Part shown: one piece after another, positions 1 to 64,000 of the stretch
Layout: every line of letters starts with the position of its first letter
Position numbering within the stretch: position 1 is the stretch's first letter
NCBI GenBank assembly: GCA_951406725.2
Contig: CATOCA020000016.1
Coordinates: forward strand, 1 to 64,000
Reading direction: 5' to 3'
From: Octopus vulgaris
Lineage: Eukaryota
DNA: 64,000 nt
The notes under the pieces: generated by a model
What the model was told of the DNA's origin: nothing
What the model saw: the letters and a program-made list of their open reading frames with translations, nothing else
Databases searched by the model: none
Position numbers and translations under genes: made by a program

Positions 1-374
1 CATGCATACCTCCTTTTAGTTTCCTTCTTTTCTTTTTTTATTATTCTACAAGTTTTCTCTTCGTGCTCCGTCTTTTTCTCTCTTCCCTCTCTCTCTCTAT
101 GGCCGCAAACATAAGGTTTTAAAGGAGGCGTGACGTAATGGGGACTTCCTTGATATGATGCTTTGTCTTCTGTTTTATATGACATGCGAGGTTGTTTATC
201 ATTTGCATAACTGGAAAAAGTGTATATATATATATATATATATATATATGTGGATCTTCAACATCAACTGTATTTATTGTGGGACTCTGATCATGTGCAA
301 AGAATGATTGCAAAGTATTTCTGAAATAGTTACGTAATTAGTTACGTAATAGTTACGTAATAGGGTAATTTGAG

Positions 375-411
<37 letters not shown>

Positions 412-422
<11 letters not shown>

Positions 423-740
423 ATATCAAAGGGTAATCTGAAATATTACAAATTTCCATTACCAGAGGCCTAGCGTGTAAAAAATTTAGTCAATAGACTA
501 TATATTATTCATATAAATACAGTGTACATTTAAATACAAAATAGGTATCCATCATAGAACTACCTGCACGGTAGAGAGGACAGTTAAATTTCAAACCACT
601 ATTAGGGATAAAATTTCGAATGGACGGAAAAATAAAAACAATTACCATCTAACTCCTGGACCAATGGTTTCAGACTTTTTTTATCAAATAAAATCATTTG
701 CTAGGCGAAGACTTCTTCAGCAGGTACACCTTAGATTAAT
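412..740 (-). mobile_element. Short non-coding insert between (TA)n tracts carrying a hammerhead ribozyme (probable PLE pseudo-LTR remnant)
   Basis: Unique sequence bounded by TA-rich microsatellites on both sides; contains the HHR at 655-724. Confidence 0.6.
655..724 (-). ncRNA. Type I hammerhead ribozyme
   Basis: Minus strand: cctg-CTGAAGA-agtctt...aagtct-GAAA-ccattgg-TC-cagg; stem I cctg/cagg, stem II with one mismatch, stem III acca-t-tggt, GUC site. Confidence 0.7.
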
Positions 741-802
741 ATATATATAATATAATAATATAATATAATATAATATAATATAGTATAATATAATATAATA
801 TA

Positions 803-868
<66 letters not shown>

Positions 869-1134
869 CAATATAGAAATAATGAACTTTTAAAAAAAAT
901 TCTATCGGCCAGCTTCCCTCGATTTCAGCTCTACGTGTTTTTCTGTAGCGAGTAAATATGCGGAAATTGACGATTTAAAAGTCTGTTAACAGCATATTGG
1001 CATAGAAATAATTTTCTTTAGCCCTTATTTATAAGTTGTTTATAATTTTAACCTTAAAGGTATTTTAATATGCTGCCACATTTTTTGATGGAATTTTTTT
1101 CTGTAAAAAGACTTCATCCTATATTAGTAGTATA

Positions 1135-1182
<48 letters not shown>

Positions 1183-1190
1183 GTATATAT

Positions 1191-1338
1191 TACGAGCTTC
1201 TACATGGTTTCTCTCTACTAAAGTCGCTCACAAGGCATTGGTTGGCCCGGGGCTAGAGCTGAAGACACTTGCCCAAGTTGCCAAACAGTAGGACTGAACC
1301 CGGAACTACATGGTTGCAAAGCGAGCTTCTTAACCACC
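1191..1338 (-). mobile_element. SINE family A, diverged 5' half
   Basis: Similar to full copies (gaagacacttgcccaag, ggactgaacccggaac). Confidence 0.75.
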
Positions 1339-1342
1339 CATC

Positions 1343-1477
<135 letters not shown>

Positions 1478-2135
1478 TATAACCCTAAATCATGCACTAC
1501 TTTATACATCATCGCACCCCATCTTTGACTGAAACGTATTCGTTCAGTTGTAAAACATCATTTTACTCTTCGCTCTTCCATTATTCATTTCCCCAATATG
1601 CCTTCATTGTGAACCAATGGTTTTAAGAGACTTTTTGCACTTTATACTTCCTCGTTTGAAACGTTGGATTCATCTCTGTTTCTTCCTTGCAGCATAAAAT
1701 TAATCATCTTTGCTGCGTTATTTTTTTCGTTCTTGAAGTTTTTGATATTTGAAGACATTGACCTACCTATGATAAAGTCACTGAAAGTATATGGAATCAA
1801 AAGAATGCAGCTTAATGGAATTTTCACCAACACCTTATTGTATTTCCTCTCATTAACGCAAACACACATACATACACACACATGCACACACGCAGACACA
1901 GAGACTCATTTACACTCACACACATACATTTACACGTAAATACACACACATATAGACTTATACTAGATTGCACATGCCAACACATCCCGAGACTCGTACA
2001 TACATACTCTAACACACTTGCACGTCTTCCACGTAGTTACATCATTGCAAACGCGCACACTCTCGATCATGGACATACATACATACATACACACACACAC
2101 ATATATATATATATTTTATTATTTACACTTAAATA

Positions 2136-2203
<68 letters not shown>

Positions 2204-2206
2204 TAT

Positions 2207-2300
<94 letters not shown>

Positions 2301-2709
2301 ATATACATATATATATATAAAGGCACACGGTGTGAGATGGATTGCTAGATAAATTTTGTATTACATTAACGAACTTTTGAGAAGGAAGTTTCTAATTAAT
2401 ACTTGCCTTTAAAAATTTTTGGATTAAAATCCTGCATGTTTTTCTACGATGGGAATGAGGAAATCCTAAATGTCACACGGAGAATACATAAATCATTGGC
2501 CAATTGAAGCGAAGGATTCCTTTCATCACGTTATCTTTGATTACAAGCTTGGATGAAGATTTTTCATCCGCTGTTTTTCTACGCATGATAAAGAAAACTC
2601 CATAGGAGTTGTAATCGACTTTAATGTAACTTAATGAGCTCTGGAAAAGAATTCTCGCCTTTTATAACAAGAATAACAACAATAATTGCAAAAATAAAAA
2701 AAAATATAA

Positions 2710-2765
<56 letters not shown>

Positions 2766-2833
2766 GTAATAATAATAATAATAATATAATAATAATAATT
2801 ACGACGACGACGATGATGATGATTATAATAATG

Positions 2834-2897
<64 letters not shown>

Positions 2898-3526
2898 CGT
2901 TGACGATGATGATGAGGTTGATGATGATGATGATTATGATGATGATGATGATGATGGTAATAATATTAATAATAATGACGTGAAACGGAATTTAGTTACT
3001 AAAATCATAAATTCTTTTACCAATTAGACCGTTATTTTGAACTGCATAAAATGTTACAACGTTTTACTTGCAGCAATAACCATAAAATTGATAATTTCGA
3101 TTTCTTTTCATGTAACACATGACCATGTAGTTTTTTTTCTCTATTTTTATTTTATTTTTATTTTTGTTTTTGTTTAGGAGTGGCAAGTGGGAAGGTTTGA
3201 CGCACATACATTTGTCAAGGACGTTATTATTAGGACGATGGAAGGGCAGAATTAGTAACGCGTCAGATAACATGACTTGCAGTATTTAGATACATGCCTT
3301 GACATTCTTAGTTCAAACCTTAACGCTGGAGCCGAATAAATTAATACCATTGAAATACTGGTGTCGATTGAATAGACTATGCCCATGCGCCGAAATTAAT
3401 GATGGTGTGTCTAGGCATGAAATCGGTATTAGGGTAAGTTGTTTTCCGTTTGGACATCCATAATCCAAACCAAACCGCGGTTTCAGCTAACCGTAAGTTA
3501 CACATGCATAAACACGGGCGCACATA

Positions 3527-3562
<36 letters not shown>

Positions 3563-3622
3563 TATCTTTATATATTTATATACATATCTTTATATATTTA
3601 TAGTAATATATATATATATCTT

Positions 3623-3678
<56 letters not shown>

Positions 3679-3913
3679 AAAAAATGGGATAAAATCTTAA
3701 TAAAGAAATTATCAAGTAGTTAGCGTGAAAAACCTCATAAGAGAAAAAATCTGTAAATTTTTTCACTTGAAAATATTTATTTATATTATATAGAGGGCAT
3801 TATTACACATAAATGCCGCACGCTAGGAGGGACTTTTAAAGTCATAACTACCAAATATAAACAAATCGTACCGAATGCAATTCTCGAAGCGAGTCATTTA
3901 AAAACAGAATTTA

Positions 3914-3977
3914 GCTCCAGATCACCTGTGATTTCGCAATCAACGCAGTATCCGCGTCCCTTGCTCTTCAGAGAAGC
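3914..3977 (-). ncRNA. Type I hammerhead ribozyme (antisense copy)
   Basis: Reverse complement of 4288-4351 with one stem I substitution next to the core. Confidence 0.75.
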
Positions 3978-4287
3978 GAACTCAAGATATATCATGAATG
4001 AACAAAATCAACATACCAGATAGACAACCGTCGCCTCCATCGTAGCTTATAGAACTGTTCACCCCTCATACATCTATGTAAATGGCGGGCTTGACAATTT
4101 CTTATTAAGATTTTATTCTATTTTTTAAATTTGTTCCGAAGAAGCACATTGTTACCGAAATGCAATTCGAAAAAGCCCGCCATTTACATAGATGTATGAG
4201 GGGTGAACAGTTCCATATGCTACGATGGAGGCGACGGTTGTCTATCTGGTATGTTGATTTTGTTCATTCATGATATATCTTGAGTTC

Positions 4288-4351
4288 GCTTCACTGAAGA
4301 GCAAGGGACGCGGATACTGCGTTGATTGCGAAATCACAGGTGATCTGGAGC
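4288..4351 (+). ncRNA. Type I hammerhead ribozyme
   Basis: gcttca-CTGAAGA-gcaa(gggacgcggatactgcgttga)ttgc-GAAA-tcacaggtga-TC-tggagc; canonical core, all three stems pair; predicted cleavage after 4345. Confidence 0.88.
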
Positions 4352-4747
4352 TAAATTCTGTTTTTAAATGACTCGCTTCGAGATTTGCATTCGGTAAGAT
4401 TTGTTTATATTTGGTAGTTATGACTTTAAGAATCCCTCCTAGCGTGCGACATTTATGTGTAATAATGCTCTGTATAAAATATAAATAAATATTTTCAAGT
4501 GAAAAAATTTACAGATTTTTTCTCTTATGAGGTTTTTCACGCTAACTACTTGATAATTTCTTATTAAGATTTTATCCTATTTTTTAAAATTTGCTCCGAA
4601 GAAGCACGTTGTTACCGAAATGCAATTCGAAAAAGCCCTCCATTTACATAGATGTATGAGGGGTGAACAGTTCCATATGCTACAACGGAGGCGACGGTTG
4701 TCTATCTGGTATGTTGATTTTGTTCATTCATGATATATCTTGAGTTC

Positions 4748-4811
4748 GCTTCACTGAAGAGCAAGGGACGCGGATACTGCGTTGATTGCGAAATCACAGG
4801 TGATCTGGAGC
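4748..4811 (+). ncRNA. Type I hammerhead ribozyme (second tandem copy)
   Basis: Identical to 4288-4351; predicted cleavage after 4805. Confidence 0.88.
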
Positions 4812-4919
4812 TAAATTCTGTTTTTAAATGACTCGCTTCGAGAATTGCATTCGGTACGATTTGTTTATATTTGGTAGAGTACCTCCTAGCGTGCGACATT
4901 TATGTGTAATAATGCCCTC

Positions 4920-4976
<57 letters not shown>

Positions 4977-4979
<3 letters not shown>

Positions 4980-5205
4980 GATTTGGCAGATGGAAACTGG
5001 AAGAAGCCCGTCGTATATGCATGTATGCATGTATGTCTTTGTGTCTGTGTTTGAGCCGCCCCATCACCGTTTGACAACTGTTCACCAAAAGAAACAGATA
5101 AAATAAGTACTAGGCTTTAAAAATAAGTCCTGGGGTCGATTAGTTCGACTAAAAACATTTCAAGGCGGTGCTCCAGCATGGTTGTAGTCAAATGACTATA
5201 ACAAG
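4977..5205 (+). mobile_element. SINE family A, 5'-truncated
   Basis: gtggatttggcagatggaaactggaagaagcccgtcg...ggcggtgctccagcatgg tail. Confidence 0.8.
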
Positions 5206-5223
5206 TTAGAGAATATATATATA

Positions 5224-5285
<62 letters not shown>

Positions 5286-5329
5286 TATATGTTTCTATAT
5301 ATGTAAGTGTGCATATACATACATATATA

Positions 5330-5366
<37 letters not shown>

Positions 5367-5419
5367 CATACATACATATGAATATGTACATACTTACATA
5401 TATATATACATATGTAATA

Positions 5420-5870
5420 TGTGGGCACAGGAGGACAAAGAACGTAAACAACATAAAATATGAAAACATGAAATACGAAATACGAATACATGGAATATGA
5501 ACATTTTTTGCGAATAACGAAAGAAACAAACAAATGGAAAACAAAACAAGCAACATAAAGAACGACCCTTCATCAGTTGTCGGCTGTTTTTCTAATCCGT
5601 ATTTCGAGCAATTTCCAACAAGAAACGCCTTCGACGAAACAGTTGTCCCCGCAAAGCAAATTAAATTGGTAACAAAAGTAAGACTGTGAAAACAAACAGG
5701 AAGGGCTGCTAGGCCTTAACGAGGTGAGGTGCCGAACGCGGAGGAGAAAGCTTGGACAGGAGACAGACAAGAATGCGTCTGATCCCTCCAGCTGAATCAG
5801 AAGGAAAGAAAGAATCACAAGTTAGGAGTAGAAAGAAAGATGCCCGATAGTCACGTGGGAGCAACGAGAT
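5420..5870 (-). repeat. Unclassified dispersed repeat, related to 55500-55880 in opposite orientation
   Basis: Shared motifs atttaatttgctttgcggg..actgtttc and gacaactga(t/a)gaagg..ttctttatgttgc; abuts TA-rich microsatellite. Confidence 0.6.
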
Positions 5871-5889
5871 AGGTATTTGTATCTATATA

Positions 5890-8213
5890 CACTCAGTTCA
5901 CTTTTTGCATGGTTTTTAATAACACGGTCCAACAAAAAGAACCGATTATTTTTTTGCACTATTTTTTTTTTTACTTTAACACGGTTTAAACATCTGTCCT
6001 TGTGTGACCAACGAATTTATTGCAAGTGGCAAGTAAACAATTAAGTAACATCAATCGATTATAATTTATAAAACGCTGAAATTCTCCGTAACATGATTAA
6101 GTAACAATTTAGCGAAGTAAAATAGAATCCAATCTATATTTTCGGTATAGTGATCCTCCACTATCCGGTGTGGGCAGGACCTATACACTGTACATACCTC
6201 TGGCTGCGTGTAACCGCTCCATCAGACGGCGCGCGGGAGCAGTCGTTAGCATCGGGTGTAATACGAAAGACGTGTCGCAAGTTTCATCCTCTACTATATT
6301 TTTTATTTGCCATCGTGATAGTGATAACCTACCTCAAAATATCGGTTGATACATCTAAGAAAAATAAAAGAGCATCAATTTCTTTGGAGACCAAGATCAA
6401 TATTTTGGATCGTCTTCGTAAGGGCGAAAGTGCAGCGTCCTTGAGTAGAGCTTACTGCCTGAACGAAGCTACGATAAGAACGATCAAAAGGAATTGTGTT
6501 ACCATTAGAAGATCTGTAGCTTCTGCAACAAAATTATCTGCCAAGTCGTTGTCATATACAAGAGACATGATTCAAGAAAAAAGGAGAAAGCTTTAAATAG
6601 TATAGTTAGAAGAAAACAATCAACAAAGGATACCAGTAGATGGTAAAACCATAAAACAGATGGCATTACAATTTTACAAGAAGATTAATGATCTGGAGTA
6701 ATCAAGTGCGCTACAACTGTCATGTGACAAAAAGAAGAATGAATTTGCTGCAAGTACGGGATCTCTTACAAAATTCCTTGAAAGACACGCACTGCATAAT
6801 ATAAAATTGAGAGGTGAAATTTCATTGGTAGATAAACCTGTTGCTGAAGAATTTCTTCCAAAACTAGCCCAAATAATTGAAGAAGGCGGTTACATTTCGG
6901 GTCAAGTTTTCAACGCAGATGAAACTGGTCTCTTTTGGAAAAAAATGCCAAACAGAACTTCTATAGCAAAATCAGAGAAAAGTGCCTGCGGTTTTAAGAC
7001 AGCTAAACACCGCGAAACTTTCTTATGTAGCAACGCTTCAGGAGATTGTTTGTTAAAACCGTTATTAATTATTCGATCATTTCGTTTGCGTGCAATGAAA
7101 GGCGTAGACTTAAGTAAATTACCAGTTCATTAGAGAGCCAATAAAACATCATGGATGACAGCAGAATGATTTAACAATTGCTTCGTTCCTGAAGTAAAAT
7201 GGTATATGGAAGCTAAAGGTCTTCATTTTAAAGTCCTTTTACTTATAAACAATGCACCCGGTTATCAATATCTGGAACACTCGAATGAAAAGTATTGTTG
7301 CCACCTAATACAATATCGCTGATTCAACCGCTTGATCAGGGTATAATTTCAACATTCAAATCAGATTATATCTAGCGAAAGTTTGAATATATTATAGACG
7401 AATTACAAAAAGATGGTACACTTTTAATCATTCAAGCATGGAAAAAATTGACTATAATTAATGTGTTAAATATGCTGCCCTGGTTTTATCCAAATTAAAG
7501 CCATTCACCCTAAATGCATGTTGGAGATCACTTTGGCCAGAATGTGTAAAGCCTAAAAATCTCGTATCTAATATAAATACGAACGAATTACATTCTGATA
7601 TTATCACTTTGTCACATCAGATTGGCAGAGAAGGCTTTGAAGAATTAACAATTGAAGATATTACAGAATTAACGATTGACGAAGATCCTAATGAAGAACA
7701 AATTATAGAGAGTATTTCAGAGAATGTATATGATTCCATGTTTAGTTTATAGTAGTGATGATGAAAAAATGGTTCCACTATCTACATGTACAATTCTAAA
7801 AGGTCTCTAAATAGCCAATAAACTTGGAAATCATTTTCTTACAAATGATAGCAATGTCGAACGAGCTGTGTAATTACAACGTGATTTGAAAATGATTATG
7901 GCATGTTATGAAAAATCATATAAAGAACTAACAAGAATAAAATCACAACATCTGATAACCGGATTCATATACAAAACCAGTGAAACAAAAGAAACACAAG
8001 ATGATAATTTTATTCAAGATACACATGAAGATGTATCACCATTCAGTATTTCCAGTGACGAGAGTGATTTTGCACCACCTAAAAACAACAACAGAAAGCG
8101 GGCACGTTTTATGTCTAGTAGTGACAATGAATGACCGAACGATTATGTGTACACACACACACGCACACACAGACACACAGACACACACACAGACACACAG
8201 GCACACACACACA

Positions 8214-8299
<86 letters not shown>

Positions 8300-8443
8300 T
8301 GGTATGTGAAAATTAATAGTTTTTTATTAAATATATCTGGATGGAAGCTATCCATAATTTTCATATGTACACTATTTTTTACACAGTTTTATTTTGCATG
8401 GTGGTCTCTGGACATATCTCCCGTGCAAAAAGAGAATTGAGTG
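5890..8443 (+). mobile_element. Full-length decayed Tigger/pogo-like DNA transposon
   Basis: 23-bp imperfect TIRs cactcagttcactttttgcatgg (5890-5912) and ccgtgcaaaaagagaattgagtg (8421-8443), TA on both flanks, transposase remnants inside. Confidence 0.9.
6339..8134 (+). pseudogene. Tigger/pogo transposase pseudogene (CENP-B-type HTH plus DDE_1)
   Basis: KRASISLETKINILDRLRKGESAASLSRAY HTH; VFNADETGLFWKKMPNRT DDE motif; IQPLDQGII motif near 7320; multiple stops and frameshifts. Confidence 0.9.
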
Positions 8444-8508
8444 TATATATCTATGTGTGCATATACACATATATATATGTATATATATAAGCGCACACAC
8501 ATATACAC

Positions 8509-8619
<111 letters not shown>

Positions 8620-8638
8620 TATACATATGTATATGCAT

Positions 8639-8898
8639 ATGCAGTGCAATCGTTTCATGCAACTCCATTTAATTGAACAATGCAGCTGAAGATTGCTCCA
8701 CATTTTAAATTGATGTAATGATTGCATTGTTCAATTAAATTGAGTTGCATGAAACGATCGTACTGCATTACCTCTGGATATCCTTGTTGCTTATTTTGAT
8801 TTTGATCACCTTACTTTGAAATTGTATGGATAATACAGTACTAAGTTCTGGTGTTTCAACTTAAGTACCATACTCATCTGAATCTAAATCTTTGTTAT
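8639..8898 (+). mobile_element. Fold-back HHR-bearing insert in TA-rich microsatellite
   Basis: 46-bp inverted arms at 8639-8684 and 8723-8768 (3 mismatches), then a unique tail to ~8898. Confidence 0.7.
8679..8769 (+). ncRNA. Type I hammerhead ribozyme
   Basis: aatgcag-CTGAAGA-ttgc...gcat-GAAA-cgatcg-TA-ctgcatt; 7-bp stem I, palindromic stem III acgatcgt, first stem II pair mismatched. Confidence 0.7.
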
Positions 8899-8931
8899 AT
8901 ATATGTATATGCATATAAATCTACACACACA

Positions 8932-8968
<37 letters not shown>

Positions 8969-9589
8969 GCATGCGTACATATATATATGTATATGCATGC
9001 GTACATATATATATATATATATATATATGTACGCATGCATATACATATATATGTGTGTATATACATATCCCGAGACAAAAAGGATGCCAACAAACAACAT
9101 ATGTATATGTATAATTATACACGTACATATACACATATATCTATATACACACATTAAACTTATTGATTTGCAATTTTCTAAACATAATTTATATATACTT
9201 GTAATTTCTTTTTAAAATCCTTTTGCTTTTGAACTATTTCATTCGTTTTAACGATTCACATCGACTTCAGTACATCTTTACGCTTCTCTTAATTACTTCA
9301 GTGATCTTTATTTCTCTCAGTGCTAGGTTAGAGGACATAAATAGCTACAACATAAATATCAATACCATTTTCAAACCAGTGTAAACGCAAACATACATTA
9401 TCTAGCTTTCAGTTAACACTGAACTGAATATTTTGTAACCCTGTTCCAATTATATACGTAATACAATTTCACGTGACGTTGATTACCATGAATAAAAATA
9501 ACAGAAAAAAATGTACTCTAACATAGTTAATTTATGTGGGCTGACCCAATACCTGCACACACACACACACACACATTCACACACGCATA

Positions 9590-9637
<48 letters not shown>

Positions 9638-10094
9638 TGCATATATATGTATATATATATATACACACGCATATATGCGCATGTGTGTGTGTGTGTGTGT
9701 ATACACGCACACACATATATGCGCATGTGTGCGTGTGTGTGTATGAATAATTCGTTCCATAACCGCATGACCGGAGTAGAAGAATACTCTGAAGACCCAC
9801 TTTTGAGAAGTGTTTCTAGGGCGAGCTGGCTTGTCAGAAGATCGTTGTGGGAGTTAGGCACGCAGATAAGTCCAACTAATCACTTCAGTTCAACAATACT
9901 GCAATAGCTTACGAGGATGAGAGGGCCGGGTATCTATATACAGTTAGTTAAACTGTGGATTTAGTGAGATTAGTATCATGGGTACGGATACGCAACAAAA
10001 ATAGCAACGGCATTGCAACCAATACATGATGACTGTTTCTCTTCTTCCCTAGTGAATAGGTTATTCCAGTTCTAACTTCTATATGCATAAACGA

Positions 10095-10171
<77 letters not shown>

Positions 10172-11254
10172 GTGTCGCGTTGCTCTCAGGCAACTCTGCC
10201 GTCCTGGGTCGACCTTAAGTGACTTCAACACAACCAAAGCATTCTATAGGGGTTTAGTGGAGGGGAGGTACGACGACGAGCTCGGGGCGAACCTGGACGT
10301 CGACGAGGAGTACCTGACCCGCCTGTTCAGGACGACTTTCGGGCCAGGGCCCATGGACAACTTCCAGAGATCCCTGGCCTGGCAGTGCTACCGAGAAGCG
10401 CTACCCGTTCGGGATAAGCTCTACAGACACGGCTCGAGAAACACGGGGCCGACCTGCCCGAGATGCGGTCAGAGCGACGAAACCGTTCTGCACGCACTCG
10501 TTCAGTGTCCAACAATTTCCGACCTGTGGGCTTATGTCGAACAACTGCTGTCACGTGTGGGACGAGTCGGTTTATCAGCTGAGTCTATCGTCAATATTGT
10601 CACGCCTCCTTCCTTCAAACGGGAAGGAAGAGCTATTTTCATCATCCTTGTGGCTATGGCGAAAGAATGTATCTGGTGGACGCGTCTGAAAGGTTTGGAG
10701 ACAAACACTATCCTCTCTGGTCAATCTCTCATCAACTTCTTCAAGTACCACTTGAAAAGGAAAGTGAGAGTAGAGAGGCAAGTTTTGTCTAGCGAATGTT
10801 TTAAAAAAAGATGGGTGAATGTAGCAAGAATGGCACGTATGAATGACGAAGCCACCTTGAGCATAGTCCTATGAACCCAGAAATCGAAAACAGAGAGTTG
10901 CTTATTTGAAAAAAAAAAAAAAAGAAATATAAAATGTGACATCATTGACCGAGGTTACCGTGGTCTTTTCCGTAGGCTTTTCTTTCCACGGGTAAACCTC
11001 ACCTGTCCTCCCCTTTACACTTCATATTGACATTTCTGTGATAACGATCCCTATTGATCAATTTTTTTTCCTCCCCCCTTTTTTTAAACCCCCTTTTTTT
11101 TGTCCTCTTTCTCTCCTCTTACGATCCCTTTTTATCGAAACTCCCCCTTCCTTTTTTTTTTTTTTTTTTTTTTTTTCTTAAACCTTCAAAAGAAAAGCTC
11201 TACCTTGTAATTTGTTCTATCTGTGTGCATCCCTGTGTGGCTAATAAAGAAACA
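10172..11254 (+). mobile_element. 3' end of Tx1/L1-group LINE inserted in (TATC)n
   Basis: ORF2 C-terminus, pyrimidine-rich 3' UTR, AATAAA at ~11243; (TCTA)n on both flanks. Confidence 0.85.
10257..10874 (+). pseudogene. LINE ORF2 C-terminal fragment with zf-RVT CCHC zinc knuckle
   Basis: LAWQCYREALPVRDKL...TCPRCGQSDETVLHALVQCP...W; AKECIWWTR. Confidence 0.85.
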
Positions 11255-11353
<99 letters not shown>

Positions 11354-13544
11354 GTGTCTGTCTATCTCTATAATATACGTACATATACACACACACATAT
11401 ATATATATATACACACATACATATATATTTGTATATATACTTACGCATATACATACATATACATACATGCATACATACATGCATACACAAACACACATAT
11501 ATATATACACATTCATATATATATATATACACACATACACACAGACACATATATATATATATATACATACACTCATATATATATATATATACACACATAC
11601 ACACACACATATATATATATATACACTCATATATATACACACATACATATACATATGTATATATACATACGCGTATATGCACATATACATACGTGGATAC
11701 ACAAACACATACACACATACTCTCATCCACTATTTCTTTACCATTTCACCTAAATGCTTTTGCTGTTTATATTCTAGCTTAATTTGAGTACAATATCTAA
11801 CTATAGACATTTGACATGAGTCAACGTTTAATATCTTTCCATCACAAATAATTTTTGTTACTTCTTATATAGAGTTTCTGAAATACCTATTATTATTTTT
11901 TTCATTTCTTCGTTTCTTCAGTGTCTGTCAATCATGTGATACAGACCGTTATAATTTGAATTTTCCATATTCCGTACGATATTTCATCTGTTCGTACTTT
12001 ATCGATATTTTTTTGTAACTCGATGAATTTTGCTCCTCTTTCTATCGTTTCTTTTCTTTCTTTCTTTCTTTTCTTCCAGCCTTTCTTTCCTCACATCTTC
12101 CCCCCCCATCGTATATAATATTTAGTGTATTGAAACAACTGTAACGTTGTCTGGGATTATTTCATTAATAAAAATATAGTAACTCAACATAAATAACACG
12201 CTGAGTACTTTATTGAGCTGTGGCCTCCTCGGCTTCAGTTTGAAATTTAAAACGTATCACATGAGACAAATGCTACAGCTATCTATTTTATTTATTTGAA
12301 AGTCTAAGAAGTGTATCTTGCAGACAATGTGATAATATTATAGTGTACATTGAAAAATAATTAGGAATTTTCTTATAGATCTGTTTCTGGGATGATCTTA
12401 CAGATCTGTTTCTGAAAAGAAGTCCCCTTATTCACCTACAACTTGGAGTGCCAGTAATGTAAATCGTTATGTATAAGAACAATAGCTTATTAAGATAAGC
12501 ACACAGATACAGACACACAGACACACACTTACACAAAATACACACACACATATACATATAATGCTTGGAGGTATATATGTGTACAGGTATATATGATTGT
12601 ATATACCTATATGTATCCGTACATTTCTCATTGATGCAAAAATTTCATGAACGAAGCCAGACAAAAGCACTTTCAAAAGGGAATGAAATGATGATGATGG
12701 TGGAGGTGCTGGTGGTGATGATGAAGATGATGATGATGACGATGATGATGATGATGATGATGAAGATGATGATGATGATGATGATGGCGACGATGATGAA
12801 GTCTTTATTTAATAAGCTTCATAATATCCGATGATTTTTTTTTGGAAGTTAAATAAGATTTCTTGTTTATTTTTAATTTAGTCTCTCTTTTTAAATTTGT
12901 TAATTCTGAAAGTCTCTGCATTTTTTTTTCTTTCCTTTCTGTTCTGTTTTCGCTTTCTATTTATGAAATGATAATATCTTTCCATATCTATCTGTTACAT
13001 AATCATGAAAATCAAGCGACCGAAAATATTATTTCGTTGATGTAAAAATAAAAATGAAATCAATGTCTCATTTTTTTTTCATTCAATATTACTTTTCTTT
13101 TTTTTTTGGCGGGGAAGAAAAGAAATAAAAATATGGAATATATAAAAGTGACATAAATAGAAAATAAAAAAATAGAATAGGAAAATATAAAATATTTGTA
13201 ATAAAAAGAATATTGAAATATCTAAAAAAAAAAAAAAAGCAACAACAAAATGTATGTACATACAACATCAACAATGTACAGAGAAAAAAACATTTTCAAT
13301 AAAGAACATTTTTTTTTTACTATGTAATAACAGCTGAAAAGCTACGAAATATCTAACACAAACAAGAACAACAACGCCAGCAAGAGAACTAGCAACGACG
13401 ACGACAACGATGACAACAACAACTACAACAACAACGTTGACAAAGAAACTAAGGAAACAGTGATAGACGTTATATGAACGAAATTTGATTGAACATGTTG
13501 ATAAAGATGAGATTTAAGCAGCTGATATACGTATTACATATACG

Positions 13545-13598
<54 letters not shown>

Positions 13599-13621
13599 CG
13601 TATGTTTAATAATTGTGTGTG

Positions 13622-13702
<81 letters not shown>

Positions 13703-13774
13703 GTATATATATATATATATATTGTGTTTGTGTGTTTAAATATGTCTACATATATACACACACACACGTATATA

Positions 13775-13814
<40 letters not shown>

Positions 13815-14065
13815 TATGTATGTAAATTCATAAATATACATTTATATACAAACATACATACATATACTTATATATATATACACACACATTCATGTACATA
13901 TATATATGTATGCATATGTATATCGATATATATATGTATGTATATATATATACATGCATATATATATATATGCATACATATATACATACATATATATACA
14001 CATTTATATATACATATATACATATTCAGACATACATATATATGTGTGTGTATGTATTTATATAC

Positions 14066-14129
<64 letters not shown>

Positions 14130-14505
14130 TTCAACAGAATTAAATGTAAACGAAAGGAAAGAAAAGAAAACAAGCAAACAAACAACAGTAATATTATTTA
14201 TTTCTATAGAAGCTGAAGTTTATCTGTTTAAAATCAAAATAAACTCCATGTATTTTTTTATTTCCTGTTCTTTGTGTTTTGCATTATTTGGCGACGATTT
14301 TTAGGCAAAATAAACAATGAAATAAACGAGCAGACGATTGAAGTCAATGGTTTACTAAGTAAATTGATTGAACATCCGACTATGGTCTATTTTAGACTGT
14401 ATTTTGCTACCGATACACCCACCCATACTTCACACATAGACTCATAGTCATTGCATTAATGTGTCTGTGTGCGTTTCTGCGTGTGTGTGTGTGTACCCGT
14501 GTGTG

Positions 14506-14543
<38 letters not shown>

Positions 14544-14587
14544 GATAAATCTCAGAGCGAGTTATAAACAGTAGCGGTAACACATCG

Positions 14588-14827
14588 TGACGCATATTTG
14601 CCATTTGAATATGGCTAACCCCTAAGGGTGTATGCTAATGTAGTTTGTAGCCCCAGGAAGATACCTCCTCCAGCTGGCTATAGACACACTTTCTGTGCCC
14701 TATCAGTATTTGTGATAGGGCACATAAAGTGTGTCTATAGCCAGCTGGAGGAGGTATCTTCCTGGGGCTACAAACTACAGTAGCATACACCCTTAGGGGT
14801 TAGCCATATTCAAATGGCAAATATGCG

Positions 14828-14830
<3 letters not shown>
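14588..14830. repeat. Near-perfect palindrome (118-bp arms, 7-nt loop) within a (TA)n-flanked insert (14541-14830)
   Basis: 14588-14705 is the reverse complement of 14713-14830 with 2 mismatches. Confidence 0.95.
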
Positions 14831-14899
<69 letters not shown>

Positions 14900-15141
14900 C
14901 GTTGCTATTATACAAAAGTGTAGTAAGTCCAAAACATTATTTTTCAGAAAACGTAAAAAATAATTTCGCCATTTCATAGCAAAACCGTTGTATTACATTT
15001 TGACAATTTTTGAAATCTTGACATCTGAAGCAGCTGGAGATAATTTGACCAAAAAAGCGAGCTATTGCAAGCAAAAATAAATATTGAAAAAAACGCATTG
15101 GGCCAAATTTGGACATATGACAGTTTAACATTATAGCAACG
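14900..15141. mobile_element. MITE-like element in (TA)n
   Basis: Termini cgttgctat...atagcaacg, imperfectly extendable to ~34 bp (both reach gtccaaa); non-coding. Confidence 0.65.
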
Positions 15142-15147
15142 ATATAA

Positions 15148-15245
<98 letters not shown>

Positions 15246-15399
15246 ATATATGTGTATATGTGTGTGTGTGTATGCATATGCATGACCTATATACGTAGGT
15301 AAGTATGTAAGTAAATATGTATGTACGTATATATATATGTTCTCTTATTCTATCCCACCACCTGTGTAATCACCTTTTAATTGGCCAATTATATGTGAT

Positions 15400-15796
15400 T
15401 GGCTTTTGGTGAAGGAGGGAGTTCGACATTGCTGCCCTCTTTTGAGTTTCCTACCTTGACATTGCTTTATCTGGGATCTTGGATAGCAAGAAGTCAAGTT
15501 GTTTCTTGAAAACATCTGCCCCCACTCCATGGAGATCCCTCAAATGTTTTAGCAAGGCGTTAAAAAGGTGTGGGCCCTCAGATCCTAAGCTATGGCAGTA
15601 CATGACCCTCAACTTAGATGAGACAGCTGAGACTTTTGGAACAGTGCAGTGACGTCCAATTCGACGTCTGGTATAACTCTGAATTCTAAAGTTTGGTGAT
15701 AGCCCCTCCAGTGTCTTCCACACATATATCACTGCATACCCCTTCCGCCTTCGTTCCAGGAAATACAGTTTTAGCTCTTTCAGTCTCTCCTAGTAT
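15400..15796 (-). pseudogene. Decayed 3' fragment of the CR1/L2-group LINE
   Basis: IYVWKTLEGLSPNF...GRHCTVPK...LRDLHGVGADVFKKQLD parallels the C-terminus of 25516-26943. Confidence 0.85.
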
Positions 15797-16029
15797 AAGG
15801 CTCGGTCAATTAGACTGGCTGGTGTGTGATCAACTAAGCTGGAATCTTTCGCTAAAGAGCCTGGTCAAACTTTCTTGAAACTCAGATGGGTTATAAAATG
15901 CTGACGAATCAAAACTCAGGCCGAGTCATCTAGAGGTTCACACAAAGCCTTGTCGTTCTGATCCTTGCAATACCTTCTTATCCTTCCGATACTCTCTCAC
16001 GCGCGGCAGGCGTTCGGTAGGCGGCGAAC

Positions 16030-16185
16030 GGTCGACTCGGAATTGATACGGACAAGAGGAATCTGACTGACTAATTAAGACAAAACATCGTGTAGCCAGC
16101 CGAGCCGCGAAGACGCGATGTGATTTCTGCTGAATGTCAAAGTGAAGAAATTCAACCAAACGCGGGTAAACGGCGGGAGTTACTA
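16030..16185 (+). pseudogene. Degenerate 28S rRNA fragment
   Basis: gacgcgatgtgatttctg, ctgaatgtcaaagtgaagaaattcaa, cgcgggtaaacggcgggagt match conserved eukaryotic LSU rRNA. Confidence 0.85.
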
Positions 16186-16337
16186 CTTTACTTTCAGAAC
16201 GACCTACACGGAACTATGTCGCTCACTTCCATGATAAGTGTTCTTATTTTTCTGCCTAGAATGACCTAAAATGTTACTCGAAGTTACGTGAGCAAGCATG
16301 ATGATAAAGCTTTCTCATCGTATCTATCTCTTTCTCT

Positions 16338-16534
16338 TTTATATCTTTTATTTGTTTCAATCATTTGACTGCGGCCATGCTGGAGCACCGCCTTTAGTCG
16401 AGCAAATCGACTCCAGGACTTACTCTTTGTACGCCTAGTACTTATTCTATCGGTCTCTTTTGCCGAACCGCTAAGTTACGGGGACGTAAACACACCACCA
16501 TCGGTTGTCAAGCGATGTTGGGGGGACAAACACA

Positions 16535-16600
<66 letters not shown>

Positions 16601-16772
16601 CATATATACGACAGGCTTCTTTCAGTTTCTGTCTACCAAATCCACTCACAAGTCTTTGGTTGGCTCGAGGCTATAGGTGAAGACACTTGCCCAAGGTGCC
16701 TCGCAGTAGGAATGAACCCGGAACCATGTGGTTGGTAATCAAGCTATTTACCACACAGCCACTCCTGCGCCT
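16338..16772 (-). mobile_element. SINE family A, full length (tRNA-derived head, internal microsatellite, LINE-like tail)
   Basis: A box tggctgtgtgg, B box gggttcattcc, ccttgggcaagtg core, tail ggcggtgctccagcatggccgcagtcaaatga. Confidence 0.9.
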
Positions 16773-16809
16773 ATCTACTTAATTTCTTCTAAAAAATTAT
16801 GAAGTGTAA

Positions 16810-17245
16810 GGCGGTGAGCTGGTAGAAGCGATGGCATACTCGAAGACATGTCTATAGGCATTTCGTCCTCGTTTACGGTTCGAGTTTAAATTTCGCCGAG
16901 GTCTACTTTGCCTTTTATCCTTTTGGGGTCGATAAAATAAGTACCGGTTGAGTATTATGATCGTTGTAACCGATTTACCCCTCTCCCAAAATTTCTGGCT
17001 ATGTGCAAAAAATTGAAATAACCATGAAATGTAAGGCGTGGAGCTGACAGAAACGATAACACGTCTGGAACAAATGCCTAACGGCATTTCCTCCGTGTTT
17101 ACGTTTTGAGTTCAAATTCTACCGATGCCGACTTTGTCGTTCATCCTTCGGGATTGATAAAATAAGTACCAGTCAAGTATTAGAGCCGATGTAATCAATT
17201 AGTCCCCATCCCCGAAATTGCTGGCCTTGTGTTAAAATTTGAAAC
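16810..17245 (+). mobile_element. Two tandem copies of SINE family B
   Basis: Each begins ggcg..gagctg..agaa and contains gagttcaaatt..gccga..gactttg...tcatcct..ggg.tcgataaaataagtacc. Confidence 0.8.
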
Positions 17246-17433
17246 TGTGAACTGTCTTTGTATTACTACTTAGCATATTATGCATCGCCAGATATTCCTT
17301 GAATGCCGTGATATCGATTCGACTGTTGTGTACAGATGTTTCGGGTTCGTTGAAATGTACAAAAACTAATATGATATTAGTGTGATTAGTATGAACGGAG
17401 CTCGCAGCCCACCAAACGTCGATCCACATCCTG

Positions 17434-17757
17434 GCACTCTGTCGGTTATGACGACGAGTGTTCCAGTTGATCCGATCAACGGAACAGCCTGCTCGTGAAA
17501 TTAACTTGCAAGTGGCCGAGCATTCCACAAACATGCGTACCTTTACCGTTGTTCTCAGGGAGATTGAGCGCAACATAGAGTGTGACAAGGCTGGTCCGTT
17601 GAAATACTAGTGCTACTCATTTTTCCCAGTTAAGTCGACTGGAGCAATGCGAAATAGTTATGTCTTGCGCGAAGATACAACACGCCGCCAGGAACTAAAT
17701 TCACGGCCATACGCTTGTGAGTCGAATACCGTAACCACTAAACCGCGCGCCTTCACA
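17434..17757 (-). mobile_element. SINE family C
   Basis: tRNA-like head ggcgcgcggtttagtggtta; tail aatttcacgagcaggctgttccgttgatc shared with 38195-38510 and 45720-46104. Confidence 0.8.
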
Positions 17758-17837
17758 CACATATATGGAGAAAAAAACCCAAAAGAAAAATGTAAAGGGA
17801 CGAGCGGTCCTTCCCGAATCATAGGCTAATAATGCCG

Positions 17838-17935
17838 GTTTCCTTCTTTCTTGAGCGTCCAATAATTCTATACTTGTTCCACGTCCTCGCGTTGTTGTGT
17901 TTTCTCTTTGTGTTTTCATGTTTGGATTAACTTTA
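17838..17935 (+). repeat. Truncated copy of the 22410-22602 HHR element, ending in (TA)n
   Basis: gagcgtc.aataa..ttgttccacgtcctcgcgttg..gtttggattaact shared. Confidence 0.8.
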
Positions 17936-17954
17936 TATATATATATATATATAT

Positions 17955-18140
17955 AGGGAGAATTCGCAAAAACAACAACGAAAGACGAAGACAGGTGGTA
18001 TAGACAACAAACATGTATTAGTATAACGTTTGGGAAGTGAAAAAGTCTTTAACGTTTCGAGCCTCTTCTACGGAAAGGAACACAGAAAGAAACAAGGAGA
18101 GAAAATAAAGAATGTGTTGCGGCTAGCGATCTATCATGGC

Positions 18141-18142
<2 letters not shown>
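17955..18142 (-). mobile_element. PLE pseudo-LTR fragment with degenerate HHR, in (TA)n
   Basis: Homologous to 23863-24013, which lies downstream of the GIY-YIG ORF; minus strand ccgtagaagaggctcGAAAcgtt...aacgtt. Confidence 0.7.
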
Positions 18143-18186
<44 letters not shown>

Positions 18187-18959
18187 GCATATATGTATAT
18201 GTGTGTGTATGCATGTGTATTTGCGCGTATGTATCAAACAAAATGGAAGTGAGCACGTAAAGTAGAAAGGGCAATTGCACAAAAAAAATGGCTGCCATAA
18301 AGAAGTATTTGTAATAATAAAGATAATAATAATATTAATAATAAAAATGATAATAATGAGAATAACAAGAACAACAAAAACAATAACTGCAACAACTAAC
18401 GATGATGATGATGATGATGAATAAAAAATACCCCCCCAAAAACAAACACAACTAACAATCTCCCTCATCACCACAGCGATCTCAGTAGTAACATCGATAA
18501 CGACTACGAGAACCACCACCACCACTAACAACAACAACAACAATATCTACAACGACAACAATAACAACAGAAACGATGGCTGTGCAATGACTGTAATGTC
18601 AGAACATTAATGAAACGTACCCAGTTGTCTCAGAGTCAATTACGAAAATAACATTTGATGCTTCCAAAAGTGATAATTTTGTTGAGTATGAAATATAGAA
18701 TTTGAGAAACTATTTTGTCTTGATTTATGGTATGTGTGCAAAAGCAGTTAAGGAATAACGGAAAAAAATATCCCCCCCTCTGAAATAAATAAATAAAAAA
18801 ACCAACCAAGTAATAAAGACTGGAGGAAACAAGAAGTAAAGAATGAAGCAAAAAGAAGCAGACGATAAACTATTCGTAAGCAAACTGATTCTCTCATGCA
18901 TTCTGTAATCTTTTAAATACGGACGTACCTTTTGTTGTTTTGATTATGTTGTATGTGTG

Positions 18960-18992
<33 letters not shown>

Positions 18993-19017
18993 GTGTGTAT
19001 ATATATATATATGTATA

Positions 19018-19061
<44 letters not shown>

Positions 19062-19077
19062 CATATACATACATATA

Positions 19078-19200
<123 letters not shown>

Positions 19201-19822
19201 ACGTATATTTGTTTGTATGTATTTACGACGTATGTACATTTAAGTATATACACGAATGCGTGTGCCTATGTACACATGTATCTGTGTTGTATGTATATAT
19301 ATATAAATATATAATATATATATATATATATGGTTGCGTGTATATATACATATGTATGGATGAATAATTGAATGTGTATATATATCATATATGTATATGT
19401 ATTATATACGTGCGTATATAATTGTATGTATGCACAGACATATATGCACACATATATGCCTGTGCAGATGTGCGTGTTTCTGTATATGTGTGTGTGTGCA
19501 TATTTATATGTGTGCATATACGTATATATGTATGAATGCATATATGTATGCATATATGTGTATATTTATTTTCTTATAACTTATTTTCCTGTTTTCTATC
19601 ATAAATCTGATATTTAAATATTTCCTTACAACCCAATAATATAGTCTTCATAATTTATTTCAATTTAACATTGCCGTTAAGATTTTGCAGTGGTATTTCT
19701 TATTCTTTTATATTTCTTTAGGTGGGATGGGATTCAGCCATTTTTTATTGTTTTTAATTTTCTTGAAAGCTTTATGTGTTCATCTATTTTTTTTTATTAG
19801 TTATTTACTTATGTGATGATCA

Positions 19823-19960
<138 letters not shown>

Positions 19961-20382
19961 ATGTATATGTGTATGTATGTGTGTGTGTATGTGCATGTGT
20001 TTGTTGTGTGTGAGAATGCCTTGGTAAGTTTGCTTCTGGTCATGTCTGTGTAATCTCGTAGGTGGTTGTGTGTCGAATCAGATGAAATCCGAACTGCATG
20101 TTATCAATTTTCTTTATAGGGAGTTTGCATGATATCGAAATGGACTTTTTTTATAAAAAGAAAATAAAAACATCCAGGATCCATAAAATAAGTCTATGCT
20201 TATTGATCAAGACGGTTCCTGTTGTCTATTGTTCGCTGACGAGACTCAGTAATACAGAAACAGGTTCATTTTGTTACCAATCCTGAGACTGGATTTTCAC
20301 TTAAATTTTTTATTTAACTTATTCAGATTATCTTCCCTTTACTTCATGTTTAACTACCGGATGCCGATAGGTATTTTGCTTT

Positions 20383-20603
20383 CTTTACTCTTTACTCTTT
20401 TACACTTTTACTTGTTTCAGTCATTTGACTGCGGCCATGCTGGAGCACCGCCTTTAGTCGAGCAAATCGCCCCCGGGACTTATTCTTTGTAAGCCCAGTA
20501 CTTATTCTATCGGTCTCTTTTGCCGAACCGCTAAGTGACGGGGACGTAAACACACCAGCATCGGTTGTCAAGCAATGCTAGGGGGACAAACACAGGCACA
20601 CAG

Positions 20604-20640
<37 letters not shown>

Positions 20641-20806
20641 CATATATACGACGGGCTTCTTTCAGTTTCCGTCTACCAAATCCACTCACAAGGCATTGGT
20701 CGGCCCGAGGCTATAGCAGAAGACACTTGCCCAAGATGCATCGCAGTGGGACTGAAGCCGGAACCATGTGGTTCGTTAGCAAGCTACTTACCACACAGCC
20801 ACTCCT
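20383..20806 (-). mobile_element. SINE family A, full length
   Basis: High similarity to the other copies; (gtaaaaga)n tail. Confidence 0.9.
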
Positions 20807-20959
20807 GGCCTTTCTTTAACTAAAAGGCATATTTTAATCTAAAATTTTTTTGTACGTCTTTTAGTCTATATTTCTCTTTATTCGGTAATTGTTTCGATAA
20901 TTTGACGGCGGGCATACTGGTTTCAGTAATTTGACGGTTTCATATTGGTTTCAGTAATC

Positions 20960-21326
20960 TAATGGCGGGTATACTGGTGCATTGCCTTGAACAAGTTGGC
21001 CCCAGTACATATTTTTTTTGATGCCTGCTCTCTTTTGTCGAGCTGTTGAGTTACAAGGACATGAAGTAACCAACACCTGTTGTCTAACAGTGGGGTAGGT
21101 GGACGAACACAAGCACAAATACACATGTACATCCATATATACATAGATACACACACAGGTATGTATATACGACAGACTTTTACACAGTTTCTGCCTACCA
21201 AATTTACTCACAAGTCGTTCATCGGCCCGAGGCTATGGTACATGACATTTGCCAAGTTGCCACGCAGTAGGACTGAACCCCAAACCAGGTGGCTCCAAAG
21301 TGATCTCCTTAACCACTCTGCCATGC
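20960..21326 (-). mobile_element. SINE family A, older diverged copy
   Basis: Colinear with family A. Confidence 0.7.
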
Positions 21327-21560
21327 CCCCATCTATGTGTAACTTGCATATTTTGTTTACTTCAAACATCAGATTGAATTATTTATGTTATTTTCCTTTG
21401 CATATTTTTTTATTAAGCAAATTAATACTCGTCAAAAGTGAACTGTTAACTGCAACACTCTTTGTCTAAGTTTGATCTTTCTGTCAAGAGAGAATTATAT
21501 TGTGGCCATGACCGTTACACATCTTCCGAGCACTGTAGGTGGTGGGGGTACGTAAGTATC

Positions 21561-22070
21561 CTTCCTCTCCTCTCCGCCTCCTCCTCCGCCTCCTCCATCA
21601 CCACCACCTGCTTCTTTTTCCTCACCTCCTTCTCCTTCTTTCTCCCCTCCTCTCCTTTTATCCTCTCCCTCTTTATCTTTCTTCCCTCTTTATCCTCCTT
21701 CCCACTTCATCTTCGTCGTCGTCATCCTCATCAACATCTTATATACTTCTTCTTTTTCTTCTTCATTTTCTTCATCTTCTTCTTCTTTTTCTTCTACATT
21801 TCCCTTCTCACCTCCTGCTCCTCCTTCTTTTTCTTCTTCTTCTTTTCTTCTCCTTCTTCTTCTTCTTCTTCTTCTTCTTCTTCTTCTTCTTCTTCTTCTC
21901 TCTTCCACCTCCCTTCCACCTCCCTTCCACCTCCCCTCATCCTCTCCTCTTCCCCTCCTCTTCCTTTTTCTTCTTCTCTTTCGTCTTCTCTTCCTATCCT
22001 CTTTCATCTATTACTTCTCTCCTCCTCCTCTTCCTCCTCCTTCTTCTTCTTATCATTATTATTATTATCA
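21561..22070. repeat. Polypyrimidine/(TTC)n low-complexity tract
   Basis: Direct inspection. Confidence 0.9.
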
Positions 22071-22470
22071 TTACATATTTGATGTGTTTTAGATTTAGAG
22101 ATTTACTTCTATCGGACAATCTGTCTGCTAGAAAGCTGTGAGATGTGACGTAGAATGGAACAGAGAGCTAATGAAAAGTAGATTGCTTCTAGCAGAACTC
22201 TCTTAAAATTACACATGAACACATATATTGTTCATGCTAGTATGTAATATGGTTACTTATACAAATCTGCACAAACATACACACAGCAATATGCATTCAA
22301 CGTAATCAAATGTATGAAAAGTGTATATGTGTGTACGTGTAACTTATGACATTTGACATATTCAAATCCAAGTTATATAATTGAAGTTGCTACAGCAAGA
22401 AACAATTCAACACCGTCCGTTCTACATATTTCACAATTCTGTCTTCCCTTCTTGGGATCTTTCCTTCTCC

Positions 22471-22539
22471 TTGTTTCCGACGAAGAGCTCCGCTCGAAAC
22501 GTTAAACCCTCCTTCCCTTCTTTCCTGAGCGTCAAATAA
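22471..22539 (+). ncRNA. Type I hammerhead ribozyme, variant core
   Basis: ttgttt-CCGACGA-a-gagc(tcc)gctc-GAAA-cgtt...agcg-TC-aaataa; all three stems pair. Confidence 0.65.
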
Positions 22540-22721
22540 TACTTTAATTGTTCCACGTCCTCGCGTTGCTGTTTTTTTCTGTGTTTTCTTGTTTGGATTA
22601 ACTATATATATATATATATATATTGATAAAACGGTAAGATAACAAAAGAAAGAAAGAGACCTCAATATTATGTTAATAGAGGAAATTTATCTATACAATA
22701 TGTTACATTACTCGGTAGTCA

Positions 22722-22784
22722 AGATAAAACTCTGAGTTTCAGATGCCGAAGTGGAAATCCACAACACCATCTCTTCGGTTATCT
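22722..22784 (-). ncRNA. Hammerhead-like ribozyme (left arm)
   Basis: Reverse complement of 22814-22876. Confidence 0.6.
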
Positions 22785-22813
22785 GGCTATTTTTTATAGC
22801 CAGAAAAATAGCC

Positions 22814-22876
22814 AGATAACCGAAGAGATGGTGTTGTGGATTTCCACTTCGGCATCTGAAACTCAGAGTTTTATCT
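22814..22876 (+). ncRNA. Hammerhead-like ribozyme (right arm), variant core
   Basis: agataa-CCGAAGA-gatg..gtgga tt tccac..catc-t-GAAA-ctcagag-TT-ttatct. Confidence 0.6.
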
Positions 22877-22893
22877 TGACTACCAAGTAATGT

Positions 22894-22960
<67 letters not shown>

Positions 22961-22967
22961 AAATATA

Positions 22968-23379
22968 TTCTTTTACTTGTTTCAGCCATGTGACTGTGGC
23001 CATACTGGAGCACCGCCTTTAGTCGAGCAAATCGACCCTAGGGCTTATTTTTTGTAAGCCTAGTACTTATTCTATCGGTCTCTTTTGCCGAACCGCTAAG
23101 TTACGGGGATGTAAACACACCAGCATCGGTTGTCAAGCGATGTTAGGGGTGGGAACAAACACAGACACACAAACATATACACACACACATATATATATAT
23201 ATATACACATATATACAACGGTCTTCTTTCAGTTTCTTTCTACCAAATCCACTCACAAGGCTTTAGCCGATCCGAGGCTATAGTAGAAGACACTTGCCCA
23301 AGGTGTCACGCAATGTGACTGAACCCTGAACCATGTGGTTCGTAAGCAAGCTACTTACCACACAGCCAATCCTACGCCT
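22968..23379 (-). mobile_element. SINE family A, full length
   Basis: Colinear with the other copies. Confidence 0.9.
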
Positions 23380-23383
23380 ATGG

Positions 23384-23425
23384 AAATATATGGAACGCTT
23401 CACGAATTTACGTGCCATCCTTGCG

Positions 23426-23427
<2 letters not shown>
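23384..23427 (-). pseudogene. U6: U6 snRNA 3'-end fragment
   Basis: Minus strand tgcgcaaggatggcacgtaaattcgtgaagcgttccatatattt versus U6 TGCGCAAGGATGACACGCAAATTCGTGAAGCGTTCCATATTTT. Confidence 0.92.
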
Positions 23428-23481
<54 letters not shown>

Positions 23482-23571
23482 ATAAGTGTAAATCGTATAC
23501 GAGTGGGTATATATTTATAAAAAAAGAAGTTTGAAAACGCCACTATATAAGATAAATTTTAATTGTCTTAG

Positions 23572-23623
23572 AAATTTTACATGTTTCGGTTCTTCTTGAA
23601 AAACGAACCTTATCAAAAATATT
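23572..23623 (-). ncRNA. Minimal type I hammerhead ribozyme with U3-A8 core
   Basis: aatattt-TTGATAA-ggttc(gtttttcaagaa)gaacc-GAAA-catg-TA-aaattt; palindromic stem III acatgt; weak AU-rich stem I. Confidence 0.6.
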
Positions 23624-23636
23624 TTAAAAACTTAAG

Positions 23637-23795
23637 TGTTATAAAAAAGTTCATAATTGTTTTCTTACTGGTCTCAACAGAATCCACGTTGTGGTGTTTT
23701 GTGGGTAGTAAGCATAATAGCTGTAAATTTAAAGTTGAGTGTAATAAAAAAGTTCATAATTGTTTCTTACTGGTCTCAACAGAATCCACGTGGTT
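23637..23795 (+). repeat. Direct duplication of a ~55-bp unit
   Basis: ataaaaaagttcataattgttt(t)cttactggtctcaacagaatccacgt at ~23641 and ~23744. Confidence 0.9.
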
Positions 23796-23862
23796 GGTTT
23801 TAGCTGTCTTATATGTCCGAATGACCAGTGGCTGAAATGGCAGTAAAAGACAAAGAGCGGTG

Positions 23863-24896
23863 GTGTAGAAAACAAACAGATGTATTAGTATAACATTCGG
23901 GAAGTGAAAATGTCTTTAACGTTTTGAGCCTACGGTCTTCCATAGAGGAGAATACAGAAAGAAACAAGGATAGAAAATAAAGAATGTGTAGTGGCTAGCG
24001 ATCTATCATGGTGAATACCGGACAGAGGGGTCACACAGGAGAGTTAGGGAGAAGAGGAGATAATAAAGTAGTGGCGATTCGAAAACGAAGGTGCGCGTGC
24101 GTGTGTATAAGAGAGTATGTATGTGCGTGTGGAAGAGGGCTGGTGACCTTGATGTGTGCATGTGTGTATGTGTAAGTGTGTGGATGTGGGGCTGGGAAGT
24201 GGTCAGGGCTACTGTGTGCGTGGTGGTGTGATGTGGTGTTGTGTGGTATGGTGGTGCATGGTATAGTGGTGTGTGGTGTGATGGTGTTGGGAGATGGGGA
24301 GGGGAGAGTGGGGAAAGCAAGGGTGTGTGGTGTGGGTTAGGCTGAGGGTGTGGGTAGAGGTGGGGTATGTGGGAGTGGGTAGAGGTGGGGTATGTGGGAG
24401 TGGGTAGAGGTGGGGTATGTGGGAGTGGGTGTAATGGATGGGGTGGGATGGAATGGATAGCGAAGGTGGAGTTGGTTTGTGTAGGGATGGGGTGGGTTAA
24501 GATGGAGGGGTGACGATGAAAGGGGAAGGGAGAAGGTGGGTAGGAGTGAAGAGAAGAGAGGAGAGTAGGAGTGAAGAGAAGAAGTAGGAGCCGGAGCAAG
24601 AGAGGAGAGGTGGGTGTGAGGAAGTAGGTGTGAGGGGAGAGAGGAGAGGGGAGGAGAGTTGAGCCCATGTGGGGCAAAGGAGAGAAGGGAGAAGATTAAT
24701 CCTTGTTCATGGTGCAAATGGGAGTCCAGATGACCCTTGTGCAAGGACAATCCGAACACAGACAGGTGTTCCAAAGAGTGACCGGTACAGCGGAAATGGC
24801 GCGGGATCGGCGTGTCATTGCCGAGTCGGATGTCTTGGAGGTGTTCTGTGAACCGGACAGCCAAGTGGCGTCCAGTTTGCCCGATGTATAGAGAAG

Positions 24897-24900
<4 letters not shown>
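23863..24900 (-). mobile_element. Penelope-like element 3' part: GIY-YIG endonuclease fragment (~24655-24900), C-rich UTR with 25-bp tandem repeats, degenerate HHR region
   Basis: CPSLYIGQTGRHLAVRFTEHLQDIR...RHF...EQGLIFSLLSFAPHGLN; gtgggtagaggtggggtatgtggga repeated about three times at 24350-24430. Confidence 0.88.
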
Positions 24901-24942
<42 letters not shown>

Positions 24943-25094
24943 CAGGAGATGCAATATATATGCAATATATATATGACTTACTTGAAAGTATATATATATA
25001 TATATGTTAGCTTATACACATACACACATGTACATGCATACATATACATACATACATATATATATACTTATACACATACACACATGTACATGCC

Positions 25095-25145
<51 letters not shown>

Positions 25146-25220
25146 TATATAATATATGTACATATTATATGTATATTACATATATATGTAAATTATATAT
25201 ACTATATAATTATATATATA

Positions 25221-25258
<38 letters not shown>

Positions 25259-25431
25259 TATATATATTTCATATACATATATATATAATATATATATGCA
25301 TATGAACATATATATATACATATGAATACATATATTTACATATGAATATATATATGTATATATATATATATCTATATGTATATATACATATATATATATA
25401 TGAATATATATATATATGTATATGTATATTA

Positions 25432-26945
25432 TTTTGATTTTGATTTTTCTAGTTTCAGCTAATGAGCTGTGGCCATGCTGGGGCACCGCCATTTGGTTTG
25501 CTACACGATTTTACCTCACGGATGCTTTTTAGCAAACGCCATCTGATGCATGAGAGAGTTCGATGCAGCTGCCCTCATCTGCACCTCCTGCCGTGAAGTT
25601 GGTTCATCCGGGAAACCTGACAGGAAGAGATCCAGTCCTACTTTAAAGACATCCGCATCTACACCATGTAGGTCCCTCAGGTTCTTCGGGAGGATATTGA
25701 AGAGCCGTGGGCCTCTGAAGCCCAGGCTATCACAATATCTTGTCCTACATCTTGATGGCAAATTTGGAGTCCTTGGTACTACGCAGTGGCGTCCGGTTCT
25801 GGCATTTGTGTGACTCTCGATGCCAAAGTCTGGGACAAGACCTTCCAGGATCTTCCAGATATATATTATGGCATATCTTTCTCGCCTACGCTCCAGGGAA
25901 TAGAGCTTTAATCTCTTGAGTCTTTCCCAGTAGCTCATATGTTGCACAGAGGCTATCTTCTTCGTGTAGCTTCGTTGGATCGCCTCAAGTTCTGTGATCA
26001 ACTTGACAGTGGATGGTGACCATAGCTGAGAGCAATAGTCAAAGTGGCTTAGGACAAGTGTCTTCCAGAGGACCATCATGGTTTCTTGTTCTCTTGTTCT
26101 GAAGGTTCTAAGAATCCAGCCAGCCAGCCGTCTACATTTCATTGTCAGTTTAGCAACATGTACATGAAAGGTCGCGTCATCACTCATGTAAATACCCAGG
26201 TCACGCACTGATTGTGCCTCCGGGATTGCAATCCCTCCAGGTCCAGTGTATTCATTGGGTATTGCTTGCAGTTTTGCATGCTGATAGTGTAAAGCTTGAA
26301 ACTTTTCAGCATTGAACTGCATGCTATTCTTTTCAGCCCACTTGTATATTTCGTCCAGCTCACATTGCAGTTGCTTAGTGTCTTCAGGGTTCTGTATTGC
26401 CTGTGAAACTTTTGTATCATCTGCATAACTTGTGATCGTGGCTCTCTGCGTGGCTGAGGGCATGTCTGAGAGGGCCATTATGAACAGTAGTGGTCCCAAA
26501 ACAGTGCCCTGTGGAACACCGCTCACTATTTGCGTGTTAATGGAAGTGGCCCCATTGGCTGCTACCACCTGACTTCTATTCTTCAGAAAGTCATGAAGCC
26601 ATTCTCCCAGTTTTCCAACTATGCCAAGATCACGCAGTTTGTGACATATCATTCCATGATCGACTTTATCGAAGGCCTTTGCAAAGTCGAGATATATGAC
26701 TTCCACATTTGAGTGGTTGAGCAGTTGTTTCAGCACCCAGTCATAGTGTTGTAGGAGCTGAGTTAAGCAGCTTCTTCCTGGTCGGAAACCATGTTGGGTG
26801 TCAGGCAGCAAGTCATTTTCTTCAAGGAAGGTGATTAGTTTCCTTCGAACTATTCGTTCCATGACCTTGCTGATGTGTGAGGTGATAGAGATAGGTCTGT
26901 AGTTCTTGGCCTCCGCTCTGCTACCTCCTTTATGAATAGGGCAAC
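25432..26945 (-). mobile_element. 5'-truncated CR1/L2-group LINE between TA-rich microsatellites
   Basis: RT ORF followed by a short 3' UTR ending gctgaaactagaaaaatcaaaatcaaaa. Confidence 0.92.
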
Positions 26946-26982
26946 TTCCTAAAGTTTTCTTGGAAGTTTGTAATATATACAT
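25516..26982 (-). CDS. Non-LTR retrotransposon reverse transcriptase (5'-truncated; homology starts ~26943)
   Basis: NYRPISITS, QHGFRPGRSC, YLDFAKAFDKVDH, SGVPQGTVLGPLLF, YADD, VRDLGI, LYSLERRRER; no stops. Confidence 0.93.
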   Translation of the reverse strand: MYILQTSKKTLGSCPIHKGGSRAEAKNYRPISITSHISKVMERIVRRKLITFLEENDLLPDTQHGFRPGRSCLTQLLQHYDWVLKQLLNHSNVEVIYLDFAKAFDKVDHGMICHKLRDLGIVGKLGEWLHDFLKNRSQVVAANGATSINTQIVSGVPQGTVLGPLLFIMALSDMPSATQRATITSYADDTKVSQAIQNPEDTKQLQCELDEIYKWAEKNSMQFNAEKFQALHYQHAKLQAIPNEYTGPGGIAIPEAQSVRDLGIYMSDDATFHVHVAKLTMKCRRLAGWILRTFRTREQETMMVLWKTLVLSHFDYCSQLWSPSTVKLITELEAIQRSYTKKIASVQHMSYWERLKRLKLYSLERRRERYAIIYIWKILEGLVPDFGIESHTNARTGRHCVVPRTPNLPSRCRTRYCDSLGFRGPRLFNILPKNLRDLHGVDADVFKVGLDLFLSGFPDEPTSRQEVQMRAAASNSLMHQMAFAKKHP

Positions 26983-27241
26983 ATTAATATATATATGAAT
27001 ATATATATATATTCAAATATATATATATCTATTCATTACATGTATATATATATATTAATATGTATATATATGAATATATACATATATATGTGTATATTTG
27101 AGTAATTGAATGAATTATCTTATTAAGGATGATTCGAAAGATAACCGATACCTCGGTAGCAAATTCACATCAGAAAAAACACGGTTGAAGCTACGTCCCT
27201 AGGGCATAGACTACGTGTCTTCGTGCGGAAATTTGTACGTT

Positions 27242-27382
27242 TATTTTAAAATTACAAGTATATGAAAGAATGGAGTTGAACGACTAGTTAACAAATATCT
27301 CACCTCGCCCGACGGGCGAGGTGAGATATTTGTTAACTAGTCGTTCAACTCCATTCTTTCATATACTTTTAATTTTAAAATA
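27242..27382. repeat. Palindrome with 70-bp arms and a 1-nt loop at the end of a TA-flanked insert (27100-27382)
   Basis: 27242-27311 versus 27313-27382, one mismatch. Confidence 0.95.
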
Positions 27383-27387
27383 TATGT

Positions 27388-27435
<48 letters not shown>

Positions 27436-27452
27436 GTACCTGAAAGTTATAT

Positions 27453-27528
<76 letters not shown>

Positions 27529-27616
27529 ATATATATACATATGAATATATAAATATATCTATTATATATGAATATATAAATATATACATTATATATTATA
27601 TAAATATAACATACAT

Positions 27617-27651
<35 letters not shown>

Positions 27652-27688
27652 GTGTATATATATATACATATTATATATATGTACATAT

Positions 27689-27770
<82 letters not shown>

Positions 27771-28261
27771 ACTTTCAGGTACGTATCGGGTGAAACTAAC
27801 ACAAAATCACATAAAATGAAGCCTCCAGATTTCCCTCTAATCCTGCATCAAGCACACGCATTCATATACGTATAGGCATGCAAAGAAAAAGACAAAACAC
27901 AAACATACTTCCATACTTTATCTATGCATCTATACAGACACACAAACACATTTCAAATTCACATTTGCACATTGCTGTTGGGATGTAATATGATTTTGAC
28001 CAACGGCTAAGAGAAGAAATATTGCCCTATCTTGTAACACTTGCGAGAATAGATAAGTGGACGGATTGTGAGTTTATTTGTAAAGCTATAGCTATCATCT
28101 TAACTCCTGTGAACCTAACTGACATGAGAATGGTAATAAAAAATTGACTAAAAGAATATGAAATATGCTATCAATTTCTAATCCAGTCATGTAAATAAAT
28201 AAATAAGACATTGAAGAGTGTTTGCGAGACAGAACACCAATATGTATACGATTTATACATA

Positions 28262-28305
<44 letters not shown>

Positions 28306-28385
28306 TATATACATGCATTGACGTAGGTGTACACATGTAATAAGATCTTATATGTATGTATATATAAATAAATGTGTATGTGTTA

Positions 28386-28427
<42 letters not shown>

Positions 28428-28449
28428 ATTATATACATGCATATATGAA

Positions 28450-28920
28450 TCCAACAACCAAATTGCAACTGACATCTACTACAAACCAACAGACTCAAAA
28501 CAATATCTCCTTTTCTGTTCATGCCATCCTAAACACACCAAAATAAATATCCCATTCAATCTAGCAAAAAGGATCTGTTCAATTGTATCTGGCACAACCA
28601 CTTGGGAATTTTGCCTACAAGACCTCAAAACAACACTCATTGAACGTCATTACCCACCCGCACTTATAGACCATGGAATCAAACGTGCCAAGAAAATGGA
28701 CACAAACACACTAAGGACAACAAAACACAACACCACACCTCACTTTAAATCACTCTCATACATATCTACCCACAACCCCAGAAACAATGAAGCATGCAAC
28801 ACAATTATACAAAATCTCCCTCTGCTCACCCAAGACCTGAAAATGAGCAACATCCTAAATACACAAACTCCTCAAATACTAAAAGCAACAACAGTCACTC
28901 AAAAGGCCCCTAAAAATGCA
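28450..28920 (+). pseudogene. Penelope-like RT C-terminal (thumb/linker) fragment
   Basis: TDIYYKPTDSKQYLLFCSCHPKHTKINIPFNLAKRICSIVS...LIERHYP, a typical PLE motif series. Confidence 0.85.
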
Positions 28921-28944
28921 AAATAATAATAATAATAGAACACC

Positions 28945-29250
28945 AAGACAGATACAGAGCACTGGTGGCTATGGATGAACAGGAGCGACCTGAAGATAGA
29001 GACAGAAGCACTCATATGCGCAGCTCGGGAACAAGCGTTAAGGACTAATTATATGAAGTGCAGAATTGACAACACTACCGATAGCGACAAATGCAGAATG
29101 TGTGATGAGAGGGGTGAAACTGTATGGCATATCGTTAGTGAATACCCGAAATTTGCACAACGCTAATACAAACGACGCCATGACAGTGTGACAAGAATGA
29201 TCCATTGGGAGCTCTGTGGGAATCACGGCCTACAAGAGCAAAGACGTGGT
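28945..29250 (+). pseudogene. R4/Dong-like non-LTR fragment (zinc knuckle, RHD motif)
   Basis: LKIETEALICAAREQALRTN...KCRMCDERGETVWHIVSE...YKRRHDSV...IHWELC; preceded by (TAA)n. Confidence 0.8.
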
Positions 29251-29291
29251 CTGAACATAGCCACCGGTGCTCTGTATCTGTCTTGGTGTTC

Positions 29292-29363
<72 letters not shown>

Positions 29364-29369
29364 CATCAA

Positions 29370-29444
<75 letters not shown>

Positions 29445-29493
29445 CATCATCAATATTATTATTATTATTATCATCATCAATATTATTATTATT

Positions 29494-29528
<35 letters not shown>

Positions 29529-29547
29529 ATCATCATCATCATCATCA

Positions 29548-29608
<61 letters not shown>

Positions 29609-29611
29609 CAT

Positions 29612-29702
<91 letters not shown>
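29292..29702. repeat. Compound (ATT)n/(ATC)n/(ACT)n microsatellite
   Basis: Direct inspection. Confidence 0.95.
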
Positions 29703-31900
29703 GAGTGAGAGAGCAGTGCATGCCATCAAAGTGATACTGGGGTACAAATATACGAAGCCCAGTATACCAATCATGACTACCCGTCTGATAAGAGTACACT
29801 AGGCACATGCATCACAACCATATATGCGCGACATGGTGATCTCATATCAAGATAAACAGCACATAACCTTGCAGATGGGGCCCAGTTAGAATTTTCTTCT
29901 GGTCGAGTAACCCATCCCGCTCAAAAGGTCCCTGAATAAGGGTTGCTTAAAGAGTATAGTGAAAAAAATAGATTCCCTCTCTTATGCTAAGCGATACAAA
30001 ATGGTGAAGTTGAGGGCTTTCTCGGAATCAAGGGTGAGGTGGTACTCCACTGTCGTTGTAGGAGTGAGGATTTAGCCCTCGTTCGCACTTACGTGAACGA
30101 GTAAGTAACGGTAACGGTGAGGGATTTGTCATCAGAAATCTGATAGCTGTCAGAAGTATTGGTAGCAAAAGGAGAATAGAAGATCCTGAAAATAAAGAGG
30201 CTCTGTCTGAAAAGCTAGTCGGAGGCATTGAAATACAAATGCGGAAAACACAAAAAACATGGGGGAAGTATCGACTATATAATAACTGTTTAACGAGGTA
30301 CGGTGATGAAGGCCCACTTGATACATTTTATACAAAATAAAACAAAAGAGTCACCATGATTTCAATCCAAAACAGCTGCAACTAACACCAAATCCATAGC
30401 CTAGAGATTAAAGAGGAATGTTTGTTCTTTATAAACTACACAAGCATTATCACGGATGTGTCTCTGATCATCTCTCTGACGATGGTGGAGAGTCAGTGAG
30501 GATATAGGCAGAATTCATGCTAGGGAAGACCAAACACGTCGATCCAAACTCGTAGACTTAGAAGTTGGCGTACGAAAATCGCAGGAGATGACAGGGAACC
30601 CACAGGCACCTACAATAACATCAACTTGAACAACTCAAGGAAAGTGCCTTTATGCTTTAATGTGGTTGCTTGCCCTGCATGAAATAGCAGTCAAATCTTC
30701 CTCAAACAACTTTTAAGCATCTTGAGAAAGGAAAGGACTCGTTTGATGTACACATTCATAAAAACAGAATATATTTGGGTGGAGTCAATTACAACTACGA
30801 GAAACACTGCAACCACAACCACAAAAAATGCTACAACCGGAACGGAAACAGCAAGAGGAAGACCACGATCACAACTAAGACAAAAACATAATAAAAAAAT
30901 TAAACAGCTACAACAAGAATAAGAACAATTTGCGAAAGTCTTTATCGTCACGACATCAAACACATATCCCTCAACTATACCTCTCAGTGATAGTGTGCGA
31001 CTTGAACGGCATCTTCGACGTATATTCTGAATGGGAGCAGCTGATAGGAAAAGGATGGAAAGCCTCACAACCCTCTCATAAAATTCCGATTGTATGATAG
31101 GTACCAGATGGATTTCCTTCGTGTACCAATGTGAACAAAAAAGTCCGCACCAAGCTATCCAGATAATATCCAGAGAGTGTTTTTGTAAAGCCAGTGGGTT
31201 ACGATGGTATATATTATAATAATTTGATATAGTTTGACATTACAATTTTATAATCTGCATACTGGACGTAGATAGGCACAGGGTTGAGGAGCTGGATACT
31301 AGAATCTGAGTGGATCGTCCTCGGAGGAAAAACTTTAGAGAGTCCAGATAGATTAGGATAGATTTGCTGTTGGTGAGTTCCAACTATCGGTAGTCGTTCT
31401 CTTGAGTAGAATTGATTAGGTTTAGCCAAGTGTAGCAATAGAAATCTAGCAGGATAGGTAGTAAGCACATGAGGAAAGGTATTACAACTGACGTGCTAAT
31501 CGCAAAAATAGCATAAAGACCAATTCATTGGCGAAAGACAAGGAGGTGGAGCTATCCCAGGTAAGGCGAGTATTTATAGGTACGAGGGAGTAATAGTCCG
31601 CGTGGAAGAAGTATGAAGTACAACAAATCTCAGATTCGGTTTTTTCCAGATTATGGTGGTCGACTGCTATCCGGTATTAGCACGGATTTCAGCCGTGCAA
31701 CTGTCTGCGGCAGTTTCGACTACATGACCTGCTTTGATCAATATAAATAGTCAGAGCTTTTACAAGTGCTCAGTGGAAATAACCTCAATTGCTTCCATTC
31801 ACAAGATTATTCGATTGATCACTCGCGTAATTCATGTTTATGTGAAACTCCGAGTAACAATGCAGAGAATCAACTGTTGTGCGTGTCTTGCGTATACATG

Positions 31901-32038
<138 letters not shown>

Positions 32039-32551
32039 ATCTATAGATATGTGTTTGTGTTTGCATAAATGTATATGCATATACATATATATGTGAATAA
32101 ATGTATGCATATATACGCACATATACATGCATATATATATATGGTGTATGTGTATGGGCTGTTCCTTAAACAGTAAGGTTTATCACTATGATTAATTATC
32201 ATTACCTATAGCCGTACAACATGTACGTGTGTTGGTATAAACTGAATTCTCACCGATTCCTCGTTACAGACGTTTATAAAGCTATTCATTATTCATATCA
32301 CGGTAACATTCTATAACCTTAGCCTGATAAAAGGTCAGAGTTGCTGCAAACCAAGTCTATTATTTAGGCTTCTGAATTCTATATTTATTTTCACCGATAG
32401 CTGTTGTATTCACAGCATACTATCACTGTTTGCAATGTTTGAGAATTCGTCTATGGGGATATATGGCCGACCAGCTATTGTGTAGAATATGTATGTATGT
32501 ATGTGTGTATGTATGTATGTATGTATGTATGTATGTACGTATGTATATATA

Positions 32552-32582
<31 letters not shown>

Positions 32583-32689
32583 GTATACTTATATATATAC
32601 GCCCACACACATGTATATATATATATATATAATATACTCACACACATATATATGTATATATATGCATATGTATATGTATGAGTGTGTAT

Positions 32690-32751
<62 letters not shown>

Positions 32752-33047
32752 TCACACATATGAGTGTGTGTGCATGCATAACACATATAGCTTTATATAG
32801 ATTTGTGTATGTATATATATCTTTCTGATTTTCTTTTTCTACTACCTCCTTCCTTCTCTTCTCTATCTATCTATTTATCTCTCTCTCTCTCTATCTATCT
32901 GTCTATCTATCTACATATAAATTTACATGAGTATCTTTTATACATAAAGGCTCATACATACATGTATATATGTTCGTATAAATTCATACGAATTAGCTAT
33001 ATGTATATACGCATTTAGTCTCTGATTGTATCTTCTCCCGTCTCACT

Positions 33048-33094
<47 letters not shown>

Positions 33095-33482
33095 TATATC
33101 TGTATATATTTATGTGTGTGTGTAATATAAATATATATATACATGCGTGTGTATGAATATATATATATGACACGATATGCATTTATATACATACGTATAC
33201 ATATGTTTCAATTTATTAATGCGTGTGTGTGCTTCCATATGTGTCACGTGTGTATGTACATAATCAGTACGAAGCAGACGACATATTGATCTTTCTGACC
33301 GAGTATTGGAACAACTTAATATCTCATGTCTGAAAGTATTATCAGTAAAACTTTATATTCTCTGAATTTTGTCGGCAGTATTTAAGACATACTTTGCGCC
33401 TTTACTTGCAATCAATGCTTTTGTATCTTATATAATTCTTCCAACACTCCTTTTCCTCTTTGTATTTATCTTCAACATTGTA

Positions 33483-33544
<62 letters not shown>

Positions 33545-33591
33545 CATTCTTCTTCTTACTGTTGTCGTTGTTGTTGATATTATTATTATTA

Positions 33592-33625
<34 letters not shown>

Positions 33626-33633
33626 CATCATCA

Positions 33634-33714
<81 letters not shown>

Positions 33715-34027
33715 TTTAATTCTTACATTCTTTCATCATGGAATACATGCTAACTTATTGCTTGCGAAAATTTTTTGAGCCGGTTATTTGTTAGATGTTA
33801 GGAAAAAGAAAACAAATTCGGAGAAATGTTTTTAAAACGGAAATCTAACATGAAAACAATCTTTCAGCGCCATATATATATGTATAAACAGACATACATA
33901 CATGCATGCATACATACATACGTACATACATACATATATAGCTATATGTATATATATATGCATAAGCATATATATATGAATATATATGTATATATATATA
34001 TATATATATATTTGAATATATATATAT

Positions 34028-34086
<59 letters not shown>

Positions 34087-34721
34087 CATATATACATATA
34101 TATATATACACACATACAAGCACACACACACACGTACGCACACAGATATACGCACACACACATACAATATTCATTTATAATGGTAAGGTAGCCTCTTTCT
34201 AGAATATTGTATTTGTTCTGAAAACATTACTGATTTCTTTGAATGTTAAGTGTTACTTGCTTAAGACTTTGACGCATTCAGGTCCAACTGAGTGATTTTC
34301 AAGAAAGCAAAGTAGGAAAGGAAAAGATTTTAAAAGGTAATAAAGTGAGCTTATGTGTATAAAAATGCTAGTTTGTAAACAAGAAAAATATAATTACGTA
34401 TGCATATTTTTATATTTATATATATTTATATATATGCACATACATATACAAGAAAATATCCTCACATACGTATAAAAAAAGGATGATATATATATATGTA
34501 TGTATATATATATGCATATATATGTATATATATTTTTCTATATATGTATATAAATGTAAGTATATGTATATATATATATATCTATATGTATATATGTCTA
34601 TGTATATATGTATATATGTGTATGTGTATAAGTATATGTGCATATGCATATATATGTATATGTACGTATATATATATATATATATATGAATATATATGTA
34701 TATATATGTATACATATGTAT

Positions 34722-34752
<31 letters not shown>

Positions 34753-35286
34753 CAAACATTTTATAAATATATATACGTATGTTTGTACGTATATATATAT
34801 GTATATATATATATATATATTTAAATATATATATGCATTTATCATATACATATGTGTGTGTGTGTGTCTGTATGTCTGTGTGCGCGTGCGTGCGTGTGTG
34901 TGTATGTACATACTCTTTTACGTTTGGGAGGGTATGTAAAATCGGTGTTTTTTGCATAAACCTTTTTTAACGGATGCACACACACACAGACACACAGACA
35001 GACACATACACACATAGATACACAGGCACACACACATACAAGTAGACATACATGTATGCATAGCCATGTATGCGTACGGACTTATCCGTGTGTATGCTTT
35101 TATGCGAGTCAAGTTTTATTCGAAGGGAAGTATAAATATGATAAAAACCCTTTATAGACACAGAAAAATATATTTAAGGGCAAATACTTTCAAGTTAAGA
35201 AGAAAATCGAAAACAGGGTGCAAGCCTCTCGACAGTCGGAAGCATAAATGAATAAATAAAAATATTAATAGACAAATATGTGTATG

Positions 35287-35364
<78 letters not shown>

Positions 35365-35365
<1 letters not shown>

Positions 35366-35432
35366 GGCGGTGCCCCAGCATGGCCACAGCTCGTGAGCTG
35401 AAACTAGATAAAATAAAAAAGAAATAAAATAA
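35365..35432 (+). mobile_element. Extreme 3' tip of the CR1/L2-group LINE in (TA)n
   Basis: ggcggtgccccagcatggccacagctcgtgagctgaaactaga matches the reverse complement of 25448-25490. Confidence 0.85.
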
Positions 35433-36068
35433 AAGAATATATATACATATATATATAGATAGATGGATACATAGATAGATAGATAGATAGACTAAGTGAC
35501 AAAGATAAATAGATGGGCAAGTAAATGGATAGATTATTTCAGTTAGATAGATCGAAAGACAGATTGATACAAAGATAGATAAATAGATAGATAGACAGAT
35601 ATATATATATGTATAAAGAGAGAGAGAGACAGAGAGAGAAAGTTGAAGTCGAAGAATATAGGGAAGAATATAAGGGAGAACTAGAATGGCAAATAGTCAG
35701 AGAAAATACCATGGGGAAATAAGAAGTCAGAAAAGATGAAGGAAAGGAGGAGTGATGGCAAAAAGTGCAGTTTAAATAATAAAAAAAAAACTGGGTAAGT
35801 GCTAAAATGTCGTTGCAGTTCTTTCGCCATTACCTTTATATATCAATATTTCACCATAGAAGGCATGCAATACTTACATGGCCATGTGTGTGTGTGTGTG
35901 TGTGTGTGTCTGTGTGTGTGTGTGTGTGTAAGTGTGTGTGTGTGTATGTGTATACGTATGTACCCACATATATTCGTATATTCATACATACACACATGCA
36001 CGAACACATACATATATGTATACACACTTACATACACACACATTGATATATATATATACATATATGAA

Positions 36069-36118
<50 letters not shown>

Positions 36119-36929
36119 AGCACATATATATACAGAGAAGCCATTTTTTTGTTCTTTATTCTAAAGTTTTTTCTTCAGCATATATCAGTGCTGCTATATT
36201 GTTTTTTCTTTCCCTTTCTTTCTTTCTTTCTTTATTTCTTTATTTCTTTCTTTCTTTCTTTCGTTCGTTCTTTCTTTCCTTCTTTCTTTCTTTCTTTCTT
36301 TCTTTCTCTTTTCTTTCTTTCTTTCTCCTTGTAATTGTATTTACTTAGGTGCACAAAAAAACTGTTATCAGCAGCGTTTATTCTTTTCTCCACCAGATAT
36401 TTTCATTCCTTCACTCCTTCATTCCTTCCTTCATTCATTTATTCATTCCGTTATTTCCTCCTTCCTTCCTTCATTCCTCCATTCCGCCATTTATTTATCT
36501 ATCTATTTATTTATTTATTTATTTATTTATTTATTTTAATTTATATTTTATTTCATGTAAGCTTGGTATTCAATTCTCTCCCGTCGCTGTGAATTCGATC
36601 TGCTTAAGCACATCTTTCAAGCATCAGATCTTTTTCTTTTGGCATTTTTTTGCATGTTTTTGTAATGTTTTTATACCATGTAATTTCATGTATATTTTTT
36701 TTCCCAACTTCTACCACTCAAGCCTGTCACTCAGCTCACAGAGATGTTTATAACGTGATTTATAACCTTCGTTGTCATTCCGAGCGTCGATCGTTCAATC
36801 TCCATCAGATTAAAAACTATATATATATATATATATATATAATGTATATCTATATATATATATACATTTATATATATATACACAAGTACATATACTTATG
36901 CATAAATATACATATATATATGTATGTAT

Positions 36930-36962
<33 letters not shown>

Positions 36963-37490
36963 TTATGTATGTATGTATGTGTACACACATACATGTACGT
37001 ATTGAATGTATTGTTTTGGTTAGATTTATTTCTTTATATTTTTGTTTCCTTTACAGTTTTTATTTTTCTTCCCTCTCCCACTTTCAGAATAGAATAAGAA
37101 GACATTTTATGTGTCGACAAGATGCCCTAAGTGACTATAAGTCGCAATAAAAAACAAGGAGGCTTTTAATTTATTTTATTATTATTTTATATATATATAT
37201 ACATATATATATTATATATATATGTATATATATACATGTTATTTTACCTCTGTCAAAACAAACAATATATTTGGCCAGTACAATACATCTTGGCAAATTT
37301 TCGTCATAACTCTGTTTCGATAAACAGCTTGCATAAGACCAGAATATATCTGTCTTTTGATGTCTCTATGCCTGCATGTTATCTTTTAGTTGTATATGTC
37401 TTGTACACTCCACATATACTCACATACAAGCATACAAATATCTACAGCGATATACGTGCGAGTAATCTATATATATGTATATATACATAA

Positions 37491-37583
<93 letters not shown>

Positions 37584-37810
37584 CACATATGTATTTATAA
37601 ATGTATGCATATATATATATGTGTGTATGCGAATTTATACATGCATACATACACTTACACACAAATATACAACTGCGTACATGGGTGCACCAGATATCTC
37701 CATGTTTATGGATATGCAAATATGCATTTGCTCGTGTACATGTAAACATCCACGCATACACACACACACATACAAACACATACACATATGTATACATATA
37801 TATGTGTGTG

Positions 37811-37893
<83 letters not shown>

Positions 37894-38194
37894 ATAAACA
37901 TATACTTAGGAGTTATTGTTTAAGAAAATGACAAAACGCAACGACTTTGCTAAACGAAAAGCACGAGTCTGTGTTACCCTAATTACTTTTCTGGGTTATG
38001 ATAAACATTTGTAGATCAAAAGTCGAATAAGGACTGTAAAGCGCAAAGCAAGTAACCTAAACGATGCAAGATCATTCTCTAAAATGTGAGATAGTGTATA
38101 TTAATGTTTATACATACATTTTAATATACCATATTTACTGGTATTTAAGGTGCATTTTGATTTTGGCGATCCTTTTCTTGAATCCCCAATTACA

Positions 38195-38510
38195 AGGCGT
38201 GTAGCCAAGCGGTTAGGGTATTCGTATCCCAATCGAAAGGCCATGAATTCGATTGCCGACGGTGCGTTGTCTTGGGCCAAGGCACTTTATTTTACGTTGC
38301 TACGGTCCACTCAGCTGGCAAAAATGAGTAGTACCTGTATTTCAAAGGGCCAACTCAGTCACATTGTGACATGTTGTATCTTCCTGAGAACTATGTTAAG
38401 GGTACTCATGTTTGCGGAGTGCTCAGCTACTTGCACGTTAATTTTACGAGCAAGCTGTTCTGTTGATCGAATCAGCTAGATCCCGCGTCGCCGTATCCAA
38501 TGGAGTGTTA
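38195..38510 (+). mobile_element. SINE family C
   Basis: Colinear with the reverse complement of 17434-17757. Confidence 0.8.
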
Positions 38511-38519
38511 GTAGCTTTT

Positions 38520-39070
38520 AAACTCTGACTCGGGTCGTCTTTGACATTCATTCCAATTGAGTCGATAAAAGAAAGTACCAGAGAAATACTAGGGTTGATG
38601 CTAAACTGTCATCTCCCAAGAAATTTCTGGCCTTGCACCTTATTTAGAAAGGAGGTTTGAAGGGAATATGCGAGTGTCAGATAAAATGCCTTGCTGTATT
38701 TATTTTGGCATTTTAGAATCTGAGTTCAAAAGTTGCCAAGATCTTGATATTTCATCCATCTATGGTCGATAAAATAAGGTAGCCGTCAAGCCCGAAAATT
38801 TCTGACTTTGTGCCTGAGTTAGAAACTATTGATCTTTTGATGTTGTCGTTGTAGTAGTAGTAGGTCAGTGGACTGGCAGAATCAGTAGAGCATCGGGAAA
38901 ATGATTTGCCTTTTGTTGCATCGTTCGAAGATCTGTATTGGAATGCCAACGCGCTTGTCATTTATCCCATCGGGCTTTATAAAATATGTACCCGTGGTGT
39001 ACTGGGACGATGTTATAGACATTGCTTCACCATTCCCTAAATATGTGGCCATGTGCCGAGGCCCAAAGCC
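38520..39070 (+). mobile_element. Cluster of degenerate SINE family B copies
   Basis: Recurrent ttcatcc...gtcgataaaa..agtacc and aaatttctggccttg motifs. Confidence 0.6.
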
Positions 39071-39340
39071 AGTAATTTCAGCTAAATTATCTGTTACTTA
39101 ACAATTTGTATTTTATAACATTCTATTTTCAGACATTTTAAAAGAAAGTCTTTGGCGTTTTATCTTGGACTATTCCAATATTTGTAACTTTGTCAACAAA
39201 GGGATGAGTGATATAGAATGCTCTTTATAACTGGGAGTTAAAATATACATAAACCTGTATATATCTGTGTGTATATGCACAGCCACAAACACGTACACAA
39301 ATATGTACACAAATATCAGAAATGTCAAAATTATTTATAT

Positions 39341-39746
39341 GCGCAGAAGTAGAATAAGTAGCTTGCTTACCAACCACATGGTTTCGGGTTCATTCCCATT
39401 GCGTGGCACCTTGGGCAAGTGTCTTCTACTATAGTCTCGGGCCGACCAAAGCTTTGTGATTGGATTTGGTAGACGGAAACTGAAAGAAGCCCGTCGTATA
39501 TATGTATATATATGTATATGTATGTGTATGTATATGTTTGTGTGTCTGTGTTTGTACCCCCAACATCGCTTGACAACCGATTGTGGTGTGTTTACGCCCC
39601 GTAACTTAGCGCTTCGGCAAAAGAAACCGATAGAATAAGTACTAGGCTTCCAAAGAATAAATCCCGGGAGTCGATTTGCTCGACTAAAGGCGGTGCTCCA
39701 GCATGGCCGCAGTCAAATGACTGAAACAAGTAAAAGAGTAAAAGAG
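39341..39746 (+). mobile_element. SINE family A
   Basis: Colinear with the other copies. Confidence 0.9.
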
Positions 39747-40215
39747 CATGTTAACAGAAGTCACACACACACACACATACACACACACACACATTCACAC
39801 AAACGCACTCACATACACACATTACATTAAATTCTCATAGTCACATACATATAGATATTATCTCTGAACTCCCATGATTCCCTCTAACCTCTCCTAAATC
39901 TATGGCCTTGCTCTGTCCTCTCTTAGATTCGTTCTAAGAGTAATGTTTCATGTTATTAATTCATCAACTTTAAAACTGTCTCACAAGTTATATTCTCTCA
40001 AAAGCCACTTGCTCTGATTGCAATCTAAAGAAAGTCCATTGATGCATGTGCACACACGGACACACAGAGACAAAAATCACACAGACACACATGCATATAT
40101 ATATGTGCGTGTGTGAATGTAAAGTATTTAATGTATTTAATATATATATTTATAAGCTTGTGTGTCTGTATATATATATAAATAAATGTAAATATAAAAT
40201 ACTTATACTTTACAC

Positions 40216-40257
<42 letters not shown>

Positions 40258-40366
40258 TTATATGTGTACATATGTATATATATCTATGTATATATATATA
40301 TATGTATGTATACGTATATACGAGTATATATGTGTGTGTGTATATATATATATATACTCATACACA

Positions 40367-40445
<79 letters not shown>

Positions 40446-41322
40446 GGATTGATAGATAGATGAGCAGATCTAGATATAGAAGACAAACGCACCTGAAGCT
40501 GGACAGTATAATGTTAGTTAAGCTAAGCGTGATAGTTAATCACTAAAAGAGCACAACGTCTCTACCAATAGGTGCACAGCTTTATTCCAGCGAATTAAAT
40601 AAACGGAAAGAATGGATCTGCATTATATCACACAGAGGAAATATGGAATATTTACCACAAGTTACTTCGATAGATATATAGATGTTTCGCCGATAATTCA
40701 ATTCTTCAGCCAGTGTTGAACTGAAAGTAGCCATTTGTTTAGCCTCTTCGTATACTGAACAGAAGTTGTTATATATAAATTTACGTAACCGTTTCAACAA
40801 CTAACAAATTCTAAGACCCCGTCATATCTGTTTATACTGTGTTGAAGACCCTGGGGAGATGCCTATTTTTAAGTAATTTTTTTTACATCTCATTTTCTTT
40901 TCTCAGCAAAAATGTAACAAAATGCGATGAAATTCCAACAAAAAAAAAGAAAAAAAAGGGCGAGCACATTTATGATGAAAGGCATGATCATCCGGTTATT
41001 ATAAGTTAGATTTTTCCGCTCAGTCTTATGAGGCCCTATTATCGAAAGTCTCCTTCCACCTTTATAGCACCACGGGGTGTATGTTGAAGAAGCATAGGAA
41101 GCTCATTCGTTGCCCTGTAAGATGCTGATCTGCTTTTGTTCTTGTAGATGCTGATGGCACAGGGATAGCAATTTTACATAGGTATATAATACATACACAC
41201 ACACACGCACGTACAAGCACACTCACGCACACTCACCCTCATATGTATATATATATATATAAACACACACATATATATATACGTATATTTGTATATACAT
41301 GTAGATGTATATACATATTCGA

Positions 41323-41720
41323 CGCACTTTCCCTCTACTTTTCCAACACCACCGTCCTCACAGGCACCCATCATCGTCCCTATCATGTCACCGACTCCTT
41401 TACTTGCACTTCTCGCAACGTCATTTACTGAATCTCCTGCTCTTTCTGTCCTTCTCTGTACATCGGTCAAACGAGACGCCGCTTAGCTGACCAGTTCGCG
41501 AAGCACCTCCGAGACGTCAGACTCAGCAATGACACCCCGGTCTCACGCCATTTCCGCTCTATCGGTCATTCACTACAACACCTGTCTGTGTTCGGATTAT
41601 CTTTGCACAGATTTAATCTATCTTCGCTCCTTTGCGCCACATGGGCTCACATCTCCTCCTCTCTTCATCTGACACCAACTTCCTCACTTCCTCTAACACC
41701 CACTTCCTCTCTTTACTCCT
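41323..41720 (+). pseudogene. Penelope-like GIY-YIG endonuclease fragment (same family as 24655-24900)
   Basis: DSFTCTSRNVIY*ISCSFCPSLYIGQTRRRLADQFAKHLRDVRLSNDTPVSRHFRSIGHSLQHLSVFGLSLH. Confidence 0.88.
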
Positions 41721-41761
41721 ACCCACCTTCTACTCTTCATTGCTACCTCCTCTTATCATGG

Positions 41762-42408
41762 CAGAAAGTGTAAGGAGAGGAAAGTATGAAACGTACACAA
41801 GTGTACGAGTGGTTCAGACGTTCCCAAGATGGCGGTAAAAATGTCAATATTGACGGACGTCCTGGAAGACCTCCAACCAGCAGAACTGAGAAAAACATCG
41901 CTGAAGTGCATGCAGCTGTGAGGGGAAATTGTCGAATTACCACCCGTAAATTATCAGAGGATGTGCAGATAAGTTACGGTTCAGTTCAGTCCATTATCGC
42001 TGAAGATTTGGTTATGAGTCGCGTGTCTGTCAAGTTTGTACCAAAACTGCTTTAAGTTGACCAAATGGACACTCGGCTTTCAGTTGCACAAGATCTTGAT
42101 TGTGTCCAGAACGATGAAAACATTTTGAAAACTTTGCGTAGGCCTCTGAGCAGGTATCACCGAACTTTTGGTTAAATTTGGTGCAGATTTTCTGCTCAAC
42201 TGTCTCTGTCATGGTCAATGCGACGATCACACGCTACATACCTTCCTTCCAAGTACTGCTGTAAACAGCGGAAATGAGCTAGAGGTTTAAAACTCAGTTC
42301 ACATGCAGAGCAGAGTTCACGATCAATCTGTGACAAGCGGCTTCATTCTGCATGCTTTAGCTTCGTTATTATGGCAACAGTCCGGATACTTATTGATCAG
42401 ACCACGTA
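41762..42408. mobile_element. Mariner relic with internal inversion
   Basis: Minus: TIR-like tacgtggtctgatcaataagtatccggact then MTETVEQKICTKF..GDTCSEAYAK; plus: QKV*GEESMKRTQVYEWFRR..GRPGRP..KFVPKLL. Confidence 0.85.
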
Positions 42409-42947
42409 TATATAAATATGTATATAAGTATATATATGCCTATATATATGTGAATATATCTGTGTATAAATATGTATATATGAATACATATTATGTATGT
42501 ATATATATATATATATGTATCTATCTTTCTATTTATATTCATATATATATATATATATACATGCATGTATATATATGTGTGTGTATATATGTGCGTACTT
42601 CGCTTAATTACATTCCTTTTAAGATAAACAATTTTCTACTCTTCCCTTTAGAACAATACCAATTTGCTTCTGATTACGTGCTCAATATTAGTTTTGTTTC
42701 GACAGAAAAAGAATATACTAACGCGGGATGTCTATAATCTAGAAGTGAAGATAGAAAAAAGACTGCGTAACACGCGAAAAAGAATGAAACTCCTTGAAGA
42801 GGCAAATCTCGCATTTTACTTTGTTTCATTTGTTATTATTTCTGTTTTACTTGGTTTATGCTGAAACTGTTGTGTTCTAATGAAAGCCAGATGTACATTT
42901 CGTTGCTAACCATTATCTCTTTCTCCTCCCCGCTCTCACTCTTCGTA

Positions 42948-43560
42948 TATTAGGTCGGAAAACAACTCCTGTCGCATTTTTGGCATGATCACTTTGAAGA
43001 TAGTTTTTTACTACTTGCAGTAAAATAAGCATTAATTTTTATAGCGTTTTTACAGCTTTCTTCTCTCTCTCTCTCTTTTTTTTTGTAGAATACGTTATAA
43101 TATAGTGGTTAAATTCGAATCTATTTCACACTTTTAAAATGAGTTTAGATCAGGCTCATATCAGACACACTACACGCTGTATAAATTCAAAAGAGGCTCT
43201 CCAGCACGAAGCGTCAAGAAATTTTTCACTCTGTTTATTGAAATGAAGTTTCAAGTGTGCTGAGATGTCAACGATGTTTTGATGAGTTTCGCTCAGGAAA
43301 TTTTTCTCCCGCAGATTCCTCTCAATGTGGACGATATCAATTTACTAAGTATTAAGCTTCTAGAAACCGTGGTGGAGGAAAAAATCGACAGTAAACTGCG
43401 CGAGAATTAACAAAACAGAACAATTTATGTCACACACCGACCATAAAAACATTTCGCGAACTAGAAAAAGTATCTAAACTTGTTTAGAGGGTGTCTCATA
43501 ATTCAATGACTTTTCAGTTTAATCAAAGAGTTCTCTTTTGCCCGTCATTGAAGACTTGCA
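42948..43560 (+). mobile_element. Highly decayed mariner 5' fragment
   Basis: tattaggtcggaaaa TIR-like start; frameshifted HIRH..LYKFKRG..EASRN..CQRCFDEFRSGNFS (Mos1-type HTH). Confidence 0.6.
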
Positions 43561-43639
43561 CCAGAACAAGGTACCAAACCGTAGAGTAAAAAATCCCATT
43601 TTTGCCATGAAATTACAGAACCAGACACTGTAATAACTT

Positions 43640-43780
43640 AGAATTCAAGGATCCACATGGGGTGGACATAGATGTCTTTAAAATAGGACTGGATCTCCTA
43701 CTGCCAAGAGACCCGGTTGGGCCAGCTTCAGGGAAGGAAATACAAATGGAACATCAAACTCGTTCATTCACAAAATGCCA
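43640..43780 (+). pseudogene. Decayed CR1/L2-group LINE C-terminal fragment
   Basis: DPHGVDIDVFKIGLDLLL resembles DLHGVDADVFKVGLDLFL. Confidence 0.7.
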
Positions 43781-44303
43781 ACTATAAAAGGAGGATTAAT
43801 GAAAATGTAACAAAACGAACGACGGTGCCCCACCGTGGCGATACGTCACAATTACACCACTTCTTTCATGCCATAAGTCGGGGAAAGACTAAAGGGAAGC
43901 GGCGAATGATCGGAGTCGGATGATAGCTGGTTCATTCCTTCATGCGGTAACAGTTGTCCGACAATAAATAATCGGCTAGTCACGGGATGACTATTTAGAA
44001 GCTCCTCATCAAAATGTGAACCAATCGGTCACTTACGAAATTATGAATGAACAAATGGTGCAGCCTATAACGAATATAATCACTCTGTATTATGGCAATG
44101 GATCGGTAGAAATGCTACGGCCTTAGACGAAATAAACGGCGGTATTTAGCTGTGCTAGTCTACATTCTGAATTTTAATCCCTACCAAGATTGATAACAAC
44201 AACAACAGTAGTAGTAGTAGTAGTAGTAGTAATGATGATGATGATGATGGTGATGGTGGTGGTGGTGGTGGTGGTGGTGGTGGTGGTGATGATGATGATG
44301 AAG

Positions 44304-44353
<50 letters not shown>

Positions 44354-44359
44354 AATAAT

Positions 44360-45081
44360 ATGTTAACAACAAAAGGAAACCATGGATCATGCTGTCTTCT
44401 TGCGCCTACAGAGTATCTCAACAGGCATATATTCACTGGGTAATTTCCAAAATCCTGGACCTGCTCCATGATAAAAACTGGTGGGAACACAAACTACCTC
44501 CAGTGCTTCAAAATGATTACATCTTACTCCTCTGGAACTTCACCATTGAAACTGACAGAAACACAGATGCAAATAGGCCAGGCATTATATTGAAAGACTT
44601 CAGACAAAGATCATGCCTCCTCATTGATATGACTGTCCCAATCGATATAAACGTATCTGTCAAGACCTACCAAAAACTGAACAAGTATAAAGATCTTGAA
44701 ATAGAAATTAACAAAATGTGGAATCTGAACCCTAAAACAATACCTGTTGTTATGGGCACCCTAGGAATGATAGCAAAAGGGGCTGATTTCTACCTAACTC
44801 AGATACCAGGAAACCCCAAAATGGCTGAAATTCAAAAGATAGTGCTCATGGGAACTGCTCATATCCTACGCAAAATACTTTCTATATAATCTCAAGTTTT
44901 AAAACAAACACAATTTTCGTATGTTTTTTTTTAGACATTCACTAGTACAACACTAAGTACAAAACCAAATATATGGCACCCTAGGCATAACACCAACATG
45001 AACTTCCAACTTGTTGTCTCTTGAGGTCTCTGGGTGAAACTTCGAGCCAACTTGTACAAATGTAAAGCAAAAGTCAAACAT
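44360..45081 (+). mobile_element. 3' end of R4/Dong-like non-LTR element (restriction-like endonuclease, ORF 44389-44889) in (TAA)n/(TGA)n
   Basis: LLWNFTIETD..ANRPGII..CLLIDMTVP..KLNKYKDLEIEINKMW..IPVVMGTLG..IQKIVLMGTAHILR; taataata on both flanks. Confidence 0.88.
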
Positions 45082-45099
45082 ATAATAATAATAATGATG

Positions 45100-45154
<55 letters not shown>

Positions 45155-45345
45155 TAATAATAATGATAAATGCTCTGATGCAGTACTAAGCAGTGGCTCT
45201 CATGACTTTTGATTTTAAATGATTGGAGTGGTATCATGCCTTGGTGGCATTTGAACTTAGAACATAAAGACAGTGAAATGCCGCTAAGCATTTTACCCGG
45301 CGTACTAACAATTCTGGCATCTCGCCACCTTAATAATAATAATAA

Positions 45346-45424
<79 letters not shown>

Positions 45425-45719
45425 CCAGCTATCCACATAATTCCTACCAGGAATAAGACCGAACCTGAGCCAAACCAAAATAATAACAATAATCTTTCTA
45501 CAACAGACACAAACCCTGACATTTTGGAGGTAGGGATATAGTCGAATACATCGACTCCAAGCACACACTTCCATATGACCTGGCTTAGTCGAAGAAGCAT
45601 TATATCCTCTTACACGTCAACTAGAACTTTCTCCAACTTTTTGTTCGTGGTTACTGGGAATCTCTCCTTGGTATTAACATCACAGAGGAATGTAACTTCC
45701 CACCTCTCCTTACTTGGGT

Positions 45720-46104
45720 GTGTGGAAGCACTCCGTCGGTTACGACGATGAGGGTTCCAGTTGATCCGAATCAACGGAACAGCCTGCTCGTGAAATTAAC
45801 GTGTAAGTGGCTGAGCACTCCACAGACACGTGTACCCTTAACGTAGTTCTCGGGGATATTCAGCGTGACACAGAGAGTGACAAGGCCGGCCCTTTGAAAT
45901 ACAGGAACAACAGAAACAGGAAGTAAGAGTGAGAGAAAGTTGTGGTGAAAGAGTACAGCAGGGATCACCACCATCTCCTGCCGGAACCTCGTGGAGCTTT
46001 AGGTGTTTTCGCTCAATAAACACTCACAACGCCCGGTCTCGGAATCGAAACCGCGATCCTATGACCACGAGTCCGCTGCCCTAACCACTAGGCCATTGCG
46101 CCTC
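45720..46104 (-). mobile_element. tRNA-derived SINE (family C tail, different head/body) with target-site duplication
   Basis: A box tggcctagtgg, B box ggtttcgattcc; direct repeat ctccttacttgggt at 45706-45719 and 46102-46115. Confidence 0.88.
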
Positions 46105-46784
46105 CTTACTTGGGTAAAACCCTCTTGTATCGAAGCATGATATTTTTTCTTTCACATATGGAATCGGCTCTTATAATGAGTTCCCTAGAACTCACAACGT
46201 CAGCAAAAATGATGAGTTGCTGACGGTGATGTCGTTAATGTTTTTAATTTAAGTTACCGTTTATAGCAGATTCTTCTTTTTAAAGTTAGTCTGTGAATGT
46301 TTGTGCGTGCAAGTCTGAGTATTTGTTTCGTTGTCAAATTGTCTGCTTTCGTGTCTAAAAAAAAAAAAAAGGTGGGTGTGTTTTATTATTATTATTTTTT
46401 TTTTCGTTTTCCACCACCGTTGCTACCAGCATTGTGACGAATGTCTATTTCTTCTCCCATTGATAGAGTAATTTTTAAACGTGAACAAATCTATAAATGG
46501 CTCCCCGGTAGAAATGTTCAGAGTAAAAAGTAAAATATCCAGACAAAAACCTTTTTTCCAGCTGAAGAAAATGTGGTGAAGGTTAAATAATCCCCCAAAA
46601 AGTTACTTGTCAAGAGCCCAGAATGAAAAATGAACAAAAATCCTTTTTTTTTTTTTTTCAAGTAATCCGTGAAAAATCCCATGAAAATGCTTAGAAGCAG
46701 GAGTTCTATAAACGTGTGCGTCCATGGCAACAACAACAAAAACACTAATAATAATAATAATGATGATGATGATGATGATGATGT

Positions 46785-46837
<53 letters not shown>

Positions 46838-47450
46838 TTGTTGATGATGATGATGATGATGATGATATCTCTAATTCTTTACTCTTCCTATTTCATTCAT
46901 TCATTCATTCATTCATTCTATTCCATTTGTGTCATTCCATCATTCTTTTGGCCTAACTCGTTTCCCCCTCTTGTGCAACTCATTTTCTCCTTTTATCTCT
47001 CATTATATCATCTTTTCTTTTCTTCATCTTCTCATTCGTTCTCATTGACACTTTTTTCTTTTTTTCTTCTTTGCTTCTTTCACTATTCCCCACCCCATCT
47101 GTTTTCATCTGCCTCATTTTTTTTCCTGGCTATTTTTGTTTTTCAGTCTTCCCCATTTTTTTTCACGTGTCTCTCTTTCCTTGTTTCTTGTCACTTGTAT
47201 CTTTAATATTTCTTTTTTTTTTACTATTTTTATTTAACATAGTCTTTCTTCCTCTTCTTTCCCCTTTCTTCAGTTTCTTTTTGTTTCTCTTGGTGCTTGC
47301 TTCGTTGAACTTCTTTTGAAAGTTCTCTCTTTTTTCTGGAAGAGTGCCACAGCTAATTGCTGGTCTTTTTGGCTTTAACTCAATAACTTTGATTTTATTA
47401 TTATTATTATTATCATCATTCTTCTTCTTCTTCTTCTTCTTCTTCTTCTT

Positions 47451-47554
<104 letters not shown>

Positions 47555-47714
47555 GCTGCTGTTGTTTGTTTCGCAGATTACACACAGATGCACACATCAA
47601 AACTCCGTTAATGTAAGTATATATATATAGATGCAGATATATATGTGTACATATATATATGTATATATATAAGTATATATATACGTATATATATATATAT
47701 ATATATATATGTAC

Positions 47715-47768
<54 letters not shown>

Positions 47769-47783
47769 AAATATATATATGTG

Positions 47784-47832
<49 letters not shown>

Positions 47833-47836
47833 TTAA

Positions 47837-48001
47837 GCGCAGAAGTGACTGTGTGATCAGTAGCTTGCTTACCAACCACATGGTTCCGGGTTCAGTCTCC
47901 TACTATGTGCCACCTTGGGCAAGTGTCTTCTACCATAGCATTGAGCCGACGAAAACCTTGTGAGTGGATTTGGTAGACGGAAACCGAAGGAAGCCCGTCG
48001 T
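47837..48001 (+). mobile_element. SINE family A, 5' half ending at its internal microsatellite
   Basis: Colinear with the family A head. Confidence 0.85.
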
Positions 48002-48007
48002 ATATAC

Positions 48008-48040
<33 letters not shown>

Positions 48041-48506
48041 AGATGTATATATATATATATAAAGATATATATATGTGTATATATATATAAAGATATATAT
48101 GTATATATATATATATATATGTATGTATATATATATATCATAAGAAATAAAATAAAAGAAAAGAAGAAATATATATATGTGTGTGTGTATGTGTGTGTGT
48201 GTGTATGTGTGTGTGTGTGTCTATATGAGTTTGAGGTTAAGAAACCATCTGAGGTATATTAATTATCCAATATGCTACTGGAAGTGTACCTACGTATTTA
48301 TAACCAAGTGCTTACTATTCCATGGCAATATCACAATTGAATACTAGGTATGGGTGGAGGTAAATTATAAATTTACCCAGGATTTATAAGGCAAATGGAG
48401 AGGATAAACAATCGACAAACATCAGGCAGTAAACATTCAATTATATCTATTTATTTATTGATTGCAACCATATGTGTAAGTGATTCACGTAAACGAATGA
48501 ATTAAG

Positions 48507-48570
<64 letters not shown>

Positions 48571-48744
48571 GATTAATAGATGTATGTACAAATACTAAAT
48601 TCTTACAGCCGTTTCATCACGCCAGTGATATACAGTAAGTAACAATAAGTAACAATGATAAGATCGCACTAAGGTTTTACCTAATTTTTCTTTCATTGAT
48701 ATATTTTTGTATTAAATTTCCCCTAACAGGTTTAATTTAAGTTA

Positions 48745-48856
48745 TTTCTTATTTCTTTATTGCCCACAAGGGGCGAAACATAGAGGGGACAAACAAGGAC
48801 AGACAAAGGGATTAAGTCGATTACATCGACCTCAGTACGTACCTGGTACTTTTATT
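48745..48856 (-). mobile_element. SINE family B variant, 3' part
   Basis: Matches 51971-52075 and the reverse complement of 61860-61970. Confidence 0.75.
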
Positions 48857-48954
48857 TCCGCCAACTCCTTTTATATCTATTAAATAGCGGTTAGCCTCTA
48901 ACTTCTGACCCCTGTGACATGGACAATACCATTAAACTGACCACATAACACACT

Positions 48955-49100
48955 ACGCTTTCCGGATTTCACACAGTTTCTGTCCACCAAATTCACTCAT
49001 GAATCATTGATCGGTCCGAGGTTATAGTAGAAGACACTTGTGCTGAGTGACTCGCATGTGGTGGCAAAGCAAGCTTCATTAGCCACACAGGCATGCCTGC
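48955..49100 (-). mobile_element. SINE family A, diverged 5' fragment
   Basis: cagtttctgtccaccaaattcactca..tagtagaagacacttg. Confidence 0.7.
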
Positions 49101-49199
49101 ACTTATAATATGTCTACAGGCATAACAGATTCGGTACTTTCAGACACAGTAAGTTGTCGCAGTATTTTGAAATAACTAAGAGAAAAGAGGCTTTTAAGC

Positions 49200-49470
49200 C
49201 ATATACCTGACAAAAAGCTCAGAGAATGACAAAGCATCCATACTCTGAGGTACGCCAATCTACACAGTCAATGAGAACAAGGTCAGTCAATTGGATATTG
49301 TTTCAAGAACCAGAAAGAGAAGTGTCATCTGATCGAATTATCAGCACCAATAGGCGGCGACTGTGTATCTGTCAAAGGAATGGAAAAAAATCAACCAAAT
49401 ATTAGGATTTAAAAATAGAGATAAGACAGGGAAGATTAAAAATAGAAACAATTCTAATAACATGTCTTAA
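49200..49470 (+). pseudogene. Very decayed R4/Dong-like endonuclease fragment
   Basis: KCHLIELSAPI..VSVKGMEK..DLKIEI resembles the 44389-44889 product. Confidence 0.5.
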
Positions 49471-49509
49471 AAGAAAGCATGTGAACAAATCTTAAAAAAA
49501 TTAACATCA

Positions 49510-49918
49510 GCAGGAGTGGCTGTGTGGTAAGTAGCTTGCTAACCAACCACATGGTTCCGGGTTCAGTCCTACTGCGTGGCATCTTGGGCAAGTGTCTTCT
49601 GCTATAGCCCCGGGCTGACCAATGCCTTGTGAGTGGATTTGGTAGACGGAAACTGAAAGAAGCCTGTCGTATATATGTATATATATGTATGTGTGTGTTT
49701 GTGTGTCTGTGTTTGTCCCCCTAGCATTGCTTGACAACCGATGCTGGTGTGTTTACATCCCCGTCACTTAGCGGTTCGGCAAAAGGTACCGATAGAATAA
49801 GTACTGGGCTTGCAAAGAATAAGTCCCGGGGTCGATTTGCTCGACTAAAAGGTGGTGCTCCAGCATGGCCGCAGTCAAATGACTGAAACAAGTAAAAGAG
49901 TAAAAAGAGTAAAGAGAG
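49510..49918 (+). mobile_element. SINE family A, full length
   Basis: caggagtggctgtgtggtaag...gaaacaagtaaaagagtaaa. Confidence 0.92.
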
Positions 49919-50505
49919 CATTTATGATATAGGAATATCAGGATTTATTATACAGAACCCCTAAGATTTTTAATATACACTTCAACGGAGAAAACTGTGC
50001 AACTAAGCAGTGCCCACATATTTGTTCAGTGGTAAAATAAAAAATAAAAAAATTAAAGTAATAAGAAAAAAGAACCACACAAAACTCTGCACTATCTTAG
50101 GAACACATAGTTGTAGGCGATTGCTCAGTGGAAACGCGTAATATGAATAAAACAATTGAAAAATATAAATTAAAACTATTAATATTAATAGGAAATGACT
50201 AAAACGATAAATGAAAATAAAAATAAAAATAGCTCGCAGTTTAAATATATTGTATATTTATAATTCGACTTCCCCTCATTCGTCTCCTCAACCTTCTTCT
50301 CCTCTGCCTTCTCCTGCTCCTCCTCTTCATCCTCTTCAATGTACTGTACAGAAACAACTTAAAAAAACTATCAGCTGCCAATGAATACCAAAGAAACATG
50401 ACGTAAACATAAACTTGAAAACAAATTCTCCACCTCTCTATCAAGATAATAATAATGACGATGATGATGATGAAGATGATAATAATAAAAATAATGATGA
50501 TGATG

Positions 50506-50568
<63 letters not shown>

Positions 50569-50572
50569 GTAA

Positions 50573-50674
<102 letters not shown>

Positions 50675-50676
50675 TA

Positions 50677-50899
50677 GGCGCAGGAGTGGCTGTGTGGTAA
50701 GTAGCTTGCTTACTTTATGGCAAATCTTAATGGCAAATCTTAATGAAATAAAGTAGCTTGCTTACCAACCACATAGTTCCAGGTTTAGTCCCACTGCGTG
50801 GCACCTTGGGCAAGTGTCTTCTATCTTCTACTATAGTCTCGGGCCGACCAAAGCCTTGTGAGTGGATTTGGTAGACGGAAACTGAAAGACGCCGTCGTA

Positions 50900-50930
<31 letters not shown>

Positions 50931-51160
50931 GTGTGTCTGTGTTTGTACCCCCACAACATTGCGTGACAAACGATGCTGGTGTGCTTACGTCCCAGTAACC
51001 TAGCGGTTCAGCAAAAGAGACCGATAGAATAAGTACTAGGCTTACAAAGAATAAATCCTGGGGTCGATTTGCTCGACTAAAGGCAGCGCTTCAGCGTGGC
51101 CGCAGTCAAATGACTGAAACGAGTAAAAGAGTAAAAAAGAGTAAAAAGAGTAAGAGTAAA
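50677..51160 (+). mobile_element. SINE family A in (TAA)n with a small internal insertion
   Basis: Colinear with the family; extra sequence at 50714-50765. Confidence 0.9.
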
Positions 51161-51175
51161 TAATAATAATAATAG

Positions 51176-51251
<76 letters not shown>

Positions 51252-51614
51252 GAAACAGTAATATAAACTAAAACTTAGAGGTAGTCAAGCAACATTAACT
51301 CATACATTCACGTGTACACATGCATGTATGCATGTATGTATATTACCAATAAAATTTACATATACATGCATGCATACATACATACATACATACATACATA
51401 CAAACATACATACATACATACATACATACATACATACATACATACATACATACATACATACATACATACATACATACATACACACACATATATATATATC
51501 ATATAGATGTATGGATACGTACAAATCCTTCGACAAATATAATTATTACACACAGACACACAGACACACACAGCACCACAAAACATAATTAGATCATAGA
51601 ATGGTAGTGAATCT

Positions 51615-51875
51615 TTGTCGTTCGACGATGAAGATTAAGTCGATCGATCTGCTCTTCAATAAACGTGTGAATGGTTGAGCGTTCTGTAGACATCCTTAAC
51701 TCAATTATCTTGTATAATCAGAGTGACATAATGCGTGATACGGGGTATGCGGTTTCCGAGTGCGCAATTTCTCACGCAAGGCTATAGAAATCCCATTTGG
51801 TGAAATTGCAAGCATTGGGATCGAACTCGAGACGCCGTGGTATCGAAGTGAATTCCTTAACCGTTAACTCAAGCA
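51615..51875 (-). mobile_element. SINE family C, highly diverged
   Basis: Weak colinearity with 17434-17757. Confidence 0.5.
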
Positions 51876-51935
51876 TATATGTAAATATATGTGCGTTTGT
51901 GTGTACACACGCACACACACACATACACACACACA

Positions 51936-51969
<34 letters not shown>

Positions 51970-51970
51970 T

Positions 51971-52115
51971 ATTATTTCTTTATTGCCCACAAGGGGCTAA
52001 ACATAGAGGGACAAACAAGGACTGACAAAGGGATAAATCGATTACATCGACCCCAGTGCATAACTGGTACTTAATTTATCGACCCCGAAAGGATGAAAGG
52101 CAAATTCGACCTCGG
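51971..52115 (-). mobile_element. SINE family B variant, 3' part
   Basis: ggtacttaatttatcgaccccgaaaggatgaaaggcaaa.tcgacctcggc. Confidence 0.8.
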
Positions 52116-53153
52116 CTCAAATGCTGGGATCTCATTGGTTAAAATTCGTAGAATTAAACTACGTTAAACTTAGAAATTATAATTTTGTTTTCAATTTTGT
52201 TTACAATAATGTTTTCTTTTGACACATTCTACCAGTATACGAAGTTTCAAATTGTTTAGTTAACTAGAAAATTCCGTCCATCAAAAGGAAAAGATCCCAG
52301 ACACATGTATACATATATATATATATATATATATATGCATACATATACATATATATATGTATACAAAAATATACATATACATAGCACATGCCATACACAT
52401 ATACATATACAAACTCACAAGCTCGCACACAAACGCAATCAGTCTCACACATACACACACACATATGTGTATATCTACGCAAAAATATAGTCTTTCATAT
52501 CTATCCATCCATCCATCCATCCATCCATCCATCCATCCCTTTATAAATATATGTATAAACGAACAAAAATTAAAAAAAAACTCACACATATACGTATACG
52601 CATAAATAAATATATAAATAAATAGATAAATAAATAAATAAATAAATAGATAAATCTAGTTTGCTTAGAACGGAGAAATTCTCTGTTTCTTGATAGAATC
52701 AGTTAGAGCAAAGGGTATGCGAGTCTTTTTATACACTTTTTTTCAAGTAAAAGATGATAGCCGTCGCATATTTACTTCTATTTTTTTCTCCTGCCAAATA
52801 AATAAATATATAAATAAATAAATGTATGAATAAAATTCACGAATTCAGAAGGGGGGAAAGACAAAAACGATCAACAATAAATAAATAAGAATAAAAACAT
52901 GAATAAATACTGGATAAATAGAAAAAGAAAAAAAAAATGAAAGAAAAAAAATCTCAAAATATTCGCTCTGGTCGGTGAGAAATAAAAAAAAATGGTATGT
53001 TTCGCTTTGACTACCTCCTACCTCTCTGTCTGTTGATCTGTCTGACTGCTCTGTCTGACTGCTCTGTCTGTCTGTTTTTTCTACAACTACCAACAACTGC
53101 AGTCGCTGCCACCACCACCACCACCACCACCACCACCATCGCCACCGCCGCCG

Positions 53154-53202
<49 letters not shown>

Positions 53203-53692
53203 AGCAATACTGCCGCCGCCGCCGCCGCTACCACCACCACCACCACTACTATTTCGTCGATATTGTTTTGCTTTCTGTACATGCATATGCACCTGCAATC
53301 GCTCACAGAGCACATACAAACACATCTGTACACACACACGCACAAACACTCACACTCGTAGATGCACGCATGCATGTACAACACACATTCATGTACACAC
53401 ATACACAATCTGAAACAAACACGACAAACCATGCACATAGTACGCAAAAGCACAGAATTATCGCCAACGTCTAAAAGAACTTCTAGGTGGTCTATCAACT
53501 TGTTAGAAATAACTGCCAAAGGACTCTCAAAACCATTCCATACCGTTTCGTGCATGAAGACTCTAAGGTGTTCTTGGAAGGATGGATAAAAATTAGAACC
53601 ACTGATCCCTTATCTTGAATGTGTATTTTAATTACAATGGTGTTGTATCATATTTACCAAACAACTAATGAATGAACTATTATATTTATTTA

Positions 53693-54060
53693 CACCACAT
53701 GGTTCCGGGTTCAGTCCCCACTGCGTGGCATCTTGGGCAAGTGTCTTCTGCTATAGCCCCGGGCCGACCAATGCCTTGTGAGTGGATTTGGTAGACGGAA
53801 ACTGAAAGAAGCCTGTCGTATATATGTATATATATATATATGTGTGTGTGTTTGTGTGTCTGTGTTTGTCCCCCTAGCATCGCTTGACAACCGATGCTGG
53901 TGTGTTTACGTCCCCGTAACTTAGCGGTTCGGCAAAAAAGAGACCGATAGAATAAGTACTGGGCTTACAAAGAATAAGTCCCGGGGTCGAGTTGCTCGAC
54001 TAAAGGCGGTGCTCCAGCATGGCCGCAGTCAAATGACTGAAACAAGTAAAAGAGAGAAAG
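53693..54060 (+). mobile_element. SINE family A, slightly 5'-truncated
   Basis: Nearly identical to 49545-49900. Confidence 0.92.
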
Positions 54061-54439
54061 AGATAATTCTAAAAATATTTTGAAAATTTAATCCAATAAC
54101 AAAAAGTATGTTGTTATTATAGTCACCTTATAATCACATTCTACTGAGATATGCGTGACAATTATTTCATATTCAGTTACATTTCCCGCAATTTAATATC
54201 CCATTCTGTTTATTGTTACAGACTTTCAAAAAAGAAAGTATTCTTTGTGAATCTATCGTGTGTGAAGTTTCTGTTTCTGATTGGAACCCCAGAGATTTCT
54301 GCACTGGAAGAGCCTGGTTAAGAATTATGCATTGATATCGTACTATCGTACACATTGTACTGATGCTTTGCAGCATGTTACAGAGGATGTTTAAATGATA
54401 CACAAAACAACGAAACACCGCAAACGCTAAGAACAAGAT

Positions 54440-54845
54440 GCGCAGGAGTGGCTGTGTGGTAAGTAGCTTGCTTACCAGCCACATGGTTCCGGGTTCAGTC
54501 TCACTGCGTGGCACCTTGGGCAAGTGTCTTCTACTATAGCCTCGGACCGACCAAAGCCTTTTGAGTGGATTTGGTAGACGGAAACTGAAAGAAGCCCGTC
54601 GTATATATGTATATATGTATGTGTGTATATGTTTGTGCGTCTGTGTTTGTCCCCCCAACATCGGTTGACGACCGATGCTGGTGTGTTTACGTCCCCGTAA
54701 CTTAGCGGTTCGGCAAAAGAGACCGATAGAATAAGTACTAGGCTTCGAAAAGAATAAGTCCCGGGGTCGATTTGCTCGACAAAAGGCGGTGCTCCAGCAT
54801 GGCCGCAGTCAAATGACTGAAACAAGTAAAAGAGCAAAAAGAGAG
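54440..54845 (+). mobile_element. SINE family A, full length
   Basis: Colinear with the other copies. Confidence 0.92.
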
Positions 54846-55237
54846 TATGACTACCACTTCACTAGCCTTTAAATATTTGTCTGGGCTCAATGACCCACAC
54901 GTTGTCGTATAGCCTATTTGATTGGTTAAACCCTTGAAACAAACTCCTAAATCTTTCAGATTCAATAAGAAGCCGCAAGTCACTGAAGAAAATAAAATTA
55001 GATTGAATAACTCTTCGGAATGAAAGCTAGTCTATGGCATTTTGTATAAAAACGCTATATTTCGCATTGCGAGACTAAGCCTGGTTTAGAACTCAATATC
55101 ACGATGCTTCAGAATGAATCGTTAGTAGAGTACAGAGCATTAATAAGAAAATAAGATGACGAAGGAATTAACGATAGTCGCAGGATCTTCATTAGTTTAC
55201 AGCAGTTCCCATCACAAGATGCAGTGGACACATGATT

Positions 55238-55961
55238 GAGTGCCAGCGTAAAGTCTTAAAGCTTCATGGAAGCCTCAAGTGTGGGGCGTAATTTACTTGG
55301 GAAACGAATTATATTTAAATGCAATTCTTTTCCTCAAATAAATTACACTCACTTATGAGTCTACAGCATCTTATGGAAGAAGACACAGTTGTAAGCTAAT
55401 GAAGTTTACTTCTTTGTCATCTTAGTTTCTTATCTCGTCGCTGACACGTGACGTAAGAGAATCTATCTTTCTGCCCATTACCTCCCTAAAAACAACACGT
55501 GCTCATAAGTTCGTCTTCCTTGCGTTCATAATAACTTTTCTATCGTCTTGACTTAACAGCCCTCACCGTTTGTTTTTACTGTTTTGTTCTCACTGTCCTG
55601 TTCTTGTTACCACTTTCACCCTCCACAAAAAATCCCAAATTTTATTTAATTTGCTTTGCGGGAAGGACTGTTTCAATGAAGTCGCATATTGTCCTTGCCT
55701 TCTTAACGCGGAGTTGACGAAACAGGGACAACTGAAGAAGGAGAATATTCTTTATGTTGCATGTCTCGTTTTTCTCTTTGCTTTTTTTTTCGTTGTTCGA
55801 AAAAAAAAGTTCGTTTTTAAGTTTTTGTTTTTATGTTTTCGTTTCTCCTTGTGTTCAACGATTTTTAGATGTCCTGTACCCATATATGCATGTATGTATA
55901 CATATATATGTAGGTATGTACATATATGTATGTGTATATGCATATATTTATACGTTATTTT

Positions 55962-56009
<48 letters not shown>

Positions 56010-56114
56010 TATCATTATAATTAATTACAATTTTAATAATTAATTATTACCTTTGAGGTTTTTATTCTCATGTTAGCCACATGATAAGATCGGTATTTTA
56101 AATAACGACCTTAT

Positions 56115-56155
<41 letters not shown>

Positions 56156-56358
56156 AAACTAAGATGACAAAGAAATAAATTTAAAGAAATAAACTGCATT
56201 AGCTTACAACTGTTTCTTCCATAAGATACAAGAGACTCATAACTGAGTGTAATTTATATGGGAAAAGAATTGCATTTAAAAATAATTCTTTTTCCAAATA
56301 AATTACACCACATATTCAAGACTTCCATGAAGCTTTAAGACTTTAAACTGGCACTCAA
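55238..56358. repeat. Inverted pair of a ~200-bp repeat (55238-55433 and 56152-56358), with a third diverged partial copy at ~55148-55242
   Basis: aaagtcttaaagcttcatggaag/cttccatgaagctttaagacttt and tctttgtcatcttagtttctta/taagaaactaagatgacaaaga. Confidence 0.85.
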
Positions 56359-58192
56359 TGATGAGGAACACATAATTCATTGATAGCTGCAGTTATATCA
56401 ATGATAAAGTAGATATATTAACCAGAAAACTACTTATATGTAGTTAAGTTAACTGCGTAAAGTGTGTAGTTAAATCAGTATATGTGTATATATGCGTATG
56501 TATTTAAACAGACGCACAAACAAACACGATAAGACATATAAATGTAGGTCTCTTACGTAAAGTAAAACAGTAACGCTGATATTTTCTTTAATCCACTCAT
56601 CAGAGCATGGAAAGAAGTTTCATATAAATCTGGGTAACAGACAACAAAAACTCGAATAGAGTAAACCTTTACATTCGAAGATTTCCTAAAGGTTACCTAA
56701 CAAATGCAACTGTATAATTTTATGATGATTTGGCTGGTATTTCCAGAACGTCGAGCGATAGTTTATCCCTGCTTTTGCTTTTGTTTTAACTTCATGTATT
56801 ATTTTTGGCTTTTATTATTATTTCCATAATAATAATTCCTAGCATTTTCAGCGTTGTCTTTGCAGGAGTCACTCGTTCTTTTTAATAGTTCTATTGCCAT
56901 TTAACATTCCAAATATAATGCACAGTTGATTGGAATTCATCATTAACTGAGCAATAACCATATATATATATATATACATACATATATCAAGAGGAAAGGA
57001 AATAGATAAATAGAGAGTTAATCAGAAAGATAGTCAAAGAAATAAAGCCAATGCAAGATAGTGGAAAAGGGTCATAGCTAACTTACTAGATAGAAAGATA
57101 GATAGAAAGATAGATTTAGAGGATGAGAGAGCGAGCAAGAGAGAGAGAAAGAGATAGAGAGAGAGGGAGGGAGAGAGAGAGAAAGAGAGAATAGTGGAGA
57201 GGCTGAAAGAAGAGGAACAGTCGTTAATTTATACATAAACATTTTTAACGCTGCATTAATTTCTAAGTGCTACTTTATTTAATACAACATTACGCCATTC
57301 AAGTTAGAACTATATTTTAAACTCAGCCTTCCTCACTCCTTTATGTTAGAAACCACTGACTTGATTTTTGTTTTGTTTTTAGTTTTTAATCAGCACCAAT
57401 ATCTATTAGTAGAAAGCCATCATTTTACAAGACGAATGGCGACTGTTTCCGCTGGATTCAACATGGTAGACAAGCTTACCGTAATTGACTGTTAACAGCC
57501 GCCATTATTATCAAACAAGACTTTAGTACAGATAATCTGGCACATATATGAAATGTTTCTCTCACTGCAATGGCAGCGTCGGTTGCCACGCTTGTTGAAC
57601 GAAAGACATAAAAATGCCGGTGAAATGTGTTATTGAAGCTATGAAACAGTCAAACTTCAGACACTTATTGTTACGGATTTTATGTTAAATGTAAACCGGT
57701 TTTATTTCAAACACTTCGCTCAAGTCGATGATGGATGACTGCAATTAGCTAATAAACATATCAGCTACACATCTCAACAAGACAGCTAGCTCTCTTACGT
57801 TATGTTAAGATCGGCGGAAGTTGCATTTTATACAGAAACATAATGTTAGTTACTCTACCTGCTTTTAAATTTATCTCGAGTAGCATACACACGTTTTGTT
57901 TTATGAAAAATCCTTCAGTAATTTTGAATTTCGTAAAGTATTTACATTAATATACACACAAACATTTATATCAAGTATATGCATAAAAAATATATGTAAG
58001 TAGTTTACATAGGCATGTATATATGTATTTATATATATTACATGTATGTATACATATATGTTCATGTATATGTACATATACATGTGCAAATATAAACGAG
58101 TAAATATTTAAGCAAACACGCATATTATTATGTATGTATATATACATATGCAGATGTATGTATGTATGTATGTATGTATGTATGTATGTATG

Positions 58193-58224
<32 letters not shown>

Positions 58225-60054
58225 TGTATGTATGTACGTACGTATGTATGTATGCATGTATGCGACACCTCATAGGCTACTTCTGGGTCAAAAATGTCAA
58301 AACACTGATACCCCTAAATCCATTGCTCCAGTGATCCGAGTACGTTATGGACACATTATAATCGTACAAGAGAAAAATTCTTCTTTGACGCACTGGACAA
58401 CGATTTGCGTACTTAGGTTCTGCTATATGCTATGTCAACGATCTATTACATCAATAAATCATGTCACTGAAACTCCCAGCAGCTCTGAATTCTTATATTT
58501 TAAAATGTTAAAATATTTGGTAGAAGGCTACAATCGATTAAATCAGTCACCAGCACATCACTGGTATTTACTTCATTGCCTTCAAGAAAAATTAAAAGCA
58601 AATTCGATCTAGCGGCATTTGAACTGCTCAAAACGCAAAGACACATGTCCATACATGGCAGAATATTGTGTTTTAGCTCAACAATTCAGGCAATCCACAA
58701 CTCATAGATGTGCTATACTCGATGTAATCGACATAAGTGCATTCATGTATAAGAGAACAATAACGTTGCCCCATGACCTGCCATAAATACTATCCGAATC
58801 TTCCTCATATAACTTTGTAGTTTTAAAAAAGGGAAGGCTACGTAGATTAATGTGGTTCTGGGCAAATAGAAAAACGAGACTGTCAAGGTTTGGAATTGAA
58901 CTACTTTGATCTCATAGGTCTGCTTCTCGATTAGTCCAGATCTGGAGCTAAAGAACAACTCCGACAGTTAGAACATATTTTAGCAATCTTGGAAGAGTGG
59001 AATCTGCAGAGGTTTGAATTCTAGAAATAGAAGGATGAATTTGAAGTAAATAAGGCATGAACCAAATGATTTATTATCTTATAGCTTTACCACCAACTTG
59101 CCATAAGTTTGAATCACAACGTTACACTCAAGTCATTCTCCGAAATTGTAACGATATCGTTAGGTGAACGAACGCATCTAACCCAAATCAGCGTCCATTT
59201 TGATCAAAATACCTTATTCACGATTGTCAGATATCAGCATGCGATTTGTTCACTGAAATTACAAAGTCACTGGCTTGTTTAGAATTACTGGGTCCTAGTA
59301 CGTCTGGGTGACGAGAAGCAAAATGTCGAAACACCAGTGTGTCAGAATCCCTTCTGCCAGTGAAACGAGAGAGTTATGAACAAATTGTCGTCGGACGCAG
59401 GAGAAGTTCTCCTGTGTTGCATATAGCAAGGACTTGCATACTTGCGCTCGAGTCTGCTGGAATGTATAAATAAAATTCTTTTATTAATATGAATAGAAAT
59501 AAAAGAAAATATATAAGTCATCGTTTCACATCTCACCCTACACAGGGCAAATAACAATTTTTTGCCTTATAAATAATCAAATAGCAATTACTCGAAATGT
59601 CTCTTGTCAAAATGTCTAGATTGACAACTGAAATGTCCAGCTCCTTAGATTCACAAATTAGTGGACAGTTTACTTGCGATATTTAGAGAGGCAGCTACAT
59701 TATTATCAAAACAGAAGTACTTTTAAGCATTTTCATTGAAATACAATAATGGAAAACAAGAGTATGGTCAGATAAAGGTAGAATGCAGTGACATTCACCC
59801 ATCGTTACATACATCCATTTACGTAGCAGGTACGTTGATGCTAGCTCTCTATCTCCAGAGGTAGCAACTTTTGTTAGCTTGTGAAACGATATTGCGAGTG
59901 ACTAGGTAAACAGTTACAGAAATAGATAGGAAGTTTGAGTTCCAAAAAGATAGAGACAGGCATGCTAGAAAGGTATGGAGATAACAAGATGCTGTAATTG
60001 AAAGTTAGGTGGAATAGAAAGATAAGGAGATAAGTGAATGAATGAATGATATAT

Positions 60055-60188
<134 letters not shown>

Positions 60189-60273
60189 ATGTGCGTATAT
60201 ATGTATATATGAACATATGTATTTATATATGTATATATATGTATATATGTATTTATATATATATGTATAAATG

Positions 60274-60313
<40 letters not shown>

Positions 60314-60404
60314 TATATATGTATATATGTACATATGTAGTTATATATGTATATATATATGTATATATATGTATATATGTATTTATATATATATATATGT
60401 ATAA

Positions 60405-60442
<38 letters not shown>

Positions 60443-60469
60443 GATACTTATCATATATACATATGATAC

Positions 60470-60537
<68 letters not shown>

Positions 60538-60828
60538 GAGAGAGGGGTTGAGAGAAAGAAAGTGAGAGAGAGTACGGTAAAGATACGTAAATCACACTCG
60601 CTCACATATACAAACATCTGTGTATATGTATACATTCATTTATATTGCATGTATGTACGTATGTAAGTATTTATGTATGCATGCATGTATGTATGTAGGT
60701 ATAAACAAACAGAAACGCAAACATAAAAATTCATGTATATACATACATCGACATACATTTGTAGTTGTACCTACATTCATACACGTACATAAAGACAGAC
60801 ACACATGCATACATACAGTCACACACAT

Positions 60829-60876
<48 letters not shown>

Positions 60877-61735
60877 TTGTTATATATATATTTATATATT
60901 ACATGCACACATACATATGTTATGTTATACATATATGCATACACATATTCATACATATATACATATATGCATGATATATATATATATATACATACACACA
61001 CATATACAAATTAAATATATATAAATTAAGCACACACACACTCACATATATATAAATACGCACACACACACACACACTATCAAATATGATCAGTTTTATC
61101 GCTTAACTGAACTAAAAATGCACTGCATAGGTTTATGTGTGCTTATCTACCATACGTACATACATGTATGTGTGCGAATGTATGTATATAAACACACACA
61201 CACACGCACACACACACACATACACACGCACACACGCACTTCATACATATACAGAGTGAATCAGGCAGTGGTGGTGGTGGTAGACGGAATCACTAGCCTA
61301 CATTTTAAATCCATCCATCATGATTCATCAAGCGATTCATAAATATATTGACATACACGAACAATGTCTTAGCTAAGAATTAATTGATTTTCACCGTGGA
61401 GCGCATTTCGCTTATTTCTGCTAATTGGAAAATCAGCTCTTTAATACGCTTTCCTGCAGCAATTAATCGATCCAGGAACAGATATAATAATCCAGGTAGT
61501 GAAAGCTATCAACACAAAATTTGTTGATGTTATTAGATATTGTTGCTAGAAACACAAGCGCTAATATCATACTGCTTAATCTTAACGTGTTCATGTGTGT
61601 TTTATTTATTTACTTAATTATTGTATGTATTTACTTATTTACTTATTTATTGTTTTGTGAACGAATGGGTAACCTACATCAAGTCATCGGTATATAAATA
61701 TTACGCTCGAGCACTCGTGCAAAGCACACAAACGC

Positions 61736-61970
61736 TGGCGAGCTGGCAGAAACGTTGGCACACCGGACGAAATCCTTAGCAGTATTTCGTCTGCAGTAAC
61801 GTTCTGAGTTCAAATTCCACCGAAGTCGACTTTGCTTTTCATTCTTTCTTGATCTATAAATTAAGTACCAGTTACGAACTGGGACTGGGGCCAATGTAAT
61901 CGATTTAATCCGTTTGTCTGTCCTTGTTTGTCCTCCCTATGTTTAGGCCCTTGTGCGCAATATAGAAATA
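61736..61970 (+). mobile_element. SINE family B, full length
   Basis: ggcgagctggcagaaacgtt..gagttcaaattccaccgaagtcgactttgcttttcat..aaattaagtacca. Confidence 0.85.
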
Positions 61971-62172
61971 ACAAACCTGTGCTTTTACATACTTCTATGT
62001 ACATATCATATATATAGGGAGGGAAAGAGAGAGAGAGAGAGGAAGAGGTAGACAAACTGGAGAGAGAGATAGGGGTAGAGAGTGGAGGGCAAGATGCATG
62101 CATACGCTACTCTGAGGCTTGCATGGTGACACGGTGACTGCGTGCATGTGTCTATGTATATGCATATGCATT

Positions 62173-62253
<81 letters not shown>

Positions 62254-62841
62254 ATGTGTATCTAACTATCTACATATATACATACATATAAGTGGGATGA
62301 CCACTACGTGGACATCCATTATGCTAGAAGTAGTTCCGCTATGGTCTTACCACTTAGAAAGAAATGTTATCACGAAAATTTAGCAAATGCCAGAAAGTTA
62401 GCGAGCAAGACAAATGAAAAGAAACAAAATATAGAAATAATCATAAACTAATTTCGCTATTACCACTTACGCAAATTACTTACGTAATTGTCCGTAGCTC
62501 ATCAGTATGATCGTCATTGCAAATATAACTTGAAGAACTATACACGAGACTTCTGCATAAGATTGAACATGTATACAGTTCTACCAATTACACTTGGGGT
62601 TATCTTTCAAAAGTCATCGTTTTGGCGCGCTAAAATTCTGGAAATAATTATGGAGAAAACAATTCTCTGCAGTAAATTTTGCCGGTTAGAGAACATAGTT
62701 ATTTAAACTTAAATTTAAAATAATAAGGGTGAAAATTTGAATATTAATTTGATTAATATTAACTTAAAACTAGTGGTGTGGCATATTAAAATCTGAAGAT
62801 TCAGAAAAATTATATTACATACATATATACGTATATATCTG

Positions 62842-62927
<86 letters not shown>

Positions 62928-63620
62928 CATGTATGTGTGCATGTATGTGTGTGTGCGCGCGCGCGTATGTGCAAGTGTGTGTGCGTGTCTGTGTGAGTGC
63001 GTGTATGTATGTGCGTGCGTGTGAGCATGTGTGTATATGTGCATGCATGTGTGTGTTCGTGTCTGTGCGTGTGCATGTATGTGTGCGTGCGTATGCGTGC
63101 ATGTGTGCGTGCGTATGTGCTTGCATGCGTGTGTGTATTTGTGTGTGTGTGTGGAATTTAGAAATCTCCAGGATTTGAAAGAATCAGTTATTTAAATAGT
63201 AAAAGCACTAAGCTAGAATTGGTGAGAGCGCATCTGTATACCAACAATGTATACTGACATATACGTACTAACTGAATTAAATACGGACTTGCCCTTCCAG
63301 TTATGCAGGCATTCACAAGTAATTAACCGAATATACAACGTGACATCAAAGTCATACCAAGGTTCCCCTACTGCACGTAATCCACTTCATATCCAAACGC
63401 ATGGAAGGCTCCGAGTTAGTTGAAGAATAAGCAGTAACACAGTTGGGTTGCGTTTCACTACAGATGTTTCAGACGCGTTCTTTATTGATGAACAAAATTG
63501 TGAATACAGGTAAGAATTAACAATAAGAAGTTCCCGCAAAACTGGGCAGAGTGCTGCGCAGACGGTATTCGTTTGCAATTTTCAACTGCCAATTTTAGGC
63601 ATTATTTTTTACTTTCGTTG

Positions 63621-63659
<39 letters not shown>

Positions 63660-64000
63660 TACGCGTCGCGGTGCTCTGAACCATAAAGCTAAACCGCTCA
63701 CACCACAAATTCTTCTGCAAATTTAAGATATATATTTATATATATAGAAATCTCGCTTTATGAGACGCTATCATATGTTAAATTCAAACTACGATGAACG
63801 CAAACAAACAAACAAAGTTTGCTTTAGAAGCGTTGAGATGTCTTAGAAAGTGAAAGAAGGGATTTTAAATTCTCAAACGCAGGATAATGCTAATAATATA
63901 GCCTGAACAGGATATGCTACTATTTTGCGGTAAAAGTGTTGGCGGCCGGCTATTTCAAAATGTGACCTCGTGTGTACCGTTGGCGATTTTTTTTCCTCTG

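Follow-up and report, generated by a model that had tools for sequence, protein, structure and literature searches.

The hammerhead-bearing element described here is one insertion of a dispersed, old and non-coding repeat of several subfamilies, which carries at least 490 hammerhead ribozyme (HHR) cores in the 2.8-Gb, microsatellite-rich assembly of its animal host, Octopus vulgaris. It lies in a stretch of 64,000 nucleotides that was analysed as a whole (the window). Most probably we are dealing with a protein-free hammerhead repeat of ~460-495 nt, an animal non-LTR retrozyme, probably copied in trans into a TA microsatellite by a PLE RT-endonuclease. A non-autonomous passenger of PLEs is its most likely status because the rule that governs the ends of its insertions, one at a fixed site A and the other at a fixed site B, is common to the repeat and to two autonomous PLE families. 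We infer that PLEs mobilise the unit, that priming takes place on two strands and that the hammerheads cleave as dimers.

The insertion may be pictured as follows. A PLE RT-endonuclease would cut both DNA strands within (TA)n, and each cut end would prime reverse transcription at one fixed internal site of the RNA, A (~+135) or B (~+245 from the HHR cut). Each cDNA would then be extended around a head-to-tail template and be truncated, and the pair would be joined back to back, leaving a tandem arm that ends at A and a mirror arm that ends at B. As template, either a tandem transcript left uncleaved or a circle that the HHR had produced through cleavage and ligation might have served.

Architecture of the locus and its hammerheads

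A core search of the window places the hammerhead core CTGAAGA at +4294, +4754 and -3971. The two plus-strand ribozymes are the same sequence, and their cut-site C17 residues lie 460 nt apart (Table 1), just as a preliminary description of this DNA had stated. The hammerhead that it placed on the opposite strand has the core but fails the full descriptor, because A2.1->U costs it the innermost pair of stem I. The tandem unit it proposed is a real direct repeat (4090-4492 against 4549-4939, 13 nt being deleted from unit 2), although the plus arm amounts to 1.88 head-to-tail units rather than two; and while the HHRs are identical, the high identity claimed for the copies falls to 96-97% over whole units. 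TRF, run with the settings of the retrozyme preprint discussed below, missed the locus when calling tandem repeats.

The minus arm is 0.91 unit long and stands back to back with the plus arm. The inverted arms 3673-4092 and 4173-4592 (420 nt, 94-97% alike) are separated by an 80-nt loop, and the outer ends of both arms enter (TA)n, at 3524-3673 and 4920-4976, so that the flanks too are as first described. The element is without an ORF, again as reported at first: the only frames of at least 60 aa inside it measure 65-88 aa and are antisense to the HHR, and four PLE proteins found no match in it. A bacterial promoter scan, with a bacterial model applied to an animal host, gave results at chance level. 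Elsewhere in the window lie a broken Tigger/pogo-like DNA transposase (6126-7133, plus strand; CENP-B_N domain, weak DDE_1 match) and a LINE 3' fragment with a zf-RVT domain (10173-10874, plus strand).

Table 1. Features of the element and its flanks, in positions of the window
Feature	Position	Strand	Basis
Left (TA)n / (ATAC)n microsatellite, insertion target	3524..3672	no strand	sequence
Inverted 5'-truncated arm, 0.91 unit; 3' end at fixed site B (~+246 from predicted cut)	3673..4092	-	sequence
Third HHR, predicted cut after 3920; A2.1->U	3914..3977	-	sequence
Arm-arm junction, back to back, 3-nt overlap	4090..4092	no strand	gap -2 in locus mapping
Direct arm, 1.88 units; 3' end at fixed site A (~+135), exact base blurred by TA run (4919-4930)	4090..4930	+	
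HHR 1, type I, predicted cut after C4345	4288..4351	+	sequence
HHR 1, stem I	4288-4293/4346-4351		
HHR 1, core	4294-4300		
HHR 1, extended helix II	4301-4329		
HHR 1, GAAA	4330-4333		
HHR 1, near-palindromic helix III	4333-4344		
Predicted cut-to-cut monomer, 460 nt, 35% GC, 70% paired as circular fold	4346..4805	+	
A-to-B segment, ~110 nt, equivalent of the PLE 'tail'	4481..4591	+	
HHR 2, same sequence as HHR 1, predicted cut after C4805	4748..4811	+	
Right (TA)n microsatellite	4920..4976	no strand	sequence

Sequence, alignment and descriptor agree on a type I HHR with a full catalytic core, whose helix II is extended (4 bp, an internal loop and 7 bp more). The match is not due to chance, since the full descriptor yields 0.007 matches per locally shuffled 64-kb window (150 shuffles); the real window holds three, namely the two plus-strand HHRs and, on the minus strand at 62440-62515, a type I HHR-like motif that is unrelated to them, has a long helix II and has its core at -62505. 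The latter sits within a ~320-nt repeat between microsatellites, of which an 85% copy was found at another locus (L216). Rfam recognises no hammerhead, either at the gathering score over the whole window or at E<=10. The word 'canonical', used at first for these ribozymes, is thus true of the core and not of the loops, given the extended helix II and the blank in Rfam. Matches to miRNA families in Rfam were set aside as a mere reflection of the inverted repeat.

Covariation in the fold was measured in an alignment of 61 of 111 distinct HHRs, in which helix III is fixed by the search pattern. There, 91% of the cells of the HHR helices are paired, against 28-43% in slid controls, and 126 cells show double changes, against 46±5 after shuffling. 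Stricter measures of covariation do not rise above the shuffles (double-change pairs, 11 against 9.8, 133/500; pair types, 234/500). At the level of the family, the function of the hammerhead has likely been kept, as far as such patterns tell. In folding computations the 12-mer of helix III is unfolded by itself (0.0 kcal/mol) and reaches -11.2 kcal/mol when self-paired. Pairing of two HHRs through helix III, as first suggested, is therefore plausible on these energies, which fit the dimer model of metazoan HHRs in the portion of PMC4209133 drawn on here; the predicted HHR would cut best as a dimer held by helix III. Its active fold stands 5 kcal/mol above the minimum fold, and a separate fold likewise has a non-active minimum. 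Monomers are predicted to be 61-70% paired. The z-score of the window's unit is -2.26 as a linear molecule and, with 12 shuffles, -1.57 as a circular one, and those of ten other units range from -2.3 to -5.3; in a consensus fold of the unit, 19 of 84 pairs show a double change.

A dispersed family with two fixed ends

A DNA search for the repeat, in which 40 of 1799 candidates were scored, gave 45 matches. Two HHR patterns, with core and helix III fixed, found 431 and 59 exact matches, and a reversed-pattern control found none. The copies fall into at least four subfamilies, which resemble the window at 68-90% and are collinear with it across the whole unit, and the HHR-to-HHR period is 453-496 nt in 11 loci. 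We mapped 120 loci, 20 of them with ~5 kb on each side, 40 with ~4 kb upstream and the rest with ~1.5 kb; three duplicates were dropped for counts of ends (117 loci) and one further for counts of arms and divergence (116 loci). An arm of at least one unit, running on into the unit itself, is present in 43 of these 116, two same-strand HHRs in 11, and back-to-back arms, ~40 to 860 nt long, in 44. Long arrays are absent: the longest arm among the 117 loci measures 2.18 units. Contigs from four runs of guessed (RNA) library type correspond mostly to family variants over 4095-4900, and none spans it.

The copies end at two fixed sites ~110 nt apart, which we delimited after inspection of the data, with some TA overrun included, as site A (125-156 nt past the predicted cut) and site B (236-268 nt). 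Among 64 loci with a single arm, 41 end at A, 21 at B and 2 elsewhere. The 43 back-to-back loci behave otherwise: 36 combine A with B, none A with A, none B with B, and 7 have an unclassified end. Pairing of A with B in 36 of 36 classifiable loci has a binomial probability of 1.5e-11 against 0.5; two of these loci (L146 and L171) look like one event, which would leave 35 pairs, while 2 far pairs and 8 complex loci stand outside the count. TA-rich DNA adjoins 152 of 160 A or B ends, and target-site duplications are unreadable within (TA)n. The locus of the window obeys the rule, with B at its left and A at its right: the A-to-B segment is on the outer end of the left arm and is missing from that of the right arm.

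The same regularity appears in two PLE families of this genome. A family with a 711-aa ORF has one end of each kind in 8 of 8 pairs, with a tail of ~72 nt. A family with an 811-aa ORF has them in 11 of 12 pairs, one long end being partly deleted in that count, with a tail of ~33 nt; the exception (L260) combines two long ends. That PLE insertions comprise a tandem and an inverted 5'-truncated copy, with a tail of 30-40 bp often at one end only and a bias for (TA)n, is in print, and how such structures form is listed there as an open question (PMC8557442). Both strands are cut and extended by a PLE protein that is predicted to act as a dimer, and its starts fall at two internal sites of the RNA, which define the tail (PMC11167929); in the portion of that paper drawn on here there is no between-strand difference in start site, and HHR cleavage is dispensable in vitro. 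In view of the known one-ended tail and the two internal start sites, the strict one-of-each pairing puts a known PLE trait into quantitative form.

Template, age and alternative readings

What was copied may be read from the arms. Only 4 of 158 have their 5' end within 5 nt of the cut (~3.6 expected by arithmetic), and a cut site is crossed by 125 of the 158, counts that are biased in that most loci were found by their HHR. A linear cleaved monomer was rejected as the main template on these two grounds: 5' ends are not concentrated at the cut, and most arms cross it, which suggests a template either circular or uncleaved. The median divergence between tandem rounds within an arm is 4.2% (26 comparisons) and that between opposite arms 3.0% (37 comparisons), both close to the divergence from the nearest other locus. 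The idea of one monomer circle read twice gains no support here, since tandem rounds are no more alike than opposite arms; arms of one insertion are near-identical, and of the same subfamily in 36 of 37 comparisons. As far as DNA can tell, circular and uncleaved tandem templates would do equally well. Known retrozymes accumulate as circles (PMC7229834), and we lean, by a narrow margin, towards the family making circular RNA.

The insertion is not very recent. Its three copies at the locus differ by 2.9-3.9%, and it is present in a second copy of the region in the assembly, both at odds with the recent insertion that had been proposed. The window is a whole contig (C46; CATOCA020000016.1), reverse-collinear with G000:C1:173,395,000-173,457,400 at 94-98% identity over four sampled stretches of ~10 kb, and is for that reason probably the other, unpurged haplotype of the C1 region. 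The C1 copy has the same inverted arm and one 460-nt direct unit fewer, with a single direct HHR; its alleles are of the unit-1 type to ~4434 and continue with the end of unit 2, a pattern that fits the loss of one unit or a collapse of the assembly. Both direct units share one G->A change, at 4449 in the first and 4896 in the second, that neither the inverted arm nor any of 42 family reads has; the two arms may have had different templates, or there may have been conversion between units.

Compatible with the explanation that we prefer, though unlikely, is that the locus itself actively gives rise to a 460-nt circular RNA. Its two intact and identical HHRs, one period apart, have counterparts in only a few loci (the 11 of 116 above); the monomer is predicted to be self-paired, with the z-scores given above; and known retrozymes behave in this way (PMC7229834). 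Each unit, however, has its own departures from the family majority, as in a decaying copy, and the second assembly copy is one unit short. Variants private to the locus include 4384T, 4397A, 4449A and 4684A. A transcript entering from the left could, moreover, form a 420-bp hairpin over HHR 1, and only 1 of 9 Xenopus dimers cleaved itself in vitro (bioRxiv 10.64898/2026.07.22.740005). If transcribed, the two intact predicted HHRs could yield a monomer, but this copy is more likely a product than a source.

It is quite improbable that an autonomous PLE yet to be found has the unit as its pseudo-LTR, the copies being its 5'-truncated insertions. Layout, ends and target are as in autonomous PLEs; the loci read are ~120 of many hundred, ~60 of them with just 1.5 kb of flank; and at three loci the 5' end of the unit abuts PLE sequence (L040:5350, L134:1079-1091 and L157:1268). 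Against this, arms of more than one unit run into the unit and never into a common ORF end (the 43 loci above), and the period is held across subfamilies. As for the three junctions, they involve two PLE families, in differing orientations and at differing positions of the unit, and they may reflect either template switching or deletion at a common (TA)n target. A reading of them as chimeras is not favoured over the other: the best relative of the PLE fragment in L134 is only 83% alike, and deletion at a shared (TA)n explains the junctions equally well.

Copies were searched for with and without an adjacent PLE ORF, as had been proposed, and the arrangement of a parent element was seen in none of the 120 loci. 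Four PLE proteins match 10 of them, and in none does an ORF with RT and GIY-YIG have the unit as its terminal repeat; were every copy tied to a PLE ORF, it had been argued, the element would be an ordinary pLTR, and this is not what these loci contain. Three PLE families were also sampled from the side of the ORF, one old and decayed (30 loci), the young 711-aa family, with a small HHR of its own (20 loci, most of the family), and the young 811-aa family, in which RVT_1 scores above the cut-off and GIY-YIG weakly (35 loci). The unit is the terminal repeat of none of the three, and matches between them and the unit are limited to adjoining unit copies (L051, the same as L040, L232 and L251) and one match of 20 nt. 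No autonomous partner was found among the three families sampled, which counts against the passenger reading.

These families deserve a description of their own. The 711-aa ORF has no Pfam match, so that the PLE label leans on known motifs and on layout. It is young (L081-L094; e.g. L083:3022-5202, plus strand), with an intact ORF, (TA)n targets, an HHR ~1 kb past the stop and ~150 nt ahead of the start codon, and two 3' ends ~72 nt apart. The other PLE-like family (L260-L264; e.g. L261:3720-6152, plus strand) is very young: all 150 matches listed are 98-100% identical. Its RT/GIY-YIG frame is of 811 aa, and in full copies a frame of 495 aa lies upstream; the tail measures 33 nt, and a scan for canonical HHRs found none. 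Decayed fragments like the C-terminal part of the 811-aa protein lie in the window itself (28647-28923 and 41381-41482, plus strand).

Selection of the inverted arm as a source of dsRNA or small RNA is highly improbable. The ~420 bp of dsRNA proposed at first has a real basis in 420-bp arms, 94-97% complementary around an 80-nt loop, but arms back to back are widespread in the family, at the variable lengths given above, and in autonomous PLEs, and hence need no function. The inverted arm is best read as the footprint of a two-ended PLE insertion: judged from its sequence, the mirror arm is most likely an insertion scar and not an antisense device. That the dimer is a product of faulty assembly, or of a solo repeat duplicated locally in the DNA, is barely tenable: the collinear C1 copy with its single direct HHR and the variant 4449A, common to both plus units and missing from the family reads, speak for it, but units 1 and 2 are set apart by 12 substitutions and 3 gaps, both having private changes, the C1 alleles are patterned as by deletion or assembly collapse, and HHR-to-HHR dimers exist at ten other loci. 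Of the preliminary description, then, a retrozyme-like, ORF-free tandem element with HHRs stands, without its antisense or dsRNA reading and without its recency.

Place among known elements

With metazoan non-LTR retrozymes, as the cited portions of PMC7229834 and of the preprint (bioRxiv 10.64898/2026.07.22.740005) describe them, the octopus repeat shares an ORF-free head-to-tail unit with one type I HHR, a short near-palindromic helix III, a GC content below 50% (0.35 here), a degree of predicted self-pairing, and many dispersed copies in a genome that also holds PLEs; its type I core, two consecutive HHR units, lack of coding capacity, GC content and dispersal make it a likely member of that class. 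Its units of 453-496 nt exceed the 170-400 nt of PMC7229834 and are within the 51-972 bp of the preprint. It differs in having no long arrays, its cleavage and circles are predicted ones, and fixed two-site 3' ends with back-to-back arms are not described for metazoan non-LTR retrozymes in those portions of the sources. A plant LTR retrozyme, with a type III HHR in its LTRs, was ruled out by the type I topology and the head-to-tail units.

EN+ PLEs (PMC8557442, PMC4209133, PMC11167929, in the portions drawn on) have in common with it a partial tandem plus an inverted 5'-truncated copy, a one-ended tail, 3' ends at two sites downstream of the HHR, (TA)n targets and no visible target-site duplication. 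In contrast with them it has no RT/GIY-YIG ORF, its tail is ~110 nt long against 30-40 nt in print, and in its HHR, unlike the minimal type of EN+ PLEs, helix I is full at 6 bp and helix III measures 3-4 bp. Chlamydomonas MRC1-type non-autonomous PLEs likewise form pLTRs and are head-to-tail and non-coding; yet they generally resemble an autonomous family at their 3' end, when no matching family was found for the octopus repeat, and most of the MRC1 clade is without canonical HHRs, which the octopus repeat has (PMC8557442, in part). To oppose retrozyme and pLTR, as was done at first, is largely a false choice, since the preprint, in the portion cited, argues that animal retrozymes derive from PLEs and are non-autonomous.

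Literature searches on octopus hammerheads, cephalopod PLEs and inverted PLE copies with tails brought up no paper that treats this repeat family or its strict pairing, and the family may be filed in Repbase-type libraries; the words 'ribozyme' and 'hammerhead' do not occur in the main text of the octopus repeat paper PMC13282606. The kind of element is already in print, and the locus is an ordinary one, one of hundreds of copies of a parasite. The portions of the literature cited here leave open how PLEs form tandem and inverted insertions and whether animal retrozymes are moved by PLE proteins. A short ORF-free RNA with two sharp start sites and a strict one-of-each rule, in a genome with intact PLE ORFs, is a ready substrate for work in vitro.

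A bolder version, which we put forward tentatively and hold to be rather doubtful, is that a ~480-nt circle made by the ribozyme is a free passenger of PLE enzymes without a sequence-matched parent, and that the PLE dimer obligatorily primes one strand at A and the other at B, ~110 nt apart, rolling through the ligated HHR junction. Were this true, the strict A+B rule would record in the genome how an asymmetric, dimeric PLE insertion complex works, and would explain both the tandem and inverted structure of PLE insertions and their one-ended tail.
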